A stretch of 64,000 nucleotides of DNA from positions 1,664,001 to 1,728,000 of the forward strand of contig OY759974.1 of NCBI GenBank assembly GCA_963662945.1. The letters are read 5' to 3'. The stretch comes from Arcobacteraceae bacterium. Its GTDB lineage: Bacteria > Campylobacterota > Campylobacteria > Campylobacterales > Arcobacteraceae. The notes under the pieces were generated by a model. It did no database searches. It had not been told where the DNA came from and worked only from the letters and a program-made list of their open reading frames with translations. Each line of letters opens with the position of its first letter. Position 1 is the stretch's first letter. Positions 1-64,000 of the stretch are shown piece after piece. The translations under genes were made by a program, and so were the position numbers.

Positions 1-404
1 AGCGATTGTTCAGCGACTCGAAATAAGTCTTCATCTTGAAATAGTATATCAGCTGGGAGTTCATCTAGGATAAGCATCGCTTCTAATTTTTCATCATTAG
101 TTCTTAGTTTATCACGTTTTAATCTTATTTTTTGATAGTGAAGATAATTTTTTCTCTCTATCGCTTCTTTAATTTTTTCTTGTTTTTCTAGCTCTTTAAT
201 ATCTTGTTTTAATAACTCAGCTAGCATTGCTTTATTTTTTTCAAGACGGTTAGTTCTATCTTCAATATTTGTTTCTGTAGAAGCTTTAACTAAGGCTGTT
301 AACCTATTAACTCCAGATTCATGTTCAGAAAGTTGTTTTTTTGCAAGTTTAATATGTACTTCATCATCTTTTATCATCTCTTCTAATGCAAGTAATGCTT
401 TCAT
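1..404 (-). CDS. Hypothetical coiled-coil protein, partial (runs off the left edge)
   Basis: Manual translation from ATG at 404 (MKALLALEEMIKDDEVHIKL...) stays open to base 1; AGGA-type RBS upstream; not in the ORF track. Confidence 0.75.
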   Translation of the reverse strand, partial: MKALLALEEMIKDDEVHIKLAKKQLSEHESGVNRLTALVKASTETNIEDRTNRLEKNKAMLAELLKQDIKELEKQEKIKEAIERKNYLHYQKIRLKRDKLRTNDEKLEAMLILDELPADILFQDEDLFRVAEQS

Positions 405-507
405 ATCGTCATCCTATTGTTTAAAGTAACAAATTATTTTTTAACATTTATTCAAATAACGCTACATTATAATTAAAACTAATTTAATATAATATTAAGA
501 AAGGTAT

Positions 508-1635
508 TTATAAAGTCTTACATTTTAAAATTACACCAGATTCTATGTGATTTGAATATGCAAATTGGTCAAATAATGCAAATTGTGTTATTTCATGTGT
601 TTGAGTTAACGTTTTTAAATCTCTATGTAAGGTTTCTGGATTACAAGAGATATAAATAATTTGTTTAAAATTTTGTGCTAATTTTGTTGTTGTTTCATCT
701 AAACCAGCACGAGGTGGATCTAAAAATAGAGTATTAAATTTATAACTATCTAAATTAATATCTTTTAATCTTGTAAATTCTCGCACTTTATTTATAGCTT
801 CAACAAATTCTTCACTTGACATTCTAATAAACTCTATATTAGTGATATTATTAAGTTCACAGTTTGTTTTTGCAGATTTTATTGAAGTTTTACTAATCTC
901 AGTGGCTAAAACTTTATTGAATTTTTTTGATAATGGTATGGTAAAGTTTCCACCTCCACAATAAAGCTCACATAAATCATCAGAAGCATTAATATTATTT
1001 AATACCCAAGTTATCATTTGTTCATTTACATATTGATTTGGTTGTGTAAAACCACCTTCACTGTATCGAAAATGGAATTTTTGATTATCTATTTTTAGTG
1101 TTTCATCAATAAAATCATCACTTAAAATAATTTTTTGTTTTCTACTTCTTCCAATAATTTTTATATGTAATTTTTCTGATAGTTTTTTTACCTCTTCTAT
1201 CCAAACTTCATCAAGTTTTTTGTGATAAATTAATGTTACTAAAATATTATTTGTAGTAGAACTTAAAAATTCACAAGAAAATAATTTATGATTTAGTATT
1301 TCGTTGTTTTGAATATAGTCAATTAAGTTTGGCATTATTGTTGCTATAGCTTGACTAACAATACTACAAGAGTTTATTGGAAGTGGTTTTTTATCAATAT
1401 CATTCATAGCATAAGAAAATTTTGGATTGTCATTTTTATCAAAAGTTCTCCATATTCTAAATTCTGCTCGATTTCTAAACGCACCATCTTTACTTTTTAT
1501 GATAGCTATCTTTTTGTTCCAAAAATTTTCAAATCGTTTTTGTTCAATATCTATTTTATAGTTGAGTTGTTCTTCATAAGTTTTATTTCCTAAAGTACAA
1601 CTACCACAAATTCCAAAATAATTACAATCCATCAT
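508..1635 (-). CDS. trmA: tRNA (uridine54-C5)-methyltransferase
   Basis: FRNRAEFRIW, FTQPN, ELYCGGGNF, LDPPRAG and YISCNP motifs. Confidence 0.92.
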   Translation of the reverse strand: MMDCNYFGICGSCTLGNKTYEEQLNYKIDIEQKRFENFWNKKIAIIKSKDGAFRNRAEFRIWRTFDKNDNPKFSYAMNDIDKKPLPINSCSIVSQAIATIMPNLIDYIQNNEILNHKLFSCEFLSSTTNNILVTLIYHKKLDEVWIEEVKKLSEKLHIKIIGRSRKQKIILSDDFIDETLKIDNQKFHFRYSEGGFTQPNQYVNEQMITWVLNNINASDDLCELYCGGGNFTIPLSKKFNKVLATEISKTSIKSAKTNCELNNITNIEFIRMSSEEFVEAINKVREFTRLKDINLDSYKFNTLFLDPPRAGLDETTTKLAQNFKQIIYISCNPETLHRDLKTLTQTHEITQFALFDQFAYSNHIESGVILKCKTL

Positions 1636-1694
1636 TAACCTTAAATCTTATTTTAATTTGTTATTATATCCAATCAAAATAAAAGGCAACATAT

Positions 1695-3284
1695 TTGAAA
1701 CAGTCATTTCAAGAACAACTTAATCAACTTTTAAATTGTGATTTAAAATCACTCTATCCTTTGGCTCGTGAATTAAATAGAAAATTATATTTTTTTGTAG
1801 GACCTACAAATAGTGGAAAAACTTATGCTGCTATGCAGGAATTAATGAATGCAGATAGTGGAACGTATTTGGCACCTTTACGACTTTTAGCATTAGAAAA
1901 TTATGAGTTTTTAAAAGAGCAAAAAGTACCAGCTTCACTTATGACAGGGGAAGAAGAGATATTTGATGAAGATGCTGGACATATTTGTTCTACTATTGAA
2001 ATGTTAAATTTTAACCTTGAAGTTGATGTGTCTGTTATAGATGAAGTACAGATGCTTGATGATGAAGATAGAGGTTGGGCTTGGGTAAATGCAATTCTTG
2101 GGACACCAGCACAAAAAGTGATTATGACAGGAAGTGTTAATGCACTAGATATTGTAAAAAAAATAGCTTCTTATTTAGGTGAAGAATTAGAAATAGTAAA
2201 ATTTAAAAGAAAAAATCCATTAACAGTGGATGCCACTCAAACAGTTTTACGAGATATTAAAAAAGCAACGGCATTAATTGCATTTAGTAGAAAAGATGTA
2301 TTGGCATTGAAAGCAAAACTAAGTAAATTTCATACAGTTTCAGTGTTGTATGGAAACTTATCTCCAGAAGTAAGACGAGAAGAAGCCAAAAGATTTAGAG
2401 AAGGACAAAGTGATATTTTAATAGCAACAGATGCTATTGCAATGGGTTTAAATCTTCCTATAAAACATCTTTTATTTACAACAGATACAAAATTTGATGG
2501 GGTAGAAAAACGAAAACTTACTTCCAATGAAGTGATACAAATTGCAGGGCGTGCAGGAAGATATGGACATCATGAAATAGGGCATATAGGTGCTACAAGT
2601 AGATCAGTATTAAAGCATATTTCAGAAATGTTTACAAGTCCAATGACTACTATAAAACCACCTGTAAAAGTTAAAGCTACTCAAACACAAGTTGAAGAAC
2701 TCTCAACACATTTGGGAACAAAAAGTTTAACAAAAATATTGCAATACTTTTCAAAACATATGAAATATGATGGGCCATTTGTGGCTACAAATATTAAAAC
2801 AATGATAGAATTAGCAACCATACTTGATCCAAAAAGTGAATTATCTTTAGAACAAAAATATCATTTAAGCTCAGCACCTATTAATACACGTTCACCTTTG
2901 ATTAAAAATGGATATTTAAAATATGTCAATGCTGTTTTAACACATAGAGTGATTAAATATAAATCAAGTTCAAAAACAGTTGGTATCGCAAAAACACAAC
3001 TTGAACTTTTACAAGCAGAAGATGAAGTAAAAAAAATATCACTTTATCTTTGGTTATCATATAAATTCCCAGAAATTTTTCCTGATAAAGACAAAGCACA
3101 AGTGGCAAGAATACAGATAAATAATTTTTGTGAAAATTCTTTAAAATCAAATAAATCCCTTACTCCTATACAAAGAGAGTCAAAAAACCATTCAAGAAAA
3201 AGATTTAATGATAAAGATAAAAAAAGTACGAATTATAGAAAGCGGAGAGATTCAAGGGGAAGAGGAAATAAAACCATTAAATAG
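1695..3284 (+). CDS. SUV3-like superfamily 2 helicase
   Basis: GPTNSGKT Walker A, PLRLLA, IDEVQ, ATDAIAMGLN, QIAGRAGR; basic C-terminal tail; TTG start. Confidence 0.88.
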   Translation: MKQSFQEQLNQLLNCDLKSLYPLARELNRKLYFFVGPTNSGKTYAAMQELMNADSGTYLAPLRLLALENYEFLKEQKVPASLMTGEEEIFDEDAGHICSTIEMLNFNLEVDVSVIDEVQMLDDEDRGWAWVNAILGTPAQKVIMTGSVNALDIVKKIASYLGEELEIVKFKRKNPLTVDATQTVLRDIKKATALIAFSRKDVLALKAKLSKFHTVSVLYGNLSPEVRREEAKRFREGQSDILIATDAIAMGLNLPIKHLLFTTDTKFDGVEKRKLTSNEVIQIAGRAGRYGHHEIGHIGATSRSVLKHISEMFTSPMTTIKPPVKVKATQTQVEELSTHLGTKSLTKILQYFSKHMKYDGPFVATNIKTMIELATILDPKSELSLEQKYHLSSAPINTRSPLIKNGYLKYVNAVLTHRVIKYKSSSKTVGIAKTQLELLQAEDEVKKISLYLWLSYKFPEIFPDKDKAQVARIQINNFCENSLKSNKSLTPIQRESKNHSRKRFNDKDKKSTNYRKRRDSRGRGNKTIK

Positions 3285-3325
3285 TTTTATGGTATAATAA
3301 TTTTAAAACATTACAAAGAGACACT

Positions 3326-4648
3326 ATGGATAACAACCTATCAATTATAATATTAGCAGCAGGTGCTGGCACACGGATGAAATCAACATTACCTAAGGTG
3401 TTACACAAAATCTCAGGTCGAGAAATGCTTTATTACTCTATAAAAGAAGCTCAAAAACTCAGTGATGATATCCATGTGATTTTATATCATCAAGCTTCAC
3501 TTGTTGAAGAAAGTATGAATAAATATTTTTCAAATATAACATATCATATTCAAGATCATGAAAACTATCCAGGAACAGGTGGTGCTGTTATGGGGATAAC
3601 TCCTAAAAAAGAAAAAGTTTTAATTTTAAATGGAGATATGCCTTTAATTGAAGCTAGTGAATTGGAGCAGTTAACAGTTTTTAATGAAAAAGAGACAAAA
3701 GATGAAAAACTCACTATGTCTGTTTTGGAATTAGACTGTGCAGATGGTTATGGTAGAGTTGTTATTGATAAAGAAAATGTTGTAAAAATAATAGAACAAA
3801 AAGACTGTACTAGTTATGAGTTGAATATAAGAACTGCAAATGCTGGAATTTATTGTTTTGATACACAATTTTTATTGGAAAATTTACCGAAACTAACAAA
3901 TGAAAATGCACAAAAAGAGTACTACATAACAGATTTAGTTGAAATAGCAGTACAAAGTGGAATTAAAGTGCGTCCAATTGTAGTTAAAGAGGAAAATTTT
4001 AAAGGTGTAAACAGCAAATTAGATTTAGCAAATGCTGAGGTTATTCATCAAAATAGAATTAAAGAGAAGTTTTTACAAGCTGGTGTGATTATGAGATTGC
4101 CTGATACTATTTATATAGAAGAGGGTGTTTTAATTGAGGGTGAATCAATATTAGAAAATGGAGTGACACTACTTGGAAATAGTAAAATAGTTAATTCTCA
4201 TATTAAAACCAATAGTGTTGTTGAAGATTCTATTTTAGAAAATAGTGATATTGGACCAATGGCGCGAATACGACCTTTAAGTATTTTAAAAGATACTCAT
4301 ATCGGGAACTTTGTTGAAGTTAAAAAATCAACATTAACTGGTGTAAAAGCAGGTCATTTAAGTTATTTAGGCGATAGTACCATTGATGAAGGTTCAAATA
4401 TTGGAGCTGGAACTATTACTTGTAACTATGATGGAATCAATAAATATAAAACAATAATAGGAAAAAATGTTTTTGTTGGAAGTGATACGCAATTAGTTGC
4501 ACCTGTAACTATCGAAGATAATGTAATGATAGCAGCTGGAAGTACAATAACAAGTGATGTAAAATCAGGTGACTTGGCACTTAGTCGTACAAAACAAAAA
4601 ACAATACCGGGATTTTTTTATAAATTTTTTAATAAAGAGAAAAAATAA
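3326..4648 (+). CDS. glmU: Bifunctional UDP-GlcNAc pyrophosphorylase / glucosamine-1-P acetyltransferase
   Basis: LAAGAGTRMKS, EYYITD, hexapeptide repeats, GAGTITCNYDG. Confidence 0.97.
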   Translation: MDNNLSIIILAAGAGTRMKSTLPKVLHKISGREMLYYSIKEAQKLSDDIHVILYHQASLVEESMNKYFSNITYHIQDHENYPGTGGAVMGITPKKEKVLILNGDMPLIEASELEQLTVFNEKETKDEKLTMSVLELDCADGYGRVVIDKENVVKIIEQKDCTSYELNIRTANAGIYCFDTQFLLENLPKLTNENAQKEYYITDLVEIAVQSGIKVRPIVVKEENFKGVNSKLDLANAEVIHQNRIKEKFLQAGVIMRLPDTIYIEEGVLIEGESILENGVTLLGNSKIVNSHIKTNSVVEDSILENSDIGPMARIRPLSILKDTHIGNFVEVKKSTLTGVKAGHLSYLGDSTIDEGSNIGAGTITCNYDGINKYKTIIGKNVFVGSDTQLVAPVTIEDNVMIAAGSTITSDVKSGDLALSRTKQKTIPGFFYKFFNKEKK

Positions 4649-5916
4649 TGAGATTATTAGAGGGAAAGAATATTCTTGTCGCTGTAACAGGAAGCATTGC
4701 TGTTTATAAAACTTTAGAACTTATAAGACTTTATATTAAATCTGGTGCAAATGTAAAAGTAATCATGACAGAATCTTCTAAAAAATTTATAAATCCTTTA
4801 ACATTTGAAACAATTTCTCAAAATAAAGTTTTAGATGAGAATAGTGAAGATTGGAGTTGTGAAACTGTCAATAATCATATTGCAATTGGAAAATGGGCAC
4901 ATCTTTTTGTAATAGCACCAGCAACGGCAAATACTATAAATAAACTTTCAAATGGAATAGCAGATAATTTACTTCTACAAACAGCTTTAGCATACCCAAG
5001 AGTAAAATTACTTTGTCCAGCAGCAAATACAAATATGATGCACAATCCATTAACAAAAGCTAGTCTAAAGATGTTAAAGCTTTGTAATTTTAAAATTATA
5101 AATTCAGTAACAAAAGAGTTAGCTTGTCAAGATATTGGTGATGGTGCGATGGCAGAGGTTGAAGATGTTTTCCATCAAACATGTCAAGAGTTGTTAAAAG
5201 ATAATTATTGGATAGATAGAAAAGTAGTACTAAATGGTGGTGGTACAATTGAAAAAATTGATGATGTGAGATATATAAGTAATTTTAGTAGTGGAAAAAT
5301 GGCGGGTAGTTTAGCAATTGCCTTGTATTACAAAGGGGCAGATGTATGTTTGGTAACTACTTCAAATATAGAAGTTCCAAATGCAGTTCATATAATAAAA
5401 GTTCAAAGTACAAATGAGATGTTAGAGTTTGTTAATGACAGTTTAAAAGTTGCAAGAAAAGGAAAAATGTCAAGTGCAACTTTAATGGATAATAATAATA
5501 TGCAACTTATTCAAAAAAAGCCTTTCTTTTTTGCAGTAGCAGCTGTAAGTGATTATATACCAAAATATCCACAAAATGGAAAAATTAAAAAAGATGATAT
5601 TGGAAATAGTTGGAATTTAGAGTTAAAACAAAATATTGATATGTTAGAAAATATTGATAAGAATGGTATTTATACTATTGGTTTTAAAGCTGAGATGGAT
5701 AAAAATACTGCAATACAAAATGCAACAAATATGCTTGAGAAAAAATCATTAGATGGTGCTTGTTTAAATATATTAGACAGTACAAATCAATTTGGAAGTG
5801 ATACAAATTCGATAGATTTAATTACAAAAAATAAGAGTATAAAATTCAATACTGCATCAAAGTTAGAAATTTCTTTACTTCTTTTAGATGCATTGAAAGA
5901 TGAGTTTAGTGAATAA
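4648..5916 (+). CDS. coaBC: Phosphopantothenoylcysteine decarboxylase / ligase
   Basis: VTGSIAVYK, APATAN, IDDVRYISNFSSGKM, AAVSDY, GFKAE. Confidence 0.95.
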   Translation: MRLLEGKNILVAVTGSIAVYKTLELIRLYIKSGANVKVIMTESSKKFINPLTFETISQNKVLDENSEDWSCETVNNHIAIGKWAHLFVIAPATANTINKLSNGIADNLLLQTALAYPRVKLLCPAANTNMMHNPLTKASLKMLKLCNFKIINSVTKELACQDIGDGAMAEVEDVFHQTCQELLKDNYWIDRKVVLNGGGTIEKIDDVRYISNFSSGKMAGSLAIALYYKGADVCLVTTSNIEVPNAVHIIKVQSTNEMLEFVNDSLKVARKGKMSSATLMDNNNMQLIQKKPFFFAVAAVSDYIPKYPQNGKIKKDDIGNSWNLELKQNIDMLENIDKNGIYTIGFKAEMDKNTAIQNATNMLEKKSLDGACLNILDSTNQFGSDTNSIDLITKNKSIKFNTASKLEISLLLLDALKDEFSE

Positions 5917-6595
5917 CGAATTGATTCCCAATCATATTGCCATAATAATGGATGGAAATGGAAGATGGGCAAAAGAGAGAGGATTAAAAAGAACATCTGG
6001 GCATGAAGAGGGTGCAAAAGTTGTAAGAGATATTACTACACATTGTTCTAAAATAGGTGTAAAGTATCTTACTTTATATGCATTTAGTACAGAAAACTGG
6101 GCACGACCAAAAATTGAAGTTGAATTTTTGATGAAATTATTAGAAAGATATTTTCAAAATGAGTTATTAGTATATTTAGAAAATAATGTAAGATTTAAAG
6201 CAATAGGGAATTTGACAAAGTTTTCTAAAAAATTACAAACAATAATAACAGAAGTTGAAGAAAAAACAAAAAATTGTACTGGACTTACTCAAGTTTTAGC
6301 TTTAAATTATGGAAGTCGTGATGAGATAACAAGAGCTGTACAAAAAGTTGTTGAGAAAAACTTAGAGATAACAGAAGAAAATATTAATAATAATTTAGAT
6401 ACACAAAATATGCCAGATGTAGATTTACTTATACGAACAAGTGGAGAGATAAGAATTTCAAATTATCTTTTATGGCAATGTGCCTATGCAGAAATGTTTT
6501 TTACTCAAACATATTGGCCTGAGTTTACAAGTTCTGAACTAGATGATATTATTTCAGATTTTCATCAAAGAGAGAGAAGATTTGGAGGTATTTAG
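5900..6595 (+). CDS. uppS: Undecaprenyl diphosphate synthase
   Basis: HIAIIMDGNGRWA, FSTENW, IRTSGEIRISNYLLWQ, RERRFGG. Confidence 0.96.
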   Translation: MSLVNNELIPNHIAIIMDGNGRWAKERGLKRTSGHEEGAKVVRDITTHCSKIGVKYLTLYAFSTENWARPKIEVEFLMKLLERYFQNELLVYLENNVRFKAIGNLTKFSKKLQTIITEVEEKTKNCTGLTQVLALNYGSRDEITRAVQKVVEKNLEITEENINNNLDTQNMPDVDLLIRTSGEIRISNYLLWQCAYAEMFFTQTYWPEFTSSELDDIISDFHQRERRFGGI

Positions 6596-7379
6596 TATCA
6601 TTATTGTAACAATATTTGGACTTATATTTGGAAGTTTTTTAACTATGTTAGTTTATAGATTACCTTTGGGTATATCTTTAATTAAACCCAAAAGATCAAC
6701 TTGTCCAAACTGTACACATCAAATAAATTGGTACGAAAACATACCTCTTTTTTCTTATTTGTATTTAAAAGGTTATTGTTCTCATTGTAAAACAAAAATT
6801 TCATTTATTTATCCCATTATAGAAATAATAACGGCAATTGTAACACTTTTGTTATTTTTAAAATTAGGGTTAACTAGTCAATTTTTTATGGTATTAAGTT
6901 TATTTTATAGTTTAATAGTTTTATCCTTTATAGATTTAAAATATAAAGCAGTTCCTGATTATTTACTTTTAATATCTTTAGGTATTGCAATAGCGTATAT
7001 ATTTACTTATAACATTGAAAATATAATTACAATCTTTATATTTGCTGGGGCAATAGTGATTTTAGAAATGTTTGTAACTTTTTATATACAAAATATAAAA
7101 TCAAAAATTGTAGGGGATGAAAGTTTAAAAGAACAAAAATCTTTAGGAGAAGGTGATGTGCCTATTTTTGCACTTATTGGTGGGATATTAGGAGTAAAAC
7201 TAGGAATGGTAGCTATATTCCTATCAGCTATTTTAGCTATAATTCCATCAATTATAAATATTGTAATGAAAAAAGAGAATGAGATACCATTTATCCCTTT
7301 TTTATCTTTAGGATTTATAATAGTATTTTTAAGTGAATTTTATATCTTAGATATAATGAATGTGATTTATGGAAAGTAG
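6582..7379 (+). CDS. A24 family prepilin peptidase
   Basis: GSFL, two CxxC pairs, IPLFSY, GEGD, IPFIPFL; likely TTG start at 6582 (track start 6543). Confidence 0.88.
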   Translation: MEVFSIIIVTIFGLIFGSFLTMLVYRLPLGISLIKPKRSTCPNCTHQINWYENIPLFSYLYLKGYCSHCKTKISFIYPIIEIITAIVTLLLFLKLGLTSQFFMVLSLFYSLIVLSFIDLKYKAVPDYLLLISLGIAIAYIFTYNIENIITIFIFAGAIVILEMFVTFYIQNIKSKIVGDESLKEQKSLGEGDVPIFALIGGILGVKLGMVAIFLSAILAIIPSIINIVMKKENEIPFIPFLSLGFIIVFLSEFYILDIMNVIYGK

Positions 7380-7385
7380 GGTGAT

Positions 7386-8390
7386 ATGAATAATATATTA
7401 AAAAAATATCTAAATAAAACATATGCAAATACATTTTTCCCTATTTTTCTGACGTTATATACAGTGACATCTATAATATTTTTAGTAAAAATCGCGTCAT
7501 TAACTTCTGTAATACAGATTAATTTTTTTGAATTACTAGAATTATATGCTTATAATATTGCAACAATTTTATTTTATACAATACCAATTTCATTATTTAT
7601 CTCTTTAGGATTATCATTAGCAAAATTATCAAGTGAATATGAATTGATTGTAATTACGAGTTTTGGTTTAAATCCTTTTCAAATATTAAAGATGTTTTTA
7701 CCACTTTTAATTTCTGCTTCTTTTTTAATACTTATGGTATCTTTAACCTTAGTACCGAAATCTATTTTTTTAAAAGAAACTTTTTTGGTTAATAAAAAAA
7801 CTGAGGCACAATTTAACATTAAAGCAAATGAATATGGGCAACAGTTTGGTAAGTGGCTTATATATGTTGAAAAAGAGCAAAATGGTTTATATCAAGATAT
7901 AGTTTTATACCAACAAAATAAACTTGAAGATATTTTTATTGTTGCAAAGCATGCTCAACTTAATAATATGAAAACATCATTGAGTTTGAGTTTAAATGAT
8001 GGAAAAGTAGTAAAAGTTGGAGAAAAAGTAAGTCAAATTGATTTTAAAAAAATGATTTTAAATAATGAATTGGAACAAACAAAAGATATAAAAACATTAA
8101 ATGATCTTCTTGTTTACTGGAAAGATAAGCAAGAGAAGTTGACATTTTATATTTTATCATCTATATTTCCTCTAATATCTGCATTTTTTATTATTTATAT
8201 GGGCTTTTTTAATCCACGATATAATAAAAATTATAGTACAGTCATAGGAATAGCCATAACTGTAATTTTTGTAGTGTTAGTTAAAGAATTAAGTAATAAA
8301 TTTCAAACTGATGCCTTATATTATTTTCCTATTATATGGCTTATAGTAGGTTATTTATTTTATAGATATAAGATTAAACCATATTATTAA
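7386..8390 (+). CDS. LptF/LptG family LPS export permease
   Basis: 3 TM, periplasmic domain, 3 TM; KLSSEYEL motif. Confidence 0.82.
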   Translation: MNNILKKYLNKTYANTFFPIFLTLYTVTSIIFLVKIASLTSVIQINFFELLELYAYNIATILFYTIPISLFISLGLSLAKLSSEYELIVITSFGLNPFQILKMFLPLLISASFLILMVSLTLVPKSIFLKETFLVNKKTEAQFNIKANEYGQQFGKWLIYVEKEQNGLYQDIVLYQQNKLEDIFIVAKHAQLNNMKTSLSLSLNDGKVVKVGEKVSQIDFKKMILNNELEQTKDIKTLNDLLVYWKDKQEKLTFYILSSIFPLISAFFIIYMGFFNPRYNKNYSTVIGIAITVIFVVLVKELSNKFQTDALYYFPIIWLIVGYLFYRYKIKPYY

Positions 8391-8391
8391 G

Positions 8392-9117
8392 ATGATGAAA
8401 ATTAAATTTACAATTAGTTATGATGGTTCTTTGTTTTACGGCTCTCAAGTACAACCTAATCATGTAACAATTCAATCTAAAATAGAAGAAGTTTTTAAAT
8501 TACTCAATATAGAAACATCATTAGAGTTTAGTGGAAGAACAGATAGAGGCGTTCATGCTTTTAGACAAGTTATATCGTGTGATATTCCAGAATTTTGGAA
8601 TAACCTAGTGAAGTTTAAGACTACACTAAATAAAATGCTACCTAACTCTATTTATGTGAGAAATATATCATATGTAGCTGATAATTTTCATGCTAGATTT
8701 AGTGCAAAAAGTAGAGAATACAGATATCTTATCTCCACTAAAAAATTAACACCATTTAACCAAAATTATTTAGGATATTATGAAAGTATAAATTTGGAAA
8801 ATATTCAAAATGCCATAAAGGTACTTCATGGTATTCATGATTTTGAATATATGAGTAAAAAAGGAAGTGAACCTGTTTCAACCATAAGAGAAATATATGA
8901 TATAAAATTTTATAAGTATAAAGAGCTTTATATTTTTAGATTTAAAGCAAACTCCTATCTTCGAAGTCAAATAAGGATGATGGTTGATTTTATTATGAAA
9001 ATATCAAGTGGAAAATTAACTGTTGATGATTTGAAAAAACAGCTTGCTAAAGAGAAATTAATCTCTTGGACTCTTGCGAGTCCAAATGGGCTATATTTAA
9101 GTAAAATTAATTACTAG
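8392..9117 (+). CDS. truA: tRNA pseudouridine(38-40) synthase
   Basis: YDGS.F.GSQ.Q, SGRTDRGVHA, FHARFSA, YRY. Confidence 0.95.
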   Translation: MMKIKFTISYDGSLFYGSQVQPNHVTIQSKIEEVFKLLNIETSLEFSGRTDRGVHAFRQVISCDIPEFWNNLVKFKTTLNKMLPNSIYVRNISYVADNFHARFSAKSREYRYLISTKKLTPFNQNYLGYYESINLENIQNAIKVLHGIHDFEYMSKKGSEPVSTIREIYDIKFYKYKELYIFRFKANSYLRSQIRMMVDFIMKISSGKLTVDDLKKQLAKEKLISWTLASPNGLYLSKINY

Positions 9118-9514
9118 GTCGGCTTAATCTTCCTAAAAAAGATTGTTTACTTTTATATCCTCTTAAAGAGTATAATAACTCTTCAGTTTTTGGATCAATA
9201 ACATATGTTGTAGGTGTTCCTTCTGGTAAAAATTTTGCTGGAACATCTTCAATATCCATACTTAAACTCAAATCTACTGTTACAAAGATAAAATTTTTAT
9301 TTAAAAAGTTTATAACTTCTTCATCCGAAAGCGTATCTGCTTCCATTTTTCGACACCAAGGGCAAAAAGGACTGTGAGCAAATAAAACAACTGGTTTATT
9401 TTGTTCTACACCTTTTTTAAGTGCATCTGCATAAGAATCTGCATGAATTAAATCAGCGGCATTCAGTGTAAATACACTAAAAAGTATTAAAAGTAGTTTT
9501 GTAAATATTTTCAT
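9107..9514 (-). CDS. Exported thioredoxin-fold protein
   Basis: Signal peptide from MKIFTK (ATG 9514), CPWC motif, GTPT cis-Pro loop. Confidence 0.8.
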   Translation of the reverse strand: MKIFTKLLLILFSVFTLNAADLIHADSYADALKKGVEQNKPVVLFAHSPFCPWCRKMEADTLSDEEVINFLNKNFIFVTVDLSLSMDIEDVPAKFLPEGTPTTYVIDPKTEELLYSLRGYKSKQSFLGRLSRPSN

Positions 9515-9515
9515 T

Positions 9516-10487
9516 TTATAACCTTTGTGGCATTTCATCTTTAAATGCCAATTTTTCTGCATTTTGTAATATATCTATTGCACCATCTTGAATCATTTTT
9601 TGAGCTAAATCAAAACCTAAAGTTTCACAAGTAGATAAGTTTTGTGTAAGAGATTCTTTTAAAATATGTGAACCATCTGGATAGCCAATCATTGCTTGAA
9701 GTGTAATTGTATTATTTTGAATAGTTGCATTACAAGCAACTGGTGCAGAACAACCAGCACCTATTTTTGAGATAAAATCTCTTTCAGCTTTAGTACATAT
9801 AAAAGTATTTGTATCATTTACACTTAATGCTATCTCTCTAAGTTTCTCATTGCCACTTACTATCTCAATTCCTAGTGCTGCTTGTCCCATAGGTGGTATC
9901 ATCATCTCTAATGGGAGTTTTTTTGTATAAGGAATATCTTTTAATAAATCAAGTCTATGTAAACCAATCCAAGCTAATATAATTGCATCATATTGACCTT
10001 CTGCTAATTTTCTAAGTCGTGTATTTACATTTCCCCGTAAATCTTTTACAGTTAAATCTGGTCTTTTATTTAAAAGTTGCATTCTTCTTCGTAAACTTGT
10101 TGTACCAACAACCGCACCTTGCGGAAGTTCCTCTAAGCTTGCAAATTGGTGTGACAAAAATACATCACTTTGATCTTGTCTTTGTGTGATAGCAACTAAC
10201 TCTAAACCATCTGGAATATAAGTTGGAACATCTTTTAAACTATGAACAGCTAAATCTGCATTTCCAGCTATCATTTCATCTTCTAGTTCTTTTGTAAAAT
10301 GTCCTTTTCCTCCAACTAAAGCTAAAGGTTTATCGAGAATTTTATCTCCACGACTTACTATTTTATTGAGTTCTACCTTTATATCTGGATAACTATTTTC
10401 TATTCTTTCTTTTATATGGTATGCTTGCCAAAGTGCTAAATCACTCGCTCTTGTTGCTATTACTATTTTTTCCAATTTTTCTCCCAT
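9516..10487 (-). CDS. hemC: Hydroxymethylbilane synthase
   Basis: ATRASDLALWQA, GGKGHFTKELE, AVHSLKD, GTTSLRR, LRGNVNTRL. Confidence 0.97.
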   Translation of the reverse strand: MGEKLEKIVIATRASDLALWQAYHIKERIENSYPDIKVELNKIVSRGDKILDKPLALVGGKGHFTKELEDEMIAGNADLAVHSLKDVPTYIPDGLELVAITQRQDQSDVFLSHQFASLEELPQGAVVGTTSLRRRMQLLNKRPDLTVKDLRGNVNTRLRKLAEGQYDAIILAWIGLHRLDLLKDIPYTKKLPLEMMIPPMGQAALGIEIVSGNEKLREIALSVNDTNTFICTKAERDFISKIGAGCSAPVACNATIQNNTITLQAMIGYPDGSHILKESLTQNLSTCETLGFDLAQKMIQDGAIDILQNAEKLAFKDEMPQRL

Positions 10488-10501
10488 AATTCCAATAATA
10501 A

Positions 10502-11362
10502 TTATTTTAAATATTTTTCAAATTCTGATCGAGTAACATCATATTCACCATCAAAAAATAGACTCGGTGTTCCCGTTACAAAAGCATCATCTGACATTTT
10601 ACTATCATCTTGTATCATTGTCTCAAGTCTAGGATTGTTAATCTCTTTCATAGTTATGTTTGTACCAAATTCTTTATTGAAAAATCCAAGTACTTTTTGT
10701 TCATCTTTTTCTTCATAAGCATCAAATTTGTATTTTTCTGGGAAATTTGTTTGATAAATTTTATAATCAATATTTTTTATTCCCTTCTCTTTTCCTAAAA
10801 TTGCTGCTTTAGCGATAACTTTTGCAGTTGGATGCATATCTAGTGGCAGATGGTAGTAATATACAGCAATATTTTTAGGATTATCAATAATCTTCTTTAA
10901 TACATAAGGCATTTCATCTATACAAATTGGACATAGAGGGTCACTAAATATTACTAAAGTATGCTTTGCATTAGGGTTCCCTTCTATAAAATGTTTTTTA
11001 CTAAAAAATTTTTTATCCAAAGTAGGATACATGATAGTTTTAAATGATCTTTTATTTTTTAAATTTATTAAATCCATGGTAACATTTTTACCATCACTAA
11101 AGAGAGTATCTTTTTGTGATAATTGTTTTTTTTGAACTTCAAATTCTAAGTTAAAAGTATATCCTACCCAACCATCTTGTTTTAAATCTTTTGTAAAAAC
11201 TAAATCAACTTTTTTAAGTTCTCCACCAACTCTTTGCAGTGATTTTGATACTCTTTGTTTTTCAAATTTTATTAGTTGTTCTTCTAAGTTTGTATTAGAA
11301 AATAAATTAGTGCTTAATAGTGTTGTTACTATCGATAACTTCAACATCAATAATTTCATCAT
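10502..11362 (-). CDS. DsbA/DsbC-like periplasmic disulfide oxidoreductase
   Basis: FSDPLCPIC, VTGTP; AAGGAG RBS and a signal peptide put the start at about 11362/11359 rather than 11503; overlaps the 3' end of fxsA. Confidence 0.8.
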   Translation of the reverse strand: MMKLLMLKLSIVTTLLSTNLFSNTNLEEQLIKFEKQRVSKSLQRVGGELKKVDLVFTKDLKQDGWVGYTFNLEFEVQKKQLSQKDTLFSDGKNVTMDLINLKNKRSFKTIMYPTLDKKFFSKKHFIEGNPNAKHTLVIFSDPLCPICIDEMPYVLKKIIDNPKNIAVYYYHLPLDMHPTAKVIAKAAILGKEKGIKNIDYKIYQTNFPEKYKFDAYEEKDEQKVLGFFNKEFGTNITMKEINNPRLETMIQDDSKMSDDAFVTGTPSLFFDGEYDVTRSEFEKYLK

Positions 11363-11771
11363 CTCTCCTTGTATTGTTGTGTTTATAGTTTGTTTGAGTA
11401 TATTCAAAATTTGTTGAATATGTAGTATTGTTATTTGGTTTTTTGAATTCAAATATTTTACTAAAAAGAGATACAAACATTCCAAGTTGTAAAAGTATCC
11501 CAATTATATCTGTAAAAAAACCAGGAATAATGAGTAAAAATGCACCAATAGCTTTAGCTACATTTGTTTTAACAAATTCTTCTTGAGTAATTTGTCCAGT
11601 TCTTGCTTTTTGTATGTTTTCACTTAATGAGTATTTAAAATTTTTTAAAATAATCATACCTATAATTGCAGAGAGTAAGATTTCAAAAAAAGTAAGTAGT
11701 CCACCAATTGATGATGCAATTGCAGAAGAAATCATTACTTCTAGAAATAGGTAAATTAAAAAGTATAACAC
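11307..11771 (-). CDS. fxsA: FxsA family membrane protein
   Basis: YLFLE, LLIIPGFFTDIIG, C-terminal EIIDVE. Confidence 0.88.
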   Translation of the reverse strand: MLYFLIYLFLEVMISSAIASSIGGLLTFFEILLSAIIGMIILKNFKYSLSENIQKARTGQITQEEFVKTNVAKAIGAFLLIIPGFFTDIIGILLQLGMFVSLFSKIFEFKKPNNNTTYSTNFEYTQTNYKHNNTRRDDEIIDVEVIDSNNTIKH

Positions 11772-11832
11772 AGACTCTCCTTATAGGTTTTGTTGATTAT
11801 AATAAATTAAGGGTAAGTAAACACTTAATCTC

Positions 11833-12222
11833 TTAATTCTTTGGTATTGATTTTTCCAAGTGATATAATTTATATCTTATATCTTTAAAATTTTCAGATG
11901 TTTTGGTATCTATGAGTTTTCCAAATTCTTCTAAAACTCGTGAACTTTCTTGTGCTCTTTTAAAATTTGCGATGAGTATAGATTGTAAATCAGCTCGATT
12001 TTGTTCGGAAGTTGTAGAGTGTTTTAAAACATCATTTTGAATATCTCGAGAATCAAGAAGTTCTTCATAAAGTGAGACTCTCGCTTTGTGTCGTAATTCT
12101 TTTAATTGTGAAGCGATATTTTTGTCATTGAAGATATATCTATATATATCTTCAACAACTCTTATTCCTTCTCTAAGGCGATTTAAATTAGCATCTAAAA
12201 GTCGTAAATTCTCTTTAGTCAT
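11833..12222 (-). CDS. ThiD2-like protein (N-terminal domain of thiamine-phosphate synthases)
   Basis: RLLDANLNRLREGIRVVED, ANFKRAQESSRVLEE, RYKLY.LEK; start at ATG 12222. Confidence 0.8.
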   Translation of the reverse strand: MTKENLRLLDANLNRLREGIRVVEDIYRYIFNDKNIASQLKELRHKARVSLYEELLDSRDIQNDVLKHSTTSEQNRADLQSILIANFKRAQESSRVLEEFGKLIDTKTSENFKDIRYKLYHLEKSIPKN

Positions 12223-12943
12223 CACTGTTATTAAATGCAGCAAATATTTGAAGTAAAGAGATAAATAGGTTAAAAAAGTCCAAATATAAAGCAATTGCAG
12301 CTTCAATAGGAGTTGAAAAACCACCTTGAACTATTTGTTGTGTATCATATAAGATAAATGCACTAAATAATAAAGCACCAACCATAGCAATACCCAATTG
12401 TAAAATAGGTGAACCTATAAATATATTACTAATTGAACCAACTATTAAAATAATAATTGCAATAAATAACATTTTTCCCATACTTGAGAAATCTTTTTTA
12501 GTTGTAAGGGCAAACATTGAAATACCACCAAATGCAACTGATGTCATTAAAAATGCTTGTGCTACAACAGAAGCACCATTTGGCATATTAAATACACTAC
12601 TTAAAAGAGGTGTAATTGTTAAACCACTTACAAATGTAAATCCAAATAAAACAGCAAGGTTAATTCCTGGTTTATCTTTTACTGCATAAAGTCCAAAAAG
12701 TAATGCAAATTCTAAAATAACTAATCCCCAATACCAACTTGAAATTGTACTCACCATATCAAGTCCAATATAAGCCCCAGCAGTTGCAGCTAAAAGTGAG
12801 CTAGCAAAAAGTTGATATGTGCTTCTTAAAAAAGCCATTAAATTAGCTGGAGCACCTGCTTTTTCATTAGATGAAGTATACGCTTCATTATCTCGTGAAT
12901 AAGTAGAATTACTACCATTTGTTAAATAATCTCTATTATACAT
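12215..12943 (-). CDS. Bax inhibitor-1 / YccA family membrane protein
   Basis: About 7 TM, KKDFS, ILYDTQ, ALYLDFFNLF. Confidence 0.92.
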   Translation of the reverse strand: MYNRDYLTNGSNSTYSRDNEAYTSSNEKAGAPANLMAFLRSTYQLFASSLLAATAGAYIGLDMVSTISSWYWGLVILEFALLFGLYAVKDKPGINLAVLFGFTFVSGLTITPLLSSVFNMPNGASVVAQAFLMTSVAFGGISMFALTTKKDFSSMGKMLFIAIIILIVGSISNIFIGSPILQLGIAMVGALLFSAFILYDTQQIVQGGFSTPIEAAIALYLDFFNLFISLLQIFAAFNNSDD

Positions 12944-13153
12944 TATAAATATCCTTTATACTTTTGTATTTTGAATGAGATTCTAATATGTTTATATTAA
13001 ATTTACCTTTAAGTATAGAGATTAATAAGAAATTAAAACAACAAACTAAAATTGTTTATGGCGATAGTTATAGTAAATATAAACTATAATTCGTTATAAT
13101 AAAACCTAAAATTAGATTTGTAAAACATATATAGATCAATAACAGGAGACACA

Positions 13154-13597
13154 ATGTTAGATGTTGTAGAGATACAAAAAATATTACCTCATAGATACCC
13201 TTTTCTTTTAGTGGACAAGGTAACTGATATGGAAATAGGTAAAAACGTAATAGCATATAAAAATGTATCAATTAGTGAACCAGTATTTGAAGGACATTTC
13301 CCAGGTCATCCTATATATCCAGGTGTAATGATTTTAGAAGGTATGGCACAAGCTGGTGGTATATTGGCACTAAAAAGTTCTGGATTATCTGATGAAGAAC
13401 TAAAATCAAAAGTTATATATTTTATGAGTATAGACAGAGCAAAATTTAGAAGTCCAGTGAAACCTGGTGATAGATTAGAATATAGAATAGAAGTTATAAA
13501 ATTAAGAAAAAATTTAATAGTACTTGATGGTAAAGCATATGTTGATGATGTTCTAGTAAGTGAAGCTGAATTAAAAGCAATGGTTGTTGATAAATAA
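13154..13597 (+). CDS. fabZ: 3-hydroxyacyl-ACP dehydratase
   Basis: [30 protein letters not shown]. Confidence 0.97.
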
Positions 13598-14379
13598 TGG
13601 CAAATATTCATAAAACAGCTATCATTGAAGATGGTGCTGTAATAGCTGATGATGTAACAATTGGTGCATACACTATAATTGGTTCACAAGTTACAATCGG
13701 TTCTGGTACAACAATTGCAAGTCATTGTGTAATTGAAGGAAAAACAACAATTGGAAAAAATAATACAATTTTTTCCCATGCAGCACTTGGAACAATTCCT
13801 CAAGATTTAAAATTTGCAGGGGAAGATGTTGAACTTATTATCGGAGATAATAATAAAATAAGAGAATTTACTCTTTTTAATCCAGGAACTAAAGGTGGTG
13901 GAGCAGTTACAAAAATAGGAAATGGAAATCTTTTTATGGGATATACTCATGTTGCACATGATTGTATTATAGGAGATAATTGTATTTTTGCAAATGTAGC
14001 TACGTTAGCTGGGCATGTAGAAGTTGAAGATAATGTAGTAGTTGGTGGATTATCTGCTATTCATCAATTTTGTAAGTTAGGAACTCAATCTATGATAGGT
14101 GGGGGTTCGATTGTTGTGCAAGATATCCCACCATTTTGTAATACCGAAGGTAATAGAGCAACAATAAGAGGTTTAAATCTTACAGGACTTAGAAGAAGAT
14201 TAGACAACAGATCTGATATTGATGAGATTAAAAAAGCATATAGAAAACTTTTTGAGTCAGGTAGTCCTTTATTAGATGCAGCAAGAGAGTTAATTGAAAA
14301 TAGTACAAATGAATATGTAATAAAGCTAGCAAATTTTATAATAAATACAAAAAGAGGAATACCTTTTACAAGGAAATAA
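13597..14379 (+). CDS. lpxA: UDP-GlcNAc acyltransferase
   Basis: Hexapeptide repeats, PQDLK, HVAHDC, LAGHV, IHQF. Confidence 0.97.
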   Translation: MANIHKTAIIEDGAVIADDVTIGAYTIIGSQVTIGSGTTIASHCVIEGKTTIGKNNTIFSHAALGTIPQDLKFAGEDVELIIGDNNKIREFTLFNPGTKGGGAVTKIGNGNLFMGYTHVAHDCIIGDNCIFANVATLAGHVEVEDNVVVGGLSAIHQFCKLGTQSMIGGGSIVVQDIPPFCNTEGNRATIRGLNLTGLRRRLDNRSDIDEIKKAYRKLFESGSPLLDAARELIENSTNEYVIKLANFIINTKRGIPFTRK

Positions 14380-14385
14380 TAAAAT

Positions 14386-15612
14386 ATGAAAAAAGAAAAA
14401 ATGAAATGTGATTTTTGTGGAGTTGAAGATAGTGAACACAATCCTTTAATATCTGGAGAACATGCAACTATCTGTCAAACTTGTGCAAAATCTGCTTATG
14501 AGATTATTCAAAAACATAAAAATGAGCATACTGAGGGTGAAATTGTTGAACTTGCCGAAGATATTGTTCAAAAAATATTAACACCAAAAGAGTTAAAACT
14601 AATTTTAGATGATTATGTAATAGGACAAGAAAAAGCAAAAAAAGTTTTAAGTGTTGCTGTTTATAATCATTATAAAAGAATCTTTATGCAAGAGATTAGC
14701 GATGATGTTACAGAACTAACAAAATCAAATGTATTACTTATAGGACCAACAGGAAGTGGAAAAACACTTTTAGCCCAAACTATTGCAAAATACCTTGATG
14801 TTCCTTTGGCAATTGCAGATGCTACAAGTTTAACAGAAGCTGGATATGTTGGTGATGATGTTGAAAATGTTGTAACAAGACTTATCCAAGCTGCTGATGG
14901 GGATATTAAAAAAGCAGAACAAGGTATAATCTTTATTGATGAGATTGATAAGATTGCTAGAATGTCTGAGAATAGAAGTATTACAAGAGATGTAAGTGGT
15001 GAAGGTGTACAACAAGCACTTCTTAAAATAGTAGAGGGTAGTTTGGTAAATGTACCACCAAAAGGTGGAAGAAAACACCCAGGACAAGACTCAATTCAAC
15101 TTGATACTACAAATGTATTATTTATTTGTGGTGGTGCTTTTGATGGTATGAAAGATATCATTGCTAAAAGACAAGGTGGAAATATCCTTGGGTTTAATCA
15201 AGATAAAAAAACAAAAAAAGAACAAGACAATATTATGGAGCTTATAGAAGCTGATGATTTAGTAAAATATGGTTTAATCCCTGAACTTATTGGTAGACTT
15301 CATATGACAGCGGTACTTCAAGAGATTGATGAAGATGCAATGATTCATATTTTAAAAGAGCCAAAAAACTCATTGGTAAAACAATATACAAAACTATTTA
15401 AAATAGATGGTGTTAATTTAAAATTTGAAGAAGATGCTTTAAAAGAGATTGCTAAAGCTGCAATTGAACGAAAAACTGGAGCACGGGGATTACGATCTAT
15501 TTTAGAAGATATTATGTTAGATGTTATGTATGAATTACCAGAATATAAGGGTAAAACAGTAACAATTACAAAAGATGTGGTAAATAAAACAGAACTACCA
15601 AAAGTAGCTTAA
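14386..15612 (+). CDS. clpX: Clp protease ATP-binding subunit
   Basis: N-terminal C4 zinc finger, [37 protein letters not shown]. Confidence 0.97.
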
Positions 15613-15630
15613 TAAAAAAGGAAAAATATA

Positions 15631-16662
15631 ATGATTTTTGATAAATTTATCGGTTGGTTTTCAAATGATATGGCGATTGACTTAGGGACAGCAAATACAC
15701 TAGTATCAGTAAAAGGTAAAGGTATAATTATAAATGAACCATCAGTTGTTGCTGTACAACATGATAGATATGGAAGAGATAGAATACTTGCAGTTGGTAA
15801 AGAAGCCAAACAGATGATAGGTAAAACTCCTGTTAATATTCAAGCAGTAAGACCTATGAAAGATGGAGTTATTGCAGATTTTGAAATGACAGAGAGAATG
15901 ATTCGATACTTTATTGAAAAAGCTCATAAAAGAAAATCATTTTTACGACCAAGAATTATTATTTGTATTCCTCATGGAATTACTCAAGTTGAAAGAAAAG
16001 CGGTAAAAGAATCAGCTTTAAGTGCGGGTGCAAGAGAAGTGTTTCTTGTTGAAGAGCCGATGGCAGCTGCTATTGGAGCAGGGATTCCTGTAAGTAGTCC
16101 TGATGGATATGTTGTTGTTGATATTGGTGGTGGTACTACTGAAATTGGTGTAACATCTTTAGGGGGACTTGTTTTAAGTAAATCTATAAAAGTAGCTGGA
16201 GATAGATTTGATAAAGCTATTATAGATTATGTAAGACAAAACTTTAACCTTTATATTGGGGAAAGAACAGCTGAGGGTATTAAACTAGAAATTGGTACAG
16301 CTGTAAAACAAGCAAAAGATATAACAATAAAAGTAAAAGGAAGAGATAGCTCGGGACTTCTTACAACTATTGATTTAACAAGTGAGGGTGTAAGAGCGGC
16401 TTTACATGAACCTTTAAAAGAGATTTCACTGGCAGTTAGACAAGTACTTGAAGAGATGCCACCTGATTTGGCAGGAGATGTTGTTGATAATGGTGTTGTT
16501 TTAACGGGTGGTGGAGCACTTATAAGAGGATTAGATAAATATCTTATGAATGATATTAAATTACCAGTACGTGTTGCTGATGAGCCACTTCTTGCTGTTG
16601 CTTATGGTACTAGCAAAACTTTAGATGAGGAATCTTTACTTAGACTAATTTCTAATGAGTAA
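15631..16662 (+). CDS. mreB: Rod shape-determining actin homologue
   Basis: [29 protein letters not shown]. Confidence 0.97.
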
Positions 16663-17431
16663 AAAGTTTATTTTCTTTTTTATTACCTTCATTATCTTTA
16701 TATCTTACCTTTTCAGTTTTGAAAAGGTATTAGTAGATAAAATTTATATGCTCAATAGCTCAATTAGTTCGGCATATATAAAATTATTTGTTTTTACAAC
16801 AGAAACTGTAAATAAATATTTTAATCAACTTGATTATATAGAGCAGTTAAGAACATCTAATGAAATGAATATCCAATATAGAACATTGTATGAACAAAAA
16901 CTTCAAGAAATTCATGAGTTAAATCAAGATTTAAAAATAACTTTAGATAAAGAAGTACCATATGAAAAAGTGAAAGTTTTGTCTTATTATAATTTTAATG
17001 ATCACTCAAAAGTGCTTATTGATAAAGAAAATTTAATTACTGACAAGATATATCCATTGATAACACTCGATGGCTTTAGTGCTGGAATTGTGTTAATGAA
17101 AAATGAGAAAACAGTTGCTTATTTGAATGAAAATAAAAAATGTAACTATACTGTTTTTATTGGACAAAATGATACTCCAGGAATTACTTCTGGAATTACT
17201 GATGAGGGAAATATTATTATTAAATATGTTCCTATTTGGAAAGAAATCCAAATAGATGATGAAGTTATCACAAGTAGTATGGATTCTATTTTTCCATATG
17301 GAATTAAAGTAGGGAAAGTAGTTGATATCAAAGTATTTGAAAATACAAAAGAGGTATTTGTGAAACCTTATGCAAAAACACTAGGAGAGAGAAATTTCTT
17401 TATAACTCAAGATACTAATTCTAGTATCTAG
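16655..17431 (+). CDS. mreC: Rod shape-determining protein MreC
   Basis: Follows mreB; N-terminal TM and coiled coil; VITS..D.IFP.GI.VG.V. Confidence 0.88.
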
Positions 17432-18041
17432 AGATTATTGTATCCACTTCATCCCAAGAAAGGGATTGCTCTTCATCTTTTTTAAATAAATTATAAATAT
17501 ATCTTGCAAACATATCTGTTTCAATATTAACCTTGCTATTGAGTGTATATTGTTCAAATAAAGTATTTTGAATAGTATGGGGAATAATTGTAAGTCTAAA
17601 TGTATTTTTATCCTTATCAACATCATTTACTGTTAAACTTACACCATCAACTGTTATAGAACCTTTAGGAATAAGGTATTTTATATAGTTTTCTGGTATT
17701 TGTATAAAAAAGTCTGTAGAGTTACCATTATCAATGATATTGGTAATAGTACCTAAACAATCTACATGTCCTTGAACAATATGCCCTTCAAATCTATCTC
17801 CCATCATCATGGCTGGTTCTATATGTACTTTATTTTTATAGTTTTCCATTGCTAATATATTTTGTGATTCTGGAGAAAGTTCAACACTAAAACCATCTGA
17901 ATAAATTTCTATAACTGTAAGACACGCACCATTTATGGCAATACTATCTCCAATTTTTGGCTTGTAAGTTGCATTAAGCGTTAAAATATTATTATTAAAG
18001 CTGACTACGTTAGCCATCTCTCTGATTAATCCTGTAAACAT
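17421..18041 (-). CDS. ribE: Riboflavin synthase alpha chain
   Basis: MFTGL, GDSIAINGACLTV, GHIVQGHVD, KGSITVDGVSLTV, VNIETD. Confidence 0.95.
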   Translation of the reverse strand: MFTGLIREMANVVSFNNNILTLNATYKPKIGDSIAINGACLTVIEIYSDGFSVELSPESQNILAMENYKNKVHIEPAMMMGDRFEGHIVQGHVDCLGTITNIIDNGNSTDFFIQIPENYIKYLIPKGSITVDGVSLTVNDVDKDKNTFRLTIIPHTIQNTLFEQYTLNSKVNIETDMFARYIYNLFKKDEEQSLSWDEVDTIISRY

Positions 18042-18099
18042 AAAAAGATTATAACATAATAATAATTTTGATTGGGTATAATAAAAAATAATTAAGGAG

Positions 18100-18489
18100 T
18101 TGTTTATCGTGTTATTTTTTAAAAAAGGAGTGTTTATTATAAGTATTATTTTATTTATAACAGCTTGTGCTACTAAACAACCTCTTATAACAGAAAGTCA
18201 TACTATTTTAATAAAAACACCTCAAATGAAATTTTATGATAAAGGATTTATCTCACAATATGAAGATTATATCCATTTACAAATTTTTCAAGTAGGAAAT
18301 GTTGTTTTAGATTTAAAAATTTATAAAGATACAATTTGTCAATCAACATTGGAATGTATAAGTGCTAGAGAGTTTAATGATAAATATCTTCACAACTCAT
18401 ATAAAGATGATTTTTTGTATAATCTTTTCTCACAAAAAAAGATATATTATAAAGACACAATCAATAATATTTTAATAAAGGTTAAATAG
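18100..18489 (+). CDS. Hypothetical lipoprotein
   Basis: Hydrophobic stretch ending in lipobox ITAC; start may be GTG 18109. Confidence 0.65.
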   Translation: MFIVLFFKKGVFIISIILFITACATKQPLITESHTILIKTPQMKFYDKGFISQYEDYIHLQIFQVGNVVLDLKIYKDTICQSTLECISAREFNDKYLHNSYKDDFLYNLFSQKKIYYKDTINNILIKVK

Positions 18490-19377
18490 ATGAATAAATA
18501 TGTAGGAGCTCATGTAAGTACTACAGGAGGTGTTCAAAATGCACCATTAAATGCCATAGCAATAGGTGCCAAAGCTTTTGCTTTGTTTACAAAAAATCAA
18601 AAAAGATGGGATGCAAAACCTTTTGATACAAAAACACTAGATGCATGGTTTAAAAACTTAGAAGCATCAGGAATTCAACCAAAACATATACTTCCTCATG
18701 ATAGTTATCTAATAAATTTGGGAAATCCAGATGAAGAAAAACTAGAAAAGTCAAGAATTGCCTTTATAGATGAGTTAGAAAGATGTGATATACTAGGGTT
18801 AGATAGATTAAATTTTCATCCAGGAAGTCATTTACAAAAGTTTGGGAAAAAAGATCCTGATTATGATGAAAAATTACAATATGCTGAATTAGAATGTTTA
18901 AGTACAATCGCAGATTCAATCAATTTTGCACTTGATAAAACAAAAAATGTAAAAGCAGTGATAGAAAATACAGCAGGACAGGGGACAAATCTTGGATATA
19001 GGTTTGAACACTTAGAATATATTATAGATAGAGTTGAAGATAAAAGTAGAATTGGGGTATGTATAGATACTTGTCATATGTTTACAGCTGGTTATGATAT
19101 AAGAACAAAAGAGGTATATGAGCAAACTTGGAAAGAGTTTGATAAAATAGTTGGACGAGAATTTTTAATGGGGATGCATATTAATGATTCTAAACCACCG
19201 TTAGGAAGCCGAGTTGATAGACACCATAGTTTAGGCGAAGGTGAAATTGGTTGGGATGCATTTTCATATATAATGAATGATGAGAGAATGAATGATATTC
19301 CATTGATTTTAGAAACAATAGACGAATCAATTTGGGATAAAGAGATTCAAGATTTATATAATCTCGTAAGAAAATAG
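18490..19377 (+). CDS. nfo: Endonuclease IV
   Basis: [45 protein letters not shown]. Confidence 0.96.
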
Positions 19378-19397
19378 AAACAAGAGTTTCTATTTTT
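19371..19397. terminator. Probable bidirectional terminator between convergent nfo and accA
   Basis: AAAATAGAAAC-aaga-GTTTCTATTTT hairpin. Confidence 0.65.
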
Positions 19398-19403
19398 TGT
19401 ATA

Positions 19404-20336
19404 TTAAGAAAAACTTCCTAAAGACATAAGTCTATCATATCTTTTTTGTTGTCTTTCCTCTTTTGAGAGTTTATTTAATTCTGCTACGCTATCAATAAAA
19501 TAATCACCAAGAACTTTTATAGCTTCTTCTTTATTTCTATGTGCACCAATTAATGGTTCATTGATAACATCATCAATTAAATCATATTTTTTTAAGTCTG
19601 TCGAAGTAATTTTAAGTGCTTTTGTAGCTGTTTCAACCATTGCTTGGTCTTTCCATAAAATACTTGCACAACCCTCTGGTGAAATAACAGAATAAACACT
19701 ATATCTCATCATAGCAAGTTTATCACCAATAGAGATTGCCAATGCACCACCACTTCCACCTTCACCTATAACTATTGATACAATAATCGTATCTAAGTCA
19801 CTTAGTTCAAATAAGTTTCTAGCAATCGCTTCACTTTGACTTCTTTCCTCAGCTCCAATTCCAGGATATGCACCCGGAGTGTCGACTAAAAATAAAATAG
19901 GTAATTGAAATTTTTCAGCTAGTTTTGCAGCTCTTAAGGCTTTTCTATACCCTTCAGGATTTGGCATACCAAAATTTCTTTTGATTTTATTTTTAACACC
20001 TCTTCCTTTTTGCTCACCTATAACTACACACTTAACATCACCTATATTTCCTAAAAAACAAACAATTGCTTGATCATCTGCCAAGTGTCTGTCTCCATGT
20101 ATCTCATAAGCATTTGTCATAAGACCTTTAATATAATCAAGTGCATAAGGTCTATCTGCATGTCGCGCAAGTTTTAGTTTTTGAAAGTCTGAAAGATTAG
20201 AATATGTTTTTTCAACTTCTTCTTGAAGTTTTTTTTCTAAAATTGATACTGCATATTCATCTGCTTTTGTTTTAGCAACAATAATATCATCTTCAATTTT
20301 TTTCAAACCCTCTTCGAAGTCTAAATAAGTAGCCAT
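19404..20336 (-). CDS. accA: Acetyl-CoA carboxylase carboxyltransferase alpha
   Basis: [40 protein letters not shown]. Confidence 0.97.
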
Positions 20337-20344
20337 TTAATTAC

Positions 20345-21598
20345 CTACTTTGTGTATTTTTTCATAATTACAACACCATTTGTTCCACCAAAACCAAAAG
20401 AGTTACTCATAACTACATTTAGTTCAGCTTTTCTTGCTACATTTGGAACATAATCTAAATCACAATTTTCATCAGCTTCTATTTGGTTGATTGTTGGAGG
20501 AATAATTCCATCTTCCATAGCTTTGATTGCTATAATTGCTTCTAATGCACCAGCAGCACCTAAACAGTGACCAATTTGTCCTTTTGTTGAAGTAATTGGA
20601 GGACAGTTTTCTTTTCCACCAAATAATTCTTTTAAAGCAGCTGTTTCATTTTTATCATTTACAGGTGTACTTGTTCCATGTGCATTTACATAGTCAACTT
20701 TTAATTCTCCACCATTATTTTTCTTTGCCATAGCATAAGCAGCTTTCATAGCTCTAAGTGGTCCATCCATAGTTGGAGTTGTGATATGGTTTGCATCACC
20801 ACTTTCTCCAAATCCTAAAACTTCAGCATAAATCTTAGCACCTCTAGCCTCTGCTGACTCTAGAGTTTCAAGTACTAGTGCACCAGCACCTTCGCCCATT
20901 ACAAATCCATCTCTATTTTTATCAAATGGTCTTGAAGCAGTTTTAGGGTCATCGTTTCTTGTACTTAGTGCTTTCATAGATGCAAATCCACCTACACCAG
21001 CACCACAAATAGCACTCTCTGCTCCAACTACTAACATTTTATCAGCACCACCAAGTGCAATTGTTTTATACGCATCAGAGATAGCATGAGTCCCAGCAGC
21101 ACAAGCTGTTACTGCTGAAATATTTGGACCTTTTAAATTATGTTGGATAGTAATAAAACCACCTAGCATATTTACTAATGCCGATGGGATAAAAAATGGA
21201 GAGATTTTTGAAGGACCTCTTGAATCACATATTACCGAATTTTTTTCAATATTTGTCAATCCCCCAATTCCAGAAGCAGCTACAATACCAAATCTTTCAG
21301 AAATATCATCACTTACTTTATTTTCTGTAACTATTCCAGCATCTTCCATAGCTTCTTGTGCAGCATGAATTCCAAGATGGATAAATCTATCTGCTTTTTT
21401 CGCTTCTTTTTTTCCCATTATAGCTGTTGGGTCAAAGTTTTTTACTTCTCCTGCAATTTGTGCAGTAAAGTTTTCTGGGTCAAATAATGTTATTCTATCA
21501 ATCCCAGTTTGTCCCTCTACGATTGCTTTAAAAGATTCATTAACATTATTTCCTAATGAATTAATCATTCCAATACCCGTTACTACAACTCTTTGCAT
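20345..21598 (-). CDS. fabF: Beta-ketoacyl-ACP synthase II
   Basis: TACAAG, NAHGTST, GHCLGAAG, SNSFGFGG. Confidence 0.96.
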   Translation of the reverse strand: MQRVVVTGIGMINSLGNNVNESFKAIVEGQTGIDRITLFDPENFTAQIAGEVKNFDPTAIMGKKEAKKADRFIHLGIHAAQEAMEDAGIVTENKVSDDISERFGIVAASGIGGLTNIEKNSVICDSRGPSKISPFFIPSALVNMLGGFITIQHNLKGPNISAVTACAAGTHAISDAYKTIALGGADKMLVVGAESAICGAGVGGFASMKALSTRNDDPKTASRPFDKNRDGFVMGEGAGALVLETLESAEARGAKIYAEVLGFGESGDANHITTPTMDGPLRAMKAAYAMAKKNNGGELKVDYVNAHGTSTPVNDKNETAALKELFGGKENCPPITSTKGQIGHCLGAAGALEAIIAIKAMEDGIIPPTINQIEADENCDLDYVPNVARKAELNVVMSNSFGFGGTNGVVIMKKYTK

Positions 21599-21681
21599 AT
21601 TTATATCTCCATACTATATTTTATTTATATTTATAAACTAAAAAAAACTTATTTTTTAAGATAAAACTTTATTTAATCTAT

Positions 21682-21716
21682 AAAAAGACCTTAGGTAAAT
21701 AAAAGGTACCTAAGGT
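21682..21716 (-). terminator. Rho-independent terminator after acpP
   Basis: ACCTTAGGTA...TACCTAAGGT stem followed by a T-run on the minus strand. Confidence 0.65.
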
Positions 21717-21729
21717 GAAAAGAAAAGAC

Positions 21730-21954
21730 CTACTTGTGGTCTTCTATATATTTGATTGCGTCTGCAACTGTTAATATTTTCTCTGCATCTTCATCTGGAA
21801 TCTCAATGTCAAATTCCTCTTCTAAAGCCATTACTAACTCAACTACATCTAGTGAATCTGCACCTAAATCTTCAATAAATCTTGAATCTTCTTTAACTTC
21901 ATCTGCATTACAATCTAGTTGTTCAACAACAACTTCTTTTACTTTTTCTAACAT
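21730..21954 (-). CDS. acpP: Acyl carrier protein
   Basis: [20 protein letters not shown]. Confidence 0.98.
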
Positions 21955-22034
21955 TAAATTTCCTTTTTGAATTAATTTTCGTCATTATTGTAACATATTT
22001 TATTTGAAAAATTTCTTTTTCCTATAAAATGCGG

Positions 22035-22778
22035 TTACACATATAACCCACCGTTTACTTTTAGTATCTCACCTGTAATATAACTTGAATGATCACTTAG
22101 TAAAAATGCAACTGCATCTGCAACTTCTTTCGCTTCACCAAATCTTCCTAATGGAATATTCTTTTCATAATTTTCTTTAACTTCAGGTTTAAGTTCATCT
22201 GTCATATCTGTTCTAATAAATCCAGGAGTTACAACGTTAAATCTAATTGCACGAGCACTACCTTCTTTTGCAAAAGCTTTCGTCATAGTATTTACACCAC
22301 CTTTAGATGCAGAATAATTTGTTTGTCCAGGATTACCCATTTCTCCAACAATTGAAGAGATGTTTACAACAGCACCAAATTTTTTCTTTGACATTATTTT
22401 GAGGGCATCTCTACATCCAATAAATGTAGATTTTAAGTTTGCATTGATTACATCATCAAAGTCTTCTACACTCATTCTAATAGCTAGTTTATCTTTAGTA
22501 ATTCCAGCATTATTTACAAGATAAGATAATGCACCATCAGCTTCTACTATAGTTTTAATCATATCAGCCCAGTCAGCTTCAACTGAAACATCACCTTTAA
22601 TAACAGCAGCAGTACCACCATTAGATTCAATAGCTTCTTTTACAGCATCAGCAAGTTCAGGTTTACTTCTGTAGTTAATCCATACTTTTAAACCATAAGA
22701 TGCTAATTCTTTTGCAACTTCAGCTCCAATACCTTTACTCGCACCTGTTACTAATACATTTGTCCCGCTAAATTTCAT
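22035..22778 (-). CDS. fabG: 3-oxoacyl-ACP reductase
   Basis: TGASKGIG, NNAGIT, YSASK, fab operon context. Confidence 0.96.
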   Translation of the reverse strand: MKFSGTNVLVTGASKGIGAEVAKELASYGLKVWINYRSKPELADAVKEAIESNGGTAAVIKGDVSVEADWADMIKTIVEADGALSYLVNNAGITKDKLAIRMSVEDFDDVINANLKSTFIGCRDALKIMSKKKFGAVVNISSIVGEMGNPGQTNYSASKGGVNTMTKAFAKEGSARAIRFNVVTPGFIRTDMTDELKPEVKENYEKNIPLGRFGEAKEVADAVAFLLSDHSSYITGEILKVNGGLYV

Positions 22779-22850
22779 ATACTGTTTCCTTCTTTTTAGA
22801 TTATATTGCGTATTTTATCTAGTTTTTAATAAATAGTAAGAAATTGCTTT

Positions 22851-23654
22851 CTATTCTGCTTTTCTTATTCTCAAAAAACTAGCAAATTTAGGTTTACCAT
22901 TTTTTGTAAAACCATAATATTTAAAAGTAATTGTATCTCCAATTGCTGGTGGATTTATTCTTTGATTATTACTCAATCCACCACCTAAATTAAAGTTTAT
23001 ATTGTTATCTAGTTTAACTTGTAAACTTTTTATTATATGTGTGCCATTTTTATAGTTATATCCTATAACAATTCCTTCCATATCTTGAAATTTTTTTACT
23101 TTGAGAATATAAGGACTTCTTCCTGTATGATAAGGTTGATTAGGATCTTTGATAATAACTCCTTCCCCTTTTAAAGTAATAACTTTATCAAGGTATTCTT
23201 GAAGATGTTGTTCATCTTTACAGAGATATTGAGGAATGATTTTTACATATTTGTTTGGATGTTGTGTAAACCATTGTTTGGCTTTTTCTAATCTTTGAAG
23301 AAAAGTACCACGTGTATTTGGAACTTCAAAAATATTAAAAGTAATTTTTTGCCAGTCTTTTGTTGGAGTATTGTCTAAAACTGTAGTTTGAATAAATTCA
23401 AAATCATTGTGTTTACTCCATAATTCTCCATCTAAAGCAAAGGGTGGAAAATTTTTAAGAAATTCTTTTGGAGCGTTGATTGTATTGCCATTTTTTGTAG
23501 AGAGTTTTTTTCCATCCCAATATCCTCTGATGCCATCAAGTTTTTCACTCATAATCCAATCAGAGATATTTTGTTCTTTATATATTTTTGGTTTTTGTAC
23601 CTCAAATGAGTATACAAAACCAAAAAATAGAATAAGGATTAGAAAATATTTCAA
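22851..23654 (-). CDS. Minimal ATP-dependent DNA ligase (Lig E type) with N-terminal signal sequence
   Basis: SEKLDGIR motif I, LDGELW, EGVIIK, LKVKK, G.P.FASFLR.R; hydrophobic N-terminus. Confidence 0.9.
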   Translation of the reverse strand: MKYFLILILFFGFVYSFEVQKPKIYKEQNISDWIMSEKLDGIRGYWDGKKLSTKNGNTINAPKEFLKNFPPFALDGELWSKHNDFEFIQTTVLDNTPTKDWQKITFNIFEVPNTRGTFLQRLEKAKQWFTQHPNKYVKIIPQYLCKDEQHLQEYLDKVITLKGEGVIIKDPNQPYHTGRSPYILKVKKFQDMEGIVIGYNYKNGTHIIKSLQVKLDNNINFNLGGGLSNNQRINPPAIGDTITFKYYGFTKNGKPKFASFLRIRKAE

Positions 23655-23660
23655 AAAATT

Positions 23661-24533
23661 TTAGTCTAAATATCTTTGGGTTAGCCCTGAATAATTTTCA
23701 ATTCTTCTATCGCGTAAAAAAGGCCACCATCTTCGTACATTTTCACTTCTTTTTAAATCAACATCACAATAGAGTATCTCTTCATTTTGATGATTCGCAT
23801 GTGCTAAATATTCTCCCTGAGGTCCAAAAACAAATGAATTTCCCCAAAACTTTGTTCCTTCTAATACTCTAGAATCATCAATTTCAAATCCAACACGGTT
23901 TACTGTAGCAACTGGTATTCCATTTGCTACACTATGACCTCTTTGTATTGCTATCCAAGCATCAAGTTGTCTTTGTTTTTCCTCTTCTTCATCTGCTTCA
24001 AACCAACCTATTGCAGTTGGATAGATAAGCATTTCGGCCCCTTTTAATGCCATGAGTCGTGCAGCTTCAGGATACCATTGATCCCAACATACAAGAACAC
24101 CAAGTTTCCCTACACTTGTTTGGATAGGTTCAAATCCTAAATCTCCAGGGGTAAAATAAAATTTTTCATAAAAACCAGGATCATCTGGTATATGCATCTT
24201 TCTGTATTTACCTGCAATTGAGCCATCTTTTTCAAAGACAACGGCAGTATTGTGATATAATCCTGCTGCTCTTTTTTCAAAAAGTGATGTTACTAAAACA
24301 ATAGTATTCTTTTTTGCAATTTGACTCCAAAATTGAATATCTTCTTCCCAAGAATTTGCTAAATCAAACACATTTACATTTTCATTTTGACAAAAATAGT
24401 GAGTTTGGTGTAATTCTTGTAAAATAACAAGTTGACTACCATTTTTACTAGCTTCTTCTATTTTTGAAACGGTAACTTTGATTGTTTCCTCTTTTGTTCC
24501 ATAATATTTTTGTTGAATTAGTGCTATTTTCAT
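23661..24533 (-). CDS. aguB: N-carbamoylputrescine amidohydrolase (carbon-nitrogen hydrolase)
   Basis: LQEL, YRKMHIPDDPGFYEKFYF, VCWDQWYPE; next to agmatine deiminase. Confidence 0.88.
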   Translation of the reverse strand: MKIALIQQKYYGTKEETIKVTVSKIEEASKNGSQLVILQELHQTHYFCQNENVNVFDLANSWEEDIQFWSQIAKKNTIVLVTSLFEKRAAGLYHNTAVVFEKDGSIAGKYRKMHIPDDPGFYEKFYFTPGDLGFEPIQTSVGKLGVLVCWDQWYPEAARLMALKGAEMLIYPTAIGWFEADEEEEKQRQLDAWIAIQRGHSVANGIPVATVNRVGFEIDDSRVLEGTKFWGNSFVFGPQGEYLAHANHQNEEILYCDVDLKRSENVRRWWPFLRDRRIENYSGLTQRYLD

Positions 24534-24534
24534 A

Positions 24535-25539
24535 TTATTTATCCTTTAATTTAGGGTATTGCATCGTAACACAATGTAAACTACCATGTTGTCGTATAAG
24601 TGTACTACAATCAATACCTATAATATCTCTTTTTGGGAATGATTTTTTAAATATTTTTAGAGCTTCATCGTCATTTTTGTCATTATAAGTTGGTACTAAA
24701 ACTGCACCATTTATAATAAGAAAGTTAGCATAAGTTGCAGGAAGTCTATCCTCTTCATCATATTTTGCTTCTATCCAAGGAAGAGGGATAAGTTTAAAGG
24801 GTTTTCCATTTAATTGTCTAAAACCTTTTAACTCCGCTTCCATTTTTTTCAAATCTTCATAATGACTATCTTGTGTATCATCACAAGTTTGATACATAAT
24901 AGTATCATTTGAGATAAATCTAGCTAGAGTGTCGATATGGCTATCTGTATCATCACCTTCTAAAGCACCACTATTAAGCCATAAAACTTTTTTTGCTCCA
25001 AGATATTGTATAAGTTTTTTTTCTATTTGTTTTTGAGTGAGTTTTGGATTTCTATTTTCTTCTAATAAACAAGCAGATGTAGTCATAATAATATCTTCAC
25101 CATTGCTTTCAATAGCACCACCCTCTAGCACAAATGGGATAGTTTTATGAGAGTATCCTTTAAATATACCTTTAAGTTTGAGTTTTCTTGTGATTTGATT
25201 ATCTTTATCTGATTCAAATTTCTTTCCCCAAGCGTTGAAGGTAAAATCTTCGATTATCAGTTCCCCATCCTGTTCAATTGTTATTCCACCAAAATCTCTT
25301 GACCAAGTATCATTGCTGTCTAAAGTTATAAAAGTTAAATTCTTTTTTTTAGGAAATCTTTTTTTTATCTCTTCTAAATTTTTTGATACTATAAGTACTT
25401 TTTGGTATTTATGTATAGCATTGGCAATATTTACAAAAGTATCTATTGCATCATCAAGATATTCACACCAATCTGTATTTTCATGAGGAAATACGAGTTG
25501 TACAAACTCTTGTTCTTCCCATTCTGCTGGTAATCTCAT
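24535..25539 (-). CDS. aguA: Agmatine deiminase family protein
   Basis: MRLPAEWE (ATG 25539), DTWSRD, LEGG, DTDSHID, GSLHCVT. Confidence 0.9.
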   Translation of the reverse strand: MRLPAEWEEQEFVQLVFPHENTDWCEYLDDAIDTFVNIANAIHKYQKVLIVSKNLEEIKKRFPKKKNLTFITLDSNDTWSRDFGGITIEQDGELIIEDFTFNAWGKKFESDKDNQITRKLKLKGIFKGYSHKTIPFVLEGGAIESNGEDIIMTTSACLLEENRNPKLTQKQIEKKLIQYLGAKKVLWLNSGALEGDDTDSHIDTLARFISNDTIMYQTCDDTQDSHYEDLKKMEAELKGFRQLNGKPFKLIPLPWIEAKYDEEDRLPATYANFLIINGAVLVPTYNDKNDDEALKIFKKSFPKRDIIGIDCSTLIRQHGSLHCVTMQYPKLKDK

Positions 25540-25540
25540 A

Positions 25541-26095
25541 TTAGTGCTCTCCACGTAAAAAATTTTTTGCTTCTTTTTCATTATTTTTCAAAGTTGTAAA
25601 TCCTGTTCCAAATCCAACCTCTTTTTCACCATTTTTCATTTTTGTTTTTTCCATTACTTTTTCTAATCTCTCTTTTCTTTGTGCATTTCTGATTTGAATC
25701 TCAGCTTGAGTAAATTTTCTCTCTTTTGCTGGGACTGCTTTTTGAATAGCATCCAGACTATTAAGATTGGACAATATTGAAAAAAGTTCATAAGGATTTC
25801 TCACTTTAAAAATATAGGTATCATTTTTAAGTTTATCATAGAAGTCTATCTCAAAATCTTTTTCCAATGATATAATAGCCCCAATAGTATTGAATTTTAC
25901 TTCTATTTTATCAGAGATAGCGTAAATACTACCATTTTTTGAAGTATAATAATTCTCATCACTTTTTGCTTTGTAGATGTTATCCCTATCAAAATATTTT
26001 TCATAACAAATTATTTCATTGGAGCTTTTATCTTTAAAACAATAATTAGCATATAAAGATGAAAAACCAAATAATATAATAAAAAATATTTTCAT
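25541..26095 (-). CDS. Hypothetical exported protein
   Basis: Signal peptide MKIFFIILFGFSSLYA; in operon order with its neighbours. Confidence 0.65.
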   Translation of the reverse strand: MKIFFIILFGFSSLYANYCFKDKSSNEIICYEKYFDRDNIYKAKSDENYYTSKNGSIYAISDKIEVKFNTIGAIISLEKDFEIDFYDKLKNDTYIFKVRNPYELFSILSNLNSLDAIQKAVPAKERKFTQAEIQIRNAQRKERLEKVMEKTKMKNGEKEVGFGTGFTTLKNNEKEAKNFLRGEH

Positions 26096-26098
26096 ATT

Positions 26099-26692
26099 TT
26101 ATCCTTGATTATCTTGTAATAAATTGTCAAGTATTTTGCATTTATAACAGTTATGACATCTTTTTTTCTTAATTGGATTGGTACAAGAGAATACAGAATT
26201 TAGAGGAATATCAAAATTGTTTTTTAAAATAGTTTGTTTATTCATTCCATAAAAAGGTGTTTCTATTGTAAATTTTGTTCTTAATCCTTGAGATATAAGT
26301 TTTGCACAACCCTGAATATATTCTAAACTTGTATCCGGATACTTGTCATTTCCTTGTAGTCCTATTGCAATTTTACAAACATTTATATTAAAAAAATGTA
26401 TTGCAGTAAAAGTGAATAAAGATAAGTTTCTCAAAGGTATAATATTTTGTTCGACATTTGTTACTTTTCCTAATTGAGAAACATGCAGTATTTTGGAATA
26501 GTCTAAAGTTTTTAATTTGAGTTTATAAAATTTTGCAATTTTTTTAGCATACAATAGTTCAGTTTCTTCCCATATATAGCCAAATTTAATATATATAAGA
26601 TGTATTGTGAAGTTTTGCTTTTTGTAGTGATTTATTAAAGAAGTACTTTCTAATCCACCACTAAATAATACTCCTATTTTACTTTGGTCCAC
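26099..26692 (-). CDS. Divergent QueC-family (7-cyano-7-deazaguanine synthase-like) PP-loop protein
   Basis: FSGGLES PP-loop, IPLRN, YPD, PF...NK, C-terminal SC-x8-CxxCxxC zinc site; 197 aa. Confidence 0.85.
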   Translation of the reverse strand: MDQSKIGVLFSGGLESTSLINHYKKQNFTIHLIYIKFGYIWEETELLYAKKIAKFYKLKLKTLDYSKILHVSQLGKVTNVEQNIIPLRNLSLFTFTAIHFFNINVCKIAIGLQGNDKYPDTSLEYIQGCAKLISQGLRTKFTIETPFYGMNKQTILKNNFDIPLNSVFSCTNPIKKKRCHNCYKCKILDNLLQDNQG

Positions 26693-27492
26693 TGTAATAA
26701 TTCCATTGAAGATGTAAGCCCAACTGTTACTATATGAGCAATTTTTCGTGATATCTGTTCTTGATCTATATTATTAAATAAAAATTCTTCATTTGTAAGA
26801 TATTTTATATCAAACCACCAATAACCATCTCTTAAAGATAACCTATCACCTTCGCTATTTTCACTACCTGATAGATTTAGCGTATTTTCAAATTTATTAT
26901 TTACTTCTTCTTTTGTTGTTTGTAACAGTTTATGGTCAATTGCAATTGCAGTTGCAATAAAAGAACCGGAATGCCAAATACTAAAAAGTATTTTTTCATT
27001 TTGATTTATTGTATATGTAATGTATAAACTATCTACACCATCTACTATAAATGTATTCAGATTATCAATATTTATTTTATGGGTTTTATTATTTTTTTTG
27101 AACTCTTTAGTATATTGAGTGAGCTCCTGTATCTCTTTTGTATAGAGTTTATCAGGAAAGTTATATCTATACTCAAATACTAACTTTACTCTTTCAATTG
27201 TTTTATTATAAAACTTTTCTCTAAGTTTTTTTATAGTTGTATCAGAATCCCCTTTTAAGATGAAAAAAATAGCAAAAATAATTATAGATATAATCAAAGA
27301 TTCCCATAAAAAACTTAAGATTGAAACATAATTAGCTTCAAGAGTAGATAGGTTTGAAAGGAAATAGAGTTCTTTATGAACTACTATTAATAAAATTGCA
27401 GATAATGCAAAAATAATATATATAACGAAAATCCAAGAAAGCTTCCAAGCTCTTTTAGATAAAGCTTGCAATAACTCTGAAGTAAATTCCAT
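26674..27492 (-). CDS. Hypothetical membrane protein: two N-terminal TM helices plus a soluble domain of about 200 aa
   Basis: Two hydrophobic segments in the first 70 aa; starts 2 nt after the yhhQ stop and overlaps the QueC paralogue. Confidence 0.75.
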   Translation of the reverse strand: MEFTSELLQALSKRAWKLSWIFVIYIIFALSAILLIVVHKELYFLSNLSTLEANYVSILSFLWESLIISIIIFAIFFILKGDSDTTIKKLREKFYNKTIERVKLVFEYRYNFPDKLYTKEIQELTQYTKEFKKNNKTHKINIDNLNTFIVDGVDSLYITYTINQNEKILFSIWHSGSFIATAIAIDHKLLQTTKEEVNNKFENTLNLSGSENSEGDRLSLRDGYWWFDIKYLTNEEFLFNNIDQEQISRKIAHIVTVGLTSSMELLQWTKVK

Positions 27493-27494
27493 AA

Positions 27495-28046
27495 TTAGAT
27501 ATTCTTATATGTGAGTCGTTTTACTCTTATAGCTACTAGATAGAATATAGGTGTATCTAATAGTGCTAAAGTAAGCTTTATTAAATAATCTCCAATAATT
27601 AATTTTACAATTACATCAAATGGAAGTATAAAACTAAACGCAATCATGAAAAATAAAACTGTATCAAAAAATGATGAAAACATTGTGCTTGCATTATTTC
27701 GTAGCCACCATAGATTTGTAAATTTTTCTTTCAAAAAATGAAATACTTTTACATCAAGTTGTTGTATTACGTAAAATGTAAAAATAGAGGCGAATGCAAT
27801 TCTCCAATCGGCTATTAGTATAGTTGGTATAACAGCTAATATAATACCAATTTTTACTACTTTTAAAACATCTTGTTTTTCATATTTTTCACTTAAAATA
27901 TCTGTTAATAAAAAAGTGAAAGGAAATAATAATGCACCATAAGTTAACCAATCGTTGATTGGAAATTGTACTGTATAATTTGCAATAACTATAAGTAAAG
28001 CAAAAATAATAGCTGAGGTATATTGTGTTTTTTTAGTCATTTGCAT
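27495..28046 (-). CDS. yhhQ: Queuosine precursor transporter (YhhQ/VUT family)
   Basis: ANY.VQ, TYG...FP.TFLLTD, RIAFAS, Q.LD..VF, WWLRNNAST..S...DT..F. Confidence 0.9.
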   Translation of the reverse strand: MQMTKKTQYTSAIIFALLIVIANYTVQFPINDWLTYGALLFPFTFLLTDILSEKYEKQDVLKVVKIGIILAVIPTILIADWRIAFASIFTFYVIQQLDVKVFHFLKEKFTNLWWLRNNASTMFSSFFDTVLFFMIAFSFILPFDVIVKLIIGDYLIKLTLALLDTPIFYLVAIRVKRLTYKNI

Positions 28047-28157
28047 AAATTACCTTATGTTTGTATTTAAATCACATTTTATCCAATTTATAATTAAAAA
28101 ATAACACTAGTGTATTATACTAATGAGCAATAAAATATAAATTTATAAAATTTCAAA

Positions 28158-28475
28158 ATGAAACAGACAATAGAAGAATTTAAACGATTAGTAGAACAAC
28201 AAAAATTTTATGAAGCTCATGAGATACTTGAAGAGGTTTGGTTTCCTATTAGGAAAACAAAAAATGATTGTGCATTGGTGTTAAAAGGTTTTATAAATGG
28301 AGCTGTTTCTCTAGAGCTAAATAAAAGAACAAAAACAGAACAAAGTAAAAATGTTTATCAAACATATAGAAAATATACCGATAATCATAGAATAGAAACT
28401 ACTAAGAATAAAAAAAATTTTTTACAGCTGAAAAAATTTATGGATAGAAAGTTTAAAGAGAACTTTATAAACTAG
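28158..28475 (+). CDS. DUF309 family protein
   Basis: FYEAHEILEEVW and KG.I..AV signature. Confidence 0.85.
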   Translation: MKQTIEEFKRLVEQQKFYEAHEILEEVWFPIRKTKNDCALVLKGFINGAVSLELNKRTKTEQSKNVYQTYRKYTDNHRIETTKNKKNFLQLKKFMDRKFKENFIN

Positions 28476-28956
28476 CCCAAATCATTCTTAAATATAGCCC
28501 AATTGTGGAAGTATAACCAACTTCACTAAAAAGAAGATTTCTATTTTTATCATATATAAAAGTTGTAGGATATGCAGAGATATTATATTTTGAAGCATAG
28601 TGTTTGCCAAAATCATCTATCACTTTAAAAGAAAGATTATGTTCTTGTAGATAGGATTGAATTTCATCTTGAGTTCCAGAATCTACAGCTATAGTTATTA
28701 CTTCAAATTTTTTTGATAGAGTTTCTATATTTGAAGCTTCAATTTTACATATGGGACACCAAGTAGCCCAAAAGTGTATTAAGATAGGTTTATTCGCTGG
28801 AATATTATAGGTTTTACGGTCTAATAAAGTGATATTTTGGAATTCCAATTTATCTTTATTAAGACTAGTAGATTTATAATAGCTTATAATATTTGCTAAA
28901 ATTGTTATGGTAATTATAAATGTAATTATTTCTTTTAGATATTTTTTTAATTTCAA
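28465..28956 (-). CDS. TlpA-like membrane-anchored redoxin
   Basis: HFWATWCPIC, YPTT, N-terminal TM. Confidence 0.88.
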   Translation of the reverse strand: MKLKKYLKEIITFIITITILANIISYYKSTSLNKDKLEFQNITLLDRKTYNIPANKPILIHFWATWCPICKIEASNIETLSKKFEVITIAVDSGTQDEIQSYLQEHNLSFKVIDDFGKHYASKYNISAYPTTFIYDKNRNLLFSEVGYTSTIGLYLRMIWASL

Positions 28957-29630
28957 TGTGTTAAAGTTTCGTAAGGAATTTTATCAGTCTCACCTGCAAG
29001 TGCAAACCCTTTTAACCGTAATCTACAACTATCACATACCCCACATGCTTTATCTTCATTTTTATAACAACTCCAAGTGTATTCTAAAGGAACATTTAAT
29101 TCAATTGCTTTTTTTACAATTTGTTCTTTTGTCATATGAACAAGAGGGGTAATAATCTCTAGTTGAGTTTCTTTACGTGTTCCTTGATTCATAGCATTTT
29201 GCATCTTTTCTATAAATGTATCTGTACAATCAGGATACCCGCTGCTATCCTCTTGCACAACACCTATGTAGAGTGCAGTTGCTCCATGTTTTTCAGCAAT
29301 TGCTGTAGCGATACTTAGAAAAATACCATTTCTAAATGGTACATAAGTAATAGGAACACCATCTTCAATTCCATTTACAGGTACATCAATAGAATTATCA
29401 GTAAGTGCACTAGCACCAATTTGAGTAAAAAATGGGATATTTATCTCATATTTTTCTTTTACATTAAGTTCAATACAAATATTTCTAAATGCTTCTAACT
29501 CTTTGTGTTCTGTTCTTTGTCCATAATTAAAATGTACAGAAATAATCTCATATCCCTCATTTTGGGCAATATAAGAAGATAATGTTGAGTCCATTCCACC
29601 ACTTAATATACATACTGCTTTTTTATTCAT
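28953..29630 (-). CDS. queC: 7-cyano-7-deazaguanine synthase (canonical)
   Basis: LSGGMDS, YGQR, SALTD, TYVPFRN, GYPDC, TWSCY...CGVCDSC..R. Confidence 0.97.
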   Translation of the reverse strand: MNKKAVCILSGGMDSTLSSYIAQNEGYEIISVHFNYGQRTEHKELEAFRNICIELNVKEKYEINIPFFTQIGASALTDNSIDVPVNGIEDGVPITYVPFRNGIFLSIATAIAEKHGATALYIGVVQEDSSGYPDCTDTFIEKMQNAMNQGTRKETQLEIITPLVHMTKEQIVKKAIELNVPLEYTWSCYKNEDKACGVCDSCRLRLKGFALAGETDKIPYETLTH

Positions 29631-29645
29631 ATCTTATTCTCGCTC

Positions 29646-30863
29646 CTAATTAAAAAAATCTTTTTGAACATCTGTATAAAACTTCCAATTAATTGGAATA
29701 ACTTTTACAATATCATCTTTAAGTAATCCTGTTAGGTTTTTATTGAGGATTATCATACTGTTGCATTTATGTAAAACCCCAACCATACCTGGAAATCTTT
29801 TTTTAGATGGGATAAAACAATCCCCATCAAACCAACCAGGAATAATAGTAGTTCTTCCTTTTTTATTTTTTAAATCTTCACTTATTTTTGTAGTGATGTA
29901 GTTGTGATAAATATCTTTACTACCAGAGAGTTTTTGAATGATAATAGTTCCAAATACTTCAAAAATTAATGCAGCTGCAAGTGGATTTCCTGGAAGATTG
30001 AGTATATATGTGTCTCCTAATTTTCCAAAAATAGTTGGTTTTCCTGGTTTAATAGTAACTCCATTAAAAAGTATATCCATCTCAAATTTTTCAAAAGCTT
30101 CTTGTGTAAAATCAGCTTCACCAACACTGATTCCACCAGTTGTAATGATAAAATCGGCATGTAAAGAGTTTTCAATCATTTGTTGTAAAGATTCAATATT
30201 GTCCTGTGCCATACCTGCAAAACTTACATCACAACCAAGCTCATTAACCCTTGAAAGAATAGTTGGAGTATTTGAATTAAATATTTGATAATCTTCTATT
30301 TTTTCATAATGAAGTTTTAATTCTTCACCACTAGTAAAAACACTTACTTTTGGTTTTCTGTATACTTTTACGTGAGTTATCCCTTGTGAAGCTAAAATAG
30401 TTATTGCAGAAAAATTAATTTCATCTCCATCAACGAGAATTTTTTCATCTTTTAGTATATCTTCACCTACAAATCGAATATGTTGATTTTTTTCGATTCC
30501 TCTTGGAATTCTAATATGTTGTTCATCGATTATGTCAACAAGTTCAAAAGGTACAACAGCTTCCACACTTGAAGGTATTCTGGCACCTGTCATTATTTTA
30601 ATACATTGTGTAGGTTCTATTTGGGTTTCTTTTGGTGAACCTGCAAAAATATCGTCACATATTTTTACAATTTCACCCTCATCACAAAGTTTGACTCCAT
30701 ATCCATCCATAGCAGAATTGTTAAAAGATGGTAAAGAATATTTTGCATAGATGTCTTGAGCTATAATTTTTTTATTACTATTTTCTATTGGTACTATTTC
30801 GTAAGAGATTTTTGTAATATTTGATTTTATTATTCGAAGAGCTTCTTTGATACATATACCCAT
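29646..30863 (-). CDS. moeA: Molybdopterin molybdenumtransferase
   Basis: NSAMDGY, IMTGA, SGEEL, TTGGISVG..DF, IKPGKP, LPGNP. Confidence 0.95.
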   Translation of the reverse strand: MGICIKEALRIIKSNITKISYEIVPIENSNKKIIAQDIYAKYSLPSFNNSAMDGYGVKLCDEGEIVKICDDIFAGSPKETQIEPTQCIKIMTGARIPSSVEAVVPFELVDIIDEQHIRIPRGIEKNQHIRFVGEDILKDEKILVDGDEINFSAITILASQGITHVKVYRKPKVSVFTSGEELKLHYEKIEDYQIFNSNTPTILSRVNELGCDVSFAGMAQDNIESLQQMIENSLHADFIITTGGISVGEADFTQEAFEKFEMDILFNGVTIKPGKPTIFGKLGDTYILNLPGNPLAAALIFEVFGTIIIQKLSGSKDIYHNYITTKISEDLKNKKGRTTIIPGWFDGDCFIPSKKRFPGMVGVLHKCNSMIILNKNLTGLLKDDIVKVIPINWKFYTDVQKDFFN

Positions 30864-30925
30864 TCTGTCGTTCCTTAATTTTTATATGATATAATAGCAA
30901 AAATTTTCATATAGGTATATTATAA

Positions 30926-31330
30926 ATGGATTTCGTATCAATCTCAATCACAACACATGTGTATGCAATAGTGGCTTTAATGCTCATAATGGTTTTTAAT
31001 TTTTATAGTGTAATGAGAATGAAAGATTTTATAAGTTTAACTCAACGGTTACGATTTATGACACCTATATTTCATATGGCAAATGCTTTTGTAGTGTACA
31101 CAGGAGCTATTGTTGCTGCTTATTCTCATGATTTAAGTCTTACAGTTATCTTGATGATTGCAACTTCAATTTTTGTGATGGTTTTAGAGATAAAAAGATA
31201 TAAAAAAATGAAGTTTATTAAGTCTACACAAATTGCAAAACAACAAGAATTTGTAATGTTTGCTAAAAAAATATATAATCTTGAAATTATAGCAGTTTTA
31301 TTTACATATACAATTTCAAAAATCTTCTAA
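30926..31330 (+). CDS. Hypothetical 4-TM membrane protein
   Basis: Hydrophobic ORF with RBS, coupled to rsmE. Confidence 0.7.
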   Translation: MDFVSISITTHVYAIVALMLIMVFNFYSVMRMKDFISLTQRLRFMTPIFHMANAFVVYTGAIVAAYSHDLSLTVILMIATSIFVMVLEIKRYKKMKFIKSTQIAKQQEFVMFAKKIYNLEIIAVLFTYTISKIF

Positions 31331-31331
31331 A

Positions 31332-32003
31332 ATGCAATTTACATATTCAGAAGAAGCTTCACAACCAACTATTACAATAGAAGCAGAGCTTCATAAATAT
31401 CTATTTAAGGTGCGAAGACATAATATTGAAGATGATTTATATTTTAGAAATTTAAAAGATAAAAATCTTTATAGATATAAAGTGGAAACTATAGATAGAA
31501 GAAAAACTACCCTTAAACTTATTGATTATGAAGAAAAAATAATTGAGCCTACAAAAGAACTTCATATTGGTTGGTGTGTGATTGATCCAAAATCAGTAGA
31601 AAAATATATAGCTTCTTTAAATGAATTGGGTGTAACAAAAATCACATTTATAATGTGTCAATATTCTCAAAAACAATACAAAGAAAACTTTGATAAGTTA
31701 GAAAAACTACTTATAAACTCATCAAGCCAATGTGGCAGAAGTAGTATTATAGAACTTGATAGCTGTAAAAATTTAGATACTTTTTTAGAAAAATATCCAA
31801 ACTCTTATATGTTTAATTTTTCACAAAATAACATTGTAGAATACAAAAATAATATAGATACAATTGTTTTAGGGTGTGAAGGTGGTTTTTCAAAAAATGA
31901 AATTGAAAGATTGCAAGAAGATAAAATCGTTGGTATCGATTCAAATTTGATTCTTCGAAGTGAAACAGCGGCTCTTACTTTGGCTTCCGTTCTTTTGAGT
32001 TAA
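31332..32003 (+). CDS. rsmE: 16S rRNA m3U1498 methyltransferase
   Basis: ELGV, SSQCGR, GCEGGFS, ILRSETA. Confidence 0.93.
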   Translation: MQFTYSEEASQPTITIEAELHKYLFKVRRHNIEDDLYFRNLKDKNLYRYKVETIDRRKTTLKLIDYEEKIIEPTKELHIGWCVIDPKSVEKYIASLNELGVTKITFIMCQYSQKQYKENFDKLEKLLINSSSQCGRSSIIELDSCKNLDTFLEKYPNSYMFNFSQNNIVEYKNNIDTIVLGCEGGFSKNEIERLQEDKIVGIDSNLILRSETAALTLASVLLS

Positions 32004-32007
32004 AAAT

Positions 32008-32745
32008 TTATTTTTTACTCCAGTGTAAAATTTCCCATTTCCCCTCATAGGTTTCAACAATCGCAGTACACGATTCAACCCAATCTCCACAGTTGAGATA
32101 ATGAATATTGTTTATTGTACGAATTTCAGCTTTATGTATATGACCGCAAATAACTCCATCATAACCATTTTTTTTTGCATACGTAGATAAAATATTTTCA
32201 TAATCATTGATAAAACTCACTGATTTTTTTACATTGTCTTTAACAAATTTAGATAAAGACCATTTTGTTTTTATTTTAAAAAGTTTAAATATTTTCATCA
32301 AGATAAGATTGAGATGGAGAATTAAATCATATCCATAATCTCCTAACACTGCTAACCATTTTTTAGTCATAGTGACCATATCAAAAAAATCACCATGAGT
32401 AATCAAATATCTATTTCCATCTAGTGATTCGTATTCCATTTCATTTTTTACTTCAAGAGAATCTCCTAGAACCAAAGGGACAAATGGCCGTATAAATTCA
32501 TCATGATTACCTGTTATAAAATGTACTTTTGTACCTTTTTTAGCAATTTTTAATATCCTTTGAACAACATTTGAGTGGGACTGATACCATTTGAATTTTC
32601 TTTTTATTGCCCAACCATCTATAATATCACCAACTAAAAAAAGATTGTCAGATTCTGTATGTTTTAAAAAATTTGCTAAAAGGTCAGCTTGGGCAAATTT
32701 TGTTCCGAGGTGAATATCTGATATAAAAATTGACTTGTATTTCAT
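32008..32745 (-). CDS. LpxH-like metallophosphoesterase, PlcP-like (putative phospholipase C)
   Basis: SDIHLG, GDIIDGW, GNHDE, HGD.FD, CGHIH, NCGDWVES. Confidence 0.85.
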   Translation of the reverse strand: MKYKSIFISDIHLGTKFAQADLLANFLKHTESDNLFLVGDIIDGWAIKRKFKWYQSHSNVVQRILKIAKKGTKVHFITGNHDEFIRPFVPLVLGDSLEVKNEMEYESLDGNRYLITHGDFFDMVTMTKKWLAVLGDYGYDLILHLNLILMKIFKLFKIKTKWSLSKFVKDNVKKSVSFINDYENILSTYAKKNGYDGVICGHIHKAEIRTINNIHYLNCGDWVESCTAIVETYEGKWEILHWSKK

Positions 32746-32827
32746 GGGCGTAGTATACTAAGTCTTGATTGCATAACAGTTACAAAGTTATAATTGAATT
32801 GTAACTATAATTGTATACACTATCTAT

Positions 32828-34003
32828 ATGGAAAATAAAAATATTAAAATTTGCCTTTTTAGTGATACTTTTTGTGATGCAAATGGTGTATCAAGATTTT
32901 TACAAGATATGGCAAAAGAATCTTTAAATGCAAATGTAGAGTTAAATATTATTAGTTCAACTGTAAAAACTTATTGTGAAAAACTTCAGAATGTTTATAT
33001 ATTTAAACCATCTTTGAAAATTAAAATGCCGTTTTATAAAGAATTAGATTTAGTCCTCCCACCAATATTTAAAATAGCAAAAAAAGTAAAAGAGCTACAG
33101 CCAGATATAATACATATCTCAACTCCTGGTTTTGTGGGAATTGTAGGATTATTTATTGCATTAAAAAATAAGATTCCTGTTATGGGGACTTATCATACAG
33201 ATTTTCCTATGTATATTTATGCAAATACAAATTCAAAATTAGCAAAAAATATTACAAAATTTTATGTGAAATTATTTTATAAAAAATTTTCCTCTTTAAT
33301 TACTCGTTCAAATGAATATATGAAAGTTATTCATGAAGACATTTTATATAACAAAGAGAAGATATTTTTTTTACAACCAGGGACGAATATAAAAACATTT
33401 AGTCCTAAATATTATTGTAAAAATTTATGGGATGAATATAAAATACCTGAAAATGCTGTAAAGTTTTTATATGTAGGTCGTGTCACAAAAGAGAAAAATC
33501 TAGACCGATTTTTTGAAATTTGGAAATCATTTTATATGCAAAGTAAAAAGAAAGAAAGTTATCTTATTATTGTGGGAACAGGAGAATTAGAAAAATACAA
33601 AGAATTACTATTGCAATACAATATTATTTTTTTAGGACACAAAGCAAAAGAAGAATTATCAACTTTATATGCGAGTGCTACAATGTTAGTTTTTCCATCA
33701 ACTACAGATACTCTTGGACAAGTGGTATTAGAGTCTTTAGCCTCTTCAACTCCTGTTATTGTAACAAATAAAGGAGGACCTTGTGGAATAGTTTCTAATG
33801 CTGAAAATCAAGTAGGTTTTGTTTTAGATATAGAGCAAAAAGAAAGTTGGATAAAACTTTTAAAAAAGATAGAAAATAATAAAATAGACTTAAATTTATT
33901 GGGAAAAAACAGTTATCTATATTCAAAAAACTTTTCTATTTCTAACACATTTGAAAGTTTTATCAATATTCATTTAGAAACTCTAGCTATAAAAAAAGGG
34001 TAA
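32828..34003 (+). CDS. GT4 (GT-B fold) glycosyltransferase
   Basis: NGV, HISTPG..G, YHTDFP.Y, YVGRV..EKNL, FPS.TDT.G.V.LE..ASS. Confidence 0.9.
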   Translation: MENKNIKICLFSDTFCDANGVSRFLQDMAKESLNANVELNIISSTVKTYCEKLQNVYIFKPSLKIKMPFYKELDLVLPPIFKIAKKVKELQPDIIHISTPGFVGIVGLFIALKNKIPVMGTYHTDFPMYIYANTNSKLAKNITKFYVKLFYKKFSSLITRSNEYMKVIHEDILYNKEKIFFLQPGTNIKTFSPKYYCKNLWDEYKIPENAVKFLYVGRVTKEKNLDRFFEIWKSFYMQSKKKESYLIIVGTGELEKYKELLLQYNIIFLGHKAKEELSTLYASATMLVFPSTTDTLGQVVLESLASSTPVIVTNKGGPCGIVSNAENQVGFVLDIEQKESWIKLLKKIENNKIDLNLLGKNSYLYSKNFSISNTFESFINIHLETLAIKKG

Positions 34004-34024
34004 GCAATTTGCTTACCCTTTTTT
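33991..34024. terminator. Bidirectional rho-independent terminator
   Basis: A-run GGGTAAGC-aattt-GCTTACCC T-run between convergent genes. Confidence 0.85.
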
Positions 34025-34041
34025 ATTTTATAAAAGACTGA

Positions 34042-34437
34042 TTACCAGCTTCTTATAATTCCATGACATCTAGAACATGCATTCATCATATCAGCATATC
34101 CTTCAGCAGCTTTTGTATAAGCTTTATCATCAAGATTTAACTCAATAATTGTTGCATCAGCTGTGATTCTTTTTGAAGCATTTTCAGCTACATTTACCAT
34201 GTGTTTTTTATTGTCTGGTAAAGAAGCTTTAATTAAAGTTTCAGAAGAGAACATAGCGTTCCCTTTTTTGATTTGTTCTAAACCTTCTCTTACCATTTTT
34301 TCATTGTTATTGATAAATCCGAATTGAACTTGTTCAATACCTTGTTGCATAATATTCATAGATTTAGTCATTACATCATTTGCTGATGCAAAACTTACAC
34401 TAAGAATTCCAGCCATTAAAATTTTTGCTAATTTCAT
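34042..34437 (-). CDS. Periplasmic class II (c'-like) cytochrome c
   Basis: Signal peptide, helical body, single C-terminal CSRCH. Confidence 0.8.
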   Translation of the reverse strand: MKLAKILMAGILSVSFASANDVMTKSMNIMQQGIEQVQFGFINNNEKMVREGLEQIKKGNAMFSSETLIKASLPDNKKHMVNVAENASKRITADATIIELNLDDKAYTKAAEGYADMMNACSRCHGIIRSW

Positions 34438-34449
34438 AATTTTCCTTTC

Positions 34450-35322
34450 TTAGTGAACTTCTCGCCAAATTTTAGCTTTCCATAACCATGCAAAAATTGC
34501 AAAAATTACAAGATATCCTAAAAATGGTCCAGCAAGTGATTCTCTTTGTGGTTTTTTACTATCCCCAACTTCAGTCATATATGCTATAACTTGATCTTCA
34601 GCTTCTTTATTTAAACCAACTCTTGGCATAGCAGTACCTTCAAGGTGTTTTTGTGGGTTGTTAATAAATTCATGTAAATATCCCTCACCTCTACTTCTAA
34701 TATATTGAGAAAGATCTGGAGGAACTATACCCATATATGTTGAAATATTTTCTACAGGAGTTTTAGCTGCCATAGAACCACCATAGAAATCACCATATTT
34801 AATTGAGTGACATCTTTGACAAGCATCAACAAATACTTCTTTGTTTGACATTGTTTTTGGTGCAATTGATTTTAAATATGCTACGATATCTGCAATCTCA
34901 CTTGGTTGCATCCAACCATACGCTGGCATTGGATGAACTTTTCCATCTACAAATTTATGTTCAGTTTTAGTAGCTTTTACAGGATCTTTAATAAAAGCAG
35001 CTAAAAAGTTTTCATCATAAATATGACCAGCTGTACTTAAATCTGGTGGTACTACACCATAAGATGCTGCAGCACTTGCATCATCCATAATTGCAGGGAA
35101 ACCAGCTTTTTCAATAGCGTGACAAGCAGTACAATTTGCAGCAACTAGTTCAGCACCTTTTGTTGCATCACCAGTAGCACCGTTTAATCCATCAACATCG
35201 CTAAATGTATATTCAGGAGCTTCAACATGTGGATGTAAAACAGAGTGAGCGTAAGGCTCAACTCCCCAGTATATTGCACCAGTAAAAAATGCAACTACTG
35301 CTAATATTTTTAATTCTCTCAT
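34450..35322 (-). CDS. petC: Cytochrome bc1 complex, dihaem cytochrome c1
   Basis: CTACH and CQRCH, two PPDLS motifs, C-terminal TM ending W.EVH. Confidence 0.93.
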   Translation of the reverse strand: MRELKILAVVAFFTGAIYWGVEPYAHSVLHPHVEAPEYTFSDVDGLNGATGDATKGAELVAANCTACHAIEKAGFPAIMDDASAAASYGVVPPDLSTAGHIYDENFLAAFIKDPVKATKTEHKFVDGKVHPMPAYGWMQPSEIADIVAYLKSIAPKTMSNKEVFVDACQRCHSIKYGDFYGGSMAAKTPVENISTYMGIVPPDLSQYIRSRGEGYLHEFINNPQKHLEGTAMPRVGLNKEAEDQVIAYMTEVGDSKKPQRESLAGPFLGYLVIFAIFAWLWKAKIWREVH

Positions 35323-36572
35323 TATAGTGCTCCTCTTGCTTTAGCATCAGCTTTTGTAATAAATGGTAATGAAATCCATAGCAGTAAGAATGTTGCTGTA
35401 GCATAGAATCCTACCCAAGCATTTGCACCGGTTGGAGGTAATTTACCATAAACTGAAAGTACAAGTAAATCTACAATCATTATCCAAAACCAGATCATAA
35501 ATCTAGGTCTTTTGTGTGCAGGTAATATATCTGGATCTTTATCTAAGAATGGGAAAACTACAAAAATAATTTGTGCTAAACCAAATATGATAAGACCAAT
35601 ATCTCCAGCTTTCATACCAAACATATCAAAGAAAGGTCCTCTTAATGTTTCATATGACCATAAGAAATACCACTCAGGATAAATATGAGCAGGCGTTTTC
35701 ATAGGGTTTGCAGGATCAAAGTTAACTGGGTCCATTGCAAAGTTATAGTTAAAGAATACAAGATAGAAATAGAATAATAAGAATATTCCTAATATTGCGA
35801 AATCTTTAGATAAGAAAACAGGCCAAAATGGGATAACTTTTGATTCTTTTTTGTTTCCAGCTAAATATTTTTCAGCTTCAGCATCATAATCAATATCATC
35901 TGATTCTTGGTTGTTAACATGAGGAATTCTTAATGTGTAAAAGTGAACAACAATAAGTTTGATAATCACTAATGGTAATAAGAAAACGTGTAACATAAAG
36001 AATCTAGTAAGTGTTGCATCATTAACAGCAAATCCACCTCTAATCCATTCAACTAATCCCCAAGCTTCTAAAGATCCACCAGCAAATAAGTTAGTGATAA
36101 CCGCAGCTGCCCAGTAAGACATTTGTCCCCATGGTAACATATATCCAGAGAAACCAGCAGCACTGAATGTTACAAATAATAACATACCAGAAATCCAGAT
36201 CATCTCTCTACCTTTTTTATATGAACCATAGTAGATACCTGTAAACATATGAATATAGATGATTAAGAATACAACCGAAGCTGCAACACCATGCATATGT
36301 CTAAATAACCAACCATAAGCAACCTCTTGCATAATTGTGTAGTTTACACTATCAAATGCTAAAGCAGTATCTGGTTTGTAGTACATCATTAAGAAAATAC
36401 CACTTACAATAAGAATTGCAAATGTAGTTGCAAGTACAACACCCATAGCCCATAAGAAGTTAATATCTTTTGGAATCCAATATTCTGTCATCATAACTTT
36501 CCAGAATTTTTTAGCGTTCATTCGCTTATCAAATCCTTCAGCTGTAAATAACGATTCATTAATTTTTGCCAT
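35322..36572 (-). CDS. petB: Cytochrome b
   Basis: WGQMSYW, TRFFMLH, IYPEWY. Confidence 0.97.
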   Translation of the reverse strand: MAKINESLFTAEGFDKRMNAKKFWKVMMTEYWIPKDINFLWAMGVVLATTFAILIVSGIFLMMYYKPDTALAFDSVNYTIMQEVAYGWLFRHMHGVAASVVFLIIYIHMFTGIYYGSYKKGREMIWISGMLLFVTFSAAGFSGYMLPWGQMSYWAAAVITNLFAGGSLEAWGLVEWIRGGFAVNDATLTRFFMLHVFLLPLVIIKLIVVHFYTLRIPHVNNQESDDIDYDAEAEKYLAGNKKESKVIPFWPVFLSKDFAILGIFLLFYFYLVFFNYNFAMDPVNFDPANPMKTPAHIYPEWYFLWSYETLRGPFFDMFGMKAGDIGLIIFGLAQIIFVVFPFLDKDPDILPAHKRPRFMIWFWIMIVDLLVLSVYGKLPPTGANAWVGFYATATFLLLWISLPFITKADAKARGAL

Positions 36573-36582
36573 ATTTTACCCC

Positions 36583-37086
36583 TTACGCTCTAGCTGTCAT
36601 CATAGCTTTTGATTCTGGACCATCTTCTCCAAGAGTAAGAACAGAACCTTCAACTTTAAATGGAGGTATTACAAATGGCTTTGGTGGTGGTCCAAATGTT
36701 TGTTGACCATTTGCATTAAACTCTCCACCGTGACATGCACATTTCCACATATCTTTTTTCCAAGCTGGAATACAACCAAGGTGTGTACAAAGACCTACAA
36801 CTACTGTGTATCTTTTATCACCAATAACTAAATCACCGTCAAATTTTTCCATATCTGCTGTTTTAAGTAAAACAAAGATAGGTTTACCTCTCCAAGTGTG
36901 TACTTGTGGTTTTCCTGGCTCAAGTCCAATATTAGCAAGATCTATTGTAGTAAAACCTGCTGCTAATACTGAAGGAAGTGGATCCCATGCTTGTTTCATA
37001 CCAACAAGCGATGCAACCCCACCAACTGCAGCAACAGCTGCAAATGAATACCCAAGAAAATCTCGTCTAGATGTTTCTTTAGACAT
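36583..37086 (-). CDS. petA: Rieske iron-sulfur subunit
   Basis: SRRDFL Tat motif, CTHLGCIP, CACHGG. Confidence 0.97.
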   Translation of the reverse strand: MSKETSRRDFLGYSFAAVAAVGGVASLVGMKQAWDPLPSVLAAGFTTIDLANIGLEPGKPQVHTWRGKPIFVLLKTADMEKFDGDLVIGDKRYTVVVGLCTHLGCIPAWKKDMWKCACHGGEFNANGQQTFGPPPKPFVIPPFKVEGSVLTLGEDGPESKAMMTARA

Positions 37087-37120
37087 ATTTTTTTCCTTTT
37101 GTTAGATTTAAAATCTTGTA

Positions 37121-37162
37121 AGTATAATATCATTTAACTTAAATAGATTTGACTTGTATCAA
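37121..37162 (-). promoter_or_regulatory. petABC promoter with a Crp/Fnr-family box
   Basis: TTGAC-N4-ATCAA at 37149-37162; minus-strand TATACT -10 at 37126-37121; box centre falls at about -41.5. Confidence 0.6.
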
Positions 37163-37310
37163 AAATTAAGTTAAATTAAAGCATATATTACGAAAAGTAA
37201 TAAACTTATACTTATAATAATTATTATATTTAGTTTCTAAAATTACTTTGATTTGCTATAAAGTAAATTTTTGATAAAATCACAAAAATTAAAAAAAGTT
37301 AAGGATTAAA

Positions 37311-37805
37311 ATGGATTTTGTATCGATTATTATGGGAAGTAAGTCAGATTACGAGATTATGCAAAACTGTTCTAAAACATTAGAGCAATTTAATGTTAAA
37401 TACGAGTTGATAATATCTTCTGCGCACAGAAGTCCTCAAAGAACTAAAGACTATATTAAAACAGCAGAAGAAAAAGGTGCAAAAGTATTTATTGCAGCTG
37501 CTGGTATGGCTGCACATCTTGCTGGTGCACTTGCTGCTGGAACTACTAAACCAGTTATTGGAGTACCTATGAAAGGTGGTGCAATGGATGGTATGGACGC
37601 AATGCTTTCAACTGTTCAAATGCCATCAGGTATGCCAGTTGCTACAGTTGCATTAGGGAAAGCAGGAGCTGTAAACGCAGCATATTTAGCTATGCAAATT
37701 TTAGCTATTACAGATAAAGAACTTGCAATAAAACTTTTAGAAGATAGAATTGTAAAAGAAAAAGCTGTAGTAAATGATTCTAAAGAGATTGAGGTTTTAT
37801 TATAA
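37311..37805 (+). CDS. purE: N5-CAIR mutase
   Basis: IMGS.SD, SAHR.P, AGMAAHL.G, STVQMP.G.PVATV. Confidence 0.97.
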   Translation: MDFVSIIMGSKSDYEIMQNCSKTLEQFNVKYELIISSAHRSPQRTKDYIKTAEEKGAKVFIAAAGMAAHLAGALAAGTTKPVIGVPMKGGAMDGMDAMLSTVQMPSGMPVATVALGKAGAVNAAYLAMQILAITDKELAIKLLEDRIVKEKAVVNDSKEIEVLL

Positions 37806-38035
37806 AACCAGTTGCCGTATTTACTGCACCTGGATGTACTTGGTGCAGTGAAGCAAAAAATTATCTTAAATCAAAAAAGATAAAATTTAATGTAGTGGAT
37901 GTTTCAAAAAACAAAATGGCATTAAAAGATTGTCAAAAACAAGGGTGTAAAGGTGTACCAGTAATTTTGGTTGGTAACACTTGGATTTGCGGTTTTGACA
38001 AACAAAAAATAAACAAAGCATTGGGAATAAAATAG
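37802..38035 (+). CDS. Glutaredoxin / NrdH-like redoxin with a non-canonical ATA start (or a recent pseudogene)
   Basis: Manual translation (I)KPVAVFTAPGCTWCSEAKNYL...GVPVILVGNTWICGFD...LGIK*; exactly fills the purE-glyQ gap; in-frame TGA at 37790. Confidence 0.8.
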   Translation: MKPVAVFTAPGCTWCSEAKNYLKSKKIKFNVVDVSKNKMALKDCQKQGCKGVPVILVGNTWICGFDKQKINKALGIK

Positions 38036-38917
38036 ATGATAACATTTTCACAACTACTTTTAAAACTACAAGAGTTTTGGGCAAAGCAAGGATGTAATAT
38101 CGTACAACCTTATGATATACCAGCTGGGGCTGGAACATTTCATCCAGCAACACTATTAAGAAGTCTTGACAGCAAACCTTGGAGTGTAGCGTATGTTGCA
38201 CCTTCAAGAAGACCAACAGATGGAAGATATGGTGAAAATCCAAATAGACTTGGAAGTTATTACCAATTTCAAGCACTTATTAAACCAAGTCCTGCAAATA
38301 TTCAAGATTTGTATTTACAATCTTTAGAGTATCTTGGACTTGATTTATCAAAACATGATATAAGATTTGTAGAAGATAACTGGGAGTCTCCAACACTTGG
38401 TGCTTGGGGACTTGGTTGGGAAGTTTGGCTTGATGGTATGGAAGTTACGCAGTTTACATATTTTCAACAAGTTGGTGGAATCTCATGTGATCCAGTTGCT
38501 GTTGAGATAACTTATGGAACAGAGAGACTTGCTATGTATTTACAAGGTGTAGATACTGTTTTTGATATTGTTTGGAATGAAAATGAATTTGGAAAAACAA
38601 CATACAAAGATATTCATCTTGAAGGTGAAATAGAATTTAGTAAATATAACTTTGAAATAGCTAATACTGAGATGCTTTTTAAACATTTTGATGATGCTTT
38701 TGAAGAGTGTAAAAAATGTTTAGATGCAGGATTGCCACTTCCTGCGTATGATCAATGTATGATGGCCAGTCATGCTTTTAATACACTTGATGCTAGAAAA
38801 GCTATCAGTGTAACAAGTCGACAAAACTATATCTTAAAGGTGCGTGAGTTGGCACTGGGATGTGCAACGATGTATAAAGAGCAAGAACCAGAAAGACTAA
38901 AAAGATTAGGATACTAA
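38036..38917 (+). CDS. glyQ: Glycine-tRNA ligase alpha subunit
   Basis: [44 protein letters not shown]. Confidence 0.98.
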
Positions 38918-38921
38918 AAAA

Positions 38922-39656
38922 GTGCAAGTTAAAGATATTTATGATTATTTAAACGACTTAAGTCCTTTTGAACTTCAAGAAAAATGGGATAATAGTGGTT
39001 TAATAGTTGGAAATATGGAAGATGAGTTTGAAAATATCTATATCTCTTTGGATTTAGATTTAGAGATGATTGAAAAGATTGAACCAAAAAGTTTGATTAT
39101 TACACATCATCCACTTATTTTTAGTCCAATAAAAACTGTAAATGATGATAAATATGCAACAAAGCTTTTAAAAATTCTAATTAAAAAAGATATTGCACTT
39201 ATCTCTATGCATACAAATATAGATAAAACACATCTTAATGAGTTTGTAGGAAATGAGATTTTAGGTTTGAACTTTGAAAAAACTAATGATTTTGTATTGA
39301 CTACACACATTGATATGAGTTTTGAAGAGTTACAAAATCATATCAAACAAAAATTAGGGATGAACACTTTAAAAGTTACAACAAGTGATAAAAAGATAAA
39401 ATCATTATCTTTGACAACAGGTTCAGGTATGAGTTTATTACCTTTTATTACAACAGATTGTTTTTTAACAGGTGATATAAAATACCACGAAGCAATGGAG
39501 GCAAAAGCCTTAGGTATTAGTCTTATAGATATTGGACATTATGAAAGTGAGATACATTTTTGTACACTTTTAGAGGGTTTGATAAAAAACTATTTGAAAA
39601 AAAATAATAAAACAGCTATAATAGTAGCTTCACAAAATCCATTTGAATATAATTAG
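38922..39656 (+). CDS. Nif3-like dinuclear metal centre protein
   Basis: WDNSGL, THHPLIF, HTN.D, TGD.KYH, GHYESE. Confidence 0.92.
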   Translation: MQVKDIYDYLNDLSPFELQEKWDNSGLIVGNMEDEFENIYISLDLDLEMIEKIEPKSLIITHHPLIFSPIKTVNDDKYATKLLKILIKKDIALISMHTNIDKTHLNEFVGNEILGLNFEKTNDFVLTTHIDMSFEELQNHIKQKLGMNTLKVTTSDKKIKSLSLTTGSGMSLLPFITTDCFLTGDIKYHEAMEAKALGISLIDIGHYESEIHFCTLLEGLIKNYLKKNNKTAIIVASQNPFEYN

Positions 39657-39668
39657 TAAGGAAATAGA

Positions 39669-40382
39669 TTGAACAAACATTTAGAACAATTAGTTAAATT
39701 ATCGCAATTTGATAAAGATATTGTTAATTTTGACCCACAAATCAAAAAAGAACAAGAGAAATTAAAAGTATTTACAGAAGCTGTAGATAGACTGAATGCA
39801 GATGTAGAAAAACATTATGCAATTATTGATGAGACAAAAAACAAAAGAATTAAAAATGATATTCATTTAAAGGAATTATCTGATAAGTTAGCAGAGATTG
39901 AAGGTAAACACAAACTTGCTAAAAATGAAAAAGAGGTAAAAGCTCTACAACTTGAAGAAGAGATAGCAAAAGAACAAGTAAACTTCGCAAATGAAGAGAT
40001 AGTAAGACTTGATAATTTAATTACATCTAAAACTGAAGAATTAGAAGCTATTAAAACAGAACTAGCAAGTGAAGAGGAATCAGTTAAAGAGTTAAAAGAT
40101 TTAATCGATGCAAATATTGCAGCACTTGAAGAGTCAAGAAACAAAGTTTATGAAGAAAAATCTGTACTTGTAGGATCAGTTGATTCTAAAGTTTTAGCTT
40201 TCTATGAAAAAATTAGAAGATGGGCAAATGAAAGTGCTGTAGTTCCAGTTAAAAAACAAGCATGTTATGGTTGTAATATGAAAATAAATGATAGATTTTA
40301 TTCTGAATTTATTGTTTCTGATGAGATTATGACATGTCCACACTGTGGAAGAATTATCTACAAACCAAACGAAGAAAACTAG
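39669..40382 (+). CDS. Coiled-coil protein with C4 zinc ribbon (DUF164 / HP0958-like)
   Basis: Long coiled coil then CYGC...CPHCGRI. Confidence 0.88.
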   Translation: MNKHLEQLVKLSQFDKDIVNFDPQIKKEQEKLKVFTEAVDRLNADVEKHYAIIDETKNKRIKNDIHLKELSDKLAEIEGKHKLAKNEKEVKALQLEEEIAKEQVNFANEEIVRLDNLITSKTEELEAIKTELASEEESVKELKDLIDANIAALEESRNKVYEEKSVLVGSVDSKVLAFYEKIRRWANESAVVPVKKQACYGCNMKINDRFYSEFIVSDEIMTCPHCGRIIYKPNEEN

Positions 40383-40517
40383 TTTAAAATAGCTCTTTTT
40401 AAAATATACTTCGTTAAAGTTAAATTTTTATTCAGTCACATACTACAGTATGCTTCTTCTTAAAAATTTAACTTTGCCTTGCCTATTTCAAAAATATCAA
40501 ATTTATAAACTAGTTTT
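40375..40517. repeat. 143-bp nested palindromic element (MITE/REP-like)
   Basis: Outer IR AAAACTAGTTTA/TAAACTAGTTTT, inner IR AAAGTTAAATTTTTA/TAAAAATTTAACTTT, central CATACT-ac-AGTATG. Confidence 0.75.
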
Positions 40518-40558
40518 AGAGTTATTAAGTTGAAAAGATTTTGGAGAAGTAAAACATT

Positions 40559-41701
40559 ATGTTTAAATATTTTTATTACTTATTAGCTACATTACTATAT
40601 ATTTTAGCGATACCTTATCTTCTTATAAAATCAAGAAATCCAAAATATGCAAAAGCAATACCAGCAAAGTTTTTTTTACAGGATAACCCAAAATTTCAAA
40701 AAGATAAAATTTGGTTCCATAGTTGCTCTCATGGTGAGACAGTAGCTTTAAAGCCAATTTTTGAAAGATTATCAAAAGAAGAAATCAATCTTTCTGTTAT
40801 AACAAACACAGGATTTGAACAAGGGTTAAAGTTAGTAGAGAATGTAAGATATTTACCTTTTGAAATATTTTTACCATTTTGGATAACAAAACAAAAAGTA
40901 CTTGTGGTAATGGAAGCTGAGCTTTGGTATATGTTGTTTTTGGTAGCAAAAAGAAAAGGTGCAAAAACAATTTTACTCAATGCACGAATAAGTGATAAGT
41001 CTTACAAGTCGTATAAAAAGTTTTCTTATCTTTATAAACATATTTTTAAGTATGTAGATAAGATTTTTGCACAAAGCGAATTGGATAAAGAAAGACTTGA
41101 AGAGCTTGGTGGAAAAAATATTGAAGTTATAGGAAATATTAAATTAGCAAATCTTCCAAAAGTTACTAAAGAGTTAGAAAAACCAGATGAGATAGTTATT
41201 ACAGCTGGAAGTACACATAAAGGTGAAGAAGAGATTATCTTAAAATCTTGGAACAAAGCTATGGGAAAATTAGTCGTTGTACCAAGACATCCAGAAAGAT
41301 TTGATGAAGTATATGAGTTAATAAAAAACAGATGTAAAAATAGTGATATTTCATATCAAAGATATTCCCAAAAAGAGGATTTTGAAAGTGATATTATTTT
41401 AGTAGATGTTATGGGAGAGCTTAATAATATCTATGCTATAAGTGATGTAGTAATTTTAGGTGGTGGATTTATCAAAAGTGCAGGGGGACATAATCCTATT
41501 GAACCAGCATATTTTGGTTGTACATTGATAAGTGGAAAAATAATTTTTAATCAAAAATCACTTTTTGAGTGTGTGAATGATTATTATTTAATAGAAGAAG
41601 ATGAGTTACAAAATTATTTGATAAATTTAAAAAATTTAAAAAAATCAAGTTTACAAAAAATAGGTTCAATAGAACCAATAATCCAAGAGATAAAGGGATA
41701 A
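40559..41701 (+). CDS. waaA: Kdo transferase
   Basis: WFHSCS.GE, E.ELW, NARISD.S, GNIK, STH.GEE, PRHPERF, GGHN.IEPA. Confidence 0.95.
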   Translation: MFKYFYYLLATLLYILAIPYLLIKSRNPKYAKAIPAKFFLQDNPKFQKDKIWFHSCSHGETVALKPIFERLSKEEINLSVITNTGFEQGLKLVENVRYLPFEIFLPFWITKQKVLVVMEAELWYMLFLVAKRKGAKTILLNARISDKSYKSYKKFSYLYKHIFKYVDKIFAQSELDKERLEELGGKNIEVIGNIKLANLPKVTKELEKPDEIVITAGSTHKGEEEIILKSWNKAMGKLVVVPRHPERFDEVYELIKNRCKNSDISYQRYSQKEDFESDIILVDVMGELNNIYAISDVVILGGGFIKSAGGHNPIEPAYFGCTLISGKIIFNQKSLFECVNDYYLIEEDELQNYLINLKNLKKSSLQKIGSIEPIIQEIKG

Positions 41702-41705
41702 AAAG

Positions 41706-42443
41706 ATGGAAAAAGCATATAAATTATTAGCAATTCAAGAGGGAATTTCAAACGGAAAAGCGAAAGAACTTATAGATAAAGGTGTAGTTACAGTCAATGG
41801 AAAAAAACTTGTGGTAGCTCGTGGAGAACTGAGAGATGATACAGTTTTTAAAGTAAAAGAGATTGCAAATGCAAGAGTTATTTTTGAAGATGATGATATC
41901 CTTGTTGTTGATAAACCAGCATTCTTAAATGCTCAAGAGGTTGAAGCTAGATTTCCTCAAGCTGTATTGTTAAATAGACTTGATAAAGAAACAAGTGGTG
42001 TGATGATGTTAGCAAAAAATGAAGAATTTCAAAAAAGAGCTATTAAAGAGTTCAAAAATCATAGAGTTTATAAAGAATATGTAGCTATCGTTGAGGGAAA
42101 AATTGTAGAAGAGGTTGTTATAGATACACCAATCTCTACAATCAAGGGGAAAACTGCAAAAAGTAGAATCGATGAAAAACATGGTAAACCAGCTAAAACT
42201 ACAGTAACTCCATATATGGTAGAGGGAAATAAATCAAAAGTAAAAATCGTGATAGAAAATGGAAGAACTCATCAAATAAGAGTGCATCTTCAATCTGTAG
42301 GGATGCCTATCATTGGTGATTTACAATATGGAAAAGCTTCGAGTCAAGTTCAAAGAGTAATGTTGCATAGTAAAATTACTAAAATATTTGATTATGAATT
42401 TGAAGCAAAAGAACCAAAAGAGTTTTATCATTTTGGATTTTAA
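41706..42443 (+). CDS. RluA-family RNA pseudouridine synthase with S4 domain
   Basis: NRLDKETSG, KEY.A.V.G, GRTHQIRVH, PI.GD..YG. Confidence 0.92.
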   Translation: MEKAYKLLAIQEGISNGKAKELIDKGVVTVNGKKLVVARGELRDDTVFKVKEIANARVIFEDDDILVVDKPAFLNAQEVEARFPQAVLLNRLDKETSGVMMLAKNEEFQKRAIKEFKNHRVYKEYVAIVEGKIVEEVVIDTPISTIKGKTAKSRIDEKHGKPAKTTVTPYMVEGNKSKVKIVIENGRTHQIRVHLQSVGMPIIGDLQYGKASSQVQRVMLHSKITKIFDYEFEAKEPKEFYHFGF

Positions 42444-42462
42444 TCTCTAATATCTCTATCCT

Positions 42463-42495
42463 AACAAGCTTTTTCTAAGCTTGTTTCCTTTTTTT
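42463..42495 (+). terminator. Rho-independent terminator
   Basis: AACAAGCTT-loop-AAGCTTGTT followed by a T-rich tract. Confidence 0.65.
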
Positions 42496-42574
42496 AACCT
42501 TAAATCATGTGACAATTTTCTGTTACTTTTCTGTTACAATTGTATGATAAAATTAATTATATGTGAGGTTTTGT

Positions 42575-43018
42575 ATGAAAAATTATTTAATATCTACAAT
42601 TTTTATTTCTTTTGTTATTGTAATGTTTTTTGTGAAGTTTCATACTTTTGTTGAAACCACATATATCATTAATTTTTTTAGTGATAATGTAGTATATTTA
42701 TTTGTATCTTTTTTATTTATAAATGCAAGTGCTTTGGGAGTCGTACTTTTGGAAGCAGGAGAGCTTATCAAAAATGATTTTATAACAACTAAGCAAGTTA
42801 TGATTTCTATAAATAAACAAATGAGGCTAATTAACAAACAAATTGTTTTAGTGTTTATTGCAATGTGTTTTTTAATATATTTTGATTCTATTTTTATTGA
42901 AAATAATCAAGAATATATATCTTTTCTTAATCTGTTTATCATCACTTTTTTTATGTATGAATTGGTAATATTATATGATACTGTAAAAAGTGTATTTATC
43001 GTTTCTAAAGTAAAATAA
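42575..43018 (+). CDS. Hypothetical 4-TM membrane protein
   Basis: Hydrophobic ORF; GAGG RBS before ATG 42575. Confidence 0.6.
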   Translation: MKNYLISTIFISFVIVMFFVKFHTFVETTYIINFFSDNVVYLFVSFLFINASALGVVLLEAGELIKNDFITTKQVMISINKQMRLINKQIVLVFIAMCFLIYFDSIFIENNQEYISFLNLFIITFFMYELVILYDTVKSVFIVSKVK

Positions 43019-43114
43019 ATCTTTTTCTTTCCTAATTCTAGGAGATTAATCTAAACTTAAATTATGTGACATTATTTAGATAAGATATGGTTATAATAAT
43101 AGATAAAATCAAAG

Positions 43115-43290
43115 GTAAAAAAGTTCAAAGACACTTAGGACAGATTTATTATAATTGACAAGACTGATGTCTATCATATCGGTGCTAGTTTGAAAGACTT
43201 TGGTAAAAAGTGCTTTGTATTCATTCTTTTTGAATTATATGCTTTTTCTAGGTTTGATACGGGGGTATTTGCTTTTTCGAGTAGATTGGA
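43115..43290 (+). pseudogene. Remnant of the C-terminal domain of an ORF6N/RhuM-associated protein
   Basis: Translates KKFKDT*DRFIIIDKTDVYHIGASLKDFGKKCF, matching from memory the HDRF.IID...YHIGASLKDLGKK.FAFS motif; in-frame TAG at 43136; no start codon. Confidence 0.65.
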
Positions 43291-43363
43291 GTGTAATATA
43301 TACAAGTAACAATATAATTATAATTATTAAAATAAGTAATTGAATACAATAAAAAGGTAAAAA

Positions 43364-44566
43364 ATGAAAGATAAAATATTTTTAAGTACAAAGAATAAAC
43401 TTATAGAAATTAATGAAGATGAATTAAGAATAAATGGAATTATACTAAAAGAAAAACAAGGTGAAGAAACTATTGAATATAAGCTATCTACTAGTATGCC
43501 TGAAGATAGATTAGTAGTGAAAGCTTTAGAACTAACTCAAAATTATTATATTAAATCTCTTGAAAAATTAGTATCTGCTGATAGGCTCCTTGTTTTAACT
43601 GGTGCGGGTAGTTCAAAAGATGATGCTTTATTTGGTGGCAAATTAATGACTGAACTTTGGGATCACATAACTACTCTTGTAAATCAAGACTTTAATTTTG
43701 AGACCTTTTTAAGTATTTTAGAAATTGATGGAGATGTAAAAAAAAATAAAGATTTAGAAATAGTTCTATCTAAAGCAAAACTATACTTAGAGTTTAAAAA
43801 TGATAGTAATGTCAATTTTCATGTAGATACAATAGAAAGAGCAATTTTAAGTCAATGTAGTTTTTCGTTAATAGATAAATCAATACACTTAGAGTTTATC
43901 AAAAAACTTACAAGTAGAAAAACAAAGCAATCAAGATTAAAAATATTTACGACTAACTATGACAAAGCATTTGAAGAAGCTGGTGCAGAAGGTGGATATG
44001 TAATTATTGATGGTTTTTCATTTACGCAGCCTAGAAAATTTAGTGGCAAATATTTTGACTATGATATTGTTATTAGAGAAAATAGTCGTACTTCATCTAC
44101 TGAAAATTTTGCCAACAATGTATTTCACTTGTATAAATTGCATGGATCAGTAAATTGGGAAAAACAAAGCAATGAAATTTTTCAAGTTGATAAACCATCT
44201 AAAGCTATGATGATATATCCGAATAGTAACAAATATGAATCATCTTATGAACAGCCTTATTTTGAAATGATGAGTAGATTTCAAAGTGAACTAAGAAAAG
44301 GAGGAACTACTACTTTGATTGTAGTAGGATTTAGTTTTGCTGATAAACATATTTTTACAATGACAATTGAAGCGTTAAATCAAAATCCAAGTTTAAATAT
44401 CGTTATTATAGAACCATTTATTAATCCTGAAATAAATGAGAACTTTAAAAAGTTGTTCGAATTATCAAAAAGAAGTAGCCAAGTATTAATCATAGGTGAA
44501 TTTTTTAAAGATTTTGTAACAAATTTGCCTTCTAGCCAATATTTAGACTTTAATGGTAACTCATAA
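43364..44566 (+). CDS. SIR2-family NADase of a Sir2-HerA defence system
   Basis: LTGAGSS, IFTTNYD, KLHGSVNW, VGFSFAD.HI; TAATG overlap with herA. Confidence 0.9.
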   Translation: MKDKIFLSTKNKLIEINEDELRINGIILKEKQGEETIEYKLSTSMPEDRLVVKALELTQNYYIKSLEKLVSADRLLVLTGAGSSKDDALFGGKLMTELWDHITTLVNQDFNFETFLSILEIDGDVKKNKDLEIVLSKAKLYLEFKNDSNVNFHVDTIERAILSQCSFSLIDKSIHLEFIKKLTSRKTKQSRLKIFTTNYDKAFEEAGAEGGYVIIDGFSFTQPRKFSGKYFDYDIVIRENSRTSSTENFANNVFHLYKLHGSVNWEKQSNEIFQVDKPSKAMMIYPNSNKYESSYEQPYFEMMSRFQSELRKGGTTTLIVVGFSFADKHIFTMTIEALNQNPSLNIVIIEPFINPEINENFKKLFELSKRSSQVLIIGEFFKDFVTNLPSSQYLDFNGNS

Positions 44567-46266
44567 TGAATAAGCATATTTTTGTTAATGATAAATTTGT
44601 AGGATATATTTCGAAAGTCACACCGAACTTTTCTAATATTCATTTTCCAACACCTACTCTCCTGAAAAAATTTTGGCACTATGAGGATGAATTGTCTGGT
44701 GGAATTGTTGGTAATTATGTTGTGATTGAAGGTGAAAACTTTGGTTTTTTAGGAAAACTACAAGAAGTGTCTTTACCTGAAAAAGAACAAAATTTTCTAG
44801 GAGAACATGCTTTTTATGATTCAAGTTTTCATCCTCAAGGCAAAATAGAATTATTATTATCATTTAATTATTATTCGACAAAAATAGATAAAGGGCTTGA
44901 TAAATATCCTGCTGTTGGTTCTAAAGTATATTTATGTTCAGCAGATTTAATAAAAACATTATTTGTAAGTGACAATTCTAATGGTAGTGTATCTTTTGAT
45001 ATAGCCAAGCTTACTAATGGTTTGGAAACTGACCTTCCCTTGAATCCCAATCAACTTTTTGGACGACATTGTGCTATAGTAGGTACAACTGGAGGAGGTA
45101 AAAGCTATACAATATCAAGGATACTTGAAGAGTTTTTACATCTAAATAAATCAAAAGCTATTTTAATAGACGCTACTGGAGAGTATGAAAACTTTTATGA
45201 CTTAGAAAATGTAAAAACAGTAAAGTTCGGTGCAAATGATGAAGATACATTTTTTCACTATTCAAGACTTAGAACGATGGATTTAGTAGCTTTATTTAGA
45301 CCAAGTGAAAATACACAAAAACCAAAATTAATTAACGCAATAGAAAGCCTCCGAACAGTAGAATATTATAATGTGAATAAAGATGTAAGTAATCCGACAT
45401 TCAATATTTTTAAAAAAGCGAATGAACCAAAAACTACTTATAATTCTTGGTATACATTAGCTAGAGCAGAAAAAAATTTTGATAATAGTTATTTTAATAT
45501 GAGAAACCTAAATCATCAACTAAACGAAGAATGTGTGAAGCTTAGTAGTGGTAATAATCAAACGATGTATGGCGATTATAACAATCAAGAAAAAGGATAT
45601 ATAACTTCATTATTGACAAGAATAGAGGTTCTTAAAAATAATAGTTTTTTTAATAATATATTTGGATTTAATAAACAATTAAATGATAACAATGAATTTA
45701 ATCAAGAATTAGAAAATTTTTTAGATATTAATCAAACAGAGCAAACATTATTTATAATATCACTGAAAGATGCATCATTTGAAAAAGGTTTAAGAGAAAT
45801 ATTAACAAATTCAATTGGTAACTATTTATTGGAAGAAGCTAGGCAATATAAATTTAAAGAAAATCCTCTTGTATTATTTGTTGATGAAGCACATCAGTTT
45901 CTAAAAAAAACTATTGCTGATGATTCGTTTCAAGATTTGGAGTTAGATGCTTTCGATAAAATAGCTAAAGAATGTAGAAAACATGGATTATTTTTATGTA
46001 TATCAACCCAAACACCAAGAGATATACCAGTAGGTACATTAAGTCAAATGGGTACATTTATAGTACATAGACTTATAAATGAAACAGATAGAAGTGTAAT
46101 AGAAAAAGCTTGTTCAGAAGGTAATAAAAGTTCATTGTCATATTTACCTACTTTACAATCAGGTGAAGCACTTTTAATAAGTATTGAAATGCCCATGCCA
46201 ATTATTATTAAAATTAAAGAACCTAATATAAAGCCTACATCATTAACACCAAAACTTTTTCAATAA
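44566..46266 (+). CDS. HerA/FtsK-like ATPase of a Sir2-HerA defence system
   Basis: N-terminal HAS-barrel-like region, RHCAIVGTTGGGKS, ID.TGEY, FVDEAH, AKECRKHG, LSQMGT...HRL. Confidence 0.92.
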   Translation: MNKHIFVNDKFVGYISKVTPNFSNIHFPTPTLLKKFWHYEDELSGGIVGNYVVIEGENFGFLGKLQEVSLPEKEQNFLGEHAFYDSSFHPQGKIELLLSFNYYSTKIDKGLDKYPAVGSKVYLCSADLIKTLFVSDNSNGSVSFDIAKLTNGLETDLPLNPNQLFGRHCAIVGTTGGGKSYTISRILEEFLHLNKSKAILIDATGEYENFYDLENVKTVKFGANDEDTFFHYSRLRTMDLVALFRPSENTQKPKLINAIESLRTVEYYNVNKDVSNPTFNIFKKANEPKTTYNSWYTLARAEKNFDNSYFNMRNLNHQLNEECVKLSSGNNQTMYGDYNNQEKGYITSLLTRIEVLKNNSFFNNIFGFNKQLNDNNEFNQELENFLDINQTEQTLFIISLKDASFEKGLREILTNSIGNYLLEEARQYKFKENPLVLFVDEAHQFLKKTIADDSFQDLELDAFDKIAKECRKHGLFLCISTQTPRDIPVGTLSQMGTFIVHRLINETDRSVIEKACSEGNKSSLSYLPTLQSGEALLISIEMPMPIIIKIKEPNIKPTSLTPKLFQ

Positions 46267-46282
46267 GAGGAGAATCAATAAT

Positions 46283-47116
46283 ATGGATATAGTAAAATGT
46301 ACTTTAGATAATAAAACATATAGTGTTAAAGAATTTGAAAAACTTGACCCTTCTGAATTAGCTCAAAAAAGAAGGTTTTTAGAGTGTAAGTGTGGAGGTC
46401 CTGCTTTTTTTCGTAAAGCTTCACGAAGTGGTCAAGGAGCATGTTTTGGTGCAAGACCACATAAAGGAGATTGTGATTTAGCTTCTCCAGACAGTGAAAG
46501 TCTAAATGGAAGTTTATCTCCTGAGGATAAAGAGTTTATAAACTCAGGAAATGAAATAAGATTAGATTTACAATATGGTGCAGTGGAAAGTAAACATATT
46601 ACAGATGATGAGGATTTAAATGAAGCTGGAAAGAATAAAGGCTCATCTCATTCAGCAGAGAATGGAAAAGGAAAAAGTGTTCTTCAAAGAAGGTTGAGTA
46701 CTTTACTTCGCACATTAGTTAAGGAAAAAGACTTTTTTAAAGATTCTACTCAAGAAATTTATTTTAAAGCTAAACATCCATATTATGCAAAAAACTTTTT
46801 TATACATTCTGATTATATTACAAATGAATATGTAAAAAATATTAATTTTAGAAGTTATAGAGCAATTTGGAGTTTAATATCAGATTGTAGGTATTCTAAT
46901 GATGAAAAAAGTTTATGGATAAATACTGGTGGAAATGACAATATAAGTATTTTGATTGAAGAAGAATTTCTTAATGCTTTTCTTGATAGATTTAAAGTAA
47001 AAGATATTGAAGATTTATCAGGTAAATATGTTTTAAATATTGGAAAGTTAAAAGAATCTAAGCATAATAAAATTTATTCAATATTAGAAGACATATCTTA
47101 TATCTCTGTAGTATAA
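46283..47116 (+). CDS. Hypothetical protein with Cys/His-rich N-terminus
   Basis: 277 aa, GAGGAG RBS, starts 16 nt after herA; C-K-C...CF...PH...C putative zinc site. Confidence 0.8.
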   Translation: MDIVKCTLDNKTYSVKEFEKLDPSELAQKRRFLECKCGGPAFFRKASRSGQGACFGARPHKGDCDLASPDSESLNGSLSPEDKEFINSGNEIRLDLQYGAVESKHITDDEDLNEAGKNKGSSHSAENGKGKSVLQRRLSTLLRTLVKEKDFFKDSTQEIYFKAKHPYYAKNFFIHSDYITNEYVKNINFRSYRAIWSLISDCRYSNDEKSLWINTGGNDNISILIEEEFLNAFLDRFKVKDIEDLSGKYVLNIGKLKESKHNKIYSILEDISYISVV

Positions 47117-47266
47117 TATAAATATTTCTAAAAAATATTAAGACCTTCAACAGACTTGTATTTATATGTTTTTAATAATAATTTTCAAAGGATATACTAA
47201 ACCTTACAACAAAATATGTTAAACTAAATAATCAATTTAGAAAAATCAAAAGGTATTATAAATATT

Positions 47267-48442
47267 ATGAAAAACTTATGGACAGATGACGAATCAAGCA
47301 ACTACAAGACAGATTTAGAACTTCGAGTTTATACTTCACAACTATTGGGTAGAAGTGATGAGCTAGTACTTCATGGGGGTGGAAACACTTCTGTGAAATC
47401 TATCGTTGACGGACAAGATATATTGTATGTCAAAGGAAGTGGTTGGGATCTTGTGAGTATTGAAAAAGAGGGCTTTGCTCCTGTGGAACTTACTATGTTG
47501 CAAGATATGGCAAAAGTTGAAGAGCTAAGCGATAGTGAGATGGTATCAGCTCAAAGAGAAGCTATGATAGATAAGTCCGCTCCAAATCCATCTGTAGAAG
47601 CTATACTTCATGCAATCATCCCTTTTAAATTTGTAGACCATACCCATGCAGATGCGGTTGTAACTATCTCAAACAGTATAGATGGGGAAAAATATATCAA
47701 AGAGGTGTATCCAAACTTTTTGGTTATCCCTTATGTGATGCCTGGATTTATACTAGCACATACAATTTATAAGATGATACAAGGATTAGATTGGGAGAGT
47801 TGCGAGGGGATTATCTTACTTAATCATGGGATATTTACTTTTGATGATGATGCGAAAAAATCATATGATAAGATGATAGATGCCGTGACACTTGCTGAAA
47901 ACTTTTTAGATAAAAATGCTCCACTAGAGATAGAAAAATATAGCCCGCGAGGGATGCTTGATATTGATAAACTCCAACAAATCATAAGTAGTGAGAAAGG
48001 GTATGAAGTATTTGTAAAAGTAAATCAATCTCCACTAGCACTTCACTACGCTTCAACTAGAAACCTCAAAACATTTGCTACAAGAGGGGTACTTACACCT
48101 GAACATATCATACGAACAAAAAGAGAGCCACTTATCTTAGAAGATGATAATATTCAAAGTGCAATAGATAGATACAAAGAGGATTATACAGCATATTTCA
48201 ATACTCACAAAAAAGATGAGATTATGTTAAATCCATCTCCAAACTGGGTAGTGGTAAAAAACTTTGGAACAGTAAGCTTTGGAAAAAATGAAAAAGAAGC
48301 AAGTATCATAGAAGATATAAACAACCACACTATGAATGCTGTTTTAAAAGCAGATATGTTAGGTGGCTATGAAAGTATAAGCTTACAAGATAGCTTTGAG
48401 ATGGAATATTGGGAACTCGAACAAGCCAAACTTAAAAAGTAG
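47267..48442 (+). CDS. Class II aldolase/adducin family protein (like the aldolase half of bifunctional rhamnulose-1-P aldolase/SDR)
   Basis: HGGGNTSVK, VKGSGWDL, PSVE..LH, HTHAD, NHG; ends EYWELEQAKL. Confidence 0.88.
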   Translation: MKNLWTDDESSNYKTDLELRVYTSQLLGRSDELVLHGGGNTSVKSIVDGQDILYVKGSGWDLVSIEKEGFAPVELTMLQDMAKVEELSDSEMVSAQREAMIDKSAPNPSVEAILHAIIPFKFVDHTHADAVVTISNSIDGEKYIKEVYPNFLVIPYVMPGFILAHTIYKMIQGLDWESCEGIILLNHGIFTFDDDAKKSYDKMIDAVTLAENFLDKNAPLEIEKYSPRGMLDIDKLQQIISSEKGYEVFVKVNQSPLALHYASTRNLKTFATRGVLTPEHIIRTKREPLILEDDNIQSAIDRYKEDYTAYFNTHKKDEIMLNPSPNWVVVKNFGTVSFGKNEKEASIIEDINNHTMNAVLKADMLGGYESISLQDSFEMEYWELEQAKLKK

Positions 48443-48450
48443 GACAAAAA

Positions 48451-50007
48451 ATGCAACAATATTTAATGGCAATAGATGCAGGAACAGGAAGTGTAAGAGC
48501 TGTAATATTTGATATAGAGGGAAATCAAATAGCAATGTCACAACAAGAGTGGACACATCTTGAAGAGGTAGGCGTTCCTAACTCTATGAGTTTTGATTGT
48601 GATACAAACTGGGAGTTAACTGTATCTTGTATCCAAGAGTCTATAAAGTTAGCTAATATTGATGCTAAAGATATAGTTGCTGTAAGTTCTACAAGCATGA
48701 GAGAGGGGATTGTCCTTTATGATAAAGAAGGAGTTGAACTTTTTGCTGTTGCTAATGTAGATGCAAGAGCAGGGGATGAGGTAAAGTATCTTCATGAGCA
48801 TTTTAATGGACTTGAAGAGCAGTTTTATAAAGAGTCTGGGCAAACCTTTGCTTTGGGTGCAATTCCTCGTATTATGTGGCTTAAAAACAATAAACCAGAA
48901 CTTTATAATCAAGTAGCCAAAATAGGGATGATAAGTGATTGGATACTTTATAAACTAAGTGGCATATTTTCAAGTGACCCAAGTAATAGTGGTACAAGTG
49001 GTATCTTTAGTTTAGAAAAAAGAGATTGGGTAGCTTCAATGGCTTCAAATGTAGGACTAAAAGATGATATTTTTCCAAATGTTTACGAAGTAGGAGAGGT
49101 TATAGGAAGAGTTACAGATAATACTTGTGGACTGGAAAGTTCTACATTAGTGGTACAAGGTGGTGGAGATGTACAACTTGGTTCTGCTGGTCTTGGAGTT
49201 GTAGAACTTGGAGATGTAGCTATTTTAGGTGGTTCATTTTGGCAACAAATAGTCAATATAAAAAGTGACATAACACCACCTGCTGATATGAGTATTCGAG
49301 TAAATCCACACGTAGTTTCAAACCAATCACAAGCGGAAGGGATCACTTTTTTTAGTGGTTTGGTTATGCGATGGTTTCGAGATGCTTTTTGTGATATGGA
49401 AAAGCTAGAAGCTAAAGAAAAAGGTGTAGATGTTTATGAGATACTTGAAAGCAAAGCTTCACAAGTACCAGTTGGTTCAAATGGTATTATTCCTATATTT
49501 AGTGATAGTATGAAATATGGGAAATGGTACCATGCAGCTCCTAGTTTTTTAAATCTAAGTATTGACCCAAATATTTGTAATCGCCCATCAATGTTTAGAA
49601 GTTTACAAGAAAATGCGTGTATCGTAAGTGATATAAACTTGAAAAAAATAGAAGCCTTTAGTGGTATAAAAGCTAAAACAATAGTATTTGCAAGTGGGGC
49701 TAGTCGTGGGAAACTTTGGTGCCAAATTTTAGCTGATGTAACTGGTTGTACTATAAAAGTGCCAAAAGTAACTGAAGCTACAGCTTTGGGGGCTGCTATG
49801 GCGGCTGGAGTTGGTGCTGGAATTTATAGTGATTTACAAACTGCTGCAAAAAAGCTTGTAGTTTGGGATAAAAAGTATCAACCAAATATGGCAAACCATG
49901 AAAAATATAAAGAGATAAAAGAGACTTGGCAAAAAGCGTACGATAAGCAACTAGAGCTTGTAGATGAGGGGATTACAACCTCTATGTGGAAAGCACCAGG
50001 TTTATAG
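48451..50007 (+). CDS. lsrK: Autoinducer-2 kinase (FGGY family)
   Basis: AIDAGTGSVRAVIFD, SMREGIVLYD, ANVDARA, GGGDVQLG, GGSFWQQ, WYHAAPSF, C-terminal W.APGL. Confidence 0.88.
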   Translation: MQQYLMAIDAGTGSVRAVIFDIEGNQIAMSQQEWTHLEEVGVPNSMSFDCDTNWELTVSCIQESIKLANIDAKDIVAVSSTSMREGIVLYDKEGVELFAVANVDARAGDEVKYLHEHFNGLEEQFYKESGQTFALGAIPRIMWLKNNKPELYNQVAKIGMISDWILYKLSGIFSSDPSNSGTSGIFSLEKRDWVASMASNVGLKDDIFPNVYEVGEVIGRVTDNTCGLESSTLVVQGGGDVQLGSAGLGVVELGDVAILGGSFWQQIVNIKSDITPPADMSIRVNPHVVSNQSQAEGITFFSGLVMRWFRDAFCDMEKLEAKEKGVDVYEILESKASQVPVGSNGIIPIFSDSMKYGKWYHAAPSFLNLSIDPNICNRPSMFRSLQENACIVSDINLKKIEAFSGIKAKTIVFASGASRGKLWCQILADVTGCTIKVPKVTEATALGAAMAAGVGAGIYSDLQTAAKKLVVWDKKYQPNMANHEKYKEIKETWQKAYDKQLELVDEGITTSMWKAPGL

Positions 50008-50021
50008 GTAATTTAAAAATC

Positions 50022-50187
50022 GCACAATTCTATATTCAGTTTTAGTTAAGATTAACAAAAAAATTACGCGTGATTTGAAGATAGAGAGCAAGGAATTAAT
50101 AGCTTTATAAATGAAGAGCTATAATAAGTAATTAACTACTAAAGCTATTTTCTTTAATCTTAACTAAAACTGAATATAGAATTGTGC
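50022..50187. mobile_element. 166-bp MITE-like element with perfect 34-bp terminal inverted repeats
   Basis: 50022-50055 GCACAATTCTATATTCAGTTTTAGTTAAGATTAA is the exact reverse complement of 50154-50187; no ORF inside. Confidence 0.75.
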
Positions 50188-50237
50188 TAGATTAAAAAAT
50201 ATTTGATACAATACAAAAAATAAAATAAGGATAAAGA

Positions 50238-50528
50238 ATGTCAACAATAACAAAAAGGGTAACATTTATAGCAAAAGAGGGTTGTGAAGATAAAATGAAA
50301 GAGCTTTTAACAGCTATGGTTGAGCCATCAAAAAAAGAGGATGGTTGTATTTTTTATGATATTTTTCAATATGAAAATAATAGAAGAAAATTTTCAGCAA
50401 TCGAGTCTTGGCGAGATGAGAAAGCTTTAGATGGACATAAAGCAACAGCACATTATGCAGTATATAAATCTAGTTATGAGCCTTATTGTGAAGATAAATA
50501 TACTGATGAGTTAGAGATTTTAGGTTAA
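50238..50528 (+). CDS. ABM-family protein, LsrG-like
   Basis: E.GCI.YD, E.W.DE.AL..HK.T.HY; downstream of lsrK. Confidence 0.75.
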   Translation: MSTITKRVTFIAKEGCEDKMKELLTAMVEPSKKEDGCIFYDIFQYENNRRKFSAIESWRDEKALDGHKATAHYAVYKSSYEPYCEDKYTDELEILG

Positions 50529-50535
50529 TATTATT

Positions 50536-51000
50536 TTATAATTTTTTATAGATTGTAAAAAATTCTTGTAGATTATCAAAAAAGATATCTACAAGTTTAG
50601 GATCAAATTGTTTTCCCTTTTCATTTTTAATTATTTCAAATATCTTTTCATTATCCCAAAATAATTGATTTTTTCCAAGAGTATAAATATAATTAGCTAA
50701 AGCTACAATTCTTCCATGAATACTTATTTCTTCATCTTTAAGTCCCATAGGGTAACCATTTCCATCATATCTTTCATGACGTTCATAGGATATATTTGAA
50801 GCAATAAATTCAAATTGTTCATTTTGGAGTGTATCAAATATTTCTAGTTGTTCTTTATGATTATGTGTAATAGCTTTTTTAATAAGAAATATCTCTTCTT
50901 TATCTAATCCATGATATTTCGCTAAAACTTCTGCATATAAAGCTATTATTTCAAAATTTTTATCAAATGAATGATTTTGAGTTAAAAGATTTATAGACAT
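50536..51000 (-). CDS. Truncated, degenerate HD-GYP protein
   Basis: HERYDGNGYP and GKQFDPKLVDIFF nearly identical to the neighbour; HD dyad absent. Confidence 0.7.
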   Translation of the reverse strand: MSINLLTQNHSFDKNFEIIALYAEVLAKYHGLDKEEIFLIKKAITHNHKEQLEIFDTLQNEQFEFIASNISYERHERYDGNGYPMGLKDEEISIHGRIVALANYIYTLGKNQLFWDNEKIFEIIKNEKGKQFDPKLVDIFFDNLQEFFTIYKKL

Positions 51001-51098
51001 ATTTTGTCCCTTTCTATTTTATTTGCAGAATTGTAACTTGAACTAGTATCGTACAAGTAACATTTTATTTTGTAATGATAAAAATCGTAAAAATGAGA

Positions 51099-52217
51099 TT
51101 AGTTGATGATATCTTTATAGTTTTCTCTTACTTCAAAAAACTCTTCTATATTATCAAAAAAGATATCTACAAGTTTTGGATCAAAGTGTTTGCCTCTTTC
51201 ATTTGCAATCATTTCAAAAATTTTCTCATCATCCCATGCTTTTTTGTAACATCTGTCACTTCCTAAAGCATCAAAAACATCTGCTAAAGCTGTAATTCTT
51301 CCATAGATACTAATATCTTCCCCTTTTAATCTTCGAGGATAACCATTCCCATCATATCTTTCATGGTGTTCATGTGCTACTTGAGCTGCTATTTGTAATA
51401 ATTTTCTATTTGAATGTTTCAACATCTCATAACCTAAAGATGTATGTGTTTTCATAAGAATTCTTTCTTCTTCTGTAAGGATTCCATCTTTATGTAAAAT
51501 TGCATCAGGAATAGCAATCTTTCCTATATCGTGCATAGGACTAGCTTCTTTGAGTAAAAGAATTTCTTCTTTCTCTAAGCCGTAATATTTTGCAAGTATT
51601 TCTGAATATAAAGTAACTCTCTTTACATGATTGCCTGTCTCTTTACTTCTATTTTCACATACTGTCCCCATTGTAAAAATAACTTCTCGTTGGGTTTCTT
51701 TTATCTCTTCATTAAGTGCATATATTTCAGATATTCTCTGTATCATTTGTTGTTCTAAATCATTATTAATTTCAATAAGTTGGCTTTTTTGATTTTTAAT
51801 AGTATTTTTAAGTTCAATTTTTTCAATTGTTTTAGTTATTGTATTTGTAAGTTCTTGATATTGTATAGGTTTTGAAACGAAACCTGAAATATCGGACTGG
51901 ATTAATTCTATAAAACTTTTTGTATCTGGATAACTAGAAAGTACAATTATAGGAATGAATTTATCTTTTTTTCTGATATTTTGAATGAAAGCAAGTCCAT
52001 CACTATCTTTCATATTTATTTCTGTGATAATTAAATCAAAACTTTTCTTATTGTATTTTTCTAAAGCTTCTGTTGTATTTGTTGCAGTTTCATAAGTAAG
52101 AAACATTTGGGTAAATACAGTTGTAATAGTAAGATGAGACATTGCATCATCATCAACAACAAGTATTTTAATATGATTGTTAATATTGATATTCTCGTAT
52201 AATGGATGAATTGACAT
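51099..52217 (-). CDS. Response regulator with HD-GYP cyclic dinucleotide phosphodiesterase domain
   Basis: REC domain (ILVVDDD, KP) plus ETGNHVKRV, HDIGK, HHERYDGNGYP, ADVFDAL. Confidence 0.92.
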   Translation of the reverse strand: MSIHPLYENININNHIKILVVDDDAMSHLTITTVFTQMFLTYETATNTTEALEKYNKKSFDLIITEINMKDSDGLAFIQNIRKKDKFIPIIVLSSYPDTKSFIELIQSDISGFVSKPIQYQELTNTITKTIEKIELKNTIKNQKSQLIEINNDLEQQMIQRISEIYALNEEIKETQREVIFTMGTVCENRSKETGNHVKRVTLYSEILAKYYGLEKEEILLLKEASPMHDIGKIAIPDAILHKDGILTEEERILMKTHTSLGYEMLKHSNRKLLQIAAQVAHEHHERYDGNGYPRRLKGEDISIYGRITALADVFDALGSDRCYKKAWDDEKIFEMIANERGKHFDPKLVDIFFDNIEEFFEVRENYKDIIN

Positions 52218-52286
52218 ATATTACACCTTTAATTTTATAATCACAATTGTAACGATAAGTAGTGTCATACAAGTAACAAATGTGAC

Positions 52287-52326
52287 AAAAACTTCAAAGA
52301 TTAGACAATGTCAATCTTGAAGTTTT
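52287..52326 (-). terminator. Probable terminator after the adhesin gene
   Basis: AAAACTTCAA(A)GATT...AATCTTGAAGTTTT imperfect hairpin. Confidence 0.55.
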
Positions 52327-52334
52327 AAATTTTA

Positions 52335-55300
52335 TTAGGCAATTGTCACAGCTGCATCTTCACTTACTTTTACTGTTACAGTTGGATCACTACTATTTGT
52401 ATATGTTTCAAAAGAATCTCCGCCATAGGTTATATTTGAACCTTGTACCCAGTTTCCTCCTGTAAGTGCTACACTATCTCCATTATCAGCAATAATGATG
52501 AGGTCATTTGTCCCATCTGTTACATTTATAACATCTTGTAGAGTTACATTTGTAATATTAGTATCTCCATTTTGAGTTAAATCTATTTTTTCTATACTTG
52601 TTGAAGTAATAGTTGAAAAGTCAATTCCACCAACACTTAATTCAAGTCTATCTGTTTCACCAACTGTTCCAGCTGTTGTAATATTTGTAATAAGATTATC
52701 CGTTGTAGCTGTAAATGTACCACTCTCTACACTTGAAATTTTTGCACCATCATCAGATTCTACAGTTTTAAATGTGTAATTGATAGTTTCACCTTGCAGT
52801 CCCTCTTTTTGAAAAGTTAAAGTATTTAGTTTATCTGTTGCTAAATCTATATTTGAGATAGTATAAGTATCTGTACCATTATCATAGGTTACATTTGCCA
52901 TAATATTAATTCCATCTTGTTTAAAGGTTACATCATTAGCACCAAATCCACTAAGTGTCAAAATACCAGTTTCTGAACCATCTAAGTCTCCAGCATTTGC
53001 ATTTAAGTTAATAGCTACATCGACACTTGCTGTTTGAGTTGTATTATTTGGAGTTACACTATCAAAACCATCTACTACACTATTTACAGTAACAGTAAAA
53101 GGTTTAGAAACTGTAGTTGTAGAACTTCCATCTTTGACTACAGTATCAAGTTGTAATGATACATCTGTAGTACTACTCCAGTTTTCTGGCGCTTTTAACC
53201 ATACTTTTGGGATACCACCACTTATATTTATAGTCCAGTTGTAGGTATTATAAAGAGTTCCATCTATAGTAACTGTTCCTGTTTGACTTCCTTTTGTTGC
53301 CAAAGTTTGATGAGCATCTCCAATATAAAGTAAAAAACCTTCAGGTACATCATCAATAAACATTGACATTACACTTTCTGAGCCATCATCATCTATTTGA
53401 TCTGCACCACTTAGAGGAGTTGAGTTTGTTTTATCTGCAAAAATTTGGATATAAGTATCTTCATCTCCCTCACCTTTCACATCTGGTAATAATAGTCCAT
53501 CTGCAACAGGAGATACTGAGATAGTAAAATCTTTTGAAGTTTCTGAAATATTATCAGCACCTGTCTCTTTTGCAAATACAGTATAGGTAAAAGTTACATT
53601 ACCAGAAGCATCTTGTGTTGGAGTGAATTTTAAACTACCATCATTTATATGAGTTATATCTACATCTGCAACTGTATGAGAAGCATCAAAAGTATAAGTT
53701 CCACCTGTCCATGTAAGTGTTCCATAGATTCCACTTTTATGTGTAATAGCTATTGTAGTTGCAGCATTTGCATCAGCAGCACCTTGAACAATTGAATAAG
53801 CAGGATCATCAACCGTATCAAAACTAATATTAATCGTACTCTCTCCATCTTCATTGATATTGTTTTTTACTACAGTTGAAGTGATATCATCAGTTATAGG
53901 AACTACATCTACGCTAAAAGGCTTATCTGCTGTGGTATCTCGTGCCCAACCATCACCAACATACGCAGTGAGATTTACATCAAAAGAGAGTTGATTTGAT
54001 ACACCAGCATTATTTTCATTGTAGTTTTCACTTGCAATCATTTTGATTTTGCTAAGTATATCATTTATACTTGCTTGAATATTTTGCTGTTGCGCTGTTA
54101 CTGTAATAAGATGTATACCATTGTAACTATTTACATGACTATCTGTATAGGAGTCAGTTCTATCAAAACTTACATTTGTTAAGTTACTAAAAGCTAGCGA
54201 ATAGGTAACTGACGCAGTAGGGTCAATATTATTATCAACATTACCACCTTGACCATCTCCTATTATTTCGATGATTCTATTAGTGTTATCAGTATACAGA
54301 GCAAATTGAGTATCTTCTTTTACCTCTATAGCATGTACATTCATATCCACATCTATTTCAGAAGAGCCTATTCCACCTACAGGGTCAGGTAAATTGTTTA
54401 TAAATTCGATTGTTTTGATTGCTTCTTCTATATTGTCTGACTGTGCACCAGTATCATGAGCATAAGCAGTTATTTTTACAGTTGATGTATCTGCAAAATG
54501 TCTTAATGAGTCATTAACTTTAAAATTTACCGTATAGCTTGAACCATTTGTATCTATAGCTTGAGAAGGTATATCTAAAAACCAGATATTTGTATCACCA
54601 CTGATTGCCATAGTTGCGTATGGGTCATCAACAGTAATACCTCTTTGCACCCCTTCTATTACAAATCTTGTAAAGTTTTCAGAACCATCGGTATCTCCAC
54701 TTGTCACATCTATATCAAAACTAAAAGTTCCCACTTCATTGATAGTTACAGTTGAAGCTGCATCATCATAAACAATATTGTTTGGAGATGTACCATTACT
54801 TGTATCAACAGAAATAGTATCTGTAACAGAAAGAAGTGAGATATTATAAACTCCACTTGCTTCTTCATTTGTACTTGTAAAAGTTTCACCATTTGCAGTC
54901 ACGGCATCTGAAACAGTATATTTAATACCAAATGAGCTATCGCTTGTGTTTGCACTCCCAACATTTGTGTCGTATTTTATATACACACTGCCTGTAGCTG
55001 TTCCTGTGAGTTTATAATAAGCACCCTCATCAGTAATATTTGCACCTGCACTTAAAACAGTAGTTGCACCAGCATCTGTATAAAGAGTAAAGTCTTTTCC
55101 AGTAATATCTGCTTTATTTATCCAAAGAGCATCAAGTGTTTCATTTGTATCACCATTTTGGTGTTGTATTGCAAAACTAACTTGACTAGCTACATCTTCA
55201 GTAACATTTGCACTTGTAGTTACAGTAGCTTCTACTAATGGTTTGACAAGAATACTTACATCTTTTTCAAATGCTTTACTATCTCCATCATTTTCAACAG

Positions 55301-58028
55301 TAGTATGTATCACTTTAAAAGTAAAATCTCCACTAAAGTTTTTAGAAGTTTGTAAGATAACCTTGTCTAAGTCAGCCACATCAAAACTCCACTCTCTACT
55401 AGTACCTGTTTTCCCATTAAAAGATATACCTACAGCATCTTGAATAGTAAAGTTTGAACCAAGGTTTGTTATAACTATACTTAAAGTTTCTGAATCACTA
55501 TCATACGAATCAAGTCCTGCTTCTTTATATAAATCTTTAAATGATATAGTTGCACCATTGTTTGTATTTGAGTTATCTTCTATAACAACATCGCTATATA
55601 TATTTTTTGCTGTATCTGCATTTATAGTCTCATTTGAGTCTAATTTTTTAAAATCATCATGTACAGGAATATCAGCAACACCATCAACAACTACATTGAT
55701 AGTTTTTGGAGCAGTTGTACTTGAGATACTATCTCCATCTTTAGTAAAGGCTGTTGCTTCAAAGTTGTAGTCAGCATTACTATTGTGTGGTGGGATAAAT
55801 TTTAGTGAGGCATTATTATCAAAGTCTGCTATAGTTATCTTCCAAGTACCATCACTATTATCTAAAATAGTTACATTTGGATTTGTTCCACTTATTATTC
55901 CTGAAGCATCTACTGTGATAGTTCCATTTGCATCGCTATAGTATATTGCACCACCATCAGGTATCTTATCAATTATTGTGGTAATCTCTTCTCTTCCACT
56001 TGTATCAACAACAGTAGCTGTTATATCTAAATCTATACCATTTTGTGGTGCTGTTATAGTCTCAGGATTTGAATCATTAGTTGTATTTCCATTTGCTCTT
56101 CCTGCATCTTCATCTCCTGTAGCTTGAGCTGCATTAAGAGCATCTATCCCATTTGCTACATTTTTTACATTGATTATAAGATAATCAGGAGTTGAGATAT
56201 TTGTATTTTGATCAGCAGGTGCACCTGTCTCACAATCTACAGTGATAACTTCCATTTTTACCTTAATTTCTCCAGCAAAAAAATCAGTTGGTTTTATTTG
56301 AAGTGTAGAGATATATTCAAAAGGGATAGTAACTCCATCATTTACATCCGTAACAGTAAGTTCATGATCTGCACCATCATTGTATAAAAATTTAAACCCA
56401 ACTGGAACTCCACTTAGTTTTACTGTTGTTATCTCAGAAGCAAAAAGATTAGCATTATTTCCTCTATCATCTTCATTTGTTACATTCAATCCTGTAAGTG
56501 GTATATAGCTATAAGTTGCACTTTCATCTATTGAAGCATAAGTAACATTACCTTGTGTAAGCACATCATTATGTGAGTCATTGTTTGTGTCTGTTGTTTT
56601 TGATTCTGCTATTGGAGTTACAGTTACTTTTACACTATCATTTACTATAGTTGTATTGTCACTTCTTACTACTTCGTAAGAAAACTCTGCATCTTCTCCA
56701 CAATAATGAGAAGAAGGGGTAAAAGTCACAGTTCCATCTCCATTGTTAGTGACAGTTCCTACAACCTCTCCATCACTTGTTCGTGTAATATCTATAGATT
56801 CATTTGTTCCTAAAGTTTTTTGAGTTGAAGAGGAAGTATCTGTAATAATAATATCTCCACCTATATCATTAAGAATAATATCTTTTGTAGTTTCTTCTGT
56901 TGTTGTAGTAAGAATATTTGTTGCCACATCTTTATCAAACATTAAAAATGGTTGTGTAGCACTATTTGAAATATCTCCATTGCTATCAATAATTTTGTAT
57001 GTAAAACTATCAGGAGTATGTTCTGTAATAGCGATACCCGTTGGGTCAAGTTCCCAAGTACCATTTTGATTTACAGTTAAAGTCCCTAGAGTTGTATTAA
57101 TAGTATAGCTTGAATGAGTAGTGTCAAATGTATATGTGGTATTATTATAAGTAAACTCTTTTAGTTCTTTCCCATTGACTAAACCATCATTTCCTGCTAT
57201 GTCATTTGACAATAATTGACCACTAACTGTAGCACCAGCTTCTTTAACGATAACTTTAGTATCATCAACAGCTATTGGAATACTATTAATAGGTAGAGTT
57301 TCTTCATTGTTGTTTATGACACCTGCATCACTTTCATTCTCAATATCACCTTCATATTTTGGTTCTTCTTTTTCTCCACCCCAATATGCTTCTCTTAAAT
57401 CACTTACAATATCTGTACTATCTCCATCTCTTGGAGTAAATGATAAACCTGTATCAGTATTTGTATTGAGTAAATCATCATTTTGTATTTTTTCATAATC
57501 CATAAGGCTAGGCCAATTAGCATCTCTTAAATCACTATTAATATCTGTTCTAGCACCATCTAATGCTGCAAATTGATTTTGTTGGGCTTCTTCCTTATCT
57601 GTTGTATATTCACTATCTTTTCCACCAAACTGTGTTTTTCTTAAATCACTGTTTACATCAGTTTGAACGCCATCAAGTTGTGTAAATGTAACAGATGGAG
57701 TATCTTCTGTTTCTTTTGGATTTGATGAAGAAAGGTCTAATGCTTTATTGATCTCTTCAGGACTAAAAGCTAGTTCTTCATTATTTAATCCTTGATTTAG
57801 AAGTGTTTTATCCAAAAATTGTTCATTTGCAGAAGTCAATACTAAAGGTTTAGTTCCATCTGTTGGTGTAATAGTTACCGTTGCACTTAAATAATTATTT
57901 CCATCTGGAACAATAGTCTCATTTTCATAAACTATATCACCATCTTTAAGTTCTTTTAAATTACCCTGAGAGTCTTTTACATAGAATTTACCGCTTAGAT
58001 TTTTTACTACTCCAATAACTTGTGCCAT
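52335..58028 (-). CDS. Large T1SS-secreted adhesin (LapA/BapA-like): retention module plus tandem Ig/cadherin-like domains
   Basis: N-terminus MAQVIGVVKNLSG.FYV.D..G..EL..GD.VY; D/T/N-rich beta domains with DxDGSE and V..VAD motifs; T1SS-type C-terminus (IEKIDL...TLQDV...L.I..D.GD.V); adjacent T1SS genes. Confidence 0.88.
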   Translation of the reverse strand: MAQVIGVVKNLSGKFYVKDSQGNLKELKDGDIVYENETIVPDGNNYLSATVTITPTDGTKPLVLTSANEQFLDKTLLNQGLNNEELAFSPEEINKALDLSSSNPKETEDTPSVTFTQLDGVQTDVNSDLRKTQFGGKDSEYTTDKEEAQQNQFAALDGARTDINSDLRDANWPSLMDYEKIQNDDLLNTNTDTGLSFTPRDGDSTDIVSDLREAYWGGEKEEPKYEGDIENESDAGVINNNEETLPINSIPIAVDDTKVIVKEAGATVSGQLLSNDIAGNDGLVNGKELKEFTYNNTTYTFDTTHSSYTINTTLGTLTVNQNGTWELDPTGIAITEHTPDSFTYKIIDSNGDISNSATQPFLMFDKDVATNILTTTTEETTKDIILNDIGGDIIITDTSSSTQKTLGTNESIDITRTSDGEVVGTVTNNGDGTVTFTPSSHYCGEDAEFSYEVVRSDNTTIVNDSVKVTVTPIAESKTTDTNNDSHNDVLTQGNVTYASIDESATYSYIPLTGLNVTNEDDRGNNANLFASEITTVKLSGVPVGFKFLYNDGADHELTVTDVNDGVTIPFEYISTLQIKPTDFFAGEIKVKMEVITVDCETGAPADQNTNISTPDYLIINVKNVANGIDALNAAQATGDEDAGRANGNTTNDSNPETITAPQNGIDLDITATVVDTSGREEITTIIDKIPDGGAIYYSDANGTITVDASGIISGTNPNVTILDNSDGTWKITIADFDNNASLKFIPPHNSNADYNFEATAFTKDGDSISSTTAPKTINVVVDGVADIPVHDDFKKLDSNETINADTAKNIYSDVVIEDNSNTNNGATISFKDLYKEAGLDSYDSDSETLSIVITNLGSNFTIQDAVGISFNGKTGTSREWSFDVADLDKVILQTSKNFSGDFTFKVIHTTVENDGDSKAFEKDVSILVKPLVEATVTTSANVTEDVASQVSFAIQHQNGDTNETLDALWINKADITGKDFTLYTDAGATTVLSAGANITDEGAYYKLTGTATGSVYIKYDTNVGSANTSDSSFGIKYTVSDAVTANGETFTSTNEEASGVYNISLLSVTDTISVDTSNGTSPNNIVYDDAASTVTINEVGTFSFDIDVTSGDTDGSENFTRFVIEGVQRGITVDDPYATMAISGDTNIWFLDIPSQAIDTNGSSYTVNFKVNDSLRHFADTSTVKITAYAHDTGAQSDNIEEAIKTIEFINNLPDPVGGIGSSEIDVDMNVHAIEVKEDTQFALYTDNTNRIIEIIGDGQGGNVDNNIDPTASVTYSLAFSNLTNVSFDRTDSYTDSHVNSYNGIHLITVTAQQQNIQASINDILSKIKMIASENYNENNAGVSNQLSFDVNLTAYVGDGWARDTTADKPFSVDVVPITDDITSTVVKNNINEDGESTINISFDTVDDPAYSIVQGAADANAATTIAITHKSGIYGTLTWTGGTYTFDASHTVADVDITHINDGSLKFTPTQDASGNVTFTYTVFAKETGADNISETSKDFTISVSPVADGLLLPDVKGEGDEDTYIQIFADKTNSTPLSGADQIDDDGSESVMSMFIDDVPEGFLLYIGDAHQTLATKGSQTGTVTIDGTLYNTYNWTINISGGIPKVWLKAPENWSSTTDVSLQLDTVVKDGSSTTTVSKPFTVTVNSVVDGFDSVTPNNTTQTASVDVAINLNANAGDLDGSETGILTLSGFGANDVTFKQDGINIMANVTYDNGTDTYTISNIDLATDKLNTLTFQKEGLQGETINYTFKTVESDDGAKISSVESGTFTATTDNLITNITTAGTVGETDRLELSVGGIDFSTITSTSIEKIDLTQNGDTNITNVTLQDVINVTDGTNDLIIIADNGDSVALTGGNWVQGSNITYGGDSFETYTNSSDPTVTVKVSEDAAVTIA

Positions 58029-58090
58029 TTTTTATCCTTATTTAAAATTTGTATATTGTATTTTGATTATGAATTCAAATCAATCATACT

Positions 58091-58702
58091 TTAGGGTGGG
58101 GTTTGTTTTTTATTTCTACCAAAAAGAAGAGATAAAGATAAACGATTTTTTACATGTAATTTTTCATATATATTTTTTGTATGTGATTTTACAGTATTGA
58201 TTGAAATGCTGAAATGTTCAGAAATATCACTATTACTAAAACCATCTTTTATAAGTAGAGCTATTTCTAACTCTCTTGATGTAAGAATTTGAGTAATCTC
58301 ATTTGGGATAGTTTTTTCTTTCTGGAAACTTTGAATTAATGATGTTGTAAATTCAGGATATATCCAAATCATCTTATTTTTTATTGTTTCAATTGCCGAG
58401 TTTAGATATATAGTATTCATTTGAACATTTCCATAACCTTGAATTCCAAGAGAAAGAATATTTTTCCCTTTTTCAAAAGTTGGAGTTCTATCTAGAAGTA
58501 GAATGTTTATATTATGTATCCGTGCACTAGATAAAACTTTTAATAAGTTTTTATAACAATAGGTATAATCCAAGATAAGTAATATATTTTTATAATGATA
58601 AAGTTTATTAATATCTTCTAGTATTTCTGTTGAACAACAAGTGATTTTTTGTTTCCAATTGTAGAGTAACATTAAATCTTCACTATATAACATTACATTC
58701 AT
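58091..58702 (-). CDS. LuxR/NarL-family transcription regulator
   Basis: LTSRELEIA.LI..G.SN..I...IS.NTVK.H...IY.KL.V.NR HTH; degenerate REC domain; likely ATG 58702. Confidence 0.88.
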   Translation of the reverse strand: MNVMLYSEDLMLLYNWKQKITCCSTEILEDINKLYHYKNILLILDYTYCYKNLLKVLSSARIHNINILLLDRTPTFEKGKNILSLGIQGYGNVQMNTIYLNSAIETIKNKMIWIYPEFTTSLIQSFQKEKTIPNEITQILTSRELEIALLIKDGFSNSDISEHFSISINTVKSHTKNIYEKLHVKNRLSLSLLFGRNKKQTPP

Positions 58703-58703
58703 T

Positions 58704-60068
58704 TTATCTATCTCCAAAAGCATATTGTTTTGTTTTCAAAATAGGTTTTAAGATATAACTTAAGATACTTTTTTTGCCAGTTAATATATCCACTTGTGCA
58801 GTCATACCAGGTATTATTTTTAAGTCTTTTGATTGTACCAAATCACTTTTTTGCGTCTCAATTCTTACTATATAATAAGTATTGTCATCTTTGTCTTTTA
58901 TGGTATCTGGACTTATATTTACAACTTTCCCTTCCAATCCTCCATAAATAGAGAAATCATAAGCAGAAAACTTTACTATTGCTTTTTGAGATGGATAAAT
59001 AAAAGCTATATCAGAGGGTTTTATTTTTGCATTTACAAGAAGTTTTTCATTTGTTGGAACTATCTCGATGAGATCATCTCCTGGTTTTACAACACCTCCT
59101 ATTGTATGAACAAAAAGCTTTTGCACAACACCATCTCTTGGTGCTTTTACGATAGTTCTTGTGACTTGGTCTTCTAAAGCTTTAGAGTTACTGATTGCTC
59201 TATTATATTCAGATATAGACTCGTTAAGTTCTTGTTTTGCTTTTGCAGAAAAAGAGAGTTTTGTTTCCTCTATTTTATGTAAAATTTCATTGATTTCAGA
59301 CTGTAATCTAACAATAGAAAATTCTGCACTTTTAAACTCATCTAAAGCATTATTTTCCTCTTTTTGTAATCGTAATAAATCAACTTGAGAAGCAATACCT
59401 CTTTCAACCATAGGTTCAGTCATACTAATCTCTTTTCGTATCATTTTTAAAGATTTTGAAAGATAGGTTTTTTTTGATTTTGCATCTTCAAAAGAGTTTC
59501 TCTTTTGTATAAGTTGTTCATTGAGGACATCTAAACTTGAATTAAGTTGATTGATATTTGTTTCATAAAGGCTTAACTCATTTTTGACATAAGGTTTTAT
59601 AGCTTCATTGTTTGCTTTTGTTAAATCAAATGCCTCCCCTTTTGATTGTGCTGTGAGCCGTAATATTTTTGCCTCAAGAGAAAGTGCTTTTACTTCATTT
59701 GATTCAAAAGTTGAGAGAGATTTTTCATTGTTTATTTTAAGTAAAATATCTCCTTTTTTAACTACAGCTCCCTCTTTGATAAGGATATCTTCAACAATTC
59801 CACCCTCAAGGTTTTGTACTATTTGATTTTCATTACTAGGGATTACATCTCCACTACCTCTTGCAATCTCATCTATTTGAGATATTGCTGCCCAAAGGAA
59901 GAAAAAGCATATTGCAATAGACCAAAATATAAGTACAATATGAAGTTTTTTTGGATGTTTTTCTAAAACAGCACTGCTAAGACTATCCATATATTCGTAA
60001 TCTTCACGAGTGAGTTCTCGTTTTTTTGGAAGTATTGTTTTTCGTTTAAATTTATTTAAATCTATCAT
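58704..60068 (-). CDS. HlyD-family T1SS membrane fusion protein
   Basis: Q.VQNLEGG, GGVVKPG, IVP, YD..IYG.LEG.V..ISPD, PGM. Confidence 0.95.
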   Translation of the reverse strand: MIDLNKFKRKTILPKKRELTREDYEYMDSLSSAVLEKHPKKLHIVLIFWSIAICFFFLWAAISQIDEIARGSGDVIPSNENQIVQNLEGGIVEDILIKEGAVVKKGDILLKINNEKSLSTFESNEVKALSLEAKILRLTAQSKGEAFDLTKANNEAIKPYVKNELSLYETNINQLNSSLDVLNEQLIQKRNSFEDAKSKKTYLSKSLKMIRKEISMTEPMVERGIASQVDLLRLQKEENNALDEFKSAEFSIVRLQSEINEILHKIEETKLSFSAKAKQELNESISEYNRAISNSKALEDQVTRTIVKAPRDGVVQKLFVHTIGGVVKPGDDLIEIVPTNEKLLVNAKIKPSDIAFIYPSQKAIVKFSAYDFSIYGGLEGKVVNISPDTIKDKDDNTYYIVRIETQKSDLVQSKDLKIIPGMTAQVDILTGKKSILSYILKPILKTKQYAFGDR

Positions 60069-62215
60069 TTTCCTGCCAACTTTTGTAAGACTTCAGCTTT
60101 TTGTCCATCTAAGATTTTTTCCCCATGATTAAAAACAATTATTCTGTCACATAGTTCTAAAGTGCTCATTTTTTGTGTCACAAGAAGAAGTGTTTTATCT
60201 TCAATAATTGGTTGAAGTTTTTTAATAGTATTTGTTTCAGTAGTTTGATCCATAGCATTTGTTGGTTCATCAAATAATAAAGTATTTGCATCATATAATA
60301 AAGCTCTTGCAATTCCTACAGTTTGTTTTTGACCACCAGATAGACCTAATCCTCTCTCACCTATAGGCATATCATAACCCAGAGGATGTGTTTTTACAAA
60401 CTCATCAACTCCACCTATTTTAGAAACAACTAACATCTCTTCGTCAGTATAGTATCTATAGTTATTAAGAATATTTTCTTTTATAGTTCCTTTGAAAAGG
60501 TGAATCTCTTGAGGGATATATCCTATACTTTTTCTCAAATCTGCTGGGTCTAATTGTTTTATATCAATGCCATCAATTAAGATTGAACCACTTTGAGGTT
60601 CATATAGTTTGAGTAATAGTTTTGCAATTGTACTTTTCCCTGAGCCAATTCTTCCTAAAATAGCAACTTTTTCACCTTTATTTATAGTAAAACTTACATT
60701 TTTTAATACGGGAACTTCTGTATCTGGATAAGCAAAAGTTACATCTCTAAATTCGATGTTTCCAATAATCGCATCTCTTCTTACAAACTCTTTTCCTTTC
60801 GGTCTTTCAACAGGGCGTGTGATGATTGCATTGATAGCTTCATAGGAAGTTTTGGCATCCTCATAGTTACTAATAAGAGAAGCGGCTTGTCCCAAAGGTG
60901 CAACAGTTCTTGATGAGAGGATAATTATAGCTATTAATCCCCCCATTGTAAGATGAAAATCATTAATAAGATATACGCCATACAAAATACAAAGTATGGT
61001 ATTGAGTTGTACAAAAAATGCAGTTACATTTGGAATAGAACTTGATAATAGTCTTGATTTTAAACTTTTTGTTGCAATCTCTCCTGTTGATTCTTCATAA
61101 TTCCATTGCATTTTTCCTGAAAGTCCTAAGGCTTTGATTGTTTCTATATTTTGTAAAGATTCTATTAGTATCCCATTTTTATTAGCTGATGCTTCATGAG
61201 TACTTTCAATACTTTTTTGAAGAGGATTTTTTATCATGAAAGCGTATCCTAAAATAGAAAAAGAGATTAAAATGGGTATTAATACGAGGCTTCCTCCTAT
61301 ATATCCTATGAGTATAAGAAAAAAGATGACAAATGGCATATCAATAAGAACTGTTAAAGTTGCATTTGTTAGAAAAGAACGAATAGAATCAAAATCTTTA
61401 ATGTTACTTGCAAAAGCACCTACAGATTTTGGGTGTGAAGCAAGTGTTAAATCAAGAACTTTTTCAAAAATAATAGAAGAGATAATAATATCACTTTTTT
61501 TAGCAGCAATTTCTAACATATATGTTCTGGTAAATTTTAGAAAAATATCTAAAAGATACACTACGATAACTCCAAAGGTAAACATCCACAAAGTTTCTAT
61601 AGCATTATTTGGTATTACTCTATCATAAACATTCATTGTAAAAAGTGGAGTTGCCAATACGAATAGATTTATTAAAAAAGAGGCTAGAAGTACATCTTTA
61701 TAAATAGGTTTTGAAAGTTTTATTGTATCCCAAAACCAATGATTTGTATGGGTATGAAGTTTTTTATCTTTATTTCCATAAGAGTAGGGTTTTTTAAGCA
61801 TAAAAGCAAAACCTAAATATTCTTTTTCTAAAGTATCTATATCTATCCACTCTTCAATAGGATCATTTTCATTTGGATGAATGATTTTAGCTTCTTTTTT
61901 ATCAGATGAAAAATCTTCTAAAATACAACTGTTTTTATTTGATAAAAGAAGTATCACAGGAAGTTGTAATTGTAATATTTCTTTGATAGGTCTTTGAATT
62001 AAACTACTTTTTAATCCAGCTCTTTGTGCTGCTCTTGAAAAAAGAGACTTTGGATTTTCTTTTGTAAAAAGAATATTATCATTGTATAAATGTGAAGCTG
62101 GAAGTCCAGCCATAAGTGACTGGGCACTATATGGCTTGTGATAAAGTTTAGTATATAAAACCAAAGACTCTAAAAGAGAGTCTTTTTTGTTGTAGTTAGA
62201 AGTATTTTTATCCAT
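60065..62215 (-). CDS. T1SS permease/ATPase (LapB/LssB-like)
   Basis: C39-like N-terminal domain, PLFTMNVYDRV, GRIGSGKS, LSGGQ, LLFDEPT. Confidence 0.95.
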   Translation of the reverse strand: MDKNTSNYNKKDSLLESLVLYTKLYHKPYSAQSLMAGLPASHLYNDNILFTKENPKSLFSRAAQRAGLKSSLIQRPIKEILQLQLPVILLLSNKNSCILEDFSSDKKEAKIIHPNENDPIEEWIDIDTLEKEYLGFAFMLKKPYSYGNKDKKLHTHTNHWFWDTIKLSKPIYKDVLLASFLINLFVLATPLFTMNVYDRVIPNNAIETLWMFTFGVIVVYLLDIFLKFTRTYMLEIAAKKSDIIISSIIFEKVLDLTLASHPKSVGAFASNIKDFDSIRSFLTNATLTVLIDMPFVIFFLILIGYIGGSLVLIPILISFSILGYAFMIKNPLQKSIESTHEASANKNGILIESLQNIETIKALGLSGKMQWNYEESTGEIATKSLKSRLLSSSIPNVTAFFVQLNTILCILYGVYLINDFHLTMGGLIAIIILSSRTVAPLGQAASLISNYEDAKTSYEAINAIITRPVERPKGKEFVRRDAIIGNIEFRDVTFAYPDTEVPVLKNVSFTINKGEKVAILGRIGSGKSTIAKLLLKLYEPQSGSILIDGIDIKQLDPADLRKSIGYIPQEIHLFKGTIKENILNNYRYYTDEEMLVVSKIGGVDEFVKTHPLGYDMPIGERGLGLSGGQKQTVGIARALLYDANTLLFDEPTNAMDQTTETNTIKKLQPIIEDKTLLLVTQKMSTLELCDRIIVFNHGEKILDGQKAEVLQKLAGK

Positions 62216-63189
62216 TAGTAAAGTTTAATTTCTACCCTTCTATTTTCTTCTCTTCCCTCTTCAGTATCATTTGTTGCAATTGGTTCTGAAGAAGCTTTTC
62301 CATAAACAGAAATTCTTGAAGACTGAATCCCTTGTTCTATTAAATATTTTCTAATACTTAATGCTCTTTTTTCAGATAAAATTTGATTTCCTAAACTTGT
62401 TCCTTCATTACTTGTATGTCCAAATAACAGTACTTTGAACTCTGGATATTTATTCATAAATTCAATTACTTTTGTAAGTTTATTAAATGAAACTTCTTTA
62501 ATAATAGAAGAATTGACATTGTAATGAATTGTTAAATTTAAAATTTCAGAACATCCATCAGCATTTACAGAATGACCAAGTGGAGTGAATTGACATTTGT
62601 CTTTACTATCAATAACACCATCTTGATCACTGTCAGCATTTTTATCTTTTGCTATATAAATAGTTACCATAGCTCTATAATTTAGTTCTCTACCTTCTTG
62701 TGTAGCTCGTGTATACATATTATCTAAGCCACCTCTTTGTTCAACTATCATAATATCTTTTGGAAGACCTTTATTGATAAGTTGCTCATGTGTGTAAGTT
62801 GCATAATCTAATGCAATTTTTTGACTTGATTCTATTGTTAAATCATTTGGATATGTTGGATACCACCAAGATTGATTTACTTTTTCTGTTTTTGTTTGGA
62901 CATGGTCTGTGTATCCTATGATTGTAACTTTCATATCTCTATCTTTGTATTTTTCATAAGTTTTTACAATTTCATCTAGATATTCTTGAGATTCTTGTTT
63001 TATCTCATTTGTTGATGGATTGAAGAAAACAGGTTTAAATCGTATAATTTCATCAAAATCTCCATACATGAGATGTTTATCAAGCTCTTTATCTATTTGA
63101 TTATTATCAGAATTTACCAAATATGGATAATCATATAAGCCTGCAAATGCTACTGAAACACTAAAAAGTATTGTTATTATCTTTTTCAT
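62215..63189 (-). CDS. Exported protein with two OmpA-like peptidoglycan-binding domains
   Basis: Signal peptide; IGYTD domain; DSDQDGV.D..D.C linker; GHT...N..LS.KRA...NRRVEI. Confidence 0.88.
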   Translation of the reverse strand: MKKIITILFSVSVAFAGLYDYPYLVNSDNNQIDKELDKHLMYGDFDEIIRFKPVFFNPSTNEIKQESQEYLDEIVKTYEKYKDRDMKVTIIGYTDHVQTKTEKVNQSWWYPTYPNDLTIESSQKIALDYATYTHEQLINKGLPKDIMIVEQRGGLDNMYTRATQEGRELNYRAMVTIYIAKDKNADSDQDGVIDSKDKCQFTPLGHSVNADGCSEILNLTIHYNVNSSIIKEVSFNKLTKVIEFMNKYPEFKVLLFGHTSNEGTSLGNQILSEKRALSIRKYLIEQGIQSSRISVYGKASSEPIATNDTEEGREENRRVEIKLY

Positions 63190-64000
63190 TATTTGTTACC
63201 TTCTTTAAAAGTTTTATTGTTTTTAAGTGCTTTTAGTGAAATCTCTTTATTTGGATCATAAATATCTTTTGTACATCCATAAGGCATAAGATGATTTTTA
63301 TCTTCTAAATGTGAGTTATTACAAACATCAAGACTATTTACTAACATATCATTATCTTCATCTAAACTAATAGGAAGTTTATCTAGCACATATTTCATCT
63401 TATCTGTATTGATATTTACAGCATGTTCATAGCTAGATTGATCACCCATAACAACTGTTACAAGTAAACCCATAGCATCAAGTAATCTGTATTGTGCAAA
63501 AAGTTGTTCAGTTTGTGCTTTTATCATTTGTGCTCTTGAATTTACCACATCATTTTGTGCAGTAATAAAGTCTAATAGTGATCTTTTTCCTAGATTGTAT
63601 TCTTCTTTATAGCTAATAAGTGTTGATTCACTATATTTGTTATATTCTTCTAACTGAGAGATTTGTTCTTTTATGATTTCATATGCTGACCAAGAAAGTT
63701 CTAAACCTTCTATAACTTGTCTTTGTAAATCTTGATGTATTTGTAACTCTTGGTGCATTTTACTAATAGCTTTTTGCTCAGTTGCCTTATCAGCACCACC
63801 TCTGTAGAGATTCCAATTTAATACAAAACCAACTCTAAATCTATCATCTGGTTCATCAAAACCATTTTTATCTGTATGATAATCGTTGTAAAGTTGTTCT
63901 ATTTCAAAATCAATTTTAGGATAATAACCACTTTTAGATTTTTTGTATAAAGCCTGAGCTCCTTCTAAGTTGTAGTGACTTACTATTAAAGAAGGATTAT
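63189..64000 (-). CDS. TolC-family T1SS outer membrane protein, partial (runs off the right edge)
   Basis: Frame stays open past the track start to base 64000: NPSL...YYPKIDF...WNLYRGG...Y..EY.LG.RSLLD. Confidence 0.9.
   Translation of the reverse strand, partial: NPSLIVSHYNLEGAQALYKKSKSGYYPKIDFEIEQLYNDYHTDKNGFDEPDDRFRVGFVLNWNLYRGGADKATEQKAISKMHQELQIHQDLQRQVIEGLELSWSAYEIIKEQISQLEEYNKYSESTLISYKEEYNLGKRSLLDFITAQNDVVNSRAQMIKAQTEQLFAQYRLLDAMGLLVTVVMGDQSSYEHAVNINTDKMKYVLDKLPISLDEDNDMLVNSLDVCNNSHLEDKNHLMPYGCTKDIYDPNKEISLKALKNNKTFKEGNK

What the first reader, a model, noticed from the sequence alone, without database searches (positions are those of the whole stretch)
26099..28046. yhhQ / two-TM protein / divergent QueC paralogue: candidate undescribed deazaguanine-linked system
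Seen: three tightly coupled minus-strand genes (2-nt gap, 19-nt overlap). The last is a second QueC-family protein, although an intact queC lies at 28953-29630. It keeps the PP-loop and four-Cys zinc site but has SGGLES for SGGxDS, YPDT for YPDC, no YGQR, and is 28 aa shorter. The middle gene has two TM helices and an unrecognised soluble domain (FSIWHSG, RDGYWWFD). Known: QueC paralogues are reused in anti-phage systems (QatC, type IV CBASS Cap9), two-TM plus ligand-binding domain is a common effector design, and YhhQ imports preQ0/preQ1. Inference: the paralogue makes or transfers a 7-deazaguanine derivative that the membrane protein senses or receives, either as defence signalling or as a new salvage branch.
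Basis: partly seen in the sequence, partly recalled or inferred. Interest (0 to 1): 0.75.

Follow-up and report, generated by a model that had tools for sequence, protein, structure and literature searches.

The report
Membrane protein plus minimal QueC paralogue
A rare, undescribed gene pair, a membrane-anchored chaperone-fold protein and a stripped-down copy of the queuosine enzyme QueC, occurs only in bacteria that lack the first dedicated gene for making the queuosine precursor, and probably handles an imported 7-deazaguanine base.

Summary
In detail: yhhQ (27495-28046), a 272-aa two-TM protein (26674-27492) and a 197-aa QueC paralogue (26099-26692) sit on the minus strand with a 2-nt gap and a 19-nt overlap, beside an intact queC.

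The conserved unit is the last two genes. They are adjacent in all 7 loci that include the junction. The out-of-frame overlap is 19 nt in one family of Campylobacterales and 16 nt in a second. In the first family they always follow yhhQ; in the second they do not.

The locus is where yhhQ has replaced queD-queE. All 4 species genomes with the pair lack a detectable queD.

QueC2 keeps the ATP loop, the zinc site and the base-binding Tyr/Asp/Arg. It lacks Gln37, His39 and Tyr189, of which Tyr189 was shown essential for preQ0 synthesis. It is not Cap9 or QatC.

The partner's cytoplasmic domain has a type III secretion chaperone/YbjN fold and no N-terminal glycine. The context is housekeeping, not a defence island.

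Best reading (about 0.4): a salvage-linked, ligase-only QueC enzyme working with a membrane partner. Defence signalling is not excluded. No description was found in print.

The parts
27495..28046 (-). yhhQ/QPTR-family queuosine-precursor transporter (183 aa). It is the resident gene of the locus and the only copy in the genome.
   Evidence: PF02592 111 bits and TIGR00697 127 bits against a cut-off of 50.95. One copy in G000. The orthologous position holds yhhQ without the pair in G133, G115 and G138.
26674..27492 (-). TM272: a 272-aa protein with an N-terminal two-helix membrane hairpin (about residues 17-38 and 58-79) and a cytoplasmic alpha/beta domain (about 86-272) with a type III secretion chaperone/YbjN fold.
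   Evidence: No family in four HMM libraries. AlphaFold2 pLDDT 87.2. Fold matches: Spa15 Z 8.9, SycT 8.7, DR_1245 8.6, YbjN 8.4. 16 clusters at 90% identity and 11 representatives at 50% identity. The N-in/C-in topology is my inference from the positive-inside rule applied to the sequence.
26099..26692 (-). QueC2: a 197-aa minimal QueC-family PP-loop enzyme. It retains the base-binding and zinc residues but lacks residues of the canonical preQ0-synthase signature.
   Evidence: Motif definitions come from PMC13082051 (section 11 read).
26674..26692 (-). 19-nt out-of-frame overlap between the end of TM272 and the GTG start of QueC2. Translational coupling is inferred from it.
   Evidence: The overlap is 19 nt in 5 of 5 loci of family f1 (G000, L003-L006) and 16 nt in 2 of 2 loci of family f10 (L040, L041). 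Each has a single candidate start codon.
28953..29630 (-). Canonical queC. It is context rather than part of the pair, and is kept although queD and queE are absent from the genome.
   Evidence: PF06508 253.5 bits and TIGR00364 208.6 bits. All canonical motifs are intact. QueD and QueE were not found in G000.
28047..28157 (-). Intergenic region upstream of yhhQ: the probable operon start, with no recognised riboswitch.
   Evidence: The best promoter-like match in the scanned stretch lies at 28141-28114, but the number of such matches equals chance (42 found against 40.5 in shuffles). No Rfam match at E <= 1 in 24000-32000.

Best explanation
TM272 and QueC2 form a self-contained two-gene module that belongs to 7-deazaguanine (queuosine-precursor) salvage in Campylobacterales that lack queD, and in the window's own lineage queE as well. 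These organisms cannot make 7-carboxy-7-deazaguanine (CDG) themselves and import precursors through YhhQ. QueC2 is a neofunctionalised QueC. It most likely still binds a CDG-type base and ATP and forms the acyl-adenylate, but it does not make preQ0. Instead it passes the activated base to an amine other than free ammonia, which is ligase-only chemistry like that of Cap9. It is made in fixed proportion with TM272, a membrane-anchored dimer-type chaperone-fold protein. TM272 would hold QueC2 at the inner face of the membrane, where the imported base arrives, and would either present the acceptor or be the acceptor. Shown here: the gene pairing, the conserved overlap, the locus history, the restriction to queD-less genomes, the residue pattern and the folds. 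Inferred: the substrate, the ligase-only chemistry, the QueC2-TM272 complex, and its role in salvage or homeostasis rather than defence.
For: 1. Pairing. QueC2 directly follows TM272 in 7 of 7 loci that include the junction, with a conserved 19- or 16-nt overlap. The two families are equally small: 16 and 14 clusters. At least 6 cluster pairs have the same longest-contig length.
2. Locus history. The stretch between moeA and fabG reads QueC-QueD-QueE in G032 and G011, YhhQ alone in G162, G065, G066 and G167, and QueC-YhhQ-TM272-QueC2 in L006.
3. Genome-level association. 11 of 12 YhhQ+ genomes of family f1 lack QueD, against 9 of 172 YhhQ- genomes. In the genus, QueE is missing from exactly the 6 YhhQ+ genomes of 28. 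In family f10, the 3 QueD+ genomes have no intact YhhQ and the 7 YhhQ+ genomes have no QueD. All 4 pair-bearing species genomes (G000, G118, G257, G331) lack a detectable QueD.
4. Enzyme. All 14 QueC2 members keep S11-G12-G13, R88-N89, Y118-P119-D120, K152 and four Cys. Y118 and D120 align with Cap9 Y115 and D117, which hold the conjugated base (10.1101/2025.04.06.647259, passages). The family lacks Gln37, His39 and Tyr189, and position 35 varies. Y35A and Y189A abolish E. coli QueC function (PMC13082051, section 11). TIGR00364 scores 74 bits against a cut-off of 150.
5. The QueC2 model is compact. It fits Cap9 (9nto_B, rmsd 3.2 A, TMt 0.82) about as well as QueC (3bl5, rmsd 4.8 A, TMq 0.79).
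6. Housekeeping neighbours and no mobile or phage homologues.
Against: 1. YhhQ alone suffices in most salvage genomes: 11 of the 12 YhhQ+ genomes of family f1 have no pair.
2. In G257 the pair is not next to yhhQ.
3. No YhhQ residue tracks the presence of the pair, so a specific YhhQ-TM272 complex has no support.
4. Canonical QueC is present in 3 of the 4 pair-bearing genomes, so the metabolic need for a second enzyme is unclear.
5. CDG import by YhhQ has not been reported in the papers I read (PMC5372724 and PMC11130926, passages).
6. TM272 lacks the N-terminal glycine that defines known deazaguanylation substrates, and its N-terminus varies in distant members.
7. G118 has a QueE match, so its pathway status is ambiguous; it has 480 contigs and 6% contamination.
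8. The sporadic distribution (2 of 184 and 2 of 11 genomes) also fits a defence gene.
Confidence: 0.4

Rival explanations
1. Phage defence by protein deazaguanylation. In hosts that no longer make CDG, CDG appears only when a phage that builds 7-deazaguanine DNA expresses its own queD/queE. QueC2 then conjugates CDG to TM272, and the modified membrane protein aborts the infection.
For: The only characterised QueC paralogues encoded beside a dedicated non-enzymatic partner (Cap9-CdnD, QatC-QatB) are defence enzyme-substrate pairs. QueC2 is minimal like Cap9 and lacks Tyr189, as Cap9 does. The pair occurs only in genomes without a detectable queD. Presence and absence are scattered on the YhhQ tree: 5 changes over 17 rows, no more clustered than shuffled labels. 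A two-TM protein is a plausible membrane effector.
Against: No match to any PADLOC model for TM272. QueC2 matches only the generic PADLOC 'QueC' model, which the canonical QueC matches better. No QatC match. The flanks are housekeeping genes in G000 and L006, and the pair sits inside an operon with no terminator-like site. There is no N-terminal glycine. No second TGT-like (Cap10-like) gene exists in the genome. No homologues on phages, plasmids or viral contigs.
Confidence: 0.13
2. QueC2 is simply a second, divergent preQ0 synthase that acts as a back-up or membrane-proximal isozyme for salvaged CDG or ADG, and TM272 only tethers it.
For: By sequence QueC2 is closer to QueC than to Cap9 (3bl5 E 1.1e-8 against 9nto_B E 0.011). 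In G257 no canonical QueC was found, and in L005 none lies at the locus, so QueC2 could be the only QueC there.
Against: It lacks Tyr189, and position 35 is variable; both are essential in E. coli QueC. It scores below the TIGR00364 cut-off. G257 is only 87% complete, and only 9.5 kb of the L005 contig was available.
Confidence: 0.12
3. QueC2 acts on a substrate that is not a 7-deazaguanine, as several other PF06508 clusters do, and the link to queuosine salvage is a by-product of shared ancestry of the genomes.
For: PF06508 includes LarE, GMP-synthase-like and purine-salvage clusters. The pair-bearing genomes are few and related, so the association with queD loss may not be independent. In family f10 the pair lies beside an NMT1/THI5-like binding-protein gene.
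Against: The Tyr/Asp/Arg residues that contact the deazaguanine in Cap9, and the QueC-type zinc motif, are invariant. The nearest sequence and structure relatives are QueC and Cap9, well ahead of the next hits. The pair sits inside the queuosine-precursor locus in 6 of 6 loci of family f1 that include the upstream sequence.
Confidence: 0.15

Closest known systems
Cap9-CdnD (type IV CBASS deazaguanylation; PDB 9NTO)
   Same: A minimal QueC-family enzyme of about 190 aa with the PP-loop, zinc site and base-binding Tyr/Asp, and without the Tyr that follows the first zinc Cys. It is encoded beside a dedicated partner protein. The structural fit is rmsd 3.2 A over 189 columns.
   Different: Sequence similarity is marginal (E 0.011). 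There is no CD-NTase, no Cap10/TGT-like gene and no defence island. The partner is a membrane protein with a chaperone fold and no N-terminal glycine. Cap9 keeps the Gln of YxQ; QueC2 has Tyr there.
QatC-QatB (QatABCD)
   Same: A QueC-family gene directly after the gene of a partner protein with no known family. That pair alone is sufficient for function (PMC13279940, passages).
   Different: QatC is about 400 aa, has N- and C-terminal extensions and a remodelled active site, and is accompanied by qatA and qatD. QueC2 gives no match to NF041925 or to the PADLOC QatC model. QatB is all-helical and carries an MGTS N-terminus.
[quoted passage not shown]
   Same: The fold, PP-loop, VPxRN-type Arg-Asn, YPD, the conserved Lys and the C(x)8CxxCxxC zinc site. 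It is the best sequence and structure match.
   Different: 26% identity to the genome's own QueC. About 13 residues of a loop and the C-terminal tail are deleted. Gln37, His39 and Tyr189 are lost, and the P-loop Asp is Glu. It scores below the equivalog cut-off. It is never next to queD or queE.
YhhQ/QPTR preQ0/preQ1 salvage
   Same: The first gene is an ordinary member of this family. Its presence excludes queD and queE, as expected for salvage organisms.
   Different: Five YhhQ+ genomes of family f1 keep queC although queD is missing; queE is also missing from them. Described salvage configurations lack queD, queE and queC together (PMC5372724, passages). No accessory QueC-like or membrane partner is mentioned in the papers I read.
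Type III secretion class I chaperones and the YbjN family (Spa15, SycT, InvB, YbjN, AmyR, DR_1245)
   Same: The cytoplasmic domain of TM272 (86-272) superposes on nearly the whole of these small proteins: Z 8.0-8.9, with 112-128 residues aligned of 114-149.
   Different: No sequence-level relation (no Pfam match at E <= 1 to these families). TM272 is membrane-anchored, has many invariant polar residues, and no secretion-system context was seen near it. A shared fold does not show a shared function.

Membership tests
Canonical QueC (TIGR00364 / PF06508 cluster 1) | Score above the equivalog cut-off (150.3 bits) | tested here: not met
   74.1 bits; the neighbouring QueC scores 208.6 bits.
Canonical QueC (TIGR00364 / PF06508 cluster 1) | SGGxDS phosphate loop | tested here: not met
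   SGGLES in 14 of 14 members, a conservative Asp-to-Glu change; both Ser and both Gly are kept.
Canonical QueC (TIGR00364 / PF06508 cluster 1) | YxQxHxxE motif with the essential Tyr35 | tested here: not met
   It is replaced by x-G-Y-x-W-E-x-x-E. Position 35 is F, Y, S or V; Gln37 is Tyr; only the last Glu is kept. The motif definition comes from PMC13082051.
Canonical QueC (TIGR00364 / PF06508 cluster 1) | VPxRN, YPDC, the conserved Lys and the C(x)8CxxCxxC zinc site | tested here: met
   IPLRN, YPDT (Cys to Thr), K152, and C170/C179/C182/C185 are invariant.
Canonical QueC (TIGR00364 / PF06508 cluster 1) | Essential Tyr189 after the first zinc Cys | tested here: not met
   Thr or Ala in all 14 members.
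Canonical QueC (TIGR00364 / PF06508 cluster 1) | preQ0 synthase activity (complementation of a queC deletion) | not testable with these tools
   Needs an experiment.
Cap9 (type IV CBASS) | Encoded with a CD-NTase and a Cap10 (TGT-like) gene | tested here: not met
   The neighbours were identified. The genome has a single TGT, about 410 kb away.
Cap9 (type IV CBASS) | Closer in sequence to Cap9 than to QueC | tested here: not met
   phmmer gives 9nto_B E 0.011 against 3bl5 E 1.1e-8. The PADLOC 'QueC' model scores 92 bits for QueC2 and 107.5 bits for the canonical QueC. No tree with Cap9 was built.
Cap9 (type IV CBASS) | Partner protein with a flexible N-terminal tail ending in glycine | tested here: not met
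   The TM272 N-terminus is Met followed by Glu, Asp or Ser in all 21 sequences aligned (16, 5 more). Residues 3-39 are predicted helical.
QatC (QatABCD) | Match to NF041925 or the PADLOC QatC model; about 400 aa with extensions; qatA, qatB and qatD adjacent | tested here: not met
   No match at E <= 0.01. QueC2 is 197 aa, and no KAP NTPase or TatD gene is nearby.
YhhQ/QPTR (first gene) | TIGR00697 and PF02592 above their cut-offs | tested here: met
   127.1 bits against 50.95, and 111 bits against 27.2.
YhhQ/QPTR (first gene) | Transport of preQ0, preQ1 or another precursor | not testable with these tools
   Needs uptake or complementation assays.
Type III secretion chaperone / YbjN superfamily (TM272 residues 86-272) | alpha-beta-alpha sandwich fold that superposes over the whole domain | tested here: met
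   Z 8.0-8.9 to 10 entries of this superfamily, and 27 of the top 50 rows belong to it. The independent wide search found 4h5b at Z 8.6 and 2plg at Z 8.5. The tool's own notes place Z near 8 at the edge of what is informative.
Type III secretion chaperone / YbjN superfamily (TM272 residues 86-272) | Sequence-family membership (Pfam models of the chaperone and YbjN families) | tested here: not met
   No such family at E <= 1 for any of 10 members.

The most novel reading that the evidence does not exclude
The pair is a metabolite-triggered phage sensor that works only because the host has given up CDG synthesis. CDG made by an infecting phage with 7-deazaguanine DNA is ligated by QueC2 to the membrane protein TM272 at a non-glycine site. 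That modification switches on a membrane effector. It would be a third, independently evolved protein-deazaguanylation system that uses a pathway intermediate as a non-self signal.
Probability: 0.1. Interest if true: 0.9.

Novelty: new variant of a known kind. Interest (0 to 1): 0.6.

Why it matters
QueC paralogues have recently been shown to attach a nucleobase to proteins in two anti-phage systems. This module would be a third, independently derived minimal QueC that has its own dedicated partner. It is the first found in a salvage locus rather than a defence locus, and the first with a membrane-anchored partner.

It gives a compact, testable system of two genes totalling 469 residues for asking what else the QueC adenylation chemistry is used for.

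The surrounding comparison also shows a clean natural experiment. The queD-queE genes have been swapped for yhhQ at one locus, and queC has been retained in several lineages. That implies salvage of a precursor upstream of preQ0 (CDG or ADG). This configuration is not covered by the salvage schemes in the papers I read.

Tried and rejected
- Complex prediction of TM272 with QueC2 returned no verdict (score 0.00), and I draw nothing from it.
- The ESM Atlas search with the cytoplasmic domain gave only scores of 0.85-0.87, below the level the tool calls informative.
- Foldseek's top rows for the whole TM272 model were MscS channels, but with rmsd 22-28 A. I rejected them as long-helix artefacts.
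- No Rfam family, and so no preQ1 riboswitch, was found in 24000-32000 at E <= 1.
- The promoter scan found no more sites than shuffled sequence.
- No RNA holder was listed among the sequencing runs, and read laying was not used.
- The pattern scan of genome contigs found no relative of TM272.
- Viral contigs, plasmids and phages gave no TM272 match.
- A look for YhhQ residues that track the presence of the pair found only 2 weak, variable columns.
- P0031, the next-nearest QueC2 relative at 33% identity, heads a large family of ordinary-length QueC proteins (2,707 hits). It does not link QueC2 to another subfamily.
- A search of the L005 contig for QueC was not possible because the record is not held.
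- Three weak TM272-profile matches in G493, G504 and G511 (E 8e-5 to 4e-4, 43-85 profile positions) were not examined and are not counted as members.
- The PADLOC Cas5fv match of the downstream 184-aa protein (E 8.6e-4) was treated as chance.
- A QueC tree that includes Cap9 and QatC was not built, because no tool gave me those sequences as usable records.
Full report
**1. The observation**

One search confirms three minus-strand ORFs at the stated coordinates: yhhQ at 27495-28046, a 272-aa ORF ("TM272") at 26674-27492, and a 197-aa ORF ("QueC2") at 26099-26692 with a GTG start. The gap is 2 nt and the overlap 19 nt. An intact QueC lies at 28953-29630.

YhhQ passes its curated cut-offs (TIGR00697 127 bits against 50.95). 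QueC2 matches Pfam QueC (90 bits) but falls below the QueC equivalog cut-off (74 against 150.3 bits). The upstream QueC scores 253.5 and 208.6 bits. The two QueC proteins share 26% identity. TM272 matches nothing in Pfam, NCBIfam, PADLOC or PHROGs. The module is somewhat AT-richer (GC 0.245-0.253) than its flanks (0.29-0.33).

**2. What the conserved unit is**

TM272 and QueC2 each belong to a very small family.
- TM272 has 16 clusters at 90% identity. A profile search over 1.84 billion representatives found 11 hits of 51-291 aa, so no fused forms.
- QueC2 has 14 clusters at 46-100% identity. The next hit is at 33% and belongs to a large family of ordinary QueC proteins.

In the window's family (f1), TM272 was found in 2 of 184 species genomes: G000, and a contig-end fragment in G118. 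In a sample of 401 genomes of the order, strong matches occur only in G000 and in two genomes of another family, G257 and G331. That is 2 of the 11 genomes of family f10. Five metagenome contigs also carry it.

QueC2 directly follows TM272 in every locus that includes the junction. The out-of-frame overlap is 19 nt in 5 of 5 f1 loci and 16 nt in 2 of 2 f10 loci, each with a single possible start codon.

In f1 the pair always follows yhhQ: 6 of 6 loci with upstream sequence. In G257 it follows an HD-domain gene and precedes an NMT1/THI5-like gene, while yhhQ lies on another contig between hisG and an M20 peptidase gene. The conserved module is therefore the pair, not the triplet.

**3. The history of the locus**

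Between moeA and fabG, relatives show these arrangements:

| Genomes or loci | Gene order |
|---|---|
| G032, G011 | QueC-QueD-QueE |
| G162, G065, G066, G167 | YhhQ alone |
| L006 | QueC-YhhQ-TM272-QueC2 |
| L005 | YhhQ-TM272-QueC2, directly after MoeA |
| G137 | QueC-YhhQ |

In G000 the order is MoeA-QueC-Trx-(DUF309)-YhhQ-TM272-QueC2-lipo184-AguA. The same-genus genomes G133, G115 and G138 have an identical order without the pair, and their YhhQ is 87-88% identical to G000's.

On a YhhQ tree of 17 rows, the presence of the pair needs 5 changes (at least 2 forced by well-supported branches) and is no more clustered than shuffled labels. Identities of YhhQ, TM272 and QueC2 to G000 fall together from L003 (81/73/62%) to L006 (60/59/47%). 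This fits an old three-gene arrangement in f1 with repeated loss of the pair, though gain by recombination is not excluded.

**4. The metabolic background**

G000 is a single contig, 99.99% complete. It has TGT, QueF, QueA, QueH, one YhhQ and QueC. No QueD or QueE was found:
- PF01242, TIGR03367 and TIGR04322 gave nothing.
- The TIGR04349 hit is the NrdG activase.
- tblastn with QueD and QueE of G032 gave nothing better than E 1.6.

Across f1, QueD is present in 164 of 184 genomes and YhhQ in 12 of 184. Eleven of the 12 YhhQ+ genomes lack QueD, against 9 of 172 YhhQ- genomes. In the genus, QueE is missing from exactly the six YhhQ+ genomes of 28.

Family f10 repeats the pattern. QueD is in 3 of 11 genomes and intact YhhQ in 7 of 11, and no genome has both.

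All four pair-bearing species genomes lack a detectable QueD. G118 does have a QueE match and is fragmented and 6% contaminated. These genomes are related, so the association is suggestive rather than statistical.

Five YhhQ+ genomes of f1 (G000, G115, G133, G137, G138) keep a canonical QueC without QueD or QueE, as does G283 in f10, which has QueC without QueD (QueE was not searched there). In G000 and G137 that QueC has every canonical motif. This implies import of a QueC substrate, CDG or ADG. That is my inference; the salvage papers I consulted (PMC5372724 and PMC11130926, passages only) describe loss of queD, queE and queC together.

**5. QueC2**

I read section 11 of PMC13082051 and term-search passages of its journal version PMC13329287. 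The paper defines canonical QueC by SGGxDS, YxQxHxxE, VPxRN, YPDC, a conserved Lys, C(x)8CxxCxxC and Tyr189. In E. coli, Y35A, R99A, Y131A and Y189A are inactive.

All 14 QueC2 members keep the Ser/Gly of the loop, R88-N89, Y118-P119-D120, K152 and the four Cys. They differ from canonical QueC in these ways:
- the loop Asp is Glu;
- position 35 is variable;
- Gln37 is Tyr;
- the His is absent;
- Tyr189 is Thr or Ala;
- about 13 loop residues and the C-terminal tail are missing.

Y118 and D120 align with Cap9 Y115 and D117, which hold the conjugated deazaguanine (10.1101/2025.04.06.647259, passages).

The AlphaFold2 model (pLDDT 90.4) matches QueC 3bl5 (E 5.7e-13, TMq 0.79, rmsd 4.8 A) and Cap9 9nto_B (E 7.8e-12, TMt 0.82, rmsd 3.2 A) about equally. 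By sequence QueC2 is nearer to QueC (E 1.1e-8) than to Cap9 (E 0.011) and does not match QatC.

My reading is that QueC2 is an independently derived, minimal QueC. It probably still binds a deazaguanine carboxylate and ATP, but it is unlikely to be a preQ0 synthase.

**6. TM272**

The model (pLDDT 87.2) has two long helices that contain the hydrophobic stretches 17-38 and 58-79, followed by an alpha/beta domain. The charge distribution suggests both termini are cytoplasmic (inference from the sequence).

Residues 86-272 superpose on type III secretion class I chaperones and YbjN-family proteins: Spa15 Z 8.9, SycT 8.7, DR_1245 8.6, 2plg 8.5, YbjN 8.4, InvB 8.2. The alignments cover 112-128 of 114-149 target residues. 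There is no sequence-level match to those families.

In five distant members (31-45% identity) the first residues vary and none has Gly at position 2. The invariant residues (R91, Y95, R109, D154, Y160, E166, W173, H174, G176, N206, Y231, R249, H253 and others) all lie in the cytoplasmic part. This many invariant polar residues is unusual for a mere scaffold and is unexplained.

**7. Defence or metabolism**

The flanks are housekeeping genes in G000 and in L006. No homologue lies on plasmids, phages or viral contigs, and no PADLOC system model fits. This argues against a classical defence island. The sporadic distribution and the precedent of Cap9 and QatC keep a defence reading alive.

**8. 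Verdict**

The pair is real, conserved, rare and, as far as my searches go, undescribed. Those searches were made, plus a term search for YhhQ, transporter and membrane in the main text of PMC13329287, which found no relevant mention.

The best-supported explanation is a salvage-linked, ligase-only QueC enzyme working with a membrane-anchored chaperone-fold partner (confidence about 0.4). The rivals are a CDG-triggered defence module, a plain second preQ0 synthase, and an unrelated substrate.

Noticed in passing
window 28953-29630, and genome-wide in G000: Canonical queC is kept, with all motifs intact, although queD and queE are absent from a 99.99% complete genome. The same holds in G115, G133, G137 and G138; G283 also has QueC without QueD, but QueE was not searched there. 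This implies salvage of CDG or ADG, a configuration not covered by the salvage schemes in the papers I read.
   Followed up: partly
between moeA (29646-30863) and fabG (22035-22778); loci L034, L036, L016, L021, L025, L026, L006: At one chromosomal locus, queD-queE or queC-queD-queE has been replaced by yhhQ in several lineages. YhhQ and QueD are almost mutually exclusive in two families: 11 of 12 YhhQ+ genomes of f1 lack QueD, and all 7 in f10.
   Followed up: yes
window 25541-26095 (-): A 184-aa protein with a hydrophobic N-terminus and no match in Pfam, NCBIfam or PHROGs; its only PADLOC match (Cas5fv, E 8.6e-4) was treated as chance. It lies 3 nt downstream of QueC2. It is conserved next to yhhQ in G133, G115, G138 and G128 whether or not the pair is present, so it is not part of the module.
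   Followed up: partly
window 22851-23654 (-): A small ATP-dependent DNA ligase (PF01068 plus PF14743) with a signal-peptide-like N-terminus, which suggests an exported minimal ligase.
   Followed up: no
window 28158-28475 (+) and 28465-28956 (-): A DUF309 gene on the plus strand converges on a thioredoxin/AhpC-like gene and overlaps it by 11 nt. Both lie between queC and yhhQ and are syntenic in G133, G115 and G138.
   Followed up: no
G228:C86:9937-10047 and G307:C156:2445-2837: There is a yhhQ fragment with two stop codons in a QueD+ genome, and a second QueC fragment with a stop codon in another. They look like decaying remnants of the alternative precursor-supply state.
   Followed up: no
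L040 1935-2768; L041 1-885: In family f10 the pair is followed by an NMT1/THI5-like periplasmic binding-protein gene in both genomes. Whether this is functional linkage is unknown.
   Followed up: no
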